Assembly (NCBI GenBank): GCA_965649295.1
Contig: CBFGKH010000006.1
Span: 64,001 to 128,000, forward strand
Length of the DNA: 64,000 bases
Source: a candidate division WOR-3 bacterium
GTDB taxonomy: Bacteria > Hydrothermota > Tepidihabitantia > Tepidihabitantales > Tepidihabitantaceae
Reading direction: 5' to 3'
The position numbers were made by a program, and so were the translations under genes. How positions within the stretch are numbered: the first letter of the stretch is position 1; each line of letters opens with the position of its first letter. This document shows, piece by piece, positions 1 through 64,000 of the stretch. The notes under the pieces were generated by a model. It made no database searches, had not been told where the DNA came from, and saw nothing but the letters and a program-made list of their open reading frames with translations.

Positions 1-1769
1 AAGGTCGTGCTGGTACGGAGGTCATTACCTGGGTTGGCATCACTGGTAAGTTCGGTCGAGCAACGGACAGTAGCCGGCCCGCGCAGAACCGGCAGCCACA
101 AGGGGAATACTACGTTTCGGTATTCGGCCGCGGCTAGGTTCGTCACGGCAACCGACTGCTGGTAGTCGGGAGCGATGGCCAGCTTCACCTGACAGCTCAC
201 CGTCGCGTTACCCGGATTGTGGACACGCACCGTGGGCACGAGCGACTGACCCGAGTCAACGGTTGCGGCCGGAGCAACGATTGCGACCGGCGTCACGTCC
301 AGCACCCGCACCATCACTGTCGTCGAAACGGTATTGTTGCCAATCGACTGGTCACCCGGAAGTTGCGTCGTCGCCGTCACTGTTCGGTTGCCGCGCGGCC
401 GCGCAATCCAGACCGGAAAATCAAGCACCCGCTCCTCACCCGGCGCGAGATCGGTAGCAGTAACTGTGTTTGAGTAACCGCCGCTGATTGTCAATAGCAC
501 CGGGAAGCTGACCGTTGTGTTGCCGTTGTTACGCACCCGGACACTTGGAGTTACCGCCGTGCCAGAGTCAACCAATGGGCCGGGTGAGAGTATGACCAAG
601 GCCTGGGCATCAAGCAGTCGGACAAATCCTGTCGTGGTAATCAGATTATTGTCCGGCATCGTGTCGCCGTCGAGCATCGTCGAGCAGGTGACGCTGAAGT
701 CGCCGAGCGGAGAAGCAGTCCAGTTGCTGAAGCTGACCGTGGTCTGGTCGCCGATACCCAGTTCGGTTCGGAACTGAGTATTGCTGTAGCCATTGGAAAC
801 GTTAAGACGGACATTGTAGCGGATGGCCGGCACCGGCCCGTTATTGCGAACCACTACCTGCGGAGCCAGGTTTGCCAGGTACGCGACCGTGTCGCGCGGA
901 GCGATGATCGTCACCGGCTCAATGTCAGGGAATACTGGAATATAGGTAATCAGGATATCCACGGCAGTAGTCATTATCGTCTGTTCCGGTGGATTGACTG
1001 AGTTGCTGCGGCCGCGCTTGCCCCGGTGCTCACCGGTTGAATGGAACCGATACCACATCGAGGCTTCGACGGTACCGTCCTGGTGATAATACGAGACGAG
1101 CAGGCTATTGCCATGGACGTGCATCACCGGCGTCTCCATCGGCAGCGAAATCCAGCCCTCGAGTTCTGGCAGAATGAGCGTTCCCTCGCCCCAAGTAAGA
1201 GTGCCAGGATTGTCCCAGGCTCCAGAGCTGAACGCAGTCGCAGTCGTGTCCTTCAGCCAGTGACTGGCAAACATGATTGTGTCACCACCCTGCGCGTCGC
1301 CGTCGCTATAGAACCCAAGCGCGGTAATCCAGCCATTGAACATCAGTTCGGTCGAAAGATAGAGATACTGGCAGCGAAAGTAGGGGACGTCAGCGCCCCA
1401 AATGTGGTTATCAATACCCGGACCGTTACCGACTATCCGCGTGGACTCGACACTGAACGTCGGAACTGGTTTGACCTTAGGACTGGCTCTGCCCGCAAGC
1501 ACGACCGCTTCCGGTAAGTCAACCCAGTTGTCGTTTTCGTCCTTACGGTGGAGCGGACCGGATACGAGCACTGAATAGGTGCCGTCGTGGTTGTCGAAGG
1601 TCTTGGAGCACTCGGTGCGCAAGCGCACAATTTCATCTGTGGGCTGCCAACGACCAAACAGGCCGCCTTCACTCCAAAGTGAACGTTGGCCGCCAAACGC
1701 CATCGCGCCAAACCCGACTGGCAGAACCCCCATTGCCAGCACAACTACGATTGTCACTGAGCGGTTCAT
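1..1769 (-). CDS. Large secreted protein with CARDB-like Ig domains (partial, runs off left edge)
   Basis: Not in ORF track. ATG at 1769 after AGGAGGAG; MNRSVTIVVVLAMGVLPVGFGAMA signal peptide, then EIVRLRTECSKTFDNHDGTYS, RCQYLYLSTEL; spot-checked frame still reads ELTSDANPGND (CARDB-like end) at the window edge. Confidence 0.85.
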   Translation of the reverse strand, partial: MNRSVTIVVVLAMGVLPVGFGAMAFGGQRSLWSEGGLFGRWQPTDEIVRLRTECSKTFDNHDGTYSVLVSGPLHRKDENDNWVDLPEAVVLAGRASPKVKPVPTFSVESTRIVGNGPGIDNHIWGADVPYFRCQYLYLSTELMFNGWITALGFYSDGDAQGGDTIMFASHWLKDTTATAFSSGAWDNPGTLTWGEGTLILPELEGWISLPMETPVMHVHGNSLLVSYYHQDGTVEASMWYRFHSTGEHRGKRGRSNSVNPPEQTIMTTAVDILITYIPVFPDIEPVTIIAPRDTVAYLANLAPQVVVRNNGPVPAIRYNVRLNVSNGYSNTQFRTELGIGDQTTVSFSNWTASPLGDFSVTCSTMLDGDTMPDNNLITTTGFVRLLDAQALVILSPGPLVDSGTAVTPSVRVRNNGNTTVSFPVLLTISGGYSNTVTATDLAPGEERVLDFPVWIARPRGNRTVTATTQLPGDQSIGNNTVSTTVMVRVLDVTPVAIVAPAATVDSGQSLVPTVRVHNPGNATVSCQVKLAIAPDYQQSVAVTNLAAAEYRNVVFPLWLPVLRGPATVRCSTELTSDANPGNDLRTSTT

Positions 1770-2086
1770 AACCACTCCTCCTTAAATTCGCGCGCTACTG
1801 GCGATTAGCGCGCCTTTCCTGCCTCATCAAAAATGGTCTCCAATTCGCGCCACCGGCCTGATCCCAAGACCATGTGGCATCGTCTTGCCCGCACCGTAAC
1901 CACGGCTGCCTCTGCGGGCAATCAAGTGGCGAGTTGTGTTATTTAGGGGTCGGCCTGGCGCCGAGACGGTCTTTGCTCTGCGGAGCCACTAGCGGAAGCC
2001 GCGTAGTCGCCCCCTCACACATGCGCAAAGCCAGCACACGTATGCAACACCCCTCGTCTGCAGGCGGTTGTCCGCCTACTGACGTG

Positions 2087-2115
2087 ATTGTAGTGCTGCG
2101 GCTTGTGTCTGTCAA
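2087..2115 (-). promoter_or_regulatory. sigma70-type promoter for the 1..1769 gene
   Basis: Minus strand TTGACA-N17-TACAAT; implies a ~310-nt 5' leader. Confidence 0.65.
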
Positions 2116-2226
2116 GCCCCAGCGCTTAGCTGCAATGCGCAGACGAGTAACCTCGGGTTGACTCCCGGCCCCAGCCGGCCGCATACTGGTGATAGATTTG
2201 CCCCGGTTTTGTGTCTATGAAGACGA

Positions 2227-2862
2227 ATGGAAGTAGCAGTGGCCCGGCTTGCTGATGACGACGCTGGTGGCGACGTGCGACCGCCTGACAAGCAGTGCTG
2301 CCCGCCAGGCGAAGCGGCCACAACCAGCTTACCGGAAGAGGATAGCAGACTGGTGCTCCGGGCCCAGGCTGGAGAACTGACGGCCTTTGATGAACTGGTG
2401 CGGCGGCACGCGCGGCCACTCTACTGCTACCTCTGGCGGATGTGCCGCAACCAGGCCGAGGCGGAAGAAATGGCGCAGGAGTCTTTTGTCCGGGCCTGGG
2501 AAGGGCTGGCCCGATTCCGCCGCCAGGCAAGCTTTCGCACCTGGCTCTTTCGGCTGGCGACGAACCTCTGCCTGAATCGGCTGGCTCGAACCAAACGTTT
2601 TGCCGCGCTCGACGAAGAAGCACCCGGGCCAGCGACAAGCGAGCCAGAGCAGATTCATGCTCAGCACCGGCAGTCAGAAATGATTCAGGCCGCGCTGCTG
2701 GCGCTGCCTGCCGACCAGCGGGCAGCGCTGGTGCTCTACGCCTACGACGAGCTAAGTTATCAGGAGATTGCCCAAGTCATGGGTCGGTCCGCGGCCGCGG
2801 TCAATGGCCTGATCTATCGGGCGCGGGACGCGGTGCGGACTGCATTAGGAGCAGAAAGATGA
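2227..2862 (+). CDS. ECF RNA polymerase sigma-70 factor
   Basis: Region 2 (AFDELVRRH..AEEMAQESFVRAW..FRTWLFRLATN) and region 4 (LPADQRAALVL..LSYQEIAQVMG). True start may be downstream. Confidence 0.92.
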   Translation: MEVAVARLADDDAGGDVRPPDKQCCPPGEAATTSLPEEDSRLVLRAQAGELTAFDELVRRHARPLYCYLWRMCRNQAEAEEMAQESFVRAWEGLARFRRQASFRTWLFRLATNLCLNRLARTKRFAALDEEAPGPATSEPEQIHAQHRQSEMIQAALLALPADQRAALVLYAYDELSYQEIAQVMGRSAAAVNGLIYRARDAVRTALGAER

Positions 2863-3164
2863 ACGGACAGACCAGAACTCAGAGGCCAACAATGACCGCC
2901 GAAGATGCCGAGCTGGCAGCGCTGCGGGGAGAGGCCCAGCCGCCGGTACCAGCCGGTCTTGAGGCGCGCGTCATCCAGCGCGTACGGGCACGCGCCAGCG
3001 CAGCTAGACCATCACCGCTGCGAGGTTGGCAACTCGTGTTGCTGCGTGCTGCTGCAGTCGTGCTGGTCTTCTTCGGAATCTGGCTGGGAACGAGATTGGG
3101 CTATGCCATCTGTGGCGACCGGGTGCAGCAGTATGAGCAGCTCATTGCCGAGGAGGGGCTATGA
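2859..3164 (+). CDS. Putative single-pass membrane anti-sigma factor (101 aa)
   Basis: ATGA overlap with sigma stop; 3' part of track ORF 2442..3164; VPAGLEARVIQRV followed by one hydrophobic helix. Confidence 0.7.
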   Translation: MNGQTRTQRPTMTAEDAELAALRGEAQPPVPAGLEARVIQRVRARASAARPSPLRGWQLVLLRAAAVVLVFFGIWLGTRLGYAICGDRVQQYEQLIAEEGL

Positions 3165-3640
3165 AACGGTTCCTGCTTCCGCTGCTACTCGGTTTATCGC
3201 TGGCAGTGAACGCTGGTGTGGTTGTGGTGATTGTCCGGGAACGGGTGCGCATCCGGCGGTTTGAAAACCAGTTGGCGGCCAAGCTGCGTGACGGCCGAGC
3301 TGGAGTTAGGCAGTTCTTTCGTCTTATTGATGATTGGTCCAAAGTGCGCAGGCCTATCTTCGCCGCGATTGATACTGCTTATCAGGAACTCGGCCGGCTC
3401 GGACTTCAGCCGGACCCGGACTCGGCAGCGGTCGAGAAGGTGCTATCCCGGCTGGGCGAGCAGTTTCGGCTAAAGAAGCTGGCCGAGTTGCGGCTCAGCC
3501 GTGAGTTTTGGGCTCTGTACCGGCCCGAGGCCAAAGCACAACAGCAGGCCCGAATCAGGGCGATGCGGCAACTGGGCAGGAGGGGTGAAGGCAGGCATGT
3601 GGCGACAGACACTGCGACGAATGCGGGAGGTGAGAAATGA
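3161..3640 (+). CDS. Periplasmic Spy/CpxP/heavy-metal-sensor-like helical protein
   Basis: N-terminal anchor ending LSLAVNAG, helical body with QPDPDSAAVEKVL; overlaps neighbours in the ECF operon. Confidence 0.6.
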   Translation: MKRFLLPLLLGLSLAVNAGVVVVIVRERVRIRRFENQLAAKLRDGRAGVRQFFRLIDDWSKVRRPIFAAIDTAYQELGRLGLQPDPDSAAVEKVLSRLGEQFRLKKLAELRLSREFWALYRPEAKAQQQARIRAMRQLGRRGEGRHVATDTATNAGGEK

Positions 3641-4059
3641 AGTCGCGATGGTTGATGGGACTGCTGGTCGTGTCGCTATTGGCCAATAGTGTCGAACTCG
3701 TCGTGTTTGGTGTCGGGTTCGTGCGCCGCCGCGCTGAACAGCACCGACTCTTCAAGAGCTTGCAGGCCCGCGCTCCGCGTTGGCACAAACGACCGTTGCT
3801 CAGTGCGTACCACCCCGCCTGGGACTCGCTTGGCCGGCTGCTGGCCGCGGCCGACAGTGAACTCTGGGCGCTGAACGAGCAGCAATCCCTTGACTCGGCA
3901 CGACTGGCAGCAGCAGTCGAACAGGTAGTGAGCCTGGAACTAGCAATGACCCGGCAAATCTTTGCCAGCGTCCAGGCACTGCACCGACCCGAGTATGACA
4001 GCATTCGTCCGGCCAAGCTGCGACAGTGGCAAGAGTTTACCGGCCTTGACCGGCACTAG
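3637..4059 (+). CDS. Second periplasmic Spy/CpxP/heavy-metal-sensor-like protein
   Basis: VSLLANSV anchor and LDSARLAAAVEQV, parallel to the preceding gene; ATGA overlap. Confidence 0.55.
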   Translation: MKSRWLMGLLVVSLLANSVELVVFGVGFVRRRAEQHRLFKSLQARAPRWHKRPLLSAYHPAWDSLGRLLAAADSELWALNEQQSLDSARLAAAVEQVVSLELAMTRQIFASVQALHRPEYDSIRPAKLRQWQEFTGLDRH

Positions 4060-4178
4060 CTTCCAAACCAGTTGACAGTAGCGCCGACTAGAGAATAATG
4101 GCGGGATAGCAGAAATCCGAAGCAGGGCTTCGGACGCCAGACTGGACGACTGCTGGACAACCTGATGAGGAGAATCGC

Positions 4179-5516
4179 GTGAGCAAGACTATTGCTGCCT
4201 TACTGCTGCTTGCCCTGCTGGTGCCGACCTTTGCCCAGCCCGCCAGCCCAAATCCGGCGCTCGATGCGGCAGTCCAGGCAATCGAACTGATGAACCGCAA
4301 TCTCGGCCGCTGGTTCGTTATCGTCATTGTTGCCCTGGTGCTGTTTGCCCTCGTGGCTGCATGGCGCATCTGGGGCTACAGCCGGCGGCTGCTGGAGCTA
4401 GGCGAGCTGCGCAGTTCCACCGAACGCCGGCTGGGCGAGCTGACCGATGAACTGCTGCGCCTGCGGACCAAGCTCGTCTCAATCGGCGATCACGTTGACC
4501 GGACCGAGAAGGACATCGCCCTGCTGCGCCCTGAAGCTGCGGCCGACCTGGCAGCCCAGCTCAGTGGACTTGAAGAGGCAATTGCCGGCCTTACCGCACG
4601 GCTTGATACTGAGCTTGGTGAAGTGCGGCGCCAGTTGACCGAACTGGAAGCAAGAATTGCGGCGTTGACTGCGGCTGAGCCGCCCAAGCTCGAGGTTCCG
4701 ATTGAAGTCATGACGGCAACTGCGGCAGCTGAGGCCGCACAAGCCGCAGCAACCCAAGCAGCCCAGCAGGCAGAAGCGGCAGCAACCGAGAGTCGCGAGA
4801 CCGCTGCCCAAGCCCTTGCCGCTGTCCAGCGCCTCGAGGAGGAGTTTAGTAAGCAGCTTACCGAGCTTAGACTGCAACTAGCAGCAGTCCAGCCGCTGCC
4901 AACAGAGCCGGCAGTTGACGAAAGTCGGCAGCCGGCGGACACGGTTTCTGTGCCCCCAGAACCAGTGGCCACGGCGCCAGCCGAGACCGATGACGAAGCA
5001 GCTACTGGCGACGAGCATTTTGGGGCCGGTGAGTATGGCGAGGCCGTTGACTGTTACTCACGCTGGATTGAGAAGAACGAAGCTAACCCTGATCGGAATC
5101 GGCTGCTGGCAGTGCTGCACAACCGCGCGGTCGGTTATCTCCGCCTCGGTCGCTACCTCGATGCGCTGAATGACGCGGCCGCGATTGAACCATTGGTTGA
5201 TGTCTCGCCCAAGGCTGCCGGTGCAGCCCGGATGCTGACCGGCGTTGTCCACCTGTATCAGGGCCTGGTTGACGAGGCGCTTTCCGACTTTGAGCAGGCA
5301 CTGGTCGTGGACCCTTCTGCTCGCAAGACCCTGGCCAAAGACGAAGACATTGCCGCCTGGATCGAACAGAATCCAGCGGAAGCGAGAGTGCTTCAGCGCG
5401 GTCTGGACAGACTGCTGGGTCGCGAGAAACCCACACGAGCAGACCCGACAGCCGAGCGGCCAAAGGTCAAAAGTCAGAAGGCCAAAACCAGACCTGGAAA
5501 GCAACGACGGCGCTAG
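4179..5516 (+). CDS. Membrane-anchored coiled-coil protein with C-terminal TPR repeats
   Basis: Signal peptide, TM helix, long heptad/Ala-rich region, TPR-like motifs (HNRAVGYLRLGRYLDALND; GLVDEALSDFEQAL); GAGGAG RBS. Confidence 0.75.
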   Translation: MSKTIAALLLLALLVPTFAQPASPNPALDAAVQAIELMNRNLGRWFVIVIVALVLFALVAAWRIWGYSRRLLELGELRSSTERRLGELTDELLRLRTKLVSIGDHVDRTEKDIALLRPEAAADLAAQLSGLEEAIAGLTARLDTELGEVRRQLTELEARIAALTAAEPPKLEVPIEVMTATAAAEAAQAAATQAAQQAEAAATESRETAAQALAAVQRLEEEFSKQLTELRLQLAAVQPLPTEPAVDESRQPADTVSVPPEPVATAPAETDDEAATGDEHFGAGEYGEAVDCYSRWIEKNEANPDRNRLLAVLHNRAVGYLRLGRYLDALNDAAAIEPLVDVSPKAAGAARMLTGVVHLYQGLVDEALSDFEQALVVDPSARKTLAKDEDIAAWIEQNPAEARVLQRGLDRLLGREKPTRADPTAERPKVKSQKAKTRPGKQRRR

Positions 5517-5534
5517 GCAGTTCTCCGCTGGCGA

Positions 5535-6560
5535 ATGGGCATCTCCCATCCCTTAGCCGTTGCGCTCGTCTCCGGCGGCCTCGACTCAACCCTGGCCGCA
5601 GCCATCGTCAAGCAACAGGGAATCACCGTCGTCGGCATCAACTTCCAGGGCGGCTATTGTCCTGGTCCGTGGGAGGGACTGAGTCGGGCTCAGGTTGCTG
5701 CTGGTCAGATTGGCATCGAACTTGTCACCCTGCCGATTGATGCTGACTTCATCGCCATGGTGAAGAAACCAAAGCACGGTCGGGGCAAGAATATGAACCC
5801 GTGCATTGACTGCCACATTATGATGATTCGCAAGGCTTGGGAATATGGCCGCACCCGCGGGGCAGAGTTCATCGTGACTGGCGAGGTGCTGGGACAGCGA
5901 CCGATGAGTCAGAACCGGCGGTCGCTTGACCTAGTTGCGGCCGAATCAGGAATCGGTGACAGACTGGTGCGACCACTTTCGGCCCAGCTTCTGGAACCGA
6001 CCTGGCCCGAACGCACCGGACTGCTCGACCGCAACCGACTCTATGACATTCAGGGCCGAACCAGAGACCGGCAGGCTGCACTGGCGCGAGAGTTTGGCAT
6101 CAACGACTATCCGCAGCCGGCCGGCGGCTGCCTGTTGACCGAGAAAGTCTTCTCCGCGCGACTTCGTGAGGCCTTTGCTCACGGCGAGGACTCAGTTTTC
6201 CATATCGAGCTACTGCGCATTGGCCGACATTTTCGTCTCGAATCGGGCAGCCGGGTCGTGCTGGGCCGCAACAAGCAGGAGAACGCCGAGCTTCTATCCC
6301 GGCTACCTGACTCGGCCGCGCTGATTGATGCCACTTCCTTGCCTGGCCCGCTGGCCCTGCTTGTGCCCGACTCCGGCGAGGCCGATCGCCTGCTCGCAGC
6401 GCGACTCTGTGTCGCCTACTCCGACAAGCGCGATGCCGGTGCCCAGCCGGTGAGAATAGCCAGCATGCGCCGATCCGTGACCGAGCTCGCCGCCGACCGC
6501 ATCGTCACCGTCACCGCCCTTGGACCTGATGATATTCGCCGGCTCGCCATCTCCGGCTGA
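5535..6560 (+). CDS. ThiI/MnmA-like PP-loop tRNA sulfurtransferase (DUF814-associated type)
   Basis: SGGLDS PP-loop, NPCIDC, GEVLGQRPMSQ, PAGGCLLT, GRHFRL, GRNKQEN. Confidence 0.85.
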   Translation: MGISHPLAVALVSGGLDSTLAAAIVKQQGITVVGINFQGGYCPGPWEGLSRAQVAAGQIGIELVTLPIDADFIAMVKKPKHGRGKNMNPCIDCHIMMIRKAWEYGRTRGAEFIVTGEVLGQRPMSQNRRSLDLVAAESGIGDRLVRPLSAQLLEPTWPERTGLLDRNRLYDIQGRTRDRQAALAREFGINDYPQPAGGCLLTEKVFSARLREAFAHGEDSVFHIELLRIGRHFRLESGSRVVLGRNKQENAELLSRLPDSAALIDATSLPGPLALLVPDSGEADRLLAARLCVAYSDKRDAGAQPVRIASMRRSVTELAADRIVTVTALGPDDIRRLAISG

Positions 6561-6582
6561 ACTGGCTTCGGCCAGAAGCCAT

Positions 6583-6610
6583 TTGACCCCTGCCCGGGCA
6601 GGGCTAGAAT
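6583..6610 (+). promoter_or_regulatory. sigma70-type promoter 7 nt before ATG 6618 (probably leaderless)
   Basis: TTGACC-N16-TAGAAT-N7-ATG. Confidence 0.55.
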
Positions 6611-6617
6611 GAGGTTT

Positions 6618-8030
6618 ATGAGAAACTGTCTGCTACTCCTGCTCGTGCTGCTGCCGCTACCGGCAACTGCCCGACTCCAGGTCGGACAGACCGCACCAAA
6701 CTTCACCCTGCCCGACACGGCCTGGGTGAACCATCAACTTGTCGAGTTCCGCGGCCAGGTAGTACTGCTCAACTTCTGGGCCTCGACCTGAGGGACCTGC
6801 CGCGCGGAGTTGCCGCGCCTCTCCATCCTTCAGAACGACTACGGCCCCCACGGCTTCGCCGCCATCTCCATCAACCTCAACGAAGATATGATGAACGTTG
6901 TCCGGGTCTATGCCCGGCAGAACTCACACCTCTTTCTCCGCGACCCTGGCACAGTCTGGAGTGTTTACGCCCAGAACAACTATATCCCTTTGAACTACGT
7001 TCTTGATACTGCCGGCGTAATCCGCTATTGGGAGGAGGGCTTCGACGAAGCCGCCCTGGTGAGCGTGATTCGCCAATACCTGCCTGACCCGATTGACCAC
7101 GATGTTGGGGTGTTGCGTGTCATTGCACCCAGCGGCACGTTCGATTCTGGTGCAGTTGCTGTCCCGGCCTGCTCGGTTTACAACTACGGCGACCGGGTTG
7201 AGAACTATCCGGTACGGCTACAGATTGGCAGTCGTTATGACACGACCGTGCTAGTCACTAACCACCTGCCAGCAACCGGCCGCCGCGTCGAGTTTCCTGC
7301 CTGGACCGCACTCGAACGCGGCCAGCTCACCGTAGCCGCAACAGCCGAACTTGTCGGCGACGACATCGGCAGTAACAATACCGCGACCGGACTGACCATC
7401 GTGAATGTCCGCGACTTTGCCCTGACAGCGATTTTCGCACCACAGGACACGGTTGACTCAGGGACTACTGTCGTTCCCCTAGTCGAAGTACGCAACCTCG
7501 GAACGGTTGCCGATATGGGCCGGGTACGACTGACCATCGGCAGCGACTACGTTGACAGCGTCAATGTACCCCTGCAGCCAGGCCGCTGGGACACGGTTGC
7601 GCTACGAACTTGGACCGCCGGCGCAACTGGAGTCCTGCCCCTGCGCTGCACGCTAATCACCCGGCTTGCTGATATGAACCCCGCCAATAATCTGCTTGAA
7701 CGTACGGTCGTTGTGCTCGGCCTGGGAGTGGCCGAAGAATCCAAGACTATGCTAGAACCGTTCCGTCTAGAGCCAGCCACAAATCCGGCAGCAGGCCACG
7801 TGCTATTTGCCATCACACTACCCAACCCTCAGTATGTGGAAGCAACTCTCTTCGCGGCGAACGGAACACTAATCCGGCGGCTGTGGTCTGGTCCACTGCC
7901 AGCAGGCCAGCACAAACTTCGCTGGGACTGCCGGGACGAAGCCGGCAACAGAGTCGTCCCTGGCCGGTATTTCTGCTGCGCAGTAGTCGGCGACAGAACA
8001 AGGAATACTGGCGTTACAACCACCAGGTAA
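6618..8030 (+). CDS. Predicted selenoprotein: signal peptide + TlpA-like thioredoxin (UxxC) + two CARDB-like domains + FlgD-Ig/T9SS-like C-terminal domain
   Basis: Track ORFs 6609..6791 and 6810..8030 are in one frame; TGA 6789-6791 reads LLNFWAST-U-GTC-RAELP, the position of the first Cys of the TlpA WCxxC motif; SECIS-like hairpin follows. Confidence 0.88.
6789..6832 (+). promoter_or_regulatory. Bacterial SECIS-like element
   Basis: Stem GCGCGG 6802-6807 / CCGCGC 6813-6818, loop AGTTG starting 16 nt after the UGA; lower stem TGAGGGA 6789-6795 / TCCTTCA 6826-6832 (one G-U). Confidence 0.78.
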
Positions 8031-8047
8031 CTATTTCGAACCCGACC

Positions 8048-8082
8048 GGTTGGGGCGCGGTCTTGCCGCGCCCCAACCCTTT
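8048..8082 (+). terminator. Intrinsic terminator
   Basis: 13-bp stem GGTTGGGGCGCGG/CCGCGCCCCAACC, short T run. Confidence 0.7.
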
Positions 8083-8137
8083 GCCCGGACGCGTGGTTGT
8101 GATAGATTTCACAGTTCAGCGGTCATCATGGTTTTAC

Positions 8138-8166
8138 TTGACAAGCGGTATCTGGACTCCTACAAT
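8138..8166 (+). promoter_or_regulatory. sigma70-type promoter
   Basis: TTGACA-N17-TACAAT. Confidence 0.8.
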
Positions 8167-8172
8167 CTATCC

Positions 8173-8352
8173 GAGGCTGAGCTTCTGGGAGAGGCGAAAG
8201 CTGACGCTCCTGTGCCGTGGGGCGCAGGGCGTGGGGTGCAGCTAAGCCGCAGAATCGCAATGGAGACCGCGACCTCCCGAAACACAACCTCACCGGTCTT
8301 TAGCTAAAGACATACCGGAAGCGGTTCCGGTGGAGACAAGTGCCGTTAGCTT
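8173..8352 (+). ncRNA. Candidate structured 5' leader RNA (copy 1)
   Basis: GAGGCTGAGCTTC at predicted +1 and CCGGTCTTTAGCTAAAGACA at 8293-8312 both have counterparts in the paralogue's leader at 32870-33051. Confidence 0.5.
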
Positions 8353-8385
8353 TGGCGGCACGTGAGGCTAAACTAAGGAGGCAGT

Positions 8386-9354
8386 ATGAACCGCAACAAA
8401 CCGCTAGTGCTCGCAGCGGTTGCGCTGCTGATGGCGTTCTTCGCTGTCGGCTGCGACAGGCTGTGGAACGATCAGCCTGGCAAGACCAATGCAGCGTGGC
8501 ACTGGGTACCTGGTGGGCCGGCATATGTTGATTGGATGATGTCAGGAAGCTCAATCATCGGTCAGGTCAAAATTGAGCGGCCGACAGGTCCGCAACTCAA
8601 TGCCGGGTTCCAGATGTTCGGTACCCGGAAGATGACCAAGACCCATGTCCACGTCGCGACTTCGGCAATCGGCATTCCCTCCAACGTGAATAACTGGCAG
8701 TACAAGGTGACGCACAACCCGGCTAAGACCCAGTACACGCAGCCAGTCGCCTGGCAGTCGGCCTGGGACGGAGCCAACAAGCTGTACGTCGGCATGTACG
8801 CCCAGTTCACCGGTGGCGGGGACTGCAGCACGTGGAAGCAGATCTACACTTGGACGGTCACCATCCCGTACAAGGACGTTGACCTGCCCTACCACATCGT
8901 CACCTTCTTCGGCCAGCACCCGAACGGAACCTACAGCTACTGGAAGTTCAAGTTCAGTGGCATCGGGCCCGGATATGACGTTGTGGACGGTCAGTGGTAT
9001 GCTGGCTGGTGCATGGAGCAAACTCACTACATGAACCAGAACCAGAACTACCTGGCGGTACTCTGGTCAACGCTTGAGGCCCGTCTGCCCATCCGTCTGC
9101 AGAATGCCGGCTGGGACAATGTCAACTACCTGCTCAACAACAAGCATCCGAACGCGACGCTCTGGGACATCCAGGCCGCAATCTGGTACCTGCTGGGCAA
9201 CGGTGGCTATCCGTCGGACCCTGAGGCTCAGGCAATGGTGGCAGACGCCCTTGCCAACGGCGACGGGTTCAAGCCTTCGGGCGGTCAGTTGCTCGCGGTT
9301 GCTCTCGAACCGATCTGCGAACGGCAGGTAGTGTTCATTGAGCTCGATCCGTGA
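8386..9354 (+). CDS. Lipoprotein with putative Cys-Gln thioester domain (paralogue 1)
   Basis: AAGGAGG RBS; lipobox FAVG-C; GWCMEQ, DIQAAIWYL and terminal RQVVFIE motifs. Confidence 0.72.
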   Translation: MNRNKPLVLAAVALLMAFFAVGCDRLWNDQPGKTNAAWHWVPGGPAYVDWMMSGSSIIGQVKIERPTGPQLNAGFQMFGTRKMTKTHVHVATSAIGIPSNVNNWQYKVTHNPAKTQYTQPVAWQSAWDGANKLYVGMYAQFTGGGDCSTWKQIYTWTVTIPYKDVDLPYHIVTFFGQHPNGTYSYWKFKFSGIGPGYDVVDGQWYAGWCMEQTHYMNQNQNYLAVLWSTLEARLPIRLQNAGWDNVNYLLNNKHPNATLWDIQAAIWYLLGNGGYPSDPEAQAMVADALANGDGFKPSGGQLLAVALEPICERQVVFIELDP

Positions 9355-9381
9355 TGCGAGCATAAGCACTAACACAGAAGC

Positions 9382-9414
9382 GCAGGGGGGCGGAGACGCC
9401 CTCCTGCAGTTTTT
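9382..9414 (+). terminator. Intrinsic terminator
   Basis: GCAGGGGGGCG-GAGA-CGCCCTCCTGC then AGTTTTT. Confidence 0.8.
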
Positions 9415-9575
9415 GCCGGCGGTTCATATGTGCTGCCGGCGGCCCCCCCCATTACTCCGGCACCGACAATCCCATTCGACCAGGCTGTGCTGAACCACCA
9501 ACGGTGACCAGCTTGACCCTGACTGACCCACAAACTAGCATATACTGTCTGTTCCTACGCAATCCAGGAGGACCC

Positions 9576-12173
9576 TTGAGTCGTTTCGTTCTATTACTCT
9601 GCGTCGGAATCACCTTGGCGCTAGCTGGTGAGTTCCTTGGCCTTGTGCCTGCTGCCCGGCCAGATGAAATTGCCGGCAACTACCGTGTGGTTGGTCAGAC
9701 TGCCAATGGCGTACTCGTCATCGGCAACACCGCTAGTGAGAGAGATTTTGCCAACCGCGCCGGCCGCTACCTTGCCGTTGACCTAAAGGAGCACGAGTTC
9801 TATCGTGTCCGGTTGATTGAACCGGCGGCACGACCTGCCCTCGCCGCGGTCAGTCGCATTCTCGACTTCGATGGCAACGAGTATCTCGTCCAAATCAGGC
9901 CAAGCGAGGTCGAGAAGCTGATGAACCTGCCGGCTGAGCTTGCTCGCCTCAATCTCCGCGGCTGGGTCTTTACCGACAAACATCCGCAACTGCCTCGCGT
10001 TCTCGCCAATCCGCTCATCGAGCAGCTAGTTGCGAGCGTCAATCCCGATTCAGTGCTGGCCGTTGTCCGGCGCTTGCAGAACTACCGCAACCGCTACTCG
10101 ACCGGCGACTCCTGCCGCGCTGCTGCCCAGTGGATCAAGACGAAACTGAACGCCTACGGCTGCGACACGGTGATTCTTGAAAACCATACATCCGGTCATG
10201 CGCCCAACGTCATCGGCATCAAATATGGCACCCGTGGCCAACGCAACCCCTATGCGATTGTCTGCGGCCACTTTGACTCCTATGCTGCAACTAACGCGCC
10301 CGGTGCCGACGACAATGCCTCCGGCACTGCCGCCGTGATTGAAGCAGCCCGGGTGACGCAGGGCTACCGGTTCACCAACGACCTCCGCTTCATTGCCTTC
10401 TCCGGTGAGGAGTTCGGTCTCTACGGTAGCGACTACTACGCGACCCAGGCCCGCAACCGCGGGGACTCGATTCTCGGCGTAATCAACTTCGACATGATTG
10501 GTTACGTTGACGCTGCGCCGGAGTATCTTGACCTCGTGACCAAGATTGCCAACCCGCCCTGCGGCCCGTTCTCGGCCTGGTTCACGGCGGTTGCCGACAC
10601 CTATACCACTCTGCGCTGCTCAACGCAGATGGTTAGTGACAACCAGAACTCGGACCACGGCCCGTTCTGGAGCAACGGCTACGTCGCCTTCTGCGGCATC
10701 GAAGACTTCTGGCCGACCAACCCCCACTATCACACGAGCCACGACTCAATCGGCGCCGGTTACAACAACAACGCTTTCTGCACCGAGGTCACCAGGTCCG
10801 GCGTCGCCGCGCTTGCCACACTCGGGCAGCCGGTGCCACTAAACCAGCCGCTTGTCGGTATCCGCTCCACCCGCGTTGACGACGCGGCTGGCAACAACAA
10901 CAACCGCTGGGATGCCGGCGAAAGCGTTGCCGTCTATGTCATCCTCCGAAACTTCGGCATGGTTCCCGCCACCAATGTCAGCGCCACTGTCAGCACCAGC
11001 GACCCCTATGTGACGCTCTACAGCACGACCGCCGCTTACGGCACCATCAACGGCCTCGACACCGCTCTTCCGCAGGCTCCGTTGACGATGCGTGCCGCTC
11101 CGACTACGCCCCGCGAGCACGAAGCAAGCTTCACGCTCAATATCACTGCTGCCGAGACAACCTGGGTCACCAGCTTTGTCCTGCGCATCGGCGAGTATCT
11201 TGTCACCGACCCGATACCTGATGGCCCCCGCCAGCCGCCGCTCTACTGGGCCTACGATAACATTGACACTGCCTATCCACCGCATCCGACTTACAACTGG
11301 GTCGAGATTCGCTCGCAGGGCACTCGCCTCAGCTTTCCTCAGAATGATAACGTCGTGCTGGTCAACCTGCCAGCCGGTTTTGGGCCGATAAAGTTCTACG
11401 GCAACCGCTACACTCAGATATCGGTTTCTGCTGATGGCTGGATTGCGATGGGCAACTACACCACCAGCAACTACTCCAACACCGGCCTGCCCAATACTGC
11501 TGCGCCGCGGGCTGCGGTCTTTGCCAACTGGGACGACCTCTACCCTGAATACGGCGGTTCCGGTTACATCTACTGGTATCATGACGCCGCTAACCACCGG
11601 CTGATTGTCGAATATGACTCGGTTGCCTATTACAATCCGACTTCGGTTCGTGACAAGTTCCAGGTGATATTCTACGACACCACCCTGGCCTCACCTGACG
11701 GCAACAACGTCATCGTTGTCCAGTATAAGACCGCCAACCGCTTATCCAGTTCAACCACTGGCATTCAGGACCAAACTCAGACCATCGGCATCCAGAACCT
11801 CTACAACGGCAGCTACAGTCGCGGCGCGGCCACGATTGTCCCGGGCTCGGCCGTAAAGTATGTCACCGACGCACCAGTCGGACTGGCTGAAATACCACCC
11901 AGTCGGCCGCTCGCCGAACCGGCGCTGACCATTGGCCGGCACCCGCTACTTGGTCCCACGCGTATCGCCTTTCTACTGCCAACCGAGGGCCAGCTTGAGC
12001 TAGCGCTGTTCGACCAGTCCGGTCGCCGGGTCAGTCTGCTTGCCACCGGCCGTTACAGCTCTGGCTGGCACTCGCTTGAGTTCGACCCTACTGGTCTCCG
12101 GGCCGGAGTCTATTTCCTGCGCCTGACTGCGGCCGGCCTGAATAGAACCGTCAAGGCTGTTATCGCCCAGTAG
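9576..12173 (+). CDS. M28 family Zn aminopeptidase with Ig-like domains and C-terminal sorting domain
   Basis: GHFDS, PGADDNASG, FSGEEFGLYGS, INFDMIG, SDHGPF, HYHT; C-terminus AGVYFLRL..KAVIAQ; TTG start at 9576 after AGGAGG. Confidence 0.9.
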   Translation: MSRFVLLLCVGITLALAGEFLGLVPAARPDEIAGNYRVVGQTANGVLVIGNTASERDFANRAGRYLAVDLKEHEFYRVRLIEPAARPALAAVSRILDFDGNEYLVQIRPSEVEKLMNLPAELARLNLRGWVFTDKHPQLPRVLANPLIEQLVASVNPDSVLAVVRRLQNYRNRYSTGDSCRAAAQWIKTKLNAYGCDTVILENHTSGHAPNVIGIKYGTRGQRNPYAIVCGHFDSYAATNAPGADDNASGTAAVIEAARVTQGYRFTNDLRFIAFSGEEFGLYGSDYYATQARNRGDSILGVINFDMIGYVDAAPEYLDLVTKIANPPCGPFSAWFTAVADTYTTLRCSTQMVSDNQNSDHGPFWSNGYVAFCGIEDFWPTNPHYHTSHDSIGAGYNNNAFCTEVTRSGVAALATLGQPVPLNQPLVGIRSTRVDDAAGNNNNRWDAGESVAVYVILRNFGMVPATNVSATVSTSDPYVTLYSTTAAYGTINGLDTALPQAPLTMRAAPTTPREHEASFTLNITAAETTWVTSFVLRIGEYLVTDPIPDGPRQPPLYWAYDNIDTAYPPHPTYNWVEIRSQGTRLSFPQNDNVVLVNLPAGFGPIKFYGNRYTQISVSADGWIAMGNYTTSNYSNTGLPNTAAPRAAVFANWDDLYPEYGGSGYIYWYHDAANHRLIVEYDSVAYYNPTSVRDKFQVIFYDTTLASPDGNNVIVVQYKTANRLSSSTTGIQDQTQTIGIQNLYNGSYSRGAATIVPGSAVKYVTDAPVGLAEIPPSRPLAEPALTIGRHPLLGPTRIAFLLPTEGQLELALFDQSGRRVSLLATGRYSSGWHSLEFDPTGLRAGVYFLRLTAAGLNRTVKAVIAQ

Positions 12174-12192
12174 CCGCTGAGCGGTGTACAAA

Positions 12193-12222
12193 GCGAGGCG
12201 CGGCCAGTTGGCCGCGCCTCGC
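12193..12222. terminator. Hairpin between convergent genes (probable bidirectional terminator)
   Basis: Inverted repeat GCGAGGCGCGGCCA/TGGCCGCGCCTCGC. Confidence 0.7.
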
Positions 12223-12238
12223 GTAGTGTCCGGTTAGC

Positions 12239-14065
12239 CTAGCGGACGAGCACGAGCTTGTGGATCTCGTTCGCCGAACTCGTATTGAGCTTCACGAAGT
12301 ACATGCCCGCGTTCAATCCGTCGAGCGAGACCTGCACATCGCGGCCGCAGAGCTCGACCGACTTGACGATATTGCCCGCGAGGTCATAAACCTGAGCCGA
12401 GCCCTTGCCGAGCCTGGCTGACAGATCAATGACGTTCTTCGTGTAGGGTGTCGGCAGCGAAAGCCGCGGACTGGCAACCTCGGGCCGGCGACCTTCGTTC
12501 ACGCCGAGATACGGCGGATAGTAGAACAGCACCGACACGTTCGCAGCCGGAACGTGGTTGGCCGGCGCACCGTTGTAGCAATACTGATGGAACCAGTTCG
12601 AGGCACCAGTCAGGCCCTGGATACCAATCGTGTTCGAGTTAGTCGTGGCCGGGACTGCCTGATAGTTGAAGCGAATCCGGCCTTGATTATCAATGATGCA
12701 CTGGGCCGTCAGCGTACCCGTGCCCGAGTAGGGCGGAACATTGACGAACGCGAAGACCGTGTAGTCATTGGTCGGGCTGTTGTACTGATAGACCGTCCCG
12801 CCCGCGCCCGGGTTCATATCGTCCCAGTAGAAGGCAATCATGTTCGGGATTGACGCCTGCGGAAGGGTGGCATTCGTATAGGTCGTAGCTGTACCAGTCT
12901 CAAGGAACCCGTTGGTGCAGATGTTGATACCATTCAGGTTCTGCCCGTAGTAGGGGAAAGTGAACGGCAGAGTGCGAACGCTGTAACCGTCGTCACTCGA
13001 ACCAGTCCAAGTCGTAATCGGCGTACCCGCGGTCGGGTCAATCCAGTTGTAGGTGACCGTGTCGCCTTCCTGAGTTGACTCGTAGATGTAGCCGAACCCA
13101 TCTGGGTCTGAGCCACGGCGGCAGATTGCCCGCGCCGTGCGAACGTCATTCGCCGGATTCTCGTCACCGACCAGCGCGGTCGAGATGGTCGTAATCAGTA
13201 CGTCGCCGACGTCGGGTACAGTCGAGCCGATGTTAATGCGGGCGGTGGCATTCGGCGCCAGGCCAGTAATTGTCGTATCGCCCTCGAACAGGTTTACGCC
13301 CGCGAGCGAGTCAAGCACCTCGTAGTGCACATCAAACGTCTCGGTGTTGGTCCCATAGTTCTTGACCATACCCTCAAACACCGCGGTCTCACCAACCCGG
13401 ATACGACCAGACGGGCTGACCGACAGTACGCCGACGTCATGCGCCAAGCTCTGGGTCGTGATGATTGCCCGGATATTCCAGTTGTAGTTCAGGCCATAGT
13501 CAGCAAGCTGTGACCACGCGCCCTGGAAGTAGATCCAGCCACCGCGGGTCGGCACCATCGGCCCAGCATCAACGCCGAGCGGATAGACACCCGCCGCGTG
13601 GGTCATTCGCGGACCAAGCCAGAAATCTTCATTGGCGTTCATCGGAATCGGCGCGGCAAAGTTAACCCGCTTCCAGACCGAATCGCCCGCACCCGGGTAA
13701 TTGGCTGAGTCAAGCAGCGGCCCCGGCTGGGAAGTCGACCCTGCGCCCCAAACGAAAGCCTTCTCATTGCTCGAAGCCTGATACTGGAAGAACAGCAGGG
13801 CAACAAGCTGACAGTTCTCGGTCGGAGTGAATCGGACTGCACCGGTGTAGGTACCGCCGGCAGTCAGACCGATGGCATCAGCGTTCGGGCCGTCATAGTG
13901 CAACGTCTCCTCGTCGTCAACGCCGCCCCAGGTCGGCTCGAGAATCATCTCGCGCGGGCCAAGATTGGCCTTGGCGAATACCGCCAGGTCGGCCGAGGCC
14001 TTGGCAAACACCGGCACGGCAAATGCCAGCAGCAAGGCCGCCATTACGATCACGTGTCTCTTCAC
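12239..14065 (-). CDS. Secreted protein with CARDB-like and beta-sandwich domains and C-terminal sorting domain
   Basis: GTG start after AAGGAG; signal peptide; HDVGVLSV..GDENPAND; GSDPDGFGY..LPFTFPYYG..AFYWDD domain also present in the M28 protein; AGMYFVKL..KLVLVR. Confidence 0.8.
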   Translation of the reverse strand: MKRHVIVMAALLLAFAVPVFAKASADLAVFAKANLGPREMILEPTWGGVDDEETLHYDGPNADAIGLTAGGTYTGAVRFTPTENCQLVALLFFQYQASSNEKAFVWGAGSTSQPGPLLDSANYPGAGDSVWKRVNFAAPIPMNANEDFWLGPRMTHAAGVYPLGVDAGPMVPTRGGWIYFQGAWSQLADYGLNYNWNIRAIITTQSLAHDVGVLSVSPSGRIRVGETAVFEGMVKNYGTNTETFDVHYEVLDSLAGVNLFEGDTTITGLAPNATARINIGSTVPDVGDVLITTISTALVGDENPANDVRTARAICRRGSDPDGFGYIYESTQEGDTVTYNWIDPTAGTPITTWTGSSDDGYSVRTLPFTFPYYGQNLNGINICTNGFLETGTATTYTNATLPQASIPNMIAFYWDDMNPGAGGTVYQYNSPTNDYTVFAFVNVPPYSGTGTLTAQCIIDNQGRIRFNYQAVPATTNSNTIGIQGLTGASNWFHQYCYNGAPANHVPAANVSVLFYYPPYLGVNEGRRPEVASPRLSLPTPYTKNVIDLSARLGKGSAQVYDLAGNIVKSVELCGRDVQVSLDGLNAGMYFVKLNTSSANEIHKLVLVR

Positions 14066-14251
14066 TTCGGACTCCTTTAGGTTTGTGATTTTCTACCGTG
14101 GTCCTGCGCGGGGCACCACACCTAACCGCGCCTTGGGGAACCGGCCATTGCCGGCGCCTCAGCCACAAGCCCATTATACACCCCCTTAACAGTCCAAGTC
14201 AAGGCCAGAACCGAGCCAGCCACGAGTCGCTGCAACAAAGAACTGCCGCCG

Positions 14252-15598
14252 CTACTCAGTTGGAAAGACCGACAACTGCGGCGACCGGTAGTACCGGGCT
14301 GCGCGACCGCGGCCACGCAGGACCAGTCGCTGCTTCTTGACGAGACCTGCCAGCAGATAACCGGCCTGGGCTGGACTGATTCGCAATAGTGTCCGCACAA
14401 TCTCGTTCGTGACGTAGCGCTTCTCTTCGGGCCCGGTCAAGCTTGCCAGGTATTCGAGAATTGCGCTCTCGGCGTAGGCCGCCTCGGCCCGGCGAAACAG
14501 CGAGTAGCTGACACTGCCCCGCAGCTGCTGATAGACCTGCTTTGACAGCCGATAGACACGGCCCTTCTTTTGGCCGAACGGTTCAAGCAATCCCTTCAGC
14601 ACCATCGAGCTAAGAACCTCGCGCGTCTCGTTCTCGCCGCGCTGGAGGATGCGCTCGGCCTCGCCAAGATCAATCTCGCGGTTCCGCTTCAGATACGATA
14701 GCACCAGCAGCTCATACAGCGTCGGCTCCCGGCCCTCCTGGTGCCGGTTCATCACAAACCGCGCAAAAGTCTCGTCAATCCCGCCCGCGCCCGACGCTGG
14801 CTTCCGTCTGGGCCCAGTCTCCTCAACCCGGCCGCTGCGCAAGACCACCCGCACGAAATCGGCGCCAGCCTCATAACTCGGCGGCTCCTTACCATAGGCA
14901 AGCAGGATATGATACATCCGCCTGACACCCATTCCGGCTCGCTCGACCAGCCGAATCTTCTGCAGCAACTGACAGAGCAGCCGGTTGCGGCTGACCGGTT
15001 CGTGGCCAAGAATGTTGGCAACCGTCACATCGCCCCAGAATCCACCGGGGTTGGCAATCTCAATCCGGTCGGCAAAATGGCGCACATAGACCGGCGCACC
15101 AATCCGGTAGTCACGATGGGCAAAGGCATTGAGCAATGCCTCGCGACAGACCTCCTCGGGAAAATCGGGAATCTCGAAGTGAAACAGGCCGAACTTCAGG
15201 GTCGTTATCCGATTATGCGGCTCGATTGCCGCGGCAAACTGCTCAAGCACCCCCAGCAACGGCCGGGCTGAGTCAACGCGGCGGTCGTATTCAGTGTCGC
15301 TTTTCATGTGCAGATAGACCGCCTCATGCCCGGGCAGTGCCTTTCTGATTGCTTCCTCCTTACCCACCACCAGCAGACCCGCCACAGTCAGCCGCAACCC
15401 ATCGTCTGGCACCACCGCTCCCAGCCGCAAGAGCAACTCCTCATCACCCAACCCGAGCAGCGCCGAAGTCGGCTCCTTACCGGCCAGAATCCGCCGCAGC
15501 CGCTCGACCTCCAGCCGATCAATTGCCTCCGGCCCCAGCTCAAGCACCTGGGCCGAGAAATCAGGCTCCGAAACTGCACTGTCGGTTGGAACAGCCAT
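14252..15598 (-). CDS. RecG-C-terminal-like (HATPase_c_4) ATP-binding protein with winged-helix domains, lacking N-terminal AlbA_2 domain
   Basis: FPEEVCREALLNAFAHRDY, IEIANPGG, SRNRLL, VERAGMGVRRM, two wHTH-like ends (GQKKGRVYRL, GRGRAARY). Confidence 0.8.
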   Translation of the reverse strand: MAVPTDSAVSEPDFSAQVLELGPEAIDRLEVERLRRILAGKEPTSALLGLGDEELLLRLGAVVPDDGLRLTVAGLLVVGKEEAIRKALPGHEAVYLHMKSDTEYDRRVDSARPLLGVLEQFAAAIEPHNRITTLKFGLFHFEIPDFPEEVCREALLNAFAHRDYRIGAPVYVRHFADRIEIANPGGFWGDVTVANILGHEPVSRNRLLCQLLQKIRLVERAGMGVRRMYHILLAYGKEPPSYEAGADFVRVVLRSGRVEETGPRRKPASGAGGIDETFARFVMNRHQEGREPTLYELLVLSYLKRNREIDLGEAERILQRGENETREVLSSMVLKGLLEPFGQKKGRVYRLSKQVYQQLRGSVSYSLFRRAEAAYAESAILEYLASLTGPEEKRYVTNEIVRTLLRISPAQAGYLLAGLVKKQRLVLRGRGRAARYYRSPQLSVFPTE

Positions 15599-15652
15599 TG
15601 CTTGGGCCAATCCTACGGCTTCAACCCATCGCCGTCAACCAGTTCAGCCAGG

Positions 15653-17005
15653 TCAGTCCTCGCCGACCGCCCGTCGTATTGACCGCTCCAACCGCGCCCG
15701 CAGATTGGGCGTGAAACCGGCATGGATGTCGCTGATTCTTCCCTTGCGATCAACCACCACCACTGTCGGAAAACCGGTAACGCCATACTTCCGGTACGTC
15801 TCGCCGCAGAGTAGGTTGAGATACGAAAGCCTGAGCTTCTCGACCACGAATCGAGCATCAGCCACATCCTTGTCCGTGTTCATCCCGATAACCGTCACCG
15901 CCCTTGCCGGATACTCCCGGGCCAGCGAGTCGAGCACCGGCATCGCCCGAATACACCACGGACAGGCCCGATACCAGAAGTCGAGCAGCAGCACCCGGCC
16001 CCGGAAGTCCTTCAGTCGCCGCACCCGACCATCGAGGTCTGGTAAGGTCCAAGCCGGTGCCGGTTGGCCGATAAGTTCAAGCCGAGACCTGGTCTGGGCC
16101 AAAAGCTCTGGCACCGACTGCTGATGTCTAGCCTGCTCCTCACGCAACAACCCGACAACTGCCGAATCACTCACCCTTGCCATTGCCCTAACCAAGACGC
16201 TCTCGGCCTTGTTCCAGACAACCGACAACGTGTCGTGGTGCTCAAGCGCCGCGTCGGTAATGCTGTCATACTCCCGCTTTGCCGCAAAGAACCGACCCAG
16301 GTCCGCCACCAACGTTCGGAGTCGGTCTGCCTCGAAACTCCCGACCGAGTCAAGTACCGCAACCGAAGTCTGCCGACTCTCACCCAGCCCAGCATCGCTG
16401 CGCGCCTGACTCTCCCGCCGCACCACAAGACCCTGCCGAGTATTGAACAGCACCTCGGCAGTTGAACGAATCCCATAAACGCTATCCAGCGGCGATGAGT
16501 TCTCCATCCGGAACAGCCAGATGCTGTCGCGCAGGTTCTTGTTCTCCAACTTGACAAAACTTGCCTCTTTCAGGCTCGTATCGGTCACGATCAGCCAGCC
16601 ACGCTTGGCCCGTACCGTGTCCGGCGGCAGCGGCGGGAACAGTGACTGCGGGTCAGCATCACCGGCCTCCTGCAGTTTTCTCACTTCGCGGTCTAGCTCG
16701 AACAACGCCCAGCTCACCTTTCCCGGCAGCTCAGTGCGCGTTCCATCCGGTTTGGTCTGATAGCCCTTATCCTCAGCCCGACCAACCAGTTGCCAGACCG
16801 GAAAACCGGCAACCGAATCAATCCGACCGACAACGTAGAACTCCCATTGTCGCGTTCTTCGGCGCGACCCTTGGCCGAAGTGCGACTCGCTCGTCACCGT
16901 GTAGCAGAGCTTCTTCCCCGGTGCCAACTGATAGGACGGCATCACAAATTCGGCTGCCACCACTCCACTGGCGAGCAGAATCATCAACCATCGTCCTGTC
17001 ACCAT
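15653..17005 (-). CDS. Exported protein with C-terminal TlpA-like disulfide reductase domain
   Basis: Signal peptide; GQPAPAWTLPDLDG..LLDFWYRACPWCIRAMP..YGVTGFPT; GAGGAG RBS. Confidence 0.88.
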   Translation of the reverse strand: MVTGRWLMILLASGVVAAEFVMPSYQLAPGKKLCYTVTSESHFGQGSRRRTRQWEFYVVGRIDSVAGFPVWQLVGRAEDKGYQTKPDGTRTELPGKVSWALFELDREVRKLQEAGDADPQSLFPPLPPDTVRAKRGWLIVTDTSLKEASFVKLENKNLRDSIWLFRMENSSPLDSVYGIRSTAEVLFNTRQGLVVRRESQARSDAGLGESRQTSVAVLDSVGSFEADRLRTLVADLGRFFAAKREYDSITDAALEHHDTLSVVWNKAESVLVRAMARVSDSAVVGLLREEQARHQQSVPELLAQTRSRLELIGQPAPAWTLPDLDGRVRRLKDFRGRVLLLDFWYRACPWCIRAMPVLDSLAREYPARAVTVIGMNTDKDVADARFVVEKLRLSYLNLLCGETYRKYGVTGFPTVVVVDRKGRISDIHAGFTPNLRARLERSIRRAVGED

Positions 17006-17603
17006 TTTACTGCTCCTCTCGGTAAGACCGACGCTTTTCTATTCGCCATGCATCCCTGGTTCCCTCGTCACCCTCTTTGCCAGAATCTACACCGACCAAT
17101 CCGGGTGGTCAACGCAAAGAAACGGATAGGCCTGATGGCTGGGCCAATCAGGGACGGGTTTGCAGTCAGCCATCATTAGCCTGACGGGAACCCACCCCCA
17201 AACAGGGACATAACCCCTGGCCCAAGCCCAGCCAAGGTGATTGTAGGAAAGCAGCCGCCGGGCATGGTTACAGACGACAACCAAAGCCCAACCGGAAAGA
17301 GAAAAGCAGGCAGCCTGGCCAGCACCTTCAGGAACTATTCTCGGAAGAACGAGGGGAACTGTCTGGGGGATGGGGTGTCAAGAAATGCTCCCAAGACCTA
17401 ACCCAATGCTTTGGAGTCAGTTACATCAAGCTATCACCTCAGCCGGTTGTGAACTTAAAAGTACACAAACCGACCTTGGCCGGCACTCTTCTCCTCGGCT
17501 TCTGACCCACGCCCACTTGCGGTCAGAATTGCTCAAACCGGGTTCGTTGCCCGCCATTGCAGCTTGACAATCTATGGCTAGTAGGCCAGAGTGTTAGATA
17601 GCG

Positions 17604-18725
17604 ATGTTCAGGACTGCTGCTGCCTCGCTGCTGCTCTGCTCGCTGGCTACTGCCCGCTTCGAGTTTGGCGGTCAGGCATCGGTTTGGCTTGGTGCCGGCT
17701 ACAATACGGCCTGGTTCGGCCAAGGCGGGCTCCGCTATCTTCCTGACCTGCAGCTCTCGCTGCCGCTAAACGAACAATTCACGCTCGACGCCGACGCATC
17801 AGCCAACGGCCATATTTCCGGGCTTGCGCGAACCGTGCAGACCGAATTCGATGCCCGGCTGAAGCCATATCGCGCGTACCTGCGCCTCTCCTCTGCCCGC
17901 TTCGAGAGTCGCATAGGCCTACAGCAGCTCAACTTCGGTTCGGCGATACTCCTGCGGCCGCTGCGATGGTTCGACCGGCTCGATCCGCGTGACCCGCTCG
18001 GGATGACCGACGGCGTCTTGGCACTGCTCGGCCGCTACTACTTCCAGAACAACACCAACCTCTGGGCCTGGGGTCTCATCGGCAATTCGTCGCCCAAAGG
18101 CTGGGAGCAGTACGGGTCCGAACGCTGGGCGCCGGAGTTCGGCGGCCGGGCACAGTTGCCGGTGCCGCGCGGCGAACTGGCCGCGACCTTTCACCATCGT
18201 CGCTTCAATACCCAAGTGCCCTACTGGCAGCGAGTCGCAACGCTAGCTGTCACTGAGGACCGGCTTGGTCTCGACGGCAAGTGGGACCTGGGCATCGGCC
18301 TGAGCTTCGAAGCCAGCCTTCAGCGCCAGCACTTTGGCCGGCCCGGTGACTACCTGGACTGGCAGCGGGCTGTCACTCTTGGTCTCGACTACACCTTTGG
18401 CATCGGCTCGGGGTTCGGACTGCAGGTTGAGCAGATGGTCACGGCTCGGGCTGACGAACCACTTGGCCGCAGCTACTCGGGCGAGCGTCAGGTCACGGCC
18501 CTCGTGCTCTCCTACCCGATCAGCCTGCTCGACAACCTGCGCGGGTTCGTTTACTTCGACTGGCGGGAACACAGCCTGTATCGGTTCGTGAGCTGGCAGC
18601 GAACCTATGACCGCTGGCTCTGGAGCGTATCCGCGTTCTGGAACCCGGACCGGCCGAGCGCATTCGTCGGTACAACCAACACCGCCGGCAAAGGGCTCGT
18701 GTTCACCCTTGCACTAAACCATTAG
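17604..18725 (+). CDS. Probable outer-membrane beta-barrel protein
   Basis: Signal peptide, alternating aromatic beta-strands, RIGLQQLNFGSA..DPRDPL..DGV; heads the ABC operon. Confidence 0.6.
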   Translation: MFRTAAASLLLCSLATARFEFGGQASVWLGAGYNTAWFGQGGLRYLPDLQLSLPLNEQFTLDADASANGHISGLARTVQTEFDARLKPYRAYLRLSSARFESRIGLQQLNFGSAILLRPLRWFDRLDPRDPLGMTDGVLALLGRYYFQNNTNLWAWGLIGNSSPKGWEQYGSERWAPEFGGRAQLPVPRGELAATFHHRRFNTQVPYWQRVATLAVTEDRLGLDGKWDLGIGLSFEASLQRQHFGRPGDYLDWQRAVTLGLDYTFGIGSGFGLQVEQMVTARADEPLGRSYSGERQVTALVLSYPISLLDNLRGFVYFDWREHSLYRFVSWQRTYDRWLWSVSAFWNPDRPSAFVGTTNTAGKGLVFTLALNH

Positions 18726-18734
18726 GAGACAAAG

Positions 18735-19457
18735 GTGAGCCAACCCCAAGCAGCGAGTGATGGTGTGATAGTCAGCACCGACAGGCTCGTGCGCAAGTTC
18801 ACAGTCGGCCGCACCGAGCTCGTTGCCCTGAAAGAAGTAACGTTGCAGTTCCGCCGCGGCGAGTTCGCTGGCCTTGTCGGCCCATCCGGCTCAGGCAAGA
18901 CCACGCTCCTCAACATCATCGGCACGCTCGACACCCCAACCGCTGGTTCGGTCACGGTGCTGGGCCACCAGGTTGAAAAACTCACCGCCACCGCAGCCGC
19001 GGCCCTGCGCAGCCGACGCATCGGCTTCATCTTCCAGACCTTCAATCTGCTGCCGGTCTATACTGCCTACGAGAATGTCGAGTTTCCGCTGCTGCTACTT
19101 GGCCTCACCGCGGCCGAACGCCGCAAGCTCGTCACCGAAGCGCTCGAATGGGTCGGTCTGGCTGACCGAGCCGGCTCACGGCCCAATCAGTTGTCCGGCG
19201 GCGAGAGTCAGCGGGTCGCCATTGCCCGTGCCATTGTCAAGCGCCCCGAACTGGTGCTGGCCGATGAACCGACCGCCAACCTCGATGCCGAGAACTCCCA
19301 CCACATTCTCCGGACAATGGTCAAACTGAATCAGGAGCTGGGAACGACCTTTATCTTCTCAACCCACGATGAGAAGGTCATCGGCTACCTGCGGCGCAAG
19401 ATATCGCTCTTCGATGGTCGGGTGGCCGCTGACGTCACTAAGACCCCCGACGCCTGA
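18735..19457 (+). CDS. ABC transporter ATP-binding protein (LolD/MacB-like)
   Basis: GPSGSGKT, LSGGESQRVAIARA, LADEPTANLD, STHD. Confidence 0.95.
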   Translation: MSQPQAASDGVIVSTDRLVRKFTVGRTELVALKEVTLQFRRGEFAGLVGPSGSGKTTLLNIIGTLDTPTAGSVTVLGHQVEKLTATAAAALRSRRIGFIFQTFNLLPVYTAYENVEFPLLLLGLTAAERRKLVTEALEWVGLADRAGSRPNQLSGGESQRVAIARAIVKRPELVLADEPTANLDAENSHHILRTMVKLNQELGTTFIFSTHDEKVIGYLRRKISLFDGRVAADVTKTPDA

Positions 19458-20629
19458 TGCTCACCATCATCAAACTGGCAATCCGCAACCTGCGTGGCGC
19501 CGGGATTAGAACCTGGCTCAATGCCATCGCCCTCTCGTTCGCGTTTGTCGCCATCATCTTTGGCCAGGGAATGCTGCAGGGCATGAACCGGCAGGCCGAA
19601 GATGCCTCCATTGCCTACGAGTTTGGCGGCGGTCAATACTGGCACTCAGCCTACGACCCCTATGACCCACTGACCCTCGCCGCTGCCCACGGCCCGCTGC
19701 CCGCTGCGCTCGAATCTCTCGCCGCCACCCGCCGAGCCGTACCGATTCTCATTGTCCAGGGCAGCATCTACCCCCAGGGCCGCTTGAAACCGGTGCTGCT
19801 CAAGGGCATTGACCCCGACCAACAGGTTCTCGCCATCCCGACCGCAGCGCTGGCCGACACCACGACCGAGCTGCCGCTCCTCATCGGCACTCGCACTGCT
19901 GCTGCCACCGGACTTGGTGTCGGCGACGAGGTCACGGTGCAGTGGCGTGATGCGGCCGGCGCATTCGACGCCCGCGATGGTCGCATTGTTGCCATAATGA
20001 ACACCAGCGTGATGACAGTTGACGTCGGCCAGGTCTGGCTGCCGCTTGCGACGCTCCGTCAACTTGTCGGCCTGCCGAATGAGGCCACGATTGTCACGGT
20101 TGCCAAAGGAACAGACCGACCGCCATCAGTTGCTGGCTGGGTCTTTCGACCGCTCGACTATCTGCTCGCTGACCTACGGCTGATGGTGAAGTCGAAAACC
20201 GTCGGGCAGACAATCATGTTCACTGTCCTGTTCCTGCTCGCAATGCTGGCCATCTTCGACACCCAGGTTCTCGCTGTCTTCCGCCGGCGACGTGAGATTG
20301 GCATGCTGGTCGCGCTCGGCATGACCAAAGCCAAGGTCATTCTTCTCTTCACCCTCGAAGGCGCACTGCACAGCATCCTTGCCGCGCTGCTCGGCCTGAG
20401 CTACGGTGCGCCGCTATTCTGGCACCTCAGCCGCTACGGCTTTGGCCTGCCGGGCGGCGAGTCCTGGGGCTACGCCCTTGGCGATCGGCTCTACCCGGTC
20501 TTTGGTGCCGGCCTGATACTCGGAACAACATTGCTCGTCTTCGTTACCACCACCTTTGTCGCCTGGCTGCCCACCCGACGCATAGCAAAACTCAGACCGA
20601 CCGATGCACTCGCCGGCCGAGAAACATGA
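19457..20629 (+). CDS. FtsX/LolC-like ABC permease
   Basis: KLAIRNL, TM1, periplasmic domain, RRREIGMLVALGM, three C-terminal TMs. Confidence 0.9.
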   Translation: MLTIIKLAIRNLRGAGIRTWLNAIALSFAFVAIIFGQGMLQGMNRQAEDASIAYEFGGGQYWHSAYDPYDPLTLAAAHGPLPAALESLAATRRAVPILIVQGSIYPQGRLKPVLLKGIDPDQQVLAIPTAALADTTTELPLLIGTRTAAATGLGVGDEVTVQWRDAAGAFDARDGRIVAIMNTSVMTVDVGQVWLPLATLRQLVGLPNEATIVTVAKGTDRPPSVAGWVFRPLDYLLADLRLMVKSKTVGQTIMFTVLFLLAMLAIFDTQVLAVFRRRREIGMLVALGMTKAKVILLFTLEGALHSILAALLGLSYGAPLFWHLSRYGFGLPGGESWGYALGDRLYPVFGAGLILGTTLLVFVTTTFVAWLPTRRIAKLRPTDALAGRET

Positions 20630-20708
20630 CCAGAACTGACCGCGGCCCCTTCTTGCCGTCCTCCAACCCGGCTGGCCGATGGTCTGGTCTTTCCTCATTT
20701 CTAGGCTG

Positions 20709-21968
20709 ATGATTTGGTTTCTCGCCAAGGGTCTGCTGCGTGACCGCTCGCGCAGCCTGTTTCCGCTCTTGACCTGCGCCATCGGTGTCGCTCTTGTCGT
20801 CCTGATGGACGCCTATCTACGGGGCGCTACCGACTCGATGTTCAAGGCAACTGCCAGTTTTGTCTGCGGCCATCTCCGCGTCACCACCCGTGCCTATGCC
20901 CGAGCCGGTGCCGATGCGACCAACGAACTCGCTATCATTGGTCTCGATAGCCTGCTGGCCGAGCTCCGCCGCGACTTCCCGTCGGTCACCTGGACACCGC
21001 GCATCCGTTTCAGCGGCCTGATTGACGTGCCCGATAAGAACGGTGAGACCCGGATTCAGTCTCCTGCGGCTGGCCTAGCAGTTGACCTGTCGCCGGCAAG
21101 CCCAGAGCACCAACTGCTCCGACTAGCCAAGTCGCTTGCTGCCGGCCGCCTGCCCTCCTCGCCGGGTGAGGCACTAGTCGCTGACGACTTCGCCCGCCGA
21201 CTCGGCTTGCGCCCCGGCGACCGGTTCACCTACATCGGCTCGACGATGAATGGCAGCCTGGCGACCTACACCTTCACCCTCGCGGGCACGATTCGTTTCG
21301 GTATCAGCCTGATGGACCGCGGTGCCGTGCTCGCCGACATCCGTGATGCCCAGCAGGCCCTCGATATGGCAGACGCAGCAGACATGGTCCTGGGATTTCT
21401 GCCCGGCAGTTACGACGACCGGCTGGCCACCCAGTTGGCCAGCCGCTACAAATCGGCCGCGACTGACGACTATGCTCCGGTCATCGAGACGATGCGCCAG
21501 GCCAGTGGCATGGGCTCGCTGTTCGACATAATGGCGCTGGCCTCAGCGCTCATTATTGGTATCTTTGTTACCGCGATGGCGGTCGTGCTCTGGAATGCTG
21601 GCCTGATGAGCAGCCTCCGTCGCTACGGCGAGATTGGTCTGCGCTTGGCAATCGGCGAATCCAAGGGCCACGTCTATCGCTCGCTGCTGGTCGAGGCGTT
21701 CCTTGTCGGTCTCGTCGGCTCCGCGATTGGCACCATTATTGGTCTTGGCTTCAGCTACTACCTGCAGGAAGTCGGTATCAACATCGCCGGAATGATGCCC
21801 AATGCGACGGTCGTAATTGATGACATCCTCCGTGCTCGGATTGGGCCACTCAGCACAGTCATTGGGTTTGTGCCCGGACTACTCGCCACTTTCATCGGCG
21901 CCGCGATATCCGGCCTCGGCGTGTTCCGGCGCCAGACCGCCTTTCTGATAAAGGAGCTCGGCGCATGA
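20709..21968 (+). CDS. FtsX/LolE-like ABC permease
   Basis: LLRDRSRSL, RRYGEIGLRLAIGE, C-terminal TMs; start could be 20679. Confidence 0.9.
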   Translation: MIWFLAKGLLRDRSRSLFPLLTCAIGVALVVLMDAYLRGATDSMFKATASFVCGHLRVTTRAYARAGADATNELAIIGLDSLLAELRRDFPSVTWTPRIRFSGLIDVPDKNGETRIQSPAAGLAVDLSPASPEHQLLRLAKSLAAGRLPSSPGEALVADDFARRLGLRPGDRFTYIGSTMNGSLATYTFTLAGTIRFGISLMDRGAVLADIRDAQQALDMADAADMVLGFLPGSYDDRLATQLASRYKSAATDDYAPVIETMRQASGMGSLFDIMALASALIIGIFVTAMAVVLWNAGLMSSLRRYGEIGLRLAIGESKGHVYRSLLVEAFLVGLVGSAIGTIIGLGFSYYLQEVGINIAGMMPNATVVIDDILRARIGPLSTVIGFVPGLLATFIGAAISGLGVFRRQTAFLIKELGA

Positions 21969-22768
21969 GTTCACTTGGTGCCTTGGTTGTTACTAGCCCC
22001 GCCCTCCGCCGTCTCTGCCTTGGTGTCATTCTCGCCGCTTTGTCTCTTGGTGCCTTGGTGATTACTCCTCCTGCCCGCGCTGCTGAGCCGCCGAACGGTG
22101 ATTGGATTCTCCGCCAGCTGGACGAGAACGCCTACGCAACGACGCGCGTGGCTGTCGTCCAGATGGTCATTCACCTCGCCCGCACGACTCGCACGGTGAA
22201 GGCGAAGTCGTGGGTGTCTGGCTTGGACAAGTCATTCACCCAGTTTCTATACCCGGAGCGCGACAAAGGGACCAAGCTGCTCAAGCTTGGCGATGAACTA
22301 TGGCTGTACACCCCTGCGACCGACCGAACAATCAAGCTCTCCGGCAGTATGCTCCGCCAGTCAGTGATGGGCTCGGACTTGTCCTACGAGGACCTGATGG
22401 AGGCCAGTCGGCTCGCCGGCCGCTACTCGGCCACTGTCGTCGGCGAGGACACGGCTGCGGGCCGGCAGTGCTGGGTGCTGGCTTTGACCGCGAAGTCCGG
22501 TGACGCTAGCTACGCCTCGCGCCGGCTTTGGGTGGACAAGGAACGGTTCGTGCCGCTGCGCGAGAACCGCTACGCCAAGAGCGGCAAGCTGCTCAAGACC
22601 ACTGTCGTCAGCAGTGTTCGCCGGATTGGCAGCCGTTGGATACCTGACCAGGTCTCTTTCAAGGATGCACTGAGGACTGGCGCCGGCACCGACTTCATTC
22701 TCGACTCAATCTGGCTCGACGTGCCAATACCAGCCCACCTCTTCTCCAAGGCCGCGCTCAAGCAGTAG
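21965..22768 (+). CDS. Outer-membrane lipoprotein-sorting protein (LolA-like)
   Basis: FLYPERDKGTKLLK..LWLYTP..QSVMGSDLSYED..RLWVDKE..GKLLKT. Confidence 0.85.
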   Translation: MSSLGALVVTSPALRRLCLGVILAALSLGALVITPPARAAEPPNGDWILRQLDENAYATTRVAVVQMVIHLARTTRTVKAKSWVSGLDKSFTQFLYPERDKGTKLLKLGDELWLYTPATDRTIKLSGSMLRQSVMGSDLSYEDLMEASRLAGRYSATVVGEDTAAGRQCWVLALTAKSGDASYASRRLWVDKERFVPLRENRYAKSGKLLKTTVVSSVRRIGSRWIPDQVSFKDALRTGAGTDFILDSIWLDVPIPAHLFSKAALKQ

Positions 22769-22908
22769 CCTGCCCGCGGTCACCGGCTCCGGCGCGGCTG
22801 ACTACAAAGACCCCACTAACACCAAGCCCGGGCCCGGTCTTGGTCGAACCCCGCGACCGTCGGTTCCAATCGCGATACGACCCTCCTTGTGCCTTCGGGT
22901 TTGGTGCC

Positions 22909-23799
22909 TCAGGGCTTCTTCTCATCTGCTCCCAGCGCCTGCGCTAGGGCTTCGGCTGCCTGGCCAAGCCCGCTAACGTAGTCAACCCGACCGGTCGAGT
23001 CGGTCAGCAGGGGATTGAGCACAATCACCCGAACGCCGGTCTCGGCCGCCAGCATCTTCGGCAGGGCTGACGGCAGTTGGGGTTCGGTCGTCACAACCCG
23101 AACACCGGTCTCACGGATTAGTCTCGTCAAGCCGGCCAGTTCTCGAGCTGAAGGTTCCTGTCCCGGCTTCGGCTCGACAGTGGCAACAACCTCGTACCCG
23201 AACCGGCGGCAGAAATATGGCCAGGCGTCGTGGAAAGAGATAAACCGCCGGTCCTTGACCTGCCCAGCCTGAGCCAGAATTGCTGCGCTGAGACTGTCGA
23301 GCCGCTGGGCATAGGTCTGTGCTCGCTGCCGGTACAAACTCTCGGCCGGCGGGTCAGTTGCCGCCAGTACATCGGCCAGCCGCTTGACCAACCGCTTAGC
23401 ATACTCCGGGTCAAGCCAGATGTGTGGGTTACCGCCGTGGCCCTGCTCGTCATCAGCGATAACGTCATCAACAACATCGGCCACCGCCACAACCCGCAGC
23501 CGGCGGTTGCCCGCATTCTCAACCACCGGGTCAAGCCACTCCTCAAGACCAAGTCCAATCTGAAGCAGCACATCGGCCCTGGCCAGCGCCTCCACCGCTG
23601 CTGGCCCTGGTTCAAAGGTGTGGGGACTCTCGTTTCCCCTAAGCAGGGTTGTGACAGTTACTCGCTCGCCGCCGACCTGATTGGCCCAGTCTGCGAGCAC
23701 CCCCAGTGTTGCCACGACTCGCACCTTGGTTGAGTCTTGCCTTGGCGCTGGCCCACAACCTGTCCAGAGCAGAAGAAGGAGAATCATCATCGGTCGCAT
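22909..23799 (-). CDS. Metal ABC transporter substrate-binding lipoprotein (ZnuA/MntC family)
   Basis: Lipobox WTG-C; SPHTFEP, NPHIWLDP, FHDAWPYF, EPSARELA. Confidence 0.92.
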   Translation of the reverse strand: MRPMMILLLLLWTGCGPAPRQDSTKVRVVATLGVLADWANQVGGERVTVTTLLRGNESPHTFEPGPAAVEALARADVLLQIGLGLEEWLDPVVENAGNRRLRVVAVADVVDDVIADDEQGHGGNPHIWLDPEYAKRLVKRLADVLAATDPPAESLYRQRAQTYAQRLDSLSAAILAQAGQVKDRRFISFHDAWPYFCRRFGYEVVATVEPKPGQEPSARELAGLTRLIRETGVRVVTTEPQLPSALPKMLAAETGVRVIVLNPLLTDSTGRVDYVSGLGQAAEALAQALGADEKKP

Positions 23800-23891
23800 G
23801 GCGCCATCATAGGTAGTCAACTGCGGCTGTCAATCTGCTGGCTGGACTTGACAACTCCGAACCGGCGGTTAGAACTGTGGCGGAGGCAACT

Positions 23892-25088
23892 ATGCCCAAA
23901 CACCACTTGCTGTCACCAGGCTCGGTCGGGTTCCTAGTGCTGGTTCTGCTGCTCGCACCCGGCTCCGGCCTGGCCCAGAGCAGTTCCGACATCCACGAAG
24001 GCCGCGGCAGTTTTCTGATTCAGCAGATACCGCTCGGCATCTGGTATGGCGTCGGCACCGGGCTCTTTCTGACCAACGAGAGCACGCCGGCCAAGACCAC
24101 GACCGCCATCACCCTGCTCAGCGCCTCTGCCTTCTACTTTGTGCCAATGGCCATCATCTGGAACAAGCCGATGTCCAATGCTCAGGCCCATCTTTCAGTG
24201 GCACTGGGCTATCGCGGCATTCCTGCCGGGTTTGCTCTCGGCGACCTGCTCAATGTCGGTCGCGAGCGAGTCTATGACCCCTACTCGCACGTCTATTACG
24301 ACCGCTACAATTTCCGACCGCGGTTTGGTCTGATGGTGGCAACCAGCCTCGCCAGTCAAGTCGGCGGCTACTTTCTTAGCCGTGACCTGTCGCTTGGCCG
24401 TGCCACGCTCGTGACCGCATATGCTGACTTTGGCTGGGCCGACGGCCTATTGGTCTGGACTGCTGCCCGCAACGCAACTGACGATAGCGACCTCAAAAGC
24501 TCGCCATTCTTTCTTGCCGGCCTCAGTGCCGGCACCGCCGTCGGCTGGCTACGCCAGCAGCGGCTCGACCCCACCGAAGGCCAGGTCACTTTTGGCCGTG
24601 TTGCCGGCACACTCGGCGCGGTAATCCCGCCTGCCCTCATCTGGTCACTAACCGGCTGGGGCAACGAGGGCAAAGAACCGGCCTGGCTTGCCTCACTCGC
24701 AATAATTGGCAACCTCGCCGGTGTCTATCTGGGCGAACAGACCATCCGCGATGTTCCGCTCTCAACTGGTGACGGCTACATCGTTGTTGGTTGCACTGCC
24801 GGCGGCGCACTGGCTGGAGCCGGCCTTGGCTGGGGGCTGGCTGATGACGACGCCCCTGACATGTCCCGACCAATCATCGGTGTCGGCACACTCGGCGCAG
24901 CCATCGGGATGGGCATCGGCGGCTGGCTGACTCACGTCTGGCCGAAAAAGGTTGCCTACGACCCAAAGCCCGAGTGCGACCGCTGGGCCCGAGTCCACCT
25001 GAACCTCGGTGCGGGCATCAGTGCCGCGTCGGGCTGTCTCATCAACCGCGAGTTTTTTGCTCCGCACCTGGTAACTATCGAGTTCTAG
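23892..25088 (+). CDS. Gly/Ala-rich multi-pass membrane protein, function unknown
   Basis: GGAGG RBS before ATG 23892; signal peptide and about ten hydrophobic segments. Confidence 0.65.
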   Translation: MPKHHLLSPGSVGFLVLVLLLAPGSGLAQSSSDIHEGRGSFLIQQIPLGIWYGVGTGLFLTNESTPAKTTTAITLLSASAFYFVPMAIIWNKPMSNAQAHLSVALGYRGIPAGFALGDLLNVGRERVYDPYSHVYYDRYNFRPRFGLMVATSLASQVGGYFLSRDLSLGRATLVTAYADFGWADGLLVWTAARNATDDSDLKSSPFFLAGLSAGTAVGWLRQQRLDPTEGQVTFGRVAGTLGAVIPPALIWSLTGWGNEGKEPAWLASLAIIGNLAGVYLGEQTIRDVPLSTGDGYIVVGCTAGGALAGAGLGWGLADDDAPDMSRPIIGVGTLGAAIGMGIGGWLTHVWPKKVAYDPKPECDRWARVHLNLGAGISAASGCLINREFFAPHLVTIEF

Positions 25089-25091
25089 CCG

Positions 25092-25562
25092 ATGCACCGC
25101 TGTCTGTCGCTTCTTTTCTGCCTGCTGCTGGCCGCAGCCTGCCAACACTCCTACTACTGTGGCCTCGACCCGTCTTCCACCCCGGCCAGACCGGTCTTTG
25201 ACTTTGGCACCAGCGCCAACCTCGCTGGCACGGCCAAGGTCAACGCCGTGACTATCTCTGGCACGCCGCCCCCAGACGCCTGTGCACCGGACTGGCACCT
25301 GTTCTGGTCAATTGCCACCAGTGGCAGCGAGCCATACCGAGAACTGGACAAGCTCGAATACGGCGCTCTGCCGGCCGGCTTTCAAGTTATCGTGCCGGCG
25401 GAAACGCTCCTCGCCGAATACATCTACGAAGTCCACATCGGCTATCACGGCATCGGCACTGACTGCTACTTTGAGATTTCCGCCGACTCGCTCGGCGTAA
25501 GAACCATTCGGCCCCTGACCGAGGCCGAATACCGCGCCATCGTCTTTTCGCCCGGCGGCTGA
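25092..25562 (+). CDS. Hypothetical lipoprotein
   Basis: LAAA-C lipobox; 3 nt after previous stop. Confidence 0.6.
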   Translation: MHRCLSLLFCLLLAAACQHSYYCGLDPSSTPARPVFDFGTSANLAGTAKVNAVTISGTPPPDACAPDWHLFWSIATSGSEPYRELDKLEYGALPAGFQVIVPAETLLAEYIYEVHIGYHGIGTDCYFEISADSLGVRTIRPLTEAEYRAIVFSPGG

Positions 25563-25619
25563 GGCAACTAGTGACCGGTGCCGGGTGCGCCCACTATCTC
25601 TTCTGAAAGGAATCCGACC

Positions 25620-25958
25620 TTGAAACAGCTACTCGGAGTCTGCGGCATTGACTGTGCCGCCTGCAATGCCCGCATTGCGACCCTGACCAACGACGATACC
25701 TTGCGCGCCCGCACCGCGGCCGAATGGTCAAAGCTGTTCGGCCACAACTTCAAGCCCGAGGAAATCAACTGCGCCGGCTGCAACGCCGATGGCCGGCACG
25801 TTTACTACTGCGACGCGATGTGCGAAATCAGGAAGTGCGGCCGCGACCGCAAGGACCTAACCTGCGCCGAATGTGGCGACTTCGCCTGCGCAAAGCTGAC
25901 TGCCTTTCTAAAGCAGGTGCCGGAGGCCGAGAAGAACCTCAAGGCACGCCGCGGCTAG
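25620..25958 (+). CDS. DUF3795-like Cys-rich protein
   Basis: VCGIDCAAC..INCAGC..YCDAMCEIRKC..TCAECGDFAC. Confidence 0.82.
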   Translation: MKQLLGVCGIDCAACNARIATLTNDDTLRARTAAEWSKLFGHNFKPEEINCAGCNADGRHVYYCDAMCEIRKCGRDRKDLTCAECGDFACAKLTAFLKQVPEAEKNLKARRG

Positions 25959-26008
25959 CCGAAGCCACCGAGCTGACAAGCGGACAGCGCTCCAATCCTG
26001 ACCCGGAA

Positions 26009-27721
26009 CTAGCTGACTATCAGCCGAACCGGTCGGGCCATGCCGTCGCGCAGAAAATAGACACCAGGCCTGATGGCTGTCGGCAGGGTAACGGCGTTAC
26101 GGCTGTCGGCTCGGAGAACGGCAACCTGCCGGCCGCTCTCGTCGAATAGGCCAACGGCTGGTCCGAATGAACTACCGAGGCGCACCTTTCCGCCAGCCCG
26201 GACAACTGTCGGCATGACCGTCACTGCTAGATAAGTTCGTCCCGGTCGCTCCTCGGCAATTCCTGCTGACGGCGCGACATAACGACCGGTCCGCTGCATG
26301 TCAAACTGATAGGTCGGCCACTCCCAAGCCTGCCGGTTGAAAGGCACCCCCGCATTCCATACCGACACCTGAAGCTGTCCCGCCTCCGACGACACACCGA
26401 CAATGTCCATCGTGTCATCGCCATTCACATCAGCGACGGTCGCGCCGTTCAGATAGGTGAACCCATACGGCCGCAGCGGCCAGCCGCTGACCAACGAGCC
26501 GTCATGATGAACTGCCCAGAGAAACCCAAGCGTGTCCGCACTCGTTATCATGTTGCTCGTGAAGATAATCTCCATATCCCCATCACCGTCGAGGTCGCAG
26601 ACTGTCAGATTCCCCTCAGCACCGGCTCCACTCTGGGAAACATAGGGAAACCCTGGCAGCAACAGGCCATTCGGATTGAACGCATAGAGCACCGGCATCG
26701 GCACCATTCCTCCGGCAATGCCGTGAATCACTTTCAGTTCACCGTCGCGATACAGGTCGGCAACCGTTGGCGGACAGTAGGTCCAGTTACTGTAGGAAAA
26801 CGGCCAGCCGGGCTGGATGACGCCGTTGTGGCGAACGACATAACAACCGCCCCCGTTCTGATGCATCCCAAAGACAATCTCCAATGTGTCATCACCGTCA
26901 ATATCGGCAAGCGCCGGCGACTGATACGAAAAAGAGCGACCATTGGGCTGGGTCAGCGGCCAACCCGGCAGGAGACTACCGTCGGGGTGAAAGAGATAGC
27001 AAGAGTAATAGGAGAAGGCAACAATCTCCGGTGTTCCGTCCCGATTGATGTCAGCCACTCCGCACCCGGCTGCTGGTACATGGTCAAGTGGCTGCGGCCA
27101 GCCCGGCAGCTCAGTCGCGTTGTGCCGCAGCACATGCACTTTCCCAATCGGATAGTTGCGCTCAAGCACAATCACTTCGAGGGTGTCGTCACCATCAACA
27201 TCGGCCAAGGTCGGCGAGTCCTCAAAGTTACCGTTCTGACCCCGATACGGCCAGCCCGGCTTGATTCGGCCGTTCTCACCGATGAGATAGACCGCACCGC
27301 CCGACACGAGCCCGCGCGTCGAAACCGCCACTTCGATTTCGCCGTCTCGGTCAACATCGGCGGCTGCTGCCGCATACTGGCATGAGTCACCGCTCAGGGC
27401 CACTGGCCAGCCCGGGTAAGGGGTGCCGTCGTAGCGCCAGCAGTGGACACTGGTGTGTGCCGGCATTACCAACTCCAACCGGCCGTCGTTGTCGAAATCG
27501 GCGAGCGTAATGCCCCGCGCTGGCGAGAACAGCCCAGACTGCACACGAAGCGGCCAGCCCGGCAGTTGCTCCAGTTCATCACGACCGACAACCGGTATCG
27601 GCTCTACGGCCATCTCGACACTCTGCAGACCGGCTAGCACCCCTTCCGGGCCAGAAACGCTCATCCGCAGGAGATTCGCACTAACCAGCCCCAACAATAC
27701 AGCTATCATGGCAATGGGCAT
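26009..27721 (-). CDS. FG-GAP/VCBS repeat beta-propeller protein with C-terminal sorting domain
   Basis: Repeated PGWP...AD(V/I)DGDxxLE motifs; PGVYFL..RLIVS; GAGGTG RBS. Confidence 0.88.
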   Translation of the reverse strand: MPIAMIAVLLGLVSANLLRMSVSGPEGVLAGLQSVEMAVEPIPVVGRDELEQLPGWPLRVQSGLFSPARGITLADFDNDGRLELVMPAHTSVHCWRYDGTPYPGWPVALSGDSCQYAAAAADVDRDGEIEVAVSTRGLVSGGAVYLIGENGRIKPGWPYRGQNGNFEDSPTLADVDGDDTLEVIVLERNYPIGKVHVLRHNATELPGWPQPLDHVPAAGCGVADINRDGTPEIVAFSYYSCYLFHPDGSLLPGWPLTQPNGRSFSYQSPALADIDGDDTLEIVFGMHQNGGGCYVVRHNGVIQPGWPFSYSNWTYCPPTVADLYRDGELKVIHGIAGGMVPMPVLYAFNPNGLLLPGFPYVSQSGAGAEGNLTVCDLDGDGDMEIIFTSNMITSADTLGFLWAVHHDGSLVSGWPLRPYGFTYLNGATVADVNGDDTMDIVGVSSEAGQLQVSVWNAGVPFNRQAWEWPTYQFDMQRTGRYVAPSAGIAEERPGRTYLAVTVMPTVVRAGGKVRLGSSFGPAVGLFDESGRQVAVLRADSRNAVTLPTAIRPGVYFLRDGMARPVRLIVS

Positions 27722-27983
27722 ATGTCACCTCTTTTGGCCGACAGTTCAACAACTTATAGCGGATGACAAGCAGAGGGTCAAGCCACCAATCCGACGGCTG
27801 AATCTCCCGACAGAACCGCAGGTCTAAACTCAGACTTGGAGATGTAAGATGAAGAACACCAATCGCACCACCAGCCCCCCTGTCAGCAATAGTAAACTGA
27901 CAAGGATGACTGGTGGTGCGTTTCTCTTTGGCTTGTCCACTGCTTACCGACTGCGTGCCCATCGGCACGGTCAGGAGGTTACC

Positions 27984-28835
27984 ATGAAAAGGATCGTCGG
28001 TCTGGCAATTATCATTTCGCTCGCGGGCAGTGCGCCGGCCCAGAGCGTCAATCTTCCGAACAATTACGGCGCGTCGTTCCCTATTCCCAACCCGGCAGTT
28101 GTGATGTCGCCGGTTCTCGATCCCGCTGACTTTTCGCTTGGACTACGGAGCCGGTCATCTTCCGATGAACTAGTCACCATTCCCACCCCCCTTGGCCCGA
28201 ACCGGTCGGTAGTCAAGCCTGGTGTCGTCAATCCTGATGACCCAGCGCCGGTTGATATTGAGAACCCACCGCTGCGCCGCGCAAGCGACGCCGGGATTGA
28301 CGGACCAGTACTGATTCCCATCCCGGTCCGTCCTAACCGCTCAGTTGTCCGTCCCAGCACAATCAATCCTGATGACCCGGCACCGACCAATCCCTATGCT
28401 GTTGTTCGTCCGTCCATCATCAACCCTGATGACATTGGCACTGACATCCAGACTCCGCCCTCGGTAGTCCGGCCCGGCATTATCAACCCTGATGACCAGC
28501 AGGTTAGTGATGTTCCGGCTATCGAGGAAGGTCGCTATCCCCTGTCTCGCGTGGGTCCTAATCTTGCTCTCGATGTCCGTTCCCGTAGCCCGTTCTTCAG
28601 TGACCGTATTGAACTGGCCTTCGGGCCGTCCCTTGTCGGTCGCACTCTCGCAGCCGAGCTATACGACATGAGCGGCCGACAGCTCCTCCGGTCGGCACTG
28701 CGCGCCGGCGCTTCATCCACCCTCAGTTCACCACTGCTGCGCGCGCTTCCTGCCGGTAACTACCTGCTCAAGCTCACCTGTGACTGCGGCCCGGACATGT
28801 ATCGGCTCTTGAAGGTCTCCAAGCCGCTGGACTAA
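27984..28835 (+). CDS. Secreted Pro-rich protein with VVxPxxxNPDD repeats and C-terminal sorting-like domain
   Basis: AGGAGG RBS, signal peptide, four NPDD repeats, AIEE linker, LYDMSGR..LPAGNYLLKL. Confidence 0.72.
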   Translation: MKRIVGLAIIISLAGSAPAQSVNLPNNYGASFPIPNPAVVMSPVLDPADFSLGLRSRSSSDELVTIPTPLGPNRSVVKPGVVNPDDPAPVDIENPPLRRASDAGIDGPVLIPIPVRPNRSVVRPSTINPDDPAPTNPYAVVRPSIINPDDIGTDIQTPPSVVRPGIINPDDQQVSDVPAIEEGRYPLSRVGPNLALDVRSRSPFFSDRIELAFGPSLVGRTLAAELYDMSGRQLLRSALRAGASSTLSSPLLRALPAGNYLLKLTCDCGPDMYRLLKVSKPLD

Positions 28836-28849
28836 TCCGGCGGTTGCGA

Positions 28850-28877
28850 GCAGCGGGCGGGACATCCCGCCCGCTGC
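28850..28877. terminator. Hairpin between convergent genes
   Basis: GCAGCGGGCGGG-ACAT-CCCGCCCGCTGC. Confidence 0.72.
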
Positions 28878-28891
28878 CGCTTTCTACTGTT

Positions 28892-30553
28892 CTAGAACCG
28901 AACGATTTTGGCAATTGCCACGGCCTGATTCGTCTCCGCCCGAATCACACTGACCCCAGCCGGAATCGGCGCTGGCAGCGCAAAACTGTGCTGCCCAGCC
29001 CCAAGCTCACCCGCGGCGATGTTCGCCAGCACTCGGCCATCAATGGCCACCAGTCGAATGGCAACGCTGGCATCCCTGGTCAGTTCCAGCTCAACCCTGC
29101 TGCCGCATACCCAGAGCTTCAGCTCCAAACGTTCTCCACTAGATTCCCTGCTGTTCCGAATTCCGGTCGCCGACGTGTCGTAGCAGACTGAGTCATAACC
29201 CACGACCACAAGCTGCATCGGCATCGAGTCCAGCTCAGGCATGGCCAGCGTGTCTTGGAGATACCAGCGAATCCAAGGCATCTCGGCCAGCATCGGCATC
29301 TGCGGCTCAGCACACACCGGTCGGTTGCCGAACACATCGAACGTCGAGAGAATCATGTCGTCCCCGCCGCCCAGCAGCGGCCACGAGTTCGAGTAGCCGG
29401 CAACCGCGTATCCGCCTCCTGCCATCTCCACCACTGGCAGCCCGACTTCATCATTCCGGCCCGGCCAGTATGGACTCGGATGCGACGAGCACCACATCGG
29501 CTGGCCATTCTGGTCGAGCTTGAGCAGGAGCAGATTCGCGTTCGGCACTCCCGGCCCAACACTTCGGGTCAGTCCGGTAACAGCGCTGCCACCATCCATT
29601 GTTGCGACCAGTTCTCGGTCAGCTAGTGCCTGCTCATCGCCCATCGGCCAGCCATAACTCCATGCCCAGACGAGACCACCCCCAAGCTGGAAGCAGGCAC
29701 TGAAGATGTCTGACACCTGTCCCGGTACCGTACCGAAGCTGTGCGTGTAGCCTGACACGAGAATCTGTTGCTGCTGGTCAACCGCAACCGACCAGGCTAC
29801 ATCATCACTGATTTCGCCCGGCACAATCGCCGCCCATTGCACCGCGCCCATCGGGTCGAGCTTCATCAGGAACGGGTCGTACTGACCTGGCCCAGTCGCC
29901 TTCAGCTTGCCCACGACCGCAAAACCCAAATCCGGCGTTTCGATAATCGAGTGACCGATATCCTCAATATGTTGCGGCACTCCCCAGTAGATTCGAAACC
30001 ACATCGGCCTTCCCATCGGGTCCAGCCGCAGGACAAAGATGTTCGGCATCGGGTTCGCACCGTAACTGGCGGTCCAGCCGGTAACCGCAAACCCACCATC
30101 ATGGGTCGCGCAGATTGAAAGTGCCTCTTCGTCGCCATAACCGCCATAGACCCTGCCCCACAGGAACGCACCGTTCGGCCCGAGCTTGATGACAAAGATG
30201 TTCTTGTTCGGCGTCCCGAATCCATAACTGCGGGTCCAGCCGCAGAGCACGTAGCCGTCTGGCACGCGCACCATCGAATAGGCTTCGTCATCAAGGAGCC
30301 CAACCGACACCGCTGCCCAAACTGGATTACCAAGCGGGTCGGTTTTGACCACAGCGACGTTCGAGTTCTGCGGCACCCCCGGGCCAAAGCTCCTTGTCCA
30401 TCCCCCAAGGCAGAACCCATTGTCCACGCCTTCCACCAGGGCATACGCCCGTTCATTCATCGCTCCGCCATAGAGACGAACCGGAAAAGTCTGACCGACC
30501 GTAACTCCTACCAGCCCAGCGACCAGACACCCGCCCACTACGAAATGTTTCAT
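28892..30553 (-). CDS. Beta-propeller repeat protein with C-terminal sorting-like domain
   Basis: Repeats DGGFAVTGWTxSYG..IFVLKLDxxGxxxW; GGAGG RBS before ATG 30553. Confidence 0.82.
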   Translation of the reverse strand: MKHFVVGGCLVAGLVGVTVGQTFPVRLYGGAMNERAYALVEGVDNGFCLGGWTRSFGPGVPQNSNVAVVKTDPLGNPVWAAVSVGLLDDEAYSMVRVPDGYVLCGWTRSYGFGTPNKNIFVIKLGPNGAFLWGRVYGGYGDEEALSICATHDGGFAVTGWTASYGANPMPNIFVLRLDPMGRPMWFRIYWGVPQHIEDIGHSIIETPDLGFAVVGKLKATGPGQYDPFLMKLDPMGAVQWAAIVPGEISDDVAWSVAVDQQQQILVSGYTHSFGTVPGQVSDIFSACFQLGGGLVWAWSYGWPMGDEQALADRELVATMDGGSAVTGLTRSVGPGVPNANLLLLKLDQNGQPMWCSSHPSPYWPGRNDEVGLPVVEMAGGGYAVAGYSNSWPLLGGGDDMILSTFDVFGNRPVCAEPQMPMLAEMPWIRWYLQDTLAMPELDSMPMQLVVVGYDSVCYDTSATGIRNSRESSGERLELKLWVCGSRVELELTRDASVAIRLVAIDGRVLANIAAGELGAGQHSFALPAPIPAGVSVIRAETNQAVAIAKIVRF

Positions 30554-30704
30554 CGAGACCTCCAGGTTACTCGCTATATGAGCCAAACAGACCACTGGCC
30601 GTCTGACAGCGGATTTGTTGACAGACACCTGTTCCACCTTCACCGCACTGTCTTCAGCACGATTCGTGCCCACAAGTGTCTGAGTGCCAACTCACGCAGC
30701 TACA

Positions 30705-30884
30705 GGGGTTGTACGTCTAGAGCGCCAAACAGCCCAGCTTCAGCCTGTCTCCTTTGGGCAACTATGAAGCCGAAGGGATACAGGTTCCTGACTAGGCCTT
30801 CTACCTTAATGCATCAGCTAACCCCTTCATAGAAGGGACGTTGGCGTCAGGGATCAATCCGCCAGCGCTTGGACTCATCACTCC
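30705..30884 (+). ncRNA. Candidate structured non-coding RNA, family unassigned
   Basis: Nested complementary segments in a gene-free gap; G-U pairs favour the + strand (see findings). Confidence 0.45.
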
Positions 30885-31065
30885 GGGGGTCACTCCCCCC
30901 ACCGGTACCGATGTCATGTTTAGGATAATGGCCGAGTCCAGTCGCGACTCGACTGCTAGAAGCAGAGGGGTGACCTGCTGCCGGCACAGCCGACAAGGGT
31001 CTGCCCGAACTACCATCCAGCCTTGACTATGGTTGTTTGCCCTGCTAGCCTGACACAAACCGGAG

Positions 31066-31773
31066 GTGACATTGCGCTACCTGTTCACGTTGCTGCCGCT
31101 AGTGTTCGTCCCGCTTCTTGTTACTGGCTGTGCATTCACAGTCGCTCAGTCACCGGAGACCGTTGCGCCGGGCCGAGTCTTCGCCGGTGGCCTCGCATCT
31201 TTTGGTTCTAACACCGGGGCGGGTACCGTAAGACCACTGCTCGCTGGTTCGGAGCTCGGCGTCTATGGCCGCGCCGGCCTGGCTCGAAACCTTGATGCCG
31301 GTGTCAGATTGTCTATCCCAGCCGGACTGGGCGCTGACATCAAGTATGCGCTGCTCAGCCGACGTCAACGGCTGGCTGTCGGCATTGGTGCATCGTTTCT
31401 GCCCTGGGTGGTTCCGCCGCTAGTGGACAGCAGCAGACGAATGTCAGTCGGCATCTACCCACTCCTTGTCGGTGGCACGCCGAACCTGTTCGGCGGCGTG
31501 CGCGGCATCGGCCTTGTCCACTTCGACCGCGGCGCCTTGGCCCGCTACCATTACCTGGCCGGACCACAGGTCTTTCTAGGCACATCTTTGGGTCGGCGCC
31601 GAATTCGAGTACTCCCTGAGCTCCATGCCCACTGGCTTGCGCCGATAAAGAACGCCGACCCGCAGTTCGGCGTCGGCCTCGGCCTTGCCGTCCAGTACCA
31701 GCTCAAGGGCAGTCTCAAAGACTACCAGCGACTGCTCCCCAAGGCCGGCGACCTGCTCGACAAAGTCCGCTAG
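31066..31773 (+). CDS. Hypothetical lipoprotein / beta-strand-rich outer-membrane protein
   Basis: LVTG-C lipobox; QSPETVAPG..GRAGLARNLDAGVRL..GADIKY. Confidence 0.6.
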   Translation: MTLRYLFTLLPLVFVPLLVTGCAFTVAQSPETVAPGRVFAGGLASFGSNTGAGTVRPLLAGSELGVYGRAGLARNLDAGVRLSIPAGLGADIKYALLSRRQRLAVGIGASFLPWVVPPLVDSSRRMSVGIYPLLVGGTPNLFGGVRGIGLVHFDRGALARYHYLAGPQVFLGTSLGRRRIRVLPELHAHWLAPIKNADPQFGVGLGLAVQYQLKGSLKDYQRLLPKAGDLLDKVR

Positions 31774-31778
31774 CCAAC

Positions 31779-31815
31779 AAAAAGCCGACGGGAGAGCGGC
31801 GCTGCTCTCCCGTCG
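31779..31815 (-). terminator. Intrinsic terminator
   Basis: CGACGGGAGAGC/GCTCTCCCGTCG stem; A-run 31779-31783 gives a U-tail on the minus strand. Confidence 0.75.
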
Positions 31816-31832
31816 CGGCTTGGTGGTTCTTC

Positions 31833-32849
31833 TTACGGGGTTACCTCCATGAACACGAGCTGCAGATTGCTCGGACAATCCAGCACGACCGCAATCTTGT
31901 CGCCCGGTGTCGGAATGAAGCCATCACCGTTCTGCTGGGCATCATCCGCCATCGCCCGGGCTTCGGCATCGGTCGGATAGCCGCCATTGCCCAATAGATA
32001 CCAGATTGCTGCCTGAATATCCCAAAGCGTCGCGTTTGGATGTTTGTGGTTGAGTAGGTAGTTGACATTGTCCCAGCCGGCATTGCGGCAGCGCCGCGGA
32101 ATACCGGACTTGAGCGTTGACCAAGGCGTCACCTCATACCACGTGTTCGGATACATGTAGGTCGTCTGCTCCGCGCACCAGCCGTTCCAGTACCCGTCGT
32201 AGACGTCGTAGCCAGCAGGTACGCCGGCAAGCTGGAACCGCCAGTAGCTGTAGGAGCCGTTGGTGCTCCAGCCTCGCATCATCACCGTCGTCTGGGGCAG
32301 CGACGCATCCCGGTAGGCCGGATCAAATTCCGTCTTGAAGTAGCGCGAGAATGTCCCACCTGGGAAAGGATTCTGACCGGCCCAGGCTGCCCGCGCATCG
32401 AGGCCGGCCCGCTCGACCCGGGCATAGGCCGCAACGAAGAGTTTGGTGCCGACCGTCCACCACGCCTTCTTGGGCAGTCGGTATTGATAGTATGTCACTG
32501 GCGGATTGTGAGTGGTACGATGGTCGAACTGGTTGATGACCGGATTGCCACGGCGCTGCGGAATCCCAGCAAGGCTCGTGTCAACGTGCATGTTCGTATT
32601 GAGCATTCGCCAGCCGGCATTGACCTCATAGCGGACGAACAGCGATTCAGTCGTGTTCCAGACGATGACCCGGCCGATTGCGGTGTTGTTACTGATATAG
32701 AGTTGCTGAGTATCGGGTGCTGTCACCCAATACCACGCGGTGCTGGTCTCGTAGTCGGTTGGACTGGTCTCCCACAGCCGGTCGCAGCCGACAGTGAAGA
32801 AAGCCAGCACAACCGCTGCTGCGAACACCAGTAGTCTTGTGCGCTTCAT
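31833..32849 (-). CDS. Lipoprotein with putative Cys-Gln thioester domain (paralogue 2)
   Basis: GGGAGG RBS; lipobox FTVG-C; GWCAEQ, DIQAAIWYL, LQLVFME; the block NAGWDNVNYLLNxKHPNATLWDIQAAIWYLLGNGGYP is shared with 8386..9354. Confidence 0.72.
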   Translation of the reverse strand: MKRTRLLVFAAAVVLAFFTVGCDRLWETSPTDYETSTAWYWVTAPDTQQLYISNNTAIGRVIVWNTTESLFVRYEVNAGWRMLNTNMHVDTSLAGIPQRRGNPVINQFDHRTTHNPPVTYYQYRLPKKAWWTVGTKLFVAAYARVERAGLDARAAWAGQNPFPGGTFSRYFKTEFDPAYRDASLPQTTVMMRGWSTNGSYSYWRFQLAGVPAGYDVYDGYWNGWCAEQTTYMYPNTWYEVTPWSTLKSGIPRRCRNAGWDNVNYLLNHKHPNATLWDIQAAIWYLLGNGGYPTDAEARAMADDAQQNGDGFIPTPGDKIAVVLDCPSNLQLVFMEVTP

Positions 32850-32869
32850 CCTTCCTCCCTTTCTTGCCC

Positions 32870-33051
32870 ACATGTCCGCACCAGACGGCATGCAGGCTCA
32901 AACTAGCCGCTGTCTCGGCTGAAGATTCGGCAAAATTGATAGGACGGGACGAGCGCGCCAAACTGCGGGCTAGAACACCCCCCGGTTCAACTCAAGCCGC
33001 AGGGCCCAAGGCGCGTAACCCAAGCCGTCGCTCCTTCCGAAGCTCAGCCTC
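32870..33051 (-). ncRNA. Candidate structured 5' leader RNA (copy 2)
   Basis: GAGGCTGAGCTTC at 33051-33039 and CCGAATCTTCAGCCGAGACA at 32930-32911. Confidence 0.5.
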
Positions 33052-33057
33052 AGAATT

Positions 33058-33086
33058 ATTATAGTTGGAGTCACGGTTGTTGTCAA
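33058..33086 (-). promoter_or_regulatory. Consensus sigma70 promoter
   Basis: TTGACA-N17-TATAAT. Confidence 0.88.
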
Positions 33087-33130
33087 TCTCCTGCCGGCCG
33101 AACCCGAACAGACCGATTCGAACGCGAATG

Positions 33131-33871
33131 CTAGGGTGCGATAGCGCGCGCCACCAGCCGCGCCTGGGGCACATCCATCACGCAGCGAAACCCAAGCCAG
33201 GTCGAGCCACGCACATCCGGGTCAATGCCCCAACGAGTAGTTGTCCGGCAGAACGCAGCCGAGTTCTTGTAAGAACCGCCGCGAATGGTATTACCGAAAC
33301 CTTCCCACTGACTTGTCGTCAGCTCCCAAACATTGCCGGCCATATCCAGCGCTCCATACGGACTTGCACCCTGGGGAAAGATGCCGACCTCGCTTGGCAG
33401 GCTGATGTTTGCCTCACGGGAATTGCACCGGCCAGGCTCAAACTCATTGCCCCAGGGCCAGTTGCGACCATCTTCGCCGCGAGCGGCAAGCTCCCACTCG
33501 TCCTCAGTTGGCAGCCGCTTGCCGGCCCAGCGAGCATAGGCCTCGGCGTCACGGTATTTGATTCCGGAAACCGGCTGGTTGGGACGGTTGTAGCGCGGGT
33601 CACGCCAGCTCAGCGGCGGAGCGTGATTGGTGGCAGCGACGAATAAACCATACTGCTTGTTGGTAACAGGGCAACGGTCAATATAGAAGTCGCGCAGAAA
33701 GACCTGATGTGGTGGATGCTCGGTCCTGAAGATAGGATCGGCTGGCTCTTTGAGCATCTGCAGGATTTCAGCCACTGCCGCCTGAGTGATGCCCAGCAGG
33801 TAGCGACCGCCAGGCACCAGCACCGCCTCAGCATTGTCGCGGGTGTTCACTATCCTCGATGGTAGCGCCAT
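33131..33871 (-). CDS. FGE-sulfatase (SUMF1-like, C-type-lectin fold) domain protein
   Basis: FYIDRCPVTN, KRLPTEDEWELAARG, WPWGN, SPYGALDMAGNVWE, RGGSY, GFRCV; ATG 33871. Confidence 0.9.
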   Translation of the reverse strand: MALPSRIVNTRDNAEAVLVPGGRYLLGITQAAVAEILQMLKEPADPIFRTEHPPHQVFLRDFYIDRCPVTNKQYGLFVAATNHAPPLSWRDPRYNRPNQPVSGIKYRDAEAYARWAGKRLPTEDEWELAARGEDGRNWPWGNEFEPGRCNSREANISLPSEVGIFPQGASPYGALDMAGNVWELTTSQWEGFGNTIRGGSYKNSAAFCRTTTRWGIDPDVRGSTWLGFRCVMDVPQARLVARAIAP

Positions 33872-33923
33872 CCCAGCCCAATATAGCACAGCGCCGCCGA
33901 AGGTCAATAGCCTTGATGAACCG

Positions 33924-36173
33924 TCAGTCGGCGTCGCCAGCCACAAACCCGAGAATCGCCTCCGCTGCAGCTTTATCCATAGGTGAATTGTTGTCACCGC
34001 AACGCGGGGAGAGAATGCAGGCCGGGCAGCCATTATCGCAGGGACAGTTACGAACAAGGTCCAGACCGGTGCGAGTCCAACGGTGGAATTGAGCGAAAAG
34101 CTTCTCGGCTATACCGATGCCGTCCTCATAGCCATCATAGATAAAGATTGTCGGCAACCGATTCTGTGGGAAGAAACGGTAGCTCGTACCGCCGATGTCG
34201 CGAGGGTCGCACATCGCCACCAGCGGAGCAATGGCAATCAGCGCATGCTCGGCACCATGCAGCCCGCCACTAAAGTCGTGGCCTGACTCCTCAAGGCGTC
34301 GCGCAAAATCCTCGCTCAATTCGAGACATACCCCGCGGGTCTTGAATTCGACCGCGGGCAACTCAAGCGGGTGCGTGCTGAGAAGTTGGTCATAGCGCTT
34401 AACCCGATAGCCGACATAAGTCTCGCGGACCTGCAACTTGGTGTATGCCAGCTGGCAGCCGGCGATAGTATCATGTTCGGCGAGCCTTTCGAGCAGACTA
34501 AGCTCTTCGTGCTGGATGACGCTAGTATAGTAGTCAACGTCGGCCGGCACTGCCACAGCCTTCCTGGCCGCTAGGTCGAGCGAACTGACCAGATAGGTCT
34601 CACCCTGATGAAGAAGGACAGCCCCAGTGTGTGCTTCGCGACAAGCGCGAGCCAGGTCAAGCGTCTCAACAACCCGCCCCTCAACCACGACCTCGATGCC
34701 GTGCTCTGCAATAGCATCAAGCGCCACTTCTTCCTGCGGCCGGGTGCGGCCGGTATATATCCATCCGGCCGGTGTCGAACGCAATCGCAGTTGGTCTTCG
34801 AGTGCAGCAACCAACGGCATTTCTGCTGGGCCGACCTCATCGCCACGCAAAGGCAGCTCTGCCGCCGCGCAGAGCAAGTGGCCACTCCTAATATAGGGGT
34901 TCTCGGTGTCAATCACCGCGCTCTCAAACCGGCGGTCGAGCACCAGCTCCGGCCGCCGCAAGAAATACTGGTCAAGGGCACTCGGCATGCCGAAGAAGAG
35001 GACGAGCGAATCCTGAAGCTTGCGACCGGCGCGGCCAGCCTGCTGCCAGAACGACGCCAGCGAGCCGGGGTAACCGAAGACGATGATGCAGTCGAGTCCG
35101 CCGACATCAATTCCAAGCTCAAGTGCGCTGGTGGAAACGACCGCTGCCAGCTCACCAGCCGCGAGCGCCGCCTCGATGCGGCGACGGTCTTCTGCCAGAT
35201 AGCCAGCGCGGTATGGGGAAACCGCTAGCTCGGGCCGGCTCTCCCGTGCCCATCGAGATATCAGCTCGGCCTGACGCCGGGACTGAACAAAACAGATGGT
35301 CTGCAGCCCGGCCAGTGCGAAGTGAGTAACCAAACGCTGGGCCTGGGTATAGACCGATGATTCAGGATCGGCAAGCGGATTATAGAACGCTACAAAACCA
35401 CGACCGCGGGGCGAACTGTCGCTGTCAATACAACTGAACTCGAGACCAGTCAGCTTCTGGGCCAGCTCTTCGGGATTGGCAATTGATGCCGAGGCAAGGA
35501 TGAACTGCGGTTTCGCACCATAGCAGGCCGCAACCCGACGCAAACGCCAAATGAGCTGGGCAACGTTGCTGCCGAACACCCCCCGGTAGCGGTGAGCTTC
35601 GTCAATGATAACAAAACGGAGACCACGCCAGAATCGCTGCCATTGATAATGATAGGGAAGAATCTGATGCAGCTCATATGGATTGGAGAGCACCAGACGC
35701 GAACTGCGGCGAATTCCCGGACGTTTGTCAGCCGGCGTGTCGCCATCATAGACTGCCGGACGCAGAGGAATGCCGGCTGACCTCTCTAGCGTCTGCAAGA
35801 CCTTGAGCTGGTCATGCGTCACCGCCTTCATTGGATAGAGATACAACGCAGTTGCCTGCGGGTCGCGCCCCAACTTCTCCATGACCGGCAGGTTGAAACC
35901 AAGGGTCTTGCCCGAAGCAGTGCCGGTGGTAATGATGACGTTTCCACCACACCGACAGCGCTGTAGCAGCTCAACCTGGTGCCGGTAAAGCTTCGGCACG
36001 CCAATTGCGTCCAGATAACGCTGCAATTCTGCGGGCAGAGCTGGATTCGGTTCAGCGTACTCGGCCGTCCGGGCGGCCAATGGTTCAATGTGGACTAGCT
36101 GACCGCGATACCAGCCCGTACGTCGAAGTGCGTCGAGAACGGCAAGAATATCAGGCAAGGCGAGGCAGCCCAA
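33924..36173 (-). CDS. DEAH-box helicase with DUF1998 Cys-rich C-terminus (MrfA/SftH/Hrq1-like)
   Basis: TGTASGKT, IIDEAH, SASIAN, TSALELGIDVG, QQAGRAGR, CPCDNGCPAC. Confidence 0.92.
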   Translation of the reverse strand: MGCLALPDILAVLDALRRTGWYRGQLVHIEPLAARTAEYAEPNPALPAELQRYLDAIGVPKLYRHQVELLQRCRCGGNVIITTGTASGKTLGFNLPVMEKLGRDPQATALYLYPMKAVTHDQLKVLQTLERSAGIPLRPAVYDGDTPADKRPGIRRSSRLVLSNPYELHQILPYHYQWQRFWRGLRFVIIDEAHRYRGVFGSNVAQLIWRLRRVAACYGAKPQFILASASIANPEELAQKLTGLEFSCIDSDSSPRGRGFVAFYNPLADPESSVYTQAQRLVTHFALAGLQTICFVQSRRQAELISRWARESRPELAVSPYRAGYLAEDRRRIEAALAAGELAAVVSTSALELGIDVGGLDCIIVFGYPGSLASFWQQAGRAGRKLQDSLVLFFGMPSALDQYFLRRPELVLDRRFESAVIDTENPYIRSGHLLCAAAELPLRGDEVGPAEMPLVAALEDQLRLRSTPAGWIYTGRTRPQEEVALDAIAEHGIEVVVEGRVVETLDLARACREAHTGAVLLHQGETYLVSSLDLAARKAVAVPADVDYYTSVIQHEELSLLERLAEHDTIAGCQLAYTKLQVRETYVGYRVKRYDQLLSTHPLELPAVEFKTRGVCLELSEDFARRLEESGHDFSGGLHGAEHALIAIAPLVAMCDPRDIGGTSYRFFPQNRLPTIFIYDGYEDGIGIAEKLFAQFHRWTRTGLDLVRNCPCDNGCPACILSPRCGDNNSPMDKAAAEAILGFVAGDAD

Positions 36174-36212
36174 TCGCCGGCCGCCGGGGCGCTCTGATAG
36201 CGAACAAGCAGA

Positions 36213-37229
36213 TTAGGACTCGCGAGCAAACCAATGGTCAACTAGCGCAGTGAAGATGTTGACCAGACTCGCCACATCCTGCCGGTTGTGGTCAACAATC
36301 GGCTTTAGGTAGCCAGCATTACCGGTACGTAGATACTCGTAGTAGAACTCCGGTACATACTCGCCCGGCAGGTCAGTGTCGCGACTTTGACCAAGAATGC
36401 TCTGCTCAATGCTCGCGAGCGAGCAGGACTCAAGCTCAGCCTTCCAGGCCCGGCGGCAGAAGTGAAGCAGATCAAAGTGAACTGCCGGAGGGTTGAAACG
36501 CAACCCATAGTAGGCAGAACGACCGCCTAGGAACGGTACATCGAAGGATTTACCGTTGTAGGTCACGAGCACCGGATGGGCAGCTATCTGCCGGCCGACC
36601 TCATAGATTAGGGCGAGTTCATCAGAGAAGTCGCGCACGATATACTGATCAAGCTGGACCTCGTTCTCGCTCCTAATCTGAGCCAGCCCGGCGACAACCA
36701 CCGGCTGCCCGGCAAACAACCCCATCGTCTCAATGTCCAGAAAGAGAAAATCGGAGTCTGGATGCAGCCCCGAGAGTGAAAGTACGCTCGGGTCCGAACG
36801 CGAGAGCCGGGTGCCCAGCACTTCAGCCAGCTCGTCGGTACTACCCGACTCGATTAGTTCACGAATCCGCCTCGACTCGTCAGCAAAGCGGGGATGGCTC
36901 TCGAGCGAAGCCAGCGAGGCGAAGCCCTGTTCAATGAGCTTGGATTGTGTTTGCGACCGGATGCCGCGGACCAGCTCGGTCGCGCTCTGGAGTCGGGCGC
37001 GAGTCGCCCCTGGATCGGCACGACGGATGGCTGCCCGCAGAGTGTAGCTGAGTCGGAAGCAGGCCCCGTAGTCATTACGGATGATGCTACCCGGCAGCAC
37101 ATCGGCAAACTTCATCCCCTCATAATCACGGCGGAGCTGCTCCTTGTATGCCAGTATCGAATCGAACCGATGGCCGGAGTCAAACTCCTCCTCATCAGGA
37201 CGATAATCGTCTGGGTCAAAGCTCCGCAT
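36213..37229 (-). CDS. RNase_H_2 / YprB (MrfB-like) exonuclease
   Basis: FLDIETMGL, LVTYNGKSFDVPFL, HFDLLH, HNRQDV. Confidence 0.88.
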   Translation of the reverse strand: MRSFDPDDYRPDEEEFDSGHRFDSILAYKEQLRRDYEGMKFADVLPGSIIRNDYGACFRLSYTLRAAIRRADPGATRARLQSATELVRGIRSQTQSKLIEQGFASLASLESHPRFADESRRIRELIESGSTDELAEVLGTRLSRSDPSVLSLSGLHPDSDFLFLDIETMGLFAGQPVVVAGLAQIRSENEVQLDQYIVRDFSDELALIYEVGRQIAAHPVLVTYNGKSFDVPFLGGRSAYYGLRFNPPAVHFDLLHFCRRAWKAELESCSLASIEQSILGQSRDTDLPGEYVPEFYYEYLRTGNAGYLKPIVDHNRQDVASLVNIFTALVDHWFARES

Positions 37230-37363
37230 CGGCCCATTATACAGCGAAGAGCGACTGCCACCAAGCCATGTTAGCAGCAAAAGCTGTAGGTTGCAGACCG
37301 TGCCGGCACAGCCAAACGACAGTAGCCACCGTAACTAGACACTAGGCGATATTGATTGGTAGC

Positions 37364-37479
37364 TCAGGATTCGTTCTTCCGCGTGGGGCGAGTCAGCCGA
37401 ATCCTAAACCTTTTGCTGGCTAGATGGGCAGTCCAAGATTCGCTCTGGTGAGTCAGGCGAGCCAGCCGAATCCTGAACC
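37364..37479. repeat. Two tandem imperfect hairpin units downstream of tRNA-Lys
   Basis: GGCGAG(T/C)CAGCCGAATCCT(A/G)AACC at 37387-37410 and 37456-37479, each preceded by a complementary (G/A)GATTCG. Confidence 0.6.
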
Positions 37480-37493
37480 CTGTGTTCTTTGAA

Positions 37494-37566
37494 TGGGCCG
37501 TGCAGGATTCGAACCTGCGGCCACCGGATTAAAAATCAGGTGCTCTGCCAACTGAGCTAACGGCCC
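37494..37566 (-). tRNA. tRNA-Lys(TTT)
   Basis: Cloverleaf GGGCCGT..TTCGAAT..ACGGCCCA, anticodon TTT; one anticodon-stem mismatch; no encoded CCA. Confidence 0.93.
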
Positions 37567-37608
37567 TCTTGCAATTGTATGCCTCCGCCGGTTCGAGTCA
37601 AAAACCGA

Positions 37609-37694
37609 TGCCGGGAGCCGGATTCGAACCGGCACGGCCCCAAGAGGCCAAGGGATTTTAAGTCCCTTGCGTCTGCCAGTTTCGCCATCCCGGC
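37609..37694 (-). tRNA. tRNA-Leu(TAA)
   Basis: Cloverleaf with long variable arm, loop CTTAAAA. Confidence 0.95.
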
Positions 37695-37760
37695 GCAACC
37701 GGAAAGACCAGCGGTCAGCAAGAGTGTCATGGGAAATCGTCGGCACCCGCTAGCCAAGAA

Positions 37761-37832
37761 AGGCGGCTTCGGGATTTGCACCCGAGCATTGCGATTTTGC
37801 AGACCGCTGCCTTACTACTTGGCTAAGCCGCC
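37761..37832 (-). tRNA. tRNA-Cys(GCA)
   Basis: Cloverleaf, loop CTGCAAA, U73; atypical D- and T-loops. Confidence 0.9.
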
Positions 37833-37840
37833 CTGGGAAA

Positions 37841-37913
37841 AGCGGGAGACGAGATTTGAACCCGCGACCCCTACCTTGGCAAGGTAGTGCTCTACCAACT
37901 GAGCTACTCCCGC
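37841..37913 (-). tRNA. tRNA-Gly(GCC)
   Basis: GCGGGAG acceptor stem, loop TTGCCAA. Confidence 0.96.
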
Positions 37914-37921
37914 ATCGAACG

Positions 37922-37994
37922 CGGCCCCAACGGGAGTCGAACCCGTGTCTTCACCTTGAAAGAGTGATGTCCTGAACCGCTAGACGATGGGGCC
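37922..37994 (-). tRNA. tRNA-Glu(TTC)
   Basis: GGCCCCA acceptor stem, loop CTTTCAA. Confidence 0.95.
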
Positions 37995-38066
37995 CATCAC
38001 CCTTCCGGGATTCGCTCCCGGATAACCGAAACTTCTCTTCCGAAGCCGGTTGCCGCTTCGGCAAGT

Positions 38067-38095
38067 AATTTAGCGAATCAAGTGGCTAAAGTCAA
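38067..38095 (-). promoter_or_regulatory. Promoter of tRNA operon
   Basis: TTGACT-N17-TAAATT. Confidence 0.6.
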
Positions 38096-38104
38096 CCGCC
38101 GGCG

Positions 38105-39886
38105 CTAATTGCCCAGCGGGTCGCGGAAGTCGCGAATATCCTCTTCCTTGACCAGCGCCTGGATGATGTTCTGGCCAACCTGCTCCCGCCGCTGCTGTGA
38201 CCAACCATCAGCAGTCAGAGTCGGTGGCTCGACTGCGGTCCGTTCATCGCAGCGAATTATGAACGCGCCCCAACCGGTCTCGAGCACACCATACTTATCA
38301 CCCGGTGCCAGCGCCGCCACAACGCCGCCAAATTCTGCGCCCTTGCGCCGCGTCGCATCAGTCAAACCCACAAACTCTTCGGTTACGAGCTCCACACCCG
38401 GGTTTTCTGCCGCATACTGCTCCAGCGTCTTGCCCGCTCGGATCTGAACCAGCGCCGACTCAGCCTTGGCCTTCCAAACTTCCTTTTCTCGTTCCTGTCG
38501 CACCCGCCAAATTGCTGCCGGCTTCACTTTGTCAAAGGGTTGGTACCCGGCTGGCTGTATCTCCTGCAGGTTGAAAATCATGAATCCCTGCGGCCCGCGC
38601 AGCGGCCGATCAAACGTGGCACCAGCCCGGGCGGTCTTTGCCCAGTCTATCAATTGACCGGAGCCTTCGATATTCATCCCCCCGATATTCAGCTCGCGAT
38701 CAACCATCGGTCGGAACCGCATCACTTGCAGCCCATGCCGAGCCGCAACCGAGTCGAAGCTACCGCGGGCTGCCGATTCGGCAATGGCGATTGCCGAGTC
38801 ACGCAACGTTGCCAGGGCCTCGCCAGACCCTTTCACACGAATGAGGATTCGGCGATAACCGAATGTGTCCTTCCGCACGCTGTCAAGCCGGACTATCTCC
38901 CAGCCCTGGCGCGACAGAAATGGTTCGGAAAAGCTACCCGGCTTCAGTCGCGAAAGCACCGTATCGGTCTTGGGATCGAGCCGACTCCGGGCGACCCAGA
39001 GTCCGGTAGTTTCTGGCTCAAGGTCACTGAAGTCGAGCATCGTCAGATTGAAATCCTCACCAGCCTGAAGCTGAGCATAGGCGCGGCCGATGGCCTCGAT
39101 TGCAGCCTGCGAATCACTGGCGGTTATCGTCACCGGCAGCAGAACATAGCGAAGCTGCCGCACTTCCTTGGTCTTGTAGTCATCTTTGTGCCGCTGATAG
39201 TAGGCCTTGGCCTCCTCTTCGGTTGGCTCAGGCAATCCTTGGGCCAGACTGGCACCAAAGAAAAGTGAGGTCACTTTCCAGCGTGTGTTCGCCCAAGTCA
39301 GAGCATCTTGGACCTCGGCATTGGTGACTCGATAGGCACTACCAGCATCAATGCGGAACTTCTCCTTGGGCAGCATCTCGACCAGATCCTGGAAGTAACG
39401 GGAGAAGAAAGCCCGGTTCTCGGGCGCGTTCATCAGTTGCAGGTACTTCTCCTGATCGAAGCGTCCGTCCTTATATAGGCTGGTGTCGTTCCGCAGCTGC
39501 TCAGGCGGATTGGCCTTCATAATCTCGAAAACCTCTTCCTGAGTCACTCGGATATTGCCCTCGCGAAACACCCGTGCCCAGGTCAGCTCGTTGGTGAGAT
39601 AACGCCAGGTCTGCTGTTCGATCGCAGCATAGTCCTCGTTCGACAAATCACGCAGTTTATTGTCCTGGCGATACTTATTGGTCATATAGGCCAGGGCGTT
39701 GCGGTATTCCTCGAAGCTGATAACGTGCTTGCCGACCCGACCAACGTGGCTGTAGTCACGCCGGCCCCGGCTCTGCCCGCGTGAACCAATCATTCGCCAG
39801 AGTTCACCGGCCAGAAACCCAAGCACAAAAGTAACCGCCACAACAATCATGATAATGCGGACGCGCTTGCGCATTGTACTCAACAT
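38105..39886 (-). CDS. SurA/PpiD-like membrane-anchored peptidyl-prolyl isomerase/chaperone
   Basis: MLSTMRKR + TM, VGRVGKHVISFEEY, PTEEEAKAYY, rotamase-like segments (LKPGSFSEPF, ETGWGAFIIR). Confidence 0.85.
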   Translation of the reverse strand: MLSTMRKRVRIIMIVVAVTFVLGFLAGELWRMIGSRGQSRGRRDYSHVGRVGKHVISFEEYRNALAYMTNKYRQDNKLRDLSNEDYAAIEQQTWRYLTNELTWARVFREGNIRVTQEEVFEIMKANPPEQLRNDTSLYKDGRFDQEKYLQLMNAPENRAFFSRYFQDLVEMLPKEKFRIDAGSAYRVTNAEVQDALTWANTRWKVTSLFFGASLAQGLPEPTEEEAKAYYQRHKDDYKTKEVRQLRYVLLPVTITASDSQAAIEAIGRAYAQLQAGEDFNLTMLDFSDLEPETTGLWVARSRLDPKTDTVLSRLKPGSFSEPFLSRQGWEIVRLDSVRKDTFGYRRILIRVKGSGEALATLRDSAIAIAESAARGSFDSVAARHGLQVMRFRPMVDRELNIGGMNIEGSGQLIDWAKTARAGATFDRPLRGPQGFMIFNLQEIQPAGYQPFDKVKPAAIWRVRQEREKEVWKAKAESALVQIRAGKTLEQYAAENPGVELVTEEFVGLTDATRRKGAEFGGVVAALAPGDKYGVLETGWGAFIIRCDERTAVEPPTLTADGWSQQRREQVGQNIIQALVKEEDIRDFRDPLGN

Positions 39887-40001
39887 AGCCGTCAATTGTA
39901 TCGAGCCAGTTCGCCAAGTCAAATATCCGGAAATCTGTTCGCGGCGCTTGTCACCCCTCTTCGCCTTGACTCCCCCTCTTCGGGCTCTATCATCGAAACC
40001 G

Positions 40002-41414
40002 GTGAAGTGGCTCATTCTTGGCCACACCCGACCACCATCGAGCCGGCTGCTACTTGCCGGAATGGTTCTGTTCGTCCTCCTTTTTGCTCTCTTCTATCCT
40101 TCGACTTTTGCCATCGTTGATGAAGATACCTACCTCACTGGCGCTCTACTCTTTCGCTCCGGCCGGCTCACCTTCGAAGGCTCAGCGATTCCGCCGCCCC
40201 ATCAATCGGTCGAGCATAACGGTCGAATAGCAAGCAAGTATCCGCCCGGTAATTCGCTCTTCTTGCTACCGTTTTTGCTTATCAACTGGCGTGCGGCCTT
40301 CGTCTCCGGCCTCTTGCTGGCGCTGATCAGCACCCTGCTGCTACGAGCATGCCTAGTCAAATTCGACCCAGCAGCAGACCCCAACCTGGCCCTGCTCTGG
40401 CTCTTCTATCCGGCAGTCACACTCTATTCGCGGACACTGATGAGCGATCTCCTTTCGGCCACACTGATTCTCGGCGCCCTCTATCTCCTGGTCTCTCGCC
40501 GTTTCCTGCTCACCGGTGTCCTGCTGGGCGCCGCCTGTCTCGTGCGCTACGCAAATGCGATTGTTGTCCCGATTTTTCTGCTGTTGCTGCCGGCTGAGCG
40601 CCGCACTCGCAGTGCAGTAGCGCTGCTTACCGGTTTCCTACCCTTTGTCGCAGCAATCCTCTTCTATAACAATTACGTCTTCGGTGGCCCATTCCAGTTC
40701 CCCATGTACCTGACCGGCTTCTTCTCACCGGTATTCTTTCCCAAGAACGCCAGCATCTACGCAGTCAATCTGCTTCTCTGTTACCCCGGAATGCTTGTTG
40801 CTCCCCTACTCGTCGGCCCTGGTCACCGCCGGCTGCTCTTGCTACCCGGCCTGGCGCTGCTGCTTCCCTACTGTTTTTTCTCGTTCGTCTATGAAGGTGG
40901 GCTGACTGAGCGGCTGACCATCGGTATGCGTTACCTACTGCCCGCGCTGCCGTTCTTTGTCCTAGCGTTTGCCTTGGTCACTGACCGATTGCTCCGGCAG
41001 TTTCGTGGAACAGCGGTGCTGAAGTATCTGCTCATCAGCCTTACTGTAGCTGCCAGTATCATTATCTCCTACCGGCACAGCCGTTATCTTCAGGTACAGA
41101 CAGCCTATCGTAATCGGCTTTACCGCCAGCTGCCGGCTGACGGACTGCTGTTAGCCAATCCGGATGCGTCCGAGCTGATTAGTCCAGTCTGGGGGGTGCG
41201 GCGTTATCAGCACTATGTCGAATTCAACGTTCCGATGCTTTCTCAGGACGTTGACACCTTGCCCCTTTATGGCACCTTGCTTGAGAAGCCCGGTGATACT
41301 CAGTTTGCTGAACGTGCTGCCTTCTTTGCCCTGCTCAGTCGCTATCCGAATCGGGTCCTACTCGATTCGACAATGACGCCATACCGGTTCTGGCTATACC
41401 GGCTTATCCGGTAG
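40002..41414 (+). CDS. Multi-pass membrane glycosyltransferase (GT-C/ArnT-like)
   Basis: VDEDTY after TM1, SKYPPG, LMSD, RYLLPALP; start uncertain (40002 GTG or 40062 ATG). Confidence 0.65.
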   Translation: MKWLILGHTRPPSSRLLLAGMVLFVLLFALFYPSTFAIVDEDTYLTGALLFRSGRLTFEGSAIPPPHQSVEHNGRIASKYPPGNSLFLLPFLLINWRAAFVSGLLLALISTLLLRACLVKFDPAADPNLALLWLFYPAVTLYSRTLMSDLLSATLILGALYLLVSRRFLLTGVLLGAACLVRYANAIVVPIFLLLLPAERRTRSAVALLTGFLPFVAAILFYNNYVFGGPFQFPMYLTGFFSPVFFPKNASIYAVNLLLCYPGMLVAPLLVGPGHRRLLLLPGLALLLPYCFFSFVYEGGLTERLTIGMRYLLPALPFFVLAFALVTDRLLRQFRGTAVLKYLLISLTVAASIIISYRHSRYLQVQTAYRNRLYRQLPADGLLLANPDASELISPVWGVRRYQHYVEFNVPMLSQDVDTLPLYGTLLEKPGDTQFAERAAFFALLSRYPNRVLLDSTMTPYRFWLYRLIR

Positions 41415-41440
41415 CTCTGACTAGTGTCCGTGACTACCGG

Positions 41441-44400
41441 TCAGGTTTGGCTTTGAACCGCTAACCGAAAGACCACCTGCACCGCTGGCCTGCCCCGCCA
41501 GGTAAACGGCGCTGGCACCACTGCTAGCTCGATGCTGGTTCTGTCTTTACGTAGGAATCGTTCTACTGCCGGTTCAACCGGCTTGCCACCAGTGATAATT
41601 CGCTGCATCCGAGCGAGAATCGCTGGTCGGTCTTCTACCGGTATAAAGTCCACGACAGCCTGACCGACCATTTCGTTTGGCCCAGCGTACCCCAGCAATT
41701 GAGCCGCGACGAGATTGGCCAAGACTATCCGGCCGTCCTGGTGGACGACAATTCCCTCTGGTGACAGCTCAACCAGTCGCCGGAACGCCTCCTCCTGCTC
41801 GCGTTCCTGCTGCTCAGCCTGCTTGCAGGCAGTGATGTCTCGGAACACCACCTGGACCGCTGGCCGGCCCCGCCAGACCGTTGGCGCATTGATGACTTCG
41901 ACCGTAACCAGACTGCCATCCTTGCGCACGAAGTTCTCCTCTATCGGCTCACCAGCCTGACCGGTCTTCAAGGCCTGCTGCACACGAGCCGCAACCAGGG
42001 GCCGGCTTGCCGGCGCGACAAAATCCATCACCGACCGGCCAATCGCCTCACTCGGGTCAGCGTAACCAAGTATCCGGGCTGCTGCCTGATTGGCCAGCAC
42101 CACCTTACCGTCCTGATGGACGGCCATACCATCGGGGAGTAGCTCAATGAGCCGCCGAAATTGCTCTTCGCTCTCGCGCAACTGCCGCTCGATTCGCTTC
42201 CGTTCCGAAATGTCCCGGCCAACCCCCAGCACGCCAATAATCCGCTCGCCGTCACGCAGCGGCGCCGCATGCATCTCCAGTTCCACCAGTCGACCATCCT
42301 CAGCTCGATAGGATAGCTCATAAGGCGCAGGTGGCTCGCCGCGCAGGGCAGCGGCAAACTGCTGCTCGGCAACCGTCCGATACTCAGGCAGTACCACATC
42401 AGCATGATACCGGCCAATCCACCACTCTCGTGGCCGTCCGGAGCGACGCACCACTACATCATTGACGGCCGTGATGCGGCCCTGCGTGTCCGCAGTGGTA
42501 ATGCCGTCACGAATGCTGGCAAGCAACGCCCGATACCTTGCCTCGGACTGCTCTAAGGCCCGCAGTATCCGAACGCGTTCGGTCGTATCGCGCAAAGTGA
42601 TAATCAGGGCCTGCCGACCGTGCCAATGGGTCGGCCCAACCGTCACCTCAACCGGCAGTATTGTCCCGTCAGCTCGGCGAATCTCGATGTCATAACGATT
42701 GGGTGCATCTTCGCCAGCCTGGCGCCGACTGGTGTACTCATCAAGCCGGGCTAGTGAACTGGCCGTGACCAGCTCGCTGACCCGCTTCCGCTGTAGCTCC
42801 TCGGTCGTCATGCCAAACAACTCTGCTGCCCGGCGATTGACATAGAGATTCGGACTGTCAGCAGCAAAGTCACCAATAAGAATCGCATCGCCCGAGTTCT
42901 CGGCCAGTGCCCGGAAGTCGGCTTCCTGTTCAGCGAGACGCTGCTGCGCCAGCTTGCTTTCGGTGATGTCTTCAACCGTGCCCTCGTAATAACGGACCCG
43001 GCCCTGCTCGTCTCTTACGACTCGGGCATTCTCGCGCACGTAGATCTTCCGCCCATCGCGACAGACCCAGATCGACTCTAGCCCCCGTACCTCACCATCG
43101 CGCTCAATCACTTCCTTGAACCGCTGCCGCGGATAGCTCGGCTCGTATCCTTCCTTTTCCAAGTCGCGGGCAATGAACTCGGCATACGAAGTGTATCCCA
43201 GCATCTCCATCAACCGCGGATTGGCCATCAGAATCTTGCCGTCCGGCGTTGTCCGGTAAATACCAATCGGCGAATTGTGAAAGAGTTCTCGATAACGCTG
43301 CCGGCTTTCGGCCAGCTCGCGCAGGTCCCGTTTTCGCTCAGTGATATCCTGAATCGAAGCGACGCTCCGGCCCGTTCCCGGAATCATGTCAATGGTCAGC
43401 AGACAGTCTCGCACGTGGCCGTGCCGGTCAACCAGTCGGAACTCGTAATGCCGCGGCGCCGCCGCGGCGTCAATTCGGCGCAACCGGTGATACTCCCGCA
43501 TCCGCGGCAGGTCCTCGGGATGGACAAACTCCGTCCAACTCCGACCGGTCACCTCATCAATCCCATAACCAAAGAGCCGGGTGAACTCCTGATTCACCAG
43601 TGAGATGGTCGTATCTTCTTCGATGATGATTGTGGCCAGGCCGGTAGTCTCGAAAACCGCCCGATACCGCGCCTCCGACTCCCGCAACCGCCGTTCAGCC
43701 TGCTGCCGTTCGCTGATATCGCGAATCGAAGTCAACACCAACCTCTCGCCCTGCTCAGCATCAAAAATCGTCGCCACCAACTCGACGCTGATTGGTGTCC
43801 CGTCCTTGCGGATATTCGTCACCTCAGCCTGAAACCGGCCCTTTGACAATATCGTATTCCGCACCCCTGGCAGCCAGGCTCTAGTCTCCTCTGTGACGAT
43901 ATCCTCAACCCGCAAGGCCAGCAGTTCTGACCGCGTGTAACCGAGCATCCGACAGGCATTCTCATTGGCATCAACAATCCGGCCGTCCAATGTTTCAAGA
44001 AACAGTCCATCGCTCGCTGACTCAAATATGCGGCGATAGCGGCTCTCCGACGCCCGCACTCGTGCCAACGCCTGCTCACGCTCGGTGATGTCGCGGGTGA
44101 TTGACACAATCCGGCGCTGCCCATTGATGACCGACGATACCGCGAGCAGTTCAACAACCAGCTCCCGACCGTCCTTACGCAGCATCTTCAGCCTTCCCGA
44201 AACTGGCTGTCCCCTGGCCAGCCTCTCCATCGCTGCCACCGCCTCAGTCCGACTCTTTGGGGCCACGACATCAATCAGGTTCATCTGCCGGACTTCATCC
44301 GTGGTGTAGCCGTAAAGCTGCTGGCAGGCCGGATTGACTTCGAGCACCCGGCCCTCGGCATCAGCAATCGCGACCGCATCGGAGGTGTTCTCAAACAGCA

Positions 44401-44824
44401 GCCGATAGCGCGCCTCTGACTCACGCACCGCTTCCTCAGCCCGCCAGAACTCGGTCACATCCCGGCAGACAAACACAACCCCAGCCGGCTTGCCCGCAGC
44501 ATCGCGACCAGCAGTGCCGAAGACATACAGCGCTACTCGCTGTCCTGAGCTGCTTTGGCAATCAATGCCAGCAGCAAAATCGCGGCCAGCGAGAATCTTC
44601 TCCAGCTGTGGTCCGTCCGCGGCCCCAAACGGCGGCAGCAATGTCACGAGCTCCTGTCCCAATGCCTGCTCCGCAGTAAAGCCCAACACCTGTGCGGCCA
44701 GGTCATTCCAGAACAGAATCCGGCCTGACCGGTCAACGGCAAAGACGATGTCATCCGACTGAATAGTCGTATCGATTGTGAACGGAAGTTCTGGTCTCAT
44801 CGCCGTTGTCCTAGCATCAGTCAA
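41441..44824 (-). CDS. Nine-PAS-domain protein with no recognisable output domain
   Basis: Tandem PAS/PAC units, eight ending in DITE-like motifs and linked by ESExRYR helices; start may be ATG 44800. Confidence 0.88.
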   Translation of the reverse strand: MTDARTTAMRPELPFTIDTTIQSDDIVFAVDRSGRILFWNDLAAQVLGFTAEQALGQELVTLLPPFGAADGPQLEKILAGRDFAAGIDCQSSSGQRVALYVFGTAGRDAAGKPAGVVFVCRDVTEFWRAEEAVRESEARYRLLFENTSDAVAIADAEGRVLEVNPACQQLYGYTTDEVRQMNLIDVVAPKSRTEAVAAMERLARGQPVSGRLKMLRKDGRELVVELLAVSSVINGQRRIVSITRDITEREQALARVRASESRYRRIFESASDGLFLETLDGRIVDANENACRMLGYTRSELLALRVEDIVTEETRAWLPGVRNTILSKGRFQAEVTNIRKDGTPISVELVATIFDAEQGERLVLTSIRDISERQQAERRLRESEARYRAVFETTGLATIIIEEDTTISLVNQEFTRLFGYGIDEVTGRSWTEFVHPEDLPRMREYHRLRRIDAAAAPRHYEFRLVDRHGHVRDCLLTIDMIPGTGRSVASIQDITERKRDLRELAESRQRYRELFHNSPIGIYRTTPDGKILMANPRLMEMLGYTSYAEFIARDLEKEGYEPSYPRQRFKEVIERDGEVRGLESIWVCRDGRKIYVRENARVVRDEQGRVRYYEGTVEDITESKLAQQRLAEQEADFRALAENSGDAILIGDFAADSPNLYVNRRAAELFGMTTEELQRKRVSELVTASSLARLDEYTSRRQAGEDAPNRYDIEIRRADGTILPVEVTVGPTHWHGRQALIITLRDTTERVRILRALEQSEARYRALLASIRDGITTADTQGRITAVNDVVVRRSGRPREWWIGRYHADVVLPEYRTVAEQQFAAALRGEPPAPYELSYRAEDGRLVELEMHAAPLRDGERIIGVLGVGRDISERKRIERQLRESEEQFRRLIELLPDGMAVHQDGKVVLANQAAARILGYADPSEAIGRSVMDFVAPASRPLVAARVQQALKTGQAGEPIEENFVRKDGSLVTVEVINAPTVWRGRPAVQVVFRDITACKQAEQQEREQEEAFRRLVELSPEGIVVHQDGRIVLANLVAAQLLGYAGPNEMVGQAVVDFIPVEDRPAILARMQRIITGGKPVEPAVERFLRKDRTSIELAVVPAPFTWRGRPAVQVVFRLAVQSQT

Positions 44825-45102
44825 CCGGCTAGTCCGGTGCCCCCTGCTGACGGCTAGGGCCCTGTGGGCAAACCGTCAAGAACCCAAAGCAGGACACAAG
44901 CACTGACCTATGGTAGTCCCCGTGCAACTACTGTCAAGAGCCAATCACCTCCAGCCGTTAGAAAAGTTGAGCCTGCGGCTTGCCGGCCGCAGGCTCTAAT
45001 CCTCTTGTCACCCCGAACCCGCCACCGACCTCTTCCATTGCAATCTATGTGCCTCGAATCGGCATTCGGGCTGACAGCCCTAACATCCTCGGCACCAGTG
45101 CT

Positions 45103-45888
45103 TTACGCGTCAGGCGCTTGGGAGGACCGATGCTCTGCGCCGCGATTTGCAGCAGGTCTCGGCGCAGTATTCAGCAATGGTTCAATAGGCTGAGGCGACT
45201 CTTCCTTGCTTTGCACCACTATATGGAACAGGTCACGAAGGTCTGATATCAGAAAGTCGGGGTGGAGCGAAACCAAAAACCAAGCTGGCCGAAACCCATA
45301 CGTCACTCCGCACGTCGCTGTGCCAGCTGCCTTGCCTGCCTCAATGTCAAGCTCTGAGTCTCCAACCATAATCGCCGACTCTGGTCCAAATCCAAGCCGA
45401 GTCAGTGCCGCAAGCACCGGTTCAGGATGAGGCTTGTGCTGCCGACCTTCCTGCCAGCCATGAACATAGTCAAAGTAGTGGGATAGGCCGCACGCCCGCA
45501 CCGTGAAATCAGCCTGATGCTGATGCTTGGTCGTCACCAGGGCCAATCTTGCTCCTGCCTCCCTCAACGCCGCCAGCGTCTCAGCCACGCCCGAGTACAG
45601 TTTTGTGTGCTCGTTGAAATGCTCGGCGTAGTGAAGCCGGTAGGTTTCGACGAACTTCTCAGTATTCGCCGGGTCCGACGGATAGCCCAGCTCGCGCAGA
45701 ATGACCTCGAGTGGCTTGCCGACCTGCACCAGAATATCTTCGCCCTCTGGTAACTCCCGCTCTGGCGCCACCTGCCGCAGGGCAAAATGGACCGAATTGA
45801 CCAGATCAACCGCCGAGTCAATCAGCGTTCCATCGAGGTCGAAGAGTACCGCCGGATAGCGCAACACTGGCTCCGATTCTAGTCCCAT
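45103..45888 (-). CDS. HAD-IA hydrolase (phosphoglycolate phosphatase/PpaX-like)
   Basis: FDLDGTL, LVTTK, KPHPEP, MVGDSELD; true start may be GTG 45867. Confidence 0.9.
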   Translation of the reverse strand: MGLESEPVLRYPAVLFDLDGTLIDSAVDLVNSVHFALRQVAPERELPEGEDILVQVGKPLEVILRELGYPSDPANTEKFVETYRLHYAEHFNEHTKLYSGVAETLAALREAGARLALVTTKHQHQADFTVRACGLSHYFDYVHGWQEGRQHKPHPEPVLAALTRLGFGPESAIMVGDSELDIEAGKAAGTATCGVTYGFRPAWFLVSLHPDFLISDLRDLFHIVVQSKEESPQPIEPLLNTAPRPAANRGAEHRSSQAPDA

Positions 45889-46415
45889 TCTGCCACTCTG
45901 TCCAAGGCGGCAGTCCTAGCCGGTAGTGGGTCCCTAACGAGCTCAACAAGCAGCCCTACCTGTTGCTAGCCCCGCTCACTGCGCGACCGTTGCACTCACT
46001 GCTCCGGCTGCCCATCGGCCAATAGCTGCTATCACTTACTGACCAGGAGCCGAGCAAACCGAGCATCATTCAGCTCTCCTCGGAGTCTTCCCAGCAGCCT
46101 GACTGGCAGACCACCCAACTTAGCAAATGGCTGCCTACCCAGCCTCCTTAGCAATAAACCGTGGGACCGTCCCCGGGACGCCCTGGAATAGATTGACGCT
46201 TACTCCTATCTTGTTGGTAGTTATAGAGTTATGCCATTTGCTCTGCTGCCACCATTTGTCCTAACTCTATACTTCGGCTGCTGGGCGATGCCCAAGAACT
46301 ACCATTCCGACGAGCAACTGACTGGCGCTAGCAACGTGCGCCCGCCCGTGGCCAACTGAGGTTTTTACGGACTGTGAGCCGGGTTTTCGGCTGCTGCTTG
46401 AGGACTTTCGAACCC

Positions 46416-47837
46416 CTAGCCGTTCTTCTCGCTTCGGTCCTTGCTCTCAGCTCGGTAATACTTGTCCAGATTCGAGTCGCGGACACGCTTCAGCTCTGAC
46501 CGCGGAAACATCCCCAGTAGCTCCCAACCAAGATCAAGGGTCTGCTCGATGGTCCGGTTCTCTGTCTCGGCCTGGGCAACGTAGCGTTCCTCGAACTCCC
46601 GGGCAAACCGGAGATAGACCTTGTCCATCTCTGAAAGCGCGGCCTCGCCGAGAATCACTTCGAGTTCCTCAGCCTCCTTGCCCCGAGCATAGGCAGCATA
46701 GAGCTGGTTGAACAGATCAGCATGGTCCTCGCGGGTCTTGCCAGCGCCGATACCCTTGTCCTTCAACCGAGAAAGTGACGGCAGGACATCAATCGGCGGC
46801 ACAAGCTTACGTCGGTGTAGGCCGCGCGAGAGGATAATCTGCCCCTCGGTGATGTAGCCGGTCAGGTCCGGAATCGGGTGTGTCTTATCATCCTCAGGCA
46901 TTGTCAGCACCGGCATCATCGTTATCGAGCCAGGCCGACCCTTGATGCGGCCACACCGTTCGTAGATGCTCGAAAGGTCGGTATAAAGATAGCCCGGAAA
47001 GCCGCGGCGACCTGGAATCTCCTTGCGGGCAGCCGATATCTCGCGCAGGGCCTCGCAGTAGTTAGTCATGTCGGTCAGCACGACCAGCACGTGCATCCCT
47101 AGGTCGAAAGCAAGATACTCGGCGGCAGTAAGTGCGGTACGCGGCGTCGCAATCCGTTCAATGGCCGGCTCGTTGGCAAGGTTGAGAAAGAGTACCGTCC
47201 GCTCGATAGCATTCGATTCGGTGAAGTCATTGATAAAGAACTCCGCCTCTTCGAAGGTGATACCCATCGCTCCGAACACCACCGCAAACCGGCTGTCAGA
47301 CTTGTCTGTTCCGTCCGACTTCTGCAGCACCGTCGCCTGTCTGACAATCTGCGCTGCCAACCGGTTATGGGGCAGTCCTGAACCCGAGAAGATGGGCAGT
47401 TTCTGGCCCCGCACCAACGTGTTCAGGCCGTCAATTGCCGATACCCCGGTCTGAATAAACTCGTTCGGATACTCCCGGGCATAAGGATTGATTGGCGCAC
47501 CATTGATATCCGCCCGTTTGGCAGGAATGATTGACGGCCCGCCATCCCGCGGACTACCCAACCCGTCAAACACGCGGCCGAGAATCTCCGGGCTGAGGTC
47601 AACCGTGATGCCCCGCCCCAAAAACCGCACCGTGGTGGTCGGCAGGTCAATACCGGTCGTGCCCTCGAAGACCTGCACCAGTGCTCGGTCACCGTCAACC
47701 AACAGCACCTGACCCCGCCGCCGCTCGCCGTTAGCTAGTGTTATCTGCACTAGCTCCTGAAACTTGACACCTTCGACTCCTTCAACCAACAACAGCGGTC
47801 CGGCAATCGAGACAACAGTCTGGTATTCTCTAATCAC
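46416..47837 (-). CDS. ntpB: V/A-type ATP synthase subunit B
   Basis: [59 protein letters not shown]. Confidence 0.97.
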
Positions 47838-49672
47838 GCGCCACCTCCGGTCGCATCCTGCCCGGACGCCTCGGTATCAGGCGTCAGCGCTGCCAGCTCC
47901 TGTTCAAGCTCGGCCCGCACTGCGGCAATACCGGCCGCCATCTCCGCCTCGGTCAGATACTTCATCCGGGCAATCCGTTCCCTTACCGGCAACCGCTCGA
48001 TTGCCGCAATGTCGGCACCGCGCTCTAGGGCCACTTTGCCCTGCCGATAGTAGTGAAGAATGCAGCCGAGCATTGCCGCCTGCTTGGCAAGCGACGTGTA
48101 GGTGTCAACCTCATGGAATGCATTCTGATGCAGAAAGTCCTCGCGGATTGACCGGGCGGCTTCGAGCAACAGCCGGTCCGGAGCCGAAAGAGTATCCTTC
48201 CCCACCAGCCGAACAATCTCCTCCAGCTCAGCCTCCTTCTGCAGAATCGCCAGTGCCTCGGCGGCGTCGGCCGGGAAATCTGGCGTCGTCAGCCGGGCAA
48301 AAACCGAACGCAGCGTCTCCGCATAGAGCGAGTAGGAGTTGAGCCAGGAAATTGCCGGGAAGTGGCGCTGGAACGCGAGTCGGTCTTCGAGCGACCAAAA
48401 GACCTTGACCACCCGCAATGTCGCCTGAACGACCGGATCGTTCAGGTCGCCACCGGGCGGCGAGACCGCGCCGATGACCGAAAGTGCGCCCTCTTGCTCC
48501 TGGTTCTGGGCATCCCGCCCGAGGCAGACGACCCGACCGGCCCGTTCGTAGAACTCAGCCACGCGCGTTGCCAGATACGCCGGATAACCTTCCTCGCCCG
48601 GCATCTCCTCGAGTCGGCCGGAAATCTCCCGCATGGCCTCGGCCCAGCGCGAGGTTGAGTCTGCCTGCAGCGCCACCGAGTAGCCCATGTCCCGAAAATA
48701 CTCGGCCAGCGTGATGCCGGTGTAGATTGACGCCTCACGGGCCGCCACCGGCATATTCGAGGTATTGGCAATCAGAATCGTGCGCTTCATCAGCGGCTCG
48801 CCCGACTTCGGGTCCAGCAGGTGCGGAAACTCCATTAGCACATCGGTCATCTCATTGCCCCGCTCACCGCAGCCCACAAAGATAATAATCTGGGCATCAG
48901 ACCACTTGGCGAGCTGATGCTGAATCACGGTCTTGCCCGAACCGAACGGCCCCGGCACCGCGGCGGTACCACCCTTGGCCAGCGGAAAGAACGCGTCAAT
49001 CACCCGCTGCCCGGTCACCAGTGGCTCGCCCGGCGCCAGCTTGCGGCGATAGGGCCGTGGTCGTCGCACCGGCCAGCGCTGCAGCAGCCTCAGGGTAATC
49101 TCCGACGGATTCGGGTCTTGGTCGGTCGGACTCGGCTTGATGACGGCCACGGTATCCGTTACCCGCAACCGGCCCTTGGCAATTTTGACAATCGTCCCCG
49201 CCCGCCCCGGCGGCACCATGATTCGATGCTCGACCAGCACCGTCTCCTGCACCGTCCCAATGATGTCACCCGGCTCAACCGCATCGCCCACCTGCCGCAG
49301 GGGCACAAACTCCCAGAACCGCTCGCGATCCAGTCCCGCTGCCTCAACGCCGCGGGTGATAAAGTCGCCGGCCTTCTTGACGATGACGTCAAGCGGTCGC
49401 TGCACGCCATCGTAGATTGAGCCAACCAGCCCGGGCCCAAGCTCGACCGACAACGGTTCGAAAGTCGGGTACACCGGCTCGCCCGGTCCAACTCCGCCGG
49501 TCTCCTCGTAAACCTGAATCGAGGCCCGATCACCTTCGAGTTCGATGATCTCGCCGATTAGTCGCTTGTCACTGACCCGAACCAGGTCGTACATCTTTGA
49601 CCCGGCCATCCCATCAGCCACCACCAGCGGCCCGGAAACCTTCACAATCACGCCGTTCTTTGTCTCAGCCAT
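47834..49672 (-). CDS. ntpA: V/A-type ATP synthase subunit A
   Basis: [46 protein letters not shown] before ATG 49672. Confidence 0.97.
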
Positions 49673-49717
49673 CACACCTCCGCCTTCCACGCTTCGGCCC
49701 GCTGCGCTCGACTTCGC

Positions 49718-50071
49718 TCACTTCCCTGCTCCCAGCACATCAACCCCCACTGCCCGCTTGACAATCTCCCGCAACCGTCCAAACCCGGACTCGCCGCCCA
49801 TCGGCAGCATCGTCAGGCATGGCAGTGCTGACTGACGGTAACGTTCAATCAACCCGCCGAGGTACGGCTGCAGGTCAGCAGTGTAGAAAACAACCGCGCT
49901 CCCCGCATCAATCAGCCGTTGCACCTTTGTTACCGCTTCGGGCCCGGGCTCGACCGGCACGACCGTAAACCCGGCCGCAGCAAACGGTGCGACCACCGCC
50001 TCGCGCCCGACAACTGCCACCCCGAGCGCTGGCCCTGGTGAACCGGCTGGCCGCGATTCAGCATTCATCAC
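49718..50071 (-). CDS. ntpF: V/A-type ATP synthase subunit F
   Basis: VAVVG..PFAAAGF..LREIVKRAVGVD; directly before subunit A. Confidence 0.85.
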   Translation of the reverse strand: MMNAESRPAGSPGPALGVAVVGREAVVAPFAAAGFTVVPVEPGPEAVTKVQRLIDAGSAVVFYTADLQPYLGGLIERYRQSALPCLTMLPMGGESGFGRLREIVKRAVGVDVLGAGK

Positions 50072-50077
50072 TGGCCA

Positions 50078-51025
50078 TCACTCCACCCAGGCTACCAACT
50101 CCTGGGCCAATGCTGGGGACAGGTTAGTAAGCTTCGCCCCATACAGTCCGCGCAGGTTGCGCTGCTCATGCTCGCGCAACCAGAAGTAAGTCACCAGTGG
50201 CTCATGGCCGAAAACACAGTAACGCGACCGCCGCAGATAGCCAAGCTCCAGCTCACGGCCCAGTCGCTCCAGCCGCAGCCAGGACCGCTGTTCTTCGAGC
50301 CAGTTGATGCTCTCTTCGAGATAGCGCCGGAACATCGTCCGACCCAGTAGCTGAGGCAGGTTGGCAACCGGCTCGCCGGCCAGTCTCACCAGCAATTCGC
50401 CAGCCAGCGTGCCACCGACAAGCAATGCCGGCTCCAGTTCCCGCGCCCCACCGCCAGCCGCGCGAATCCGAATCAGTGTGCGCAGATTCTCAAGATCGGC
50501 GTGGAGCGCCAGATAACCGGTCAGGAACGGACTCGGCGCGGCAGTGGCGAAAAGAAGTTCATGCAGCCGACGGTCAATAATCAAGTCAACTCGGGCCGGG
50601 TCCTGATTGGCCTGGTAATCCTGCTGGGCTGCAACTGCCGCCGGCCTGAACACCGCCGGCACCGTCGTCCCGGCTGCCGCTCCGGCCCCAGTCAACTGCT
50701 GCTTCAGTAGCGACTTCACCGCCTGCGCCTGCGCCGGCAGCCGGAACAGCTCAACCAACCACTCATCGCGCGCGTGACCGGTCAGAAAAGCCAGATTCTC
50801 CGCTGCGGCCGCGGCCAGCGCCGCCTCGAACTCGACTGCCTCGCCCTCAAGAAAACGACCGTAGTAGGTGTCGCCGAGCAACTGCAGAAACTCGGCCTGG
50901 TCCCGACTGTGAATCAGCCGGTCATAGCGGTTGCGGTCGAGCAGTGTCGGCTCAAGTGCCCGCACCCGGCCGACCGCAAAACCATACTCGACATTCTCAC
51001 TGAAACGCACCGCTGGAATTGGCAT
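50078..51025 (-). CDS. ntpC: V/A-type ATP synthase subunit C (d)
   Basis: YGFAVGRVRALE, ADLENLRTLIR, FGHEPLVTYF..EQRNLR. Confidence 0.85.
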   Translation of the reverse strand: MPIPAVRFSENVEYGFAVGRVRALEPTLLDRNRYDRLIHSRDQAEFLQLLGDTYYGRFLEGEAVEFEAALAAAAAENLAFLTGHARDEWLVELFRLPAQAQAVKSLLKQQLTGAGAAAGTTVPAVFRPAAVAAQQDYQANQDPARVDLIIDRRLHELLFATAAPSPFLTGYLALHADLENLRTLIRIRAAGGGARELEPALLVGGTLAGELLVRLAGEPVANLPQLLGRTMFRRYLEESINWLEEQRSWLRLERLGRELELGYLRRSRYCVFGHEPLVTYFWLREHEQRNLRGLYGAKLTNLSPALAQELVAWVE

Positions 51026-51083
51026 ACTAAGACCCAGATGATAGCCGGCCAGCCCCAACTGTCAAAGACCAAATAAGTGAAGG

Positions 51084-51692
51084 CTACTCAGTTGCGGTCG
51101 GCTGACCGAGCTCCAATAGTCCCTGCAACCGGCCGATATTGGCAAAAAAGGCTTCCTTGTTCTCCGGCGGCACCTGGTCAAAGACCCGCTTCATCCTGGC
51201 AATCCGCTGCCGGAACTCCTTGCCCTGCGGCCCCTGCATTCCTTGAGCCAGGCCCTCACCAACACCAAGCGCCATCTGATAGTTCACCGCCAATACCTTG
51301 TAAGTAGTGGTGCGAAACGATTCCCAGCTCATCCCTGCTGCTGCCAGTGAGTCGAGCACGCCGGGCACCGACTTCATCCCCTCAATTGTGCCGCCCATAT
51401 CAAGAATGAGGTCGGTGGGCTCAGTCTGAACCGGACGGAAGTCGGCTGCCTGCAAGGCGCTCACCACTCGGGGCAAGACCTCGAGATAGGCCGACATCTC
51501 TGCCGCCGTAACCGGCTCAAATGTCGTTGCTGGCCAGCCAGCCGGTAGTTCATAACCCTGATTACGAATCAGCACATAAGCTGTACCCGCAACCGCGACC
51601 AGCAACAGAATAGCAACAGCCAGCCGCTGCCGGTTGTGGCCAGGCCGCTTTTGCACCTTCGCAGTAGCACGGTTTCGCTGCATCAGGCTCAC
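51084..51692 (-). CDS. Hypothetical membrane-anchored protein
   Basis: Single N-terminal TM then helical domain. Confidence 0.6.
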   Translation of the reverse strand: MSLMQRNRATAKVQKRPGHNRQRLAVAILLLVAVAGTAYVLIRNQGYELPAGWPATTFEPVTAAEMSAYLEVLPRVVSALQAADFRPVQTEPTDLILDMGGTIEGMKSVPGVLDSLAAAGMSWESFRTTTYKVLAVNYQMALGVGEGLAQGMQGPQGKEFRQRIARMKRVFDQVPPENKEAFFANIGRLQGLLELGQPTATE

Positions 51693-51785
51693 ATCATAAG
51701 CCGCCGACCCGACGCTGTAAACTGGTAGCAGCGAGGTGGCTTTTGACTCCAGCCCACCCGGCCCTATAGTGACAAGGCCACAAAC

Positions 51786-52475
51786 ATGGCAAGCGCCTCC
51801 CCACCAACCCGACCTCCTCTTTTTTCTAATTGCTCACCGCTCCCATTAGCAACCCTGGCTGCCGTGCTCTTCTTACTCAATCTGTCCTGCACTCGGCCCG
51901 ACTACTTTCCGCTCCGGCCCGGCCGAACCTGGACCCTTGCCGGTCGCACTCTTGCCGTCACCGGTACCGACACAACAATCATCGCCGAACGAACCTACAC
52001 CATCTCGATAATCGGCACCCGCAATGACCGTCAGTTTGGCCGCCTGACCATCGTCAAACTCAGCGGCCAGCCGTTCTACGGAACGACCTGGTACCTGCAG
52101 CCGCGCCGCGACGGACTCTGGCTACTCCTTACCGGTCTTGGCGACGCCACTGCATCATCGGCTGACTGGCTGCGAATCCTTGCCCCACCGCTTCGGCCCG
52201 GCCGCGCCTGGATTGGCAACACCACCAACAATGTCAGCTTCGAAGTCCGCGCGCGCGAGGCGATAAAGACACCCGCTGGTCACTTTCCGCACACCATCTC
52301 AATCCGAGCTCGCCTTCCTGAAACCGGTGAGTTCATCCACTACTGGCTTGCGCCCGGCACCGGCCCTGTCCGCTGGTACCGCCACTTTGCCGCTGGTTAC
52401 ACAGAAATAGCAGAACTTGTGTCAGTGACCGACATCGCGTCAGCATCTCGCGTCCGACTCAACAAAACCCGTTGA
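51786..52475 (+). CDS. Hypothetical lipoprotein
   Basis: NLS-C lipobox, DYFPLRPGRTW, IKTPAGHF, YWLAPGTGPV. Confidence 0.7.
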   Translation: MASASPPTRPPLFSNCSPLPLATLAAVLFLLNLSCTRPDYFPLRPGRTWTLAGRTLAVTGTDTTIIAERTYTISIIGTRNDRQFGRLTIVKLSGQPFYGTTWYLQPRRDGLWLLLTGLGDATASSADWLRILAPPLRPGRAWIGNTTNNVSFEVRAREAIKTPAGHFPHTISIRARLPETGEFIHYWLAPGTGPVRWYRHFAAGYTEIAELVSVTDIASASRVRLNKTR

Positions 52476-52499
52476 CAAGAATCACAATCTGCGTATTCT
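52472..52499 (+). promoter_or_regulatory. sigma70-type promoter for micro-ORF
   Basis: TTGACA-N16-TATTCT. Confidence 0.6.
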
Positions 52500-52650
52500 T
52501 GATGCGCATGGACTGTTCGAGCCCAGCAACGTGGACTGTCCGAAACGAACCACTCACCATCACCAGCAATCAATCTGATTGTCCGCTCTGTCCGACGCTG
52601 GCTGCGGACTGCTCCGCAACCGGCAAAGCCCTAAACAAAGGAGGTCTGTA

Positions 52651-52713
52651 ATGCCGACGAAGAAAGCCGTCAAGAAGCCGGCCAAGAAGACCGCCAAGAA
52701 GACAAAGAAGTAG
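52651..52713 (+). CDS. 20-aa Lys-rich histone-H1-like microprotein MPTKKAVKKPAKKTAKKTKK
   Basis: AAAGGAGG RBS 6 nt before ATG; TAG stop at 52711-52713; below ORF-track cutoff. Confidence 0.75.
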   Translation: MPTKKAVKKPAKKTAKKTKK

Positions 52714-52733
52714 TCTTCCGGCTTCGCTAAGCT

Positions 52734-52768
52734 TCTCGTCGTCGCTGCTGCGGCGGCGAGACGCTTTT
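52734..52768 (+). terminator. Intrinsic terminator after micro-ORF
   Basis: TCTCGTCGTCGC/GCGGCGGCGAGA (G-U pairs) then CGCTTTT. Confidence 0.6.
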
Positions 52769-52798
52769 CAGTCCCGACCAACGTGCTACAATTGAACC

Positions 52799-53404
52799 AT
52801 GGATAGTCAACTAGCGAACCGCTACGAGAAGCTGAAGTCGCTGGTCGTCGAGCGCCGCCAGCCGTTCACCGAACTGATGACCATGCTCGAGAACAAGACC
52901 TCATGGCTGGAGAGTCCGGCCAGCACCCGTTTCCATCTCGCCGAGAAGCACGGCCTGCTCCGCCACTCGGTCGGCGTGGCCGAAACACTGCTCAAGCTGC
53001 GGGCCTGCCTTGCTCCGCAGCTCTCTTCTGAGAGCTGCGCAATTGTCGGCTTGCTCCATGATGTCGGCAAGGTTGGCATGCCAGGCAAACCGCTCTATCT
53101 ACCCAATCCTGACGAGTGGCAGCGGCAGAACCGCGGCCAGCACTACATCTACAACGAAGAAGTCACGGCAATGGGTCTCGCTGTCCGCAGCCTCTACCTT
53201 GTCACTAAATACCTGCCGCTGTCCGATGCCGAAGCCCAGGCCATCTGCTATCACGACGGCCAGTACATTGCCGAGAACGAACCGGTTGCCCACAAAGAGG
53301 AGCCACTGCTACTGCTGCTGCACTGGGCCGACTACTGGACCATGCATGTCATCGAGGAGGGCTGGCCACTAGCGGACGACACAAGTCGCTACGACCGCAG
53401 CTGA
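52799..53404 (+). CDS. HD-domain phosphohydrolase
   Basis: SPASTRFH, GLLRHS, LLHDVGK, AICYHDG, LLHWAD. Confidence 0.88.
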   Translation: MDSQLANRYEKLKSLVVERRQPFTELMTMLENKTSWLESPASTRFHLAEKHGLLRHSVGVAETLLKLRACLAPQLSSESCAIVGLLHDVGKVGMPGKPLYLPNPDEWQRQNRGQHYIYNEEVTAMGLAVRSLYLVTKYLPLSDAEAQAICYHDGQYIAENEPVAHKEEPLLLLLHWADYWTMHVIEEGWPLADDTSRYDRS

Positions 53405-53907
53405 TTAGCAGACAGTGACCTAGTCAGGGTATTAGTAGCTCGTGGCGGTTGCGGTTCGGCTTGTCTCGTGCGCGCGGTCGCGGGCGGCTGAGCACTCGCA
53501 CGGTCAGACCGGCAATATGTTTATCTTGGCCCAGCCGCCGCGCCGGCGATTCCTTTCCCGGCCGCAGAACCTTGCAGACCATTTATGAAGACCGGTCGGG
53601 CAGAGCCCTGGCCGCGGCCGGTCGGCCAACTGCCCAGCCGGCTCGTTCAAGCTACTCTCAGCAATTATGACGCCCTAACCCGGTTCGCAGTTGTCAGAGT
53701 AGAAAGCGGCAGTTCCAACTGCTCACTAGCCCAGCAGCCTGGGACAGGAGTCGGTTGCTCCCCGGGCAGACGGCTCGCTGCCCGCGGCTAGGGCAGCAGA
53801 CTGGTGACGAAATGCGCTATGACAGGATAGTATTCAGCTCCCATTGTCTCGGGCCGGTTGTAGTGCTCCACGCGTCCTCTTCAGTATCAGGCCAAGCCAG
53901 AAGTTGG

Positions 53908-55356
53908 CTACCGCTGCAAGACCACCTTCTGCGTGGCCCGGTAGTTGCCAGCCGCAAAGCGCACAAGATACACGCCCGGCGGCAGTAGCCGGCCGGTCGC
54001 ATCACGACCGTCCCACCACGTATTCGGCGCGCATAGCAACCGCACCAGCCGGCCCGTACCATCGTACACCCCAATCGCACCGGCCTGACTTGGGGTCGAG
54101 ATGTGGAACGACCCGCGGCCGACGCCGGGACGAACCGAGATACGCTCCGCTGCCACCGACTGCTCCCCACCAAGCGCAACCGGATACGGCGCGTTCCACC
54201 AGCACCCGTTCAACCCTGCTCCAACAAAGACGCAGCCCGCACCGGTAAACGGCCCACCCGGCAAATAGCAAAGCTTTGGCCGCACCTCGGAGCCGGTTCC
54301 GACGCTGCCTTGATTGATGAGCAGAGTATCCGACCATTGGGTCGGGCTGGCCGCGTGAACGAAACGACGGTGAACACGCCGGACTATGTCATCATCAACG
54401 ATGTAGGAGGCGTTGACGTATTGGTTGCCGGGACTCGTGTAGTTCCGCAAGTCAGGAAAGCATTCATCGTACGCTGCCGTGCCGGCCAGAAAGGCCGGCG
54501 CAGACCAGGCAATACCGCCGTTCGTTGAGAAGCTGTACTTGATGTCCCAGTCGCCCGAGTTCTGGTAGTCTTGTGACCAGAGCATCCAGACCGTGGCGGC
54601 TGATTCGGGCTGCGTGAACGCGGCCGCGACGACCGGGTCTGCCACCTCATCCGAGTCGGTAGTCACGAGGCCGTACTCCCACGCACTCGCGTTCAGATAC
54701 TGGCGGTTCGTCCAGATGTGAACCGCACCGCCCTGCCAGCGGCTGTGCGCTGCAAAGTAGATACGCGAACCCGCGCCAGCCGCGAGGTATGGGTCACGGA
54801 CTTGAACCGCATAGCTGTCAACGAATGCCCAGCTGCTGCCGTAGTCAACCGATCGCAGGAACCGAAGCGCCCGGTATCCACCCACTGCCTGCGGGTTAGT
54901 AACTGCCGCATAGAGCCAGTAGTCCGAACCGGTATAGTCACGGCAGAATGCGAAGTCGGTAATAGTGTCGGGCCCGACCGCCACCGGCGACTGCACCGGC
55001 ATACCGCCTTCGTTGTAGCGAATCTGCCACAGGTCGCCTCCCTGGTAGTTGATGAGGTAGAACAAGTGAATCGCGCCGGAGTCGCCCTCACCAACCACGA
55101 GCTGCAGCTTGTCGAAGAGGTCGCCGGCCCGCCGCAGCGAGAAACGCGCTTCCCACGCTCTTCCGTATCCGAGCGACTTGTACAGGTAGGTTGTGCTGTC
55201 CTCGAGCACGGTGAATGCAACCCACATCGTGCCGTCCATTTCGTAGTCAGCAGCCGTGGCCACGACGGTCCCGCTGTGTATCAGTACATCAGGTTCCGGC
55301 CAGGCAGCAGCCGGCGTGAACAACAGAAACGCAAGCAGTAGCTGCTTCACTTGCAC
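53908..55356 (-). CDS. Secreted BNR/Asp-box (sialidase-like propeller) protein with C-terminal sorting domain
   Basis: SVDYGSSW, STNGGIAW Asp-boxes; WDGRDATGRLLPPGVYLVRF..KVVLQR; GGAGG RBS. Confidence 0.78.
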   Translation of the reverse strand: MQVKQLLLAFLLFTPAAAWPEPDVLIHSGTVVATAADYEMDGTMWVAFTVLEDSTTYLYKSLGYGRAWEARFSLRRAGDLFDKLQLVVGEGDSGAIHLFYLINYQGGDLWQIRYNEGGMPVQSPVAVGPDTITDFAFCRDYTGSDYWLYAAVTNPQAVGGYRALRFLRSVDYGSSWAFVDSYAVQVRDPYLAAGAGSRIYFAAHSRWQGGAVHIWTNRQYLNASAWEYGLVTTDSDEVADPVVAAAFTQPESAATVWMLWSQDYQNSGDWDIKYSFSTNGGIAWSAPAFLAGTAAYDECFPDLRNYTSPGNQYVNASYIVDDDIVRRVHRRFVHAASPTQWSDTLLINQGSVGTGSEVRPKLCYLPGGPFTGAGCVFVGAGLNGCWWNAPYPVALGGEQSVAAERISVRPGVGRGSFHISTPSQAGAIGVYDGTGRLVRLLCAPNTWWDGRDATGRLLPPGVYLVRFAAGNYRATQKVVLQR

Positions 55357-55362
55357 CTCCCC

Positions 55363-55917
55363 TCAGCGCTGCAGAACTATCTTCTGGGTCGCGCGGTAGT
55401 CGCCGGCAGAGAACCGCACGAGATACACGCCGGCCGGCAGTAGCCGGCCGCACCCATCGCTGCCGTCCCAGGCAACACTGTGCGAGCCACGCCTGACACT
55501 CGACGCCAGAAGCTGACGGACGACGCGACCGATCAGGTCGTGTACGGCCAAGAGGACCGGACCATCGCCGGCCAGCGAGTAGCGGATGACCGCCTGACTC
55601 CGGGTCGGATTCGGCGCGACCGTCTCCAGCCGCGTGACCAGCACCGCTCCGCCCGCTCTAACCTCGCCCGGTTCTTGAATGCCAACACCGTAGTCCGGCA
55701 ACCAGAACCCGGCAAAGACCGCAAGGCCCGATGCAGTCGAGAGACCAACTGCAGTCTGGCCAGCGGTCGAGCCGGACTTATATGCGCTCGAACTCATCTC
55801 GCCGCCGGCAATCCCGTTCACGGCCCAATCACAGCGATAGGACTGGGCGAGACAAACAGCAGCGAAGACTGTGACGAGCACCATCGAAACCAGCTTTGAC
55901 TTCACTGTTACCTCCAT
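55363..55917 (-). CDS. Small secreted protein: short Gly/Ser-rich domain + FlgD-Ig/T9SS-like C-terminal domain
   Basis: Signal peptide, QSYRCDWAVNGIAGG..STAGQ..AGFW, then PNP..WDGSDGCG..GVYLVRF. Confidence 0.8.
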   Translation of the reverse strand: MEVTVKSKLVSMVLVTVFAAVCLAQSYRCDWAVNGIAGGEMSSSAYKSGSTAGQTAVGLSTASGLAVFAGFWLPDYGVGIQEPGEVRAGGAVLVTRLETVAPNPTRSQAVIRYSLAGDGPVLLAVHDLIGRVVRQLLASSVRRGSHSVAWDGSDGCGRLLPAGVYLVRFSAGDYRATQKIVLQR

Positions 55918-55931
55918 CGGGTCACTTCCCG

Positions 55932-57950
55932 CTATCTCTCTATCGGCTCCGGCAGCGGTAGCTGCTCAGTTGTGCCGGTAACCGACGCCGGAGTCGCGGC
56001 GGTTGCCGTTTCAAGCGGCCCTGGCGCTTCGGGCAAACGGAGACCCTCGTTGCCCTTCCATTTGGCGAGCACCCGCCAGGAGAATCGGGCATCGCTCTGC
56101 CCGCCCTGTAGCTCATAGACGTCGAACCCGGTCGCGTTCTTTTTCACATAGACGCCTCGGCAGTCATCTTCGAGCTGAACAAAGACCTTGAGCGGATGCT
56201 CGTCATTGACAGTAATGCAGTCAACGAAGACCGGTTCGAGATTGATGCGGCAGTGGCCGTTGACCAGTTGTCCCACACCGGCGTCCTCGAAGTAGGGTTC
56301 AGGCATCTCCGGCGCAAACAGGGTCTTGCGGCCATCCCGCGTCGCCATGATTGTACTCACCGTGCCGTTGCCAAGTATCTTGTAGTTGGTCGTGCCGTTG
56401 TAGTAGCTGACATAGGCATACGCACCGTAGCCGTTTGAGAAGTAGCCACCCTGGCCCACCCCAGTGCTGCTGGCACGGCCGTAGATGCCACAGCTTGTTC
56501 CCACACCAGCCACGCCGCTGCCCGCGGTCAGATACGATCCGGGTGAACCCTGGCCTGTTGCCAATAGCCCGGTACCAGAGGAGTTCTGGTTGCCGGCAAA
56601 CAGACCAAAACCGGTCGGGCTGTTGGCCAAGCCGTAGATGCCGTAGCAACCGCCCGAAGTGTTCGTGGCGTAGCCGCAGGCGCCATAGACAGTGCCGGTA
56701 AAGGCACCGCCCGCACCACTGGACGGGTTCTCAAAAAAGCTGACGCCATTGCCAACGCCAATGACGCCGGTGCCGTTTGTCGCGTTGGCTTTTAGATAGC
56801 CGCCCTTACTGCTACCGACAAAGGCGCCGCCGCAGCCGCCAGTCGGCACGCTGATGCTCTGCCCCTGACCAGCGCCGACTATGCCAACCCCACTGGCATT
56901 GCCATTGTAACCTGCCACACCGTAGCAGCCCGAGGTGTTAGTCTGGCCATAGACACCGTCGGCCACTGTTCCGCCACTGCCATACACACCAGGATAGGAC
57001 GAGGTCCCCGACTGTCCATACACACCCGCAGCATAGGTTCCGCCATTGCCGTAGATGCCCGGTGCCGCACTCGAATTGGCCACGCCGTAGAACTGACCTG
57101 CCCGGCACGTGCCACTCATCCAGAAATTGCCGGTCTGGGCACTGGCATACTGATTGCGAATATAGCGGTCATCACCCCAGACCGAGTCAAACCGCACCGT
57201 GCCAGTGGTCGTAATTGGGTTGGGCGTGCAGACCACGCCAGCACCCTGACTGACACTAGTAACCGTGCCGCCACCCGACACTCCAACGCTGTCGTTTGCC
57301 GGAACCCACGCCGAACCACTCCACTTCATCACCTGACCGGTCGAGGCGCCCATCCGCCCAAGGTCAGCAGCCGCAATCGTGCCGTCGCTAATCATCGCCG
57401 ATGTCACCGCGCCAGCCTGCCCTTCGTTGACATACCGGCTGTCAAGCGCAGTCGTGTCCTTGCCCTGCAGCAGGTCAGCATTCGCCGCCCGCTCGCTGAG
57501 ATACGCATACGCGGCACTAGCGATTTGCAGACGCGGAGCCAATTCTGCGCCACCACCAACCGCCATCCCCAGATAGACCGCTCCTCCGTCCGGTATCGTA
57601 CCGATTGGTGTCACTGATCCAAGCAGCACCGAAAAGAGCCCAGCTCGGGTGCGCACACTCTGAGTTTCCTCCCAGAACTGGGTCCCGCCGCTCGGCTGAC
57701 TGTACAGCCGGAACCGTATTGAGTAGAGCGTGTCTGCCACCGGCAGGCCCAAGGTGTCGGTCAGCTTGCCTTGATACGACAGCAGCCGCGGTATCGTGAT
57801 GGCATCAGTGCCGCCGACAACTGCCGATGACAGACGTTGGGTCTCGTTGTTCTGCCATCTGACTTCTGGCTTCTCGCCTCTGGCTTCATTCTGTGCCACA
57901 GCCAATACTACAGCCGTCGCCAGCACGAGCATCGTGACTCTCTTCATCAT
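55932..57950 (-). CDS. Fibre-like protein A (YQG base domain, GVYG repeats, tail-fibre-like C-terminus)
   Basis: Signal peptide; IPRLLSYQGKLTD; G(V/I)YG repeats; FEDAGVGQLVNG..KVFVQ..GFDV..FSWRVLA. Confidence 0.72.
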   Translation of the reverse strand: MMKRVTMLVLATAVVLAVAQNEARGEKPEVRWQNNETQRLSSAVVGGTDAITIPRLLSYQGKLTDTLGLPVADTLYSIRFRLYSQPSGGTQFWEETQSVRTRAGLFSVLLGSVTPIGTIPDGGAVYLGMAVGGGAELAPRLQIASAAYAYLSERAANADLLQGKDTTALDSRYVNEGQAGAVTSAMISDGTIAAADLGRMGASTGQVMKWSGSAWVPANDSVGVSGGGTVTSVSQGAGVVCTPNPITTTGTVRFDSVWGDDRYIRNQYASAQTGNFWMSGTCRAGQFYGVANSSAAPGIYGNGGTYAAGVYGQSGTSSYPGVYGSGGTVADGVYGQTNTSGCYGVAGYNGNASGVGIVGAGQGQSISVPTGGCGGAFVGSSKGGYLKANATNGTGVIGVGNGVSFFENPSSGAGGAFTGTVYGACGYATNTSGGCYGIYGLANSPTGFGLFAGNQNSSGTGLLATGQGSPGSYLTAGSGVAGVGTSCGIYGRASSTGVGQGGYFSNGYGAYAYVSYYNGTTNYKILGNGTVSTIMATRDGRKTLFAPEMPEPYFEDAGVGQLVNGHCRINLEPVFVDCITVNDEHPLKVFVQLEDDCRGVYVKKNATGFDVYELQGGQSDARFSWRVLAKWKGNEGLRLPEAPGPLETATAATPASVTGTTEQLPLPEPIER
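57306..57800 (-). repeat. ~495-bp duplicated segment, copy in fibre A
   Basis: Paralogous to 60797-61288; 13 differences in about 165 aa by hand count. Confidence 0.9.
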
Positions 57951-57956
57951 CTCTCC

Positions 57957-59471
57957 TTACTGCCCAATCAGGGCAAAGCTCTTTGAGCAAGCAGCGGTCC
58001 CGCCGAGTCGGCAGAAGTAGCTACCGGCCGGCACTCTTCTCCGTCCATCATCCGTTCCATCCCACCAGGTCCAGCATTCCTGCCCGGTGCCGCGCACAGC
58101 AAGCCGCCTCACGTTCCGGCCCAAGGCATCGCTGATGAGCAGACTGCCGTCTGCACCAGCCGGGAGTTGCCAGCGCAGCCACGCGCCGCCGGGTGCCGAC
58201 CGAACCGCCAGCACGACGTCCGCTGCCAGCGGTGCAGACTCGACGACGCCGGTGCTGTCACCCTCAATCGTCGCGCGCCACGCGAATCGCCAGCCACCGG
58301 TCTCGACCAGCTGCGTGGCCACCGCCACCAGGACAATCGTGTCATACTGCCATCCCGGAATGACAATCGAACCGGTATCAAGCGAGTTCGGTAGCAATAT
58401 GCGGTATTCACGCGGTATCGAGCCAAGTCCCAGCACATAGACGTCCCAGGTGCGGCCATCCTCACCGTCAAAGAAAATTCGCACCCGATTCTGACCAAAA
58501 CCGGTGAACCCGACAAACTTGCAGCCACCGGGAGCTTCTGGCAACCGGTCGGTGGCTGAATCAATGACCGGATACTGGGCGTACCAGTGATAACACCGAC
58601 TCGTCTGCCAGTCCTCGGCATCCTGGAAGTGACGGCTGTCGTCGCGGCTGCCCGTGAACCAGCGCCAAATCGCATAGTGCCCCAGCGCCCGCTCCATTGT
58701 TGAGCTGTAGTAGTTGTAGAGCGCAACCCAGGTGCCCCACCAGGTGTTCTCGCCACCCTGCGCGCCGAGTTGCTCCCAGACCCGGCGCGGACAGACCGGG
58801 TCTGCATAGTATTCGTGCAGGAACCTAGGCCAAAGCCAGCCCGGATAGGTGAATCGGCTCAGTCGAAAATGGGTGCTGTCCAACGGATGGCGAAAACCGT
58901 TAAGCCACCACGCACCGAATCCCCAGCCTTCCATTGTCCAATCGCTCATCCACTCGGCAGTGTTCTCGTAGAACGATGTAATCTCCACTCCGCTGTAGCG
59001 AGCCTGGCAGGCGTGATTGAACTCATGGGCGATGACCAACCGCAAACCACTCCAGTTCAGACCAGTCCTGATTTGAATAAAACAGGTCCAGCCATCAGGG
59101 TAGGGTTCATCATACTGGTCTTCCGGCGATGTCAGTCCGTCCCAAGCGCTCGTATCCACAAGATAGACGTCGAGCCTGCTGTCCGGCCCTTGCTGGTCTG
59201 GTGCTGGCGCGGCCCATCCCAGGGTATCCACCTGGCGCCACCAAGCGCGAGCGACATACGAGCTGGCTGACTCGGCATAGGCATGCGTCGTTGCGTGCCG
59301 ACCAGTCGTGTCATAGTGAACCCAGCAGCTGCCGCTGCCAGTCCGGCACTGACCAACTGCTGGCCGGTGGGCCAAAATGCCGGCGCGAAACTGGTCAAGC
59401 CGCTCCGGTGTTCCGCAGACCAGCCCGCCAGACGGCGCTGCCAGTAACAGAACCGCCAGCAGCGCGCTCAC
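57957..59471 (-). CDS. Secreted HEXXH zinc metalloprotease (MXAN_6640-like) with C-terminal sorting domain
   Basis: CGT pro-motif, AHEFNHACQ, FYENTAEWM; WDGTDDG..GSYFCRL; GTG start overlaps upstream TGA. Confidence 0.78.
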   Translation of the reverse strand: MSALLAVLLLAAPSGGLVCGTPERLDQFRAGILAHRPAVGQCRTGSGSCWVHYDTTGRHATTHAYAESASSYVARAWWRQVDTLGWAAPAPDQQGPDSRLDVYLVDTSAWDGLTSPEDQYDEPYPDGWTCFIQIRTGLNWSGLRLVIAHEFNHACQARYSGVEITSFYENTAEWMSDWTMEGWGFGAWWLNGFRHPLDSTHFRLSRFTYPGWLWPRFLHEYYADPVCPRRVWEQLGAQGGENTWWGTWVALYNYYSSTMERALGHYAIWRWFTGSRDDSRHFQDAEDWQTSRCYHWYAQYPVIDSATDRLPEAPGGCKFVGFTGFGQNRVRIFFDGEDGRTWDVYVLGLGSIPREYRILLPNSLDTGSIVIPGWQYDTIVLVAVATQLVETGGWRFAWRATIEGDSTGVVESAPLAADVVLAVRSAPGGAWLRWQLPAGADGSLLISDALGRNVRRLAVRGTGQECWTWWDGTDDGRRRVPAGSYFCRLGGTAACSKSFALIGQ

Positions 59472-61408
59472 TTCAGCCCCGTAACCGCTCGTTCTGTCGG
59501 AGACGGCGCCGACTGGCAACGCCGACCAACCGCAATCCAGTCGAATGTCACTTCCGCCCCCTCGTCCGACTCGACCCGGAATCCGGCCACACTCTTGGCC
59601 GCCACCCAGACTCCTTTGCAGCGCGATGTCGGTGTGACCGTCACCTGCAGCCCTTCACCTTCCAGCGCCTGACTGAACCCAATCGGGAACTCCACTTCGG
59701 CCCTGCCATCAGCCAGTCGGGCCGAACCCGAGGCCACGACCTGTTGCTCTTGTCCAATCAGCCCATAGCCGGTCACGCCATCTGCCAGCCAGGTCTGCCA
59801 ACCACCGGTGGCGTAGCCGTGTCCCTGCACATAGAAGCCGCGAATGCCAGCACCAGTACCGGTGTTGTTATAGGCGGTCAGGGCGTAGTTGTCGTTGTTG
59901 TTGTTCCGAAAGTGGCCGCCCGCACCGTTGTTGCTGTTGGCATAGACACCGTAGCTACCGGCATTGGAGACAAGCACGCCCATCGCATTGGCGTTCGGCG
60001 TGTACAAGGCGTAGTTGGCATTCGTCACCTGCACGCCGTCGTCTCCCGCACTTGCTATCTGGATGCCGTCAATGCTTGCCGTGCCGACGACCACCCCGAA
60101 CTGCGCTGAATTGATGCGGAAACCCTGATTGGCGGTATCAACCTGCACGCCGGTCGAGTCCGCCTTCAGCACACGCACGCCATCCTTGCGCGCCCGCTGC
60201 ACATAGGCGCCGTGAGCATTGGCCCGCGCCACGTGCAGCCCGTGCGCGCCAGCCCGGTCAATCGCGAACCCGGACCAGCCGCAGGAATCGGCGTGAAACC
60301 CGTGATGCCCGCTGAACCCGGCATCGAAGCCGTTCATAGTGACAGCGGTGTCAACCTGCACGCCGGTCGTCTGCGCTCGCACGACCTCGATGCCATCGGC
60401 ACCGGCGCGGCCGACATACACACCTTCCCAGCCAGTGTTCCCTATCCAAATGCCCAACGACTGGGCCGAGTCAATCCGCAAGCCGTTGCCTTGTGACGCC
60501 AGAACCTGGACGCCGTTCTGCGTTGCCCGCTCTACAAACAGCCCGGCCTGGGCACTGTCCACGCGCACGCCGAACAGACCGGCTCGATCCACGGTCAGGC
60601 CGTTGTAGCTTGAGCGCCAGACCCGCATCCCGTAGTCACCGGCACGAATCACCGCGATTCCGCCGCCCGCGCCGCTGTTGTTCGCCAGCAGCACCGCGCC
60701 GGTTCCGGCCACCGCCGCATCAAGCGTGCAGGGCTTGACAATATCACTGCCGCGCACCGGCCCGGCACCGATCCCGATGCTGTCATTACGCGGCTGCCAC
60801 GCCGAGCCGGTCCACTTCATCACCTGCCCGGTCGCAGCGCCCATCTGCCCAAGGTCACTAGCCGCAATCGTGCCGTCGCTAATCATCGCCGATGTCACCG
60901 CGCCGGCCTGCCCTTCGTTGACATACCGGCTGTCAAGCGCAATCGTGTCCTTGCCCTGGAGCAGGTCGGCATTCGCTGCCCGCTCACTCAAGTAGGCATA
61001 GGCCGCGCTCGCTATCCGCAGCCTCGGAGCCAGCTCGGCGCCGTTCACCGCCATCCCAAGATAGACCGCACCTGCGTCCGGCACCGTGCCGATTGGTGTC
61101 ACCGACCCAAGCAGCACCGAGAATAGCCCGGCTCGGGTGCGCACGGACTGGGTCTCCTCCCAGAACTGGGTACCGCCGCTTGGCTGGCTGTACAGCCGGA
61201 AGCGAACCGAGTAGAGCGTATCTGCCACCGGCACCCCCAAGGTGTCGGTCAGCCTGCCTTGATACGATAGCAATCGGGGAATGGTAATATTGTCGGTCGC
61301 GAAAGTTACCGCGCCTGCCTGGCGAGACAACCCCGGCTGCTCCAAATGAGCACTAGCCAGCGCCAGCACCCAAAGCGACAGCAGTATCAGCACGTTCCGT
61401 ACGACCAT
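59468..61408 (-). CDS. Fibre-like protein B (YQG base domain, ~25 decapeptide beta-solenoid repeats, tail-fibre-like C-terminus)
   Basis: GGAGG RBS; repeats such as GVRVDSAQA, GVQVDTA, GIQIASAGDD; GSARLADGRAEV..QVTVTP..GFRV..FDWIAVG. Confidence 0.72.
   Translation of the reverse strand: MVVRNVLILLSLWVLALASAHLEQPGLSRQAGAVTFATDNITIPRLLSYQGRLTDTLGVPVADTLYSVRFRLYSQPSGGTQFWEETQSVRTRAGLFSVLLGSVTPIGTVPDAGAVYLGMAVNGAELAPRLRIASAAYAYLSERAANADLLQGKDTIALDSRYVNEGQAGAVTSAMISDGTIAASDLGQMGAATGQVMKWTGSAWQPRNDSIGIGAGPVRGSDIVKPCTLDAAVAGTGAVLLANNSGAGGGIAVIRAGDYGMRVWRSSYNGLTVDRAGLFGVRVDSAQAGLFVERATQNGVQVLASQGNGLRIDSAQSLGIWIGNTGWEGVYVGRAGADGIEVVRAQTTGVQVDTAVTMNGFDAGFSGHHGFHADSCGWSGFAIDRAGAHGLHVARANAHGAYVQRARKDGVRVLKADSTGVQVDTANQGFRINSAQFGVVVGTASIDGIQIASAGDDGVQVTNANYALYTPNANAMGVLVSNAGSYGVYANSNNGAGGHFRNNNNDNYALTAYNNTGTGAGIRGFYVQGHGYATGGWQTWLADGVTGYGLIGQEQQVVASGSARLADGRAEVEFPIGFSQALEGEGLQVTVTPTSRCKGVWVAAKSVAGFRVESDEGAEVTFDWIAVGRRCQSAPSPTERAVTGLK
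60797..61288 (-). repeat. ~492-bp duplicated segment, copy in fibre B
   Basis: Paralogous to 57306-57800, one codon shorter. Confidence 0.9.
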
Positions 61409-61601
61409 GGCGGTTCCTCCCTTGGTCGAACTAGCTCCTGCCTTCCGACACGTCCATGCTGCGGACCGGCCACGGCCCAGACCCGGCCCGAGTGACAAGC
61501 CAATCTAAACCAATGACGAGAAAGGTCAAGTAGGAACAGGATTGCCCGGAGCCTGCTCTTTCCGTATAATAATTAGCTGGCTAGGTTGGATAGGAGTGGA
61601 T

Positions 61602-61856
61602 ATGTCAAACAACCTCTCAGACCGCTTTGCCTTTGATGCCGAACGGCTGCGCCGCATCCGCGCCATCGAGGAACAGACCGAGCCCGGCTACCGCCCCAAT
61701 CGCGATTTCTATTCTTACCTGCGCTTGTTCCTCGTGCTCGTCCTGATTGGGATTGCGGTCGGCTACCTCTACGTCCACCGCGAAAGCGTCATCGAATGGG
61801 TCCGCCAACCAGTGGCAAAGCCACCGGTTGACACCCTGCCGGCCGACGATTTCTAA
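61602..61856 (+). CDS. Small single-pass membrane protein
   Basis: TTGCCC-N17-TATAAT promoter, AGGAG RBS, one TM. Confidence 0.65.
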   Translation: MSNNLSDRFAFDAERLRRIRAIEEQTEPGYRPNRDFYSYLRLFLVLVLIGIAVGYLYVHRESVIEWVRQPVAKPPVDTLPADDF

Positions 61857-61871
61857 CGGTAACGGCAGCGG

Positions 61872-62432
61872 CTAGTGCAGCCGCTCCAGATACTTGCCGG
61901 TGGCGACGTCAATCCGAATGCGGTCGCCGTTCTTGATGAACTGCGGCACTAGCACTTCAAGTCCGTTCTCGATTGTCGCCGTCTTCGGTGCGGCATTGGG
62001 ATCGCCGTGCAGGGCCGGCCCAGTTGCCGTCACCACCACATCAACTGTCCGCGGCAGAACCGCATCCAGCGGCTCACTGCCCAAAAACTCAAACTGCAGT
62101 CGGCACCCGTCAGTCACAAACCGCTCGTAGTTGCCAAGCATCTGTCTCGGGATGGCGATATCCTCAAAAGTCTCGGGATGGAGAAAATGAAACGTATCGG
62201 CATCACGATAAGAGTAGTCCAGCCAGACCGTCTCCACCGCAATGTCCTCAACCTTGGCCTCCGGATGAAGGCGTTGTTCGGTCTGGGTGTGGGTGCGAAG
62301 ATTGCGCAGCCGGACATGAACCGAACTCGGCAGCTTGGCCGTCCCGACCTTGAGCTCGGCGTGCAGCACCTTATACAGCTCGCCATCAATTCGGACACAC
62401 ATCCCATCGCGCAGGTCTGCTGCCTTAATCAT
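61872..62432 (-). CDS. efp: Elongation factor P family protein with divergent tip loop
   Basis: MIKAADLRDGM, FHFLHPETFE, KTATIENGLEVLVPQFIKNGDRIRID..YLER; loop VGTAKLP instead of KPGKG. Confidence 0.85.
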   Translation of the reverse strand: MIKAADLRDGMCVRIDGELYKVLHAELKVGTAKLPSSVHVRLRNLRTHTQTEQRLHPEAKVEDIAVETVWLDYSYRDADTFHFLHPETFEDIAIPRQMLGNYERFVTDGCRLQFEFLGSEPLDAVLPRTVDVVVTATGPALHGDPNAAPKTATIENGLEVLVPQFIKNGDRIRIDVATGKYLERLH

Positions 62433-63065
62433 ACACGCTCCTAGTTACCTGACCCAGCCTAGCCGACGCCAGACACGCTGTCAAAGAGAACTGCCGCCAA
62501 CTCCGTACGATATCGGTCAATTCTCAGCCCCGCCAACGACCGTGGCTAAGCTCCAACCGTCGCCATAGCTGTGTGCTCAGAAGACCATGGCCTGTTCTCG
62601 ATGTTTCTGGCTGGAAACTTCTGCAAGACAATCGGTTAGGTAGAGCCACCAGTCCTCGAGACCCCCTCCCCGTGGACTGTCCCGGGAGTGGTCCCCAAAG
62701 CTACCCGCAACCCCGCTGGCCGCAGCACTCTCGTAGCCCTTCTCCACTGTCCTTGCCCGCGAGCCTCCAAACCGGCCTGCGCAGGCCCTTTCTATTGGGT
62801 GAGCCATAGTCCTTCGGGCAGCCCCTGCAACAGTGCCTCTGGACAAGCCTCGCCTTCCCCTCGCATCGGCCTTCTCGCCGCTCTCTGGCCACCTCCTAGG
62901 ACTTACCCTTAGTAAGCGCTCCGAGCAGCCCCTCGTTGCCCACTCACCAGACCGCCTCCTTGCGGTCCCAACCTTGGTTTGCCGAGAGCCGTTGTTCTCG
63001 GCTCACCTGGTTACTGGCCCTCTGGTTTTTGACTTCGCGGCCCGACCCTCCTATCATTGCCAGTT

Positions 63066-64000
63066 ATGCGTCTGCTCGTTGTCAACTGGCGCTGCATCAA
63101 AAACCCGCTGGCCGGTGGTGCTGAAATCTACTTTCAGGAGATCTTTTCGCGCTTGGTCCGGCGCGGTTACGAAGTGACACTGTTGGCTGAGCGCTTTGCC
63201 GGTTCGATGCCCGAAGAGACAATTGACGGGATTCGGATCATCCGCCGGGGTGGCAAGAACACTTTCAACTTCACGGTCTATCGCCACATTGACCGGCTGG
63301 CCAAATCGCTCGAAGCCGACCTCGTGATTGACGACCTGAACAAGATTCCCTTCTATTCGCCGTGGTTTACCCGGCGGCCGGTGCTGGCGATTCTGATGCA
63401 TCTCTTCCGCGGCGCAATCTTCCACGAGACCCTACCGCCGCTTGCCGCCTATGTCTGGCTGGCAGAGAGCATCATTCCTTTGGCATATCGGAACTGCCGG
63501 TTCGCCGTGCTCTCCGAAAGCTCAAAGGCCGACACCGTCCGGCTCGGCATCCGGCCCGAGCGCATCACCGTAATTCCGCCCGGCACCGACTTCGACCGCT
63601 TCCGGCCGCCCACTAGCGCACCGGACCGCCTGACCACTGCTGTGCCGGTCGTCCTCCACGTCGGCCGCCTGAAGAAATACAAGGCCACCGACCACCTGCT
63701 TCAGGCCTCACGCCGGCTGCTCGACAAAGGGGTGAAGCATCGCGTGGTCATAGTCGGCACCGGCGATGACCTGCCGCGGCTGCGCAAGATTGCCGCCGGT
63801 CTCGGTCTGGACCCCACGGTCGAGTTCACCGGCTTTGTCTCAGAAGAAGAGAAAATAGCCTGGTACCGCCGTGCTGCGGTGCTATCTGAGAACTCGGTGA
63901 AAGAAGGTTGGGGACTGATTGTGATGGAGGCGAATGGCTGCGGCCTGCCAGTCGTGGTTGCCGACTCGCCCGGCCTGCGCGACTCCTCCCGCGACGGCAT
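63066..64000 (+). CDS. Glycosyltransferase family 4 (partial, runs off right edge)
   Basis: Not in ORF track. MRLLVVNWRCIKNPLAGGAEIY, HVGRLKKYK, KEGWGLIVMEANGCGLPVV. Confidence 0.92.
   Translation, partial: MRLLVVNWRCIKNPLAGGAEIYFQEIFSRLVRRGYEVTLLAERFAGSMPEETIDGIRIIRRGGKNTFNFTVYRHIDRLAKSLEADLVIDDLNKIPFYSPWFTRRPVLAILMHLFRGAIFHETLPPLAAYVWLAESIIPLAYRNCRFAVLSESSKADTVRLGIRPERITVIPPGTDFDRFRPPTSAPDRLTTAVPVVLHVGRLKKYKATDHLLQASRRLLDKGVKHRVVIVGTGDDLPRLRKIAAGLGLDPTVEFTGFVSEEEKIAWYRRAAVLSENSVKEGWGLIVMEANGCGLPVVVADSPGLRDSSRDG

Follow-up and report, generated by a model that had tools for sequence, protein, structure and literature searches.

The region at positions 6618 to 8030 of the window, i.e. the whole stretch of 64,000 nucleotides analysed here from a candidate division WOR-3 genome, raises the question whether two adjacent open reading frames together encode one exported selenoprotein and, if so, where such an enzyme would act and on what. 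Read directly, the sequence 6618..8030 (forward strand, as for all features described below) is a single frame of 470 codons closed by TAA, and its sole internal stop is a TGA at positions 6789-6791, just as the initial annotation had it when it joined two ORFs into one frame split by a lone TGA. With this codon taken as selenocysteine (Sec) the product has 470 residues and reads NFWAST-U-GTC-RAELP around the codon or, when numbered, FWAST-U58-GT-C61-RAE64-LP. The source genome, G000, comprises 2.28 Mb and is 100% complete. An AlphaFold2 model of the 470-residue protein (mean pLDDT 90.8) has four domains behind an 18-residue leader, and the linker before the C-terminal sorting domain is modelled with low confidence.

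Upstream of the ATG at 6618 a weak promoter-like site, TTGACC-16 nt-TAGAAT, is present at 6583..6610 with its 3' end 7 nt before the start codon; two such sites were seen in 2 kb where 0.5 would be expected, and the gene may have a promoter of its own. No clear Shine-Dalgarno sequence precedes the ATG, so a leaderless mRNA is possible, albeit weakly suggested. The first 18 codons (6618..6671) encode a predicted cleavable signal peptide that ends in PATA, as judged by inspection of the sequence and a crude hydropathy score, and the leaders of the orthologues are similarly hydrophobic; export to the periplasm is very probable.

For the TGA to be read as Sec the cell must have the means to do so. 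Specifically, selA, selB, two selD genes (each with a TGA of its own) and tRNA-Sec all score above cut-off in the source genome, and selA was found in 57 of 61 genomes. Full-length orthologues (identity 49-60%) are present in 21 of 36 genomes of the same family, and the codon at position 58 is TGA in 19 and TGC in two of them. A search with the TlpA domain in 272 genomes of the phylum gave 87 matches in 53 genomes, including 40 of the 43 genomes of the family, and 75 of the matches have the TGA inside. The 12 matches lacking it are three Cys members of the family, four Asp/Ser variants, one partial match and four weak ones, two of which were inspected and are ordinary TlpAs. The Cys codon TGC is aligned with the TGA in G014, G022 and G013, and Cys is also found there in the database proteins P0003-P0005 and P0009. 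Asp or Ser in place of Sec (four of the 87 phylum matches, and P0022) implies that the redox motif is dispensable in some members. Moreover, four contigs from four runs (two studies, related strains) span positions 6700-6920 with 2, 2, 3 and 3 differences and keep the TGA at 6789; in the first two every difference lies outside the TGA and the hairpin behind it, and each of the other two has one difference whose position is not listed.

That hairpin, the putative bacterial SECIS (6802..6818), has the sequence GCGCGG / AGTTG / CCGCGC: six G-C pairs formed by 6802-6807 with 6813-6818, and the loop at 6808-6812, 16 nt after the UGA. Folding reproduces the element as first described (a 6-bp GC stem, loop AGTTG, 16 nt from the UGA) with an energy of -10.5 kcal/mol. 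The bSECIS model, as set out in the accessible part of PMC13188914, has a loop of 3-9 nt, a stem of 4-16 bp, a G in the first two loop positions, a distance of 16-37 nt from the UGA and an energy of ≤ -7.5 kcal/mol, and the upper hairpin (5-nt loop AGUUG, 6 bp, 16 nt, -10.5 kcal/mol) agrees with the model in this form. The folding energy in itself is ambiguous: z over four windows was -0.71, -3.33, -0.62 and -3.41, and an equally strong hairpin is seen behind 182 of 10,801 sampled TGA triplets of the genome (1.7%) and behind six of the 294 terminal TGA codons of long coding frames. Given these mixed energies and chance hairpins, conservation becomes the deciding evidence. Among 24 TGA copies the upper stem is paired in 100% of cells vs 47% for a second, lower stem that includes the UGA (6789..6832; 6789-6795 with 6826-6832). 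The lower stem had been part of the original proposal and does occur in the minimum-energy fold of this copy; with 47% pairing it is rejected as part of a conserved SECIS. When the set is widened to 43 TGA copies, 35 have all six upper pairs and six distant ones have a shifted hairpin. Compensatory changes are seen at three stem positions in all, i.e. G-C to U-A in five of the 24 copies, C-G to A-U in L124 and L125, and G-C to U-A in L171. Of three Cys copies, one retains the stem intact and in the two others it has decayed to 5/6 and 3/6 pairs. The codons +5 to +8, which lie under the hairpin, are GCG GAG TTR CCG in 24/24 TGA copies, which are related and hence do not represent 24 independent trials; the genome shares of these codons within their amino acids are 0.24, 0.63, 0.14 and 0.49.

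Since the machinery is present, the related strains keep the TGA, and the homologues conserve both the UGA and the hairpin with Cys in a minority, the Sec reading is supported on all three points on which it might have failed, and the TGA at 6789-6791 almost certainly specifies Sec58. It is extremely improbable that the TGA is a true stop, whether of a pseudogene or of a split gene, that it arose by a sequencing error, or that it encodes Trp. In favour of a stop, the databases annotate the gene as split, as had been foreseen, and mostly list its rear part, and a downstream TTG start is available at 6810. The piece behind the TGA would, however, have neither the signal peptide nor the active site and is poorly folded in that part, and the TGA is kept across proteins of 49-68% identity at a Cys-aligned position together with a covarying hairpin. 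A sequencing error is contradicted by the related strains. As to Trp, a general use of TGA for this residue is contradicted by the 294 long coding frames that it closes and by the sole tRNA-Trp, which reads CCA. The annotation can be corrected accordingly: among the database homologues 70 of 81 begin at residues 59-75, just 3' of the TGA, and are thereby deprived of the signal peptide as well as the active site.

How Sec and Cys forms are related is less straightforward. The notion that Cys copies occur where the Sec machinery was lost holds only partly: G013 is without selA and selB matches, in G022 selB and tRNA-Sec were found but not selA, and G014 has selA, selB and tRNA-Sec. In the tree the four long Cys rows cluster in a single clade within the Sec rows (99/95), and the short Cys row is separate from them. 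A single clade of all five Cys rows was not rejected (p-AU 0.063, WIN15653 left out), and two independent Sec-to-Cys changes are therefore not demonstrated. The second TlpA of the window, a Cys-type protein with FWYRACPWC at 15653-17005, had been offered as an internal comparator. It has no sorting tail, is at most 33% identical to any row and falls, on a long branch, with the ordinary TlpAs; we consequently discarded it as a comparator for the family.

The domain that carries Sec58 (6672..7088) is of the TlpA/ResA type, with U58-G-T-C61, Glu64 and Pro124 at the cis-Pro position. It scores 53.4 bits with Pfam Redoxin (cut-off 26.6) and also exceeds the cut-off of AhpC-TSA. Comparison of the model (residues 19-157) with solved structures identified a thioredoxin fold with TlpA-type additions, the nearest being DsbE 3gl3 (Z 21.4, rmsd 1.5) and ResA 2f9s (Z 21.3, rmsd 1.6) over 134-135 residues, in agreement with the sequence search. 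The resolving Cys61 and Glu64 (+3 after the second Cys) are present in 24/24 TGA copies, and Pro124 is invariant among the aligned copies, which concerns the position and not the cis geometry. Glu64 corresponds to ResA Glu80, which according to the accessible text of PMC2665060 is conserved among many extracytoplasmic oxidoreductases of the reductive kind. The protein stays below the curated NCBIfam cut-offs for ResA (55/170 bits), TlpA (43.5/230), DsbE (36/123) and StoA (25/210) as well as for NF041054 (WAxxUGC_long; 40 vs 300); NF053656 (redoxin_TUGYCR) does not match it and gives at most 22 vs 100 bits in homologues, and none of the Omp28 models PF11551, NF033782 and NF045500 matches it.

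Behind the enzyme domain are two CARDB-fold Ig-like repeats, repeat 1 at 7098..7409 (residues ~161-264) and repeat 2 at 7410..7721 (residues ~265-368). Repeat 1 is all-beta in the model and aligns with repeat 2, for which the best match is the CARDB domain 3idu (Z 13.5-14.3, rmsd 1.8-2.4, 103-107 residues). Pfam CARDB (PF07705) gave no match in this copy up to E 0.1; the homologue P0065 has a PF07705 match on record. Most orthologues have a conserved Cys pair in repeat 1, and the repeat is a frequent module in the secreted proteins of the genome, with 116 copies distributed over 37 frames, 30 of them bearing the C-terminal tail.

The tail itself (7755..8027), a putative C-terminal sorting domain similar to type A of the secretion system of type IX (T9SS), scores 30.7 bits with FlgD_ig (cut-off 27) and can be superposed on PorZ's C-terminal domain (5m11 684-776; Z 9.5, rmsd 2.7, 86 residues), which among the matches listed is the only one confined to the tail, a Z near 9 being modest for an Ig-like sandwich. 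PorU (6za2 940-1157) superposes over repeat 2 and tail. Foldseek with whole models returned mostly unspecific multi-Ig matches; when the middle domains were compared with the PDB by sequence, the sole match was FlgD, and this to the tail. The sorting models TIGR04183 and PF18962 do not match this tail; TIGR04183 (cut-off 23) does match the homologues L036 (26.5), L058 (30.6) and L060 (25.0), with L050 unmatched. This copy ends in TGVTTTR, unlike most tails, which finish with a KL-V/I-x-x-R-like strand. The earlier labels CARDB-like and FlgD-Ig/T9SS-like appear to hold at the level of the modelled fold, on the strength of 3idu and PorZ 5m11. Many relatives are short and consist of leader, Sec-TlpA and tail; since these keep the tail, it is the tail that accompanies the enzyme, and the two CARDB repeats are optional. 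One orthologue-like copy, L055, is without tail and has a lipobox-like leader.

Is there a route by which such a tail could be used? SprA is present in the source genome (445.8 bits, cut-off 200) and above cut-off in 37 of 41 genomes, and six proteins of the source genome exceed the cut-off for PorV. Two PorU-like C25 proteins, with 369.5 and 340.4 bits against a cut-off of 420 and nearly the whole model aligned, carry the same FlgD_ig tail, and one of them adjoins a porV gene. No match to the GldM/PorM motor was found in a search in which the control was also blank. An iterative profile placed the tail on 146 frames of the genome, 142 of which have two or more Cys. A precedent is HBP35 of P. 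gingivalis, according to the accessible parts of PMC2907840 and PMC3120885 a thioredoxin with a C-terminal domain that is exported by the T9SS, loses the tail and becomes attached to the surface, and whose thioredoxin activity was demonstrated. The product of 6618-8030 is likely, although not proven, to be T9SS cargo, and delivery to the surface by a system of this type is probable.

Our working model is hence a ResA/TlpA-like reductase delivered in the manner of HBP35. SelB would bind the hairpin and insert Sec58 (machinery and hairpin being seen, insertion being predicted from them), and the signal peptide would take the chain into the periplasm, where the C-terminal domain would be read by PorV/SprA and cut by a PorU-like sortase. 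The protein would then be attached to the surface, the two CARDB domains serving as its stalk. For export and anchoring the genes and folds are observed, and the steps themselves are modelled on HBP35 and other T9SS cargo. At the surface the Sec58 selenolate may attack disulfide or Se-S bonds of neighbouring surface proteins and Cys61 may resolve the mixed bond, a chemistry taken from the family, such that a Cys-rich, Sec-containing surface layer would be kept reduced or correctly paired. Its clients would be the Cys-rich, tail-bearing cargo and possibly further secreted selenoproteins. Recharging, the weakest step of the scheme, would probably depend on small reductants outside the cell (sulfide, thiols) and not on a fixed membrane partner. 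We lean slightly towards the role as reductase/isomerase for surface proteins; for the whole explanation, i.e. a TGA read as Sec in a TlpA/ResA-type surface thiol-disulfide reductase/isomerase exported by a type IX-like route, the chances appear evenly balanced. Across 21 loci no gene neighbours are conserved beyond pairs of loci or beyond the genus, which points to neither a partner nor a substrate, and the functional proposal rests on domain and distribution.

If the enzyme stayed in the periplasm as a CcdA-fed reductase of the ResA/CcmG type, e.g. in cytochrome c maturation, with the tail as a passive Ig domain that never reaches the surface, this would fit its nearest solved relatives (ResA/DsbE/TlpA), the single CcdA and the single cytochrome c assembly protein of the source genome, and the canonical T9SS motor proteins not being found (GldM search, control blank). 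Among the 22 carriers of the TlpA domain in G001-G024, however, 12 have no match to the cytochrome c assembly protein, which makes a role in cytochrome c maturation unlikely, and no frame of at least 150 residues has more than one CxxCH. A fixed partnership with CcdA is likewise doubtful because six of the 22 are without a CcdA match (one of these genomes is only 63% complete) and the copy in the source genome sits in an arsenic-resistance-like cluster. The tail, moreover, is similar to the C-terminal domain of PorZ, and the PorU-like proteins have it too. We therefore regard a periplasmic reductase as improbable. By its location at the surface the enzyme would be out of reach of the inner-membrane CcdA, which also bears on a function as surface antioxidant. 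Here Sec insertion and export would be the same and the protein would mainly reduce small oxidants during exposure to oxygen or sulfur, in the way of Etrx1/2, thioredoxins of the pneumococcal surface; peroxide, polysulfide, oxidised selenium and, via a partner, methionine are the oxidants envisaged. Sec enzymes resist over-oxidation, Etrx2 turns up in the sequence search as well as in the structure comparison (4hqz, Z 18.1), and the peroxiredoxin AhpE matches with Z 17.9. The pneumococcal Etrx proteins protect against H2O2 as stated in the accessible text of PMC3914529. Etrx is fed by CcdA across one membrane, however, in a way that a T9SS surface protein could not be; the motif is UxxC with a ResA-type Glu and not the PxxxTxxU of peroxiredoxins, which are outscored by ResA/DsbE, and no Msr gene is among the conserved neighbours. 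A predominantly antioxidant function is thus conceivable but unlikely.

The enzyme might also work in the opposite direction and catalyse oxidative folding, introducing disulfides and Se-S bonds into secreted cargo in place of the seemingly absent DsbA/DsbB. DsbB and VKOR were indeed not found in any of 41 genomes (the controls matched in 6 of 14 and 3 of 14, respectively), the cargo is Cys-rich, and the Cys pair of CARDB repeat 1 is conserved in most orthologues. An excess of even Cys counts was looked for in 127 cargo passengers and rejected (54 even, 69 odd and 4 with none; p = 0.21), and both the fold and Glu64 place the enzyme in a reducing subfamily. We know of no re-oxidant for such a catalyst, and consider this function rather improbable. 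Least probable among the functional proposals is that of a ligand-binding surface protein whose selenol captures haem or a metal (Hg, As, Cu), redox activity being secondary, as in HBP35. HBP35 does bind hemin (accessible text of PMC2907840), and paralogues with D or S substitutions persist beside Sec copies, which would suit a non-catalytic role for some. The resolving Cys is nevertheless kept in all 24 TGA copies, and the protein has no Omp28/HBP35 domain. According to the same part of PMC2907840 a truncated 27-kDa form of HBP35 also binds hemin, so that hemin binding by HBP35 is no guide to the thioredoxin domain.

Returning to the surface reductase, its parts have known counterparts. Judged by its domain the predicted product belongs to the TlpA-like UxxC selenoproteins. 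A review of 2026, PMC13188914, catalogues UxxC TlpA-like, Redoxin, Prx-like and Omp28-related selenoproteins in its Table 1. The UxxC TlpA/Redoxin entries share the domain family, the UxxC motif and a UGA with a SECIS in the coding region, and, unlike this protein, none of the entries in that table is named with a T9SS tail or CARDB domains. Secreted and fused selenoproteins are reported in the accessible part of PMC2398784, where no T9SS tail is named. The Omp28-related selenoprotein (NF045500; GOS_C in that part of PMC2398784) is similarly a predicted exported thioredoxin-fold protein with UxxC and differs by belonging to another thioredoxin subfamily, the model of which does not match our protein; distant relatives of the Omp28 type that bear the tail are present in the same genome (C6:52278, NF045500 46.9 vs 200 bits).

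With ResA and StoA of Bacillus, TlpA of Bradyrhizobium and CcmG/DsbE (structures compared: PDB 2f9s, 3erw, 1jfu, 1kng and 3gl3) the protein shares the fold, the position of the CxxC, the Glu at +3 and the Pro at the cis-Pro position. ResA, StoA, TlpA and CcmG/DsbE are Cys enzymes at the inner membrane fed by CcdA/DsbD. Unlike ResA, TlpA and DsbE, the present protein combines Sec with a leader that is predicted to be cleaved, with Ig stalks and with a sorting tail, and its occurrence does not follow that of the cytochrome c assembly genes. HBP35, with signal peptide, thioredoxin motif and C-terminal domain, serves as template for the export step. It is Omp28-related, has CxxC instead of Sec and binds hemin, whereas here the domain is of the TlpA/ResA type without an Omp28 match; its host belongs to the Bacteroidota and has a full T9SS, whereas in the source genome the motor was not found (again with the GldM control blank). 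Similar in layout are the Marinimicrobia/KSB1 proteins TFB10879.1 and MBD3288930.1, which have the same core of signal peptide, TlpA domain and T9SS-like tail in 260-280 residues and differ in having CxxC in place of UxxC and no CARDB pair. Both are annotated as 'redoxin domain-containing protein' and are unstudied.

In the literature searched, mainly open-access, no T9SS-exported selenoprotein and no T9SS in WOR-3 is described. The architecture had been put forward as uncharacterised, which holds for the combination, not found in print, and not for its parts, i.e. UxxC TlpA, HBP35 and tailed Cys forms; the UxxC TlpA/Redoxin entries seen in PMC13188914, HBP35 and the Cys core forms in Marinimicrobia/KSB1 reduce the novelty. 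The locus would join Sec enzymes with type IX-like surface display, two subjects unjoined in the literature searched, in an uncultured lineage outside the Bacteroidota. It raises the question how a thioredoxin outside the outer membrane is recharged and whether Sec frees it from a membrane electron donor, and the natural Sec and Cys orthologues (~55% identical) provide a ready comparison.

The enzyme class as such is familiar, and the larger prize may be the candidates for secreted selenoproteins in the same genome. Nine of the 146 tail-bearing frames, picked by eye, start just behind an in-frame TGA with nothing but a leader upstream, and there are two further TGA candidates beyond these nine; about ten secreted genes of the genome share the pattern. 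It is tempting to imagine a selenium redox layer of WOR-3 outside the outer membrane, with about ten Sec-containing T9SS-type cargo proteins per genome, several in folds without a catalogued selenoprotein, and with the Sec-TlpA as the surface reductase by which their Se-S bonds are made and broken, itself recharged by environmental sulfide and operating without DsbB, VKOR or an obligatory CcdA; this is speculative, and we consider it unlikely. Two of these secreted TGA families were examined, and in both the TGA is widely kept.

Besides the Sec-TlpA gene in the window, a second secreted family with an in-frame TGA was identified, here referred to as xCWP after its invariant Cys motif, in which the Cys and the TGA, accompanied by a hairpin of the GGCGAA/GGTC/TTCGCC type, precede the T9SS type A-like C-terminal sorting domain (tail). 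The source genome carries members at C2:196218(-), C3:253096(-) and C9:82600(+) (further loci L075-L077 and L082-L111), and the family was matched in 53 of 61 genomes, with the TGA present in all 32 inspected alignments covering the site. Its N-terminal domain has no Pfam or NCBIfam match. No family match was obtained in genomes G013 and G039, which also lack selA and selB matches.

A further secreted protein, with the motif GWYRC-U-GDNC (U, in-frame TGA read as Sec) and a short tail, is encoded at C8:61248(+) in the source genome (further loci L079 and L196-L207). The 17 close matches, distributed over 16 of the 61 genomes, each have one TGA, while all eight distant matches are without it; among the matches listed, a hairpin is located 3' of the TGA in 11 of 11 loci. 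Three Omp28-like UxxC genes (C6:45606, C6:52278 and C6:53492, all on the plus strand; also L081) adjoin the gene of a Cys TlpA as well as that of a DUF6029 barrel. Two of these have the tail and one is lipoprotein-like without it, and both of the two scanned matched NF045500 weakly.

Among the 146 tail-bearing frames predicted in the source genome with the iterative profile, nine start directly behind an in-frame TGA with only a leader upstream, the genes described above being counted among them; these frames were chosen by eye from the tail-profile listing. Candidate genes with the order signal peptide, TGA and tail are present at C2:225931(+) (FEASG-U-GT), C4:55670(+) (HRGC-U) and C3:127190(-) (PYCGG-U), the last being from separate searches.

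For the Sec-TlpA family, we noted paralogues having Asp or Ser instead of U (DxxC, DxxS or SxxC; L175, L176, L177, L170 and the database homologue P0022). Such a paralogue and a Sec copy often stand in tandem, and some of the paralogues retain the hairpin. In the distant copies L169, L170, L178 and L179 (family f39) the hairpin is displaced approximately 6 nt downstream, and in some of them the Sec-TlpA domain is embedded in longer proteins. L055 (G029:C59) comprises 176 residues with TGA, hairpin and a lipobox-like leader, without CARDB or tail, and a domain match was obtained in a frame of about the same length in G219:C84.

The source genome has two selD genes, both with a TGA (C1:318451-319377 and C1:355394-356299), one of which adjoins selB, and at C5:87265-88399 tRNA-Sec is positioned directly behind the best-scoring porV. 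In none of the 41 genomes searched was DsbB or VKOR found, despite the abundance of Cys in the secreted proteins. The sole CcdA-like gene (C7:105494-106120; L167) has an ArsM-like methyltransferase on one side and, on the other, an ArsP permease/DGC cluster.

In the window, the neighbours of the Sec-TlpA gene (6618..8030) are a 322-residue lipoprotein-like ORF without Pfam or NCBIfam match (8386-9354), an M28 peptidase and a second protein, each with a T9SS tail (9504-12173 and 12239-14065), and a 450-residue protein with a C-terminal Cys TlpA behind an unassigned N-terminal part (15653-17005).
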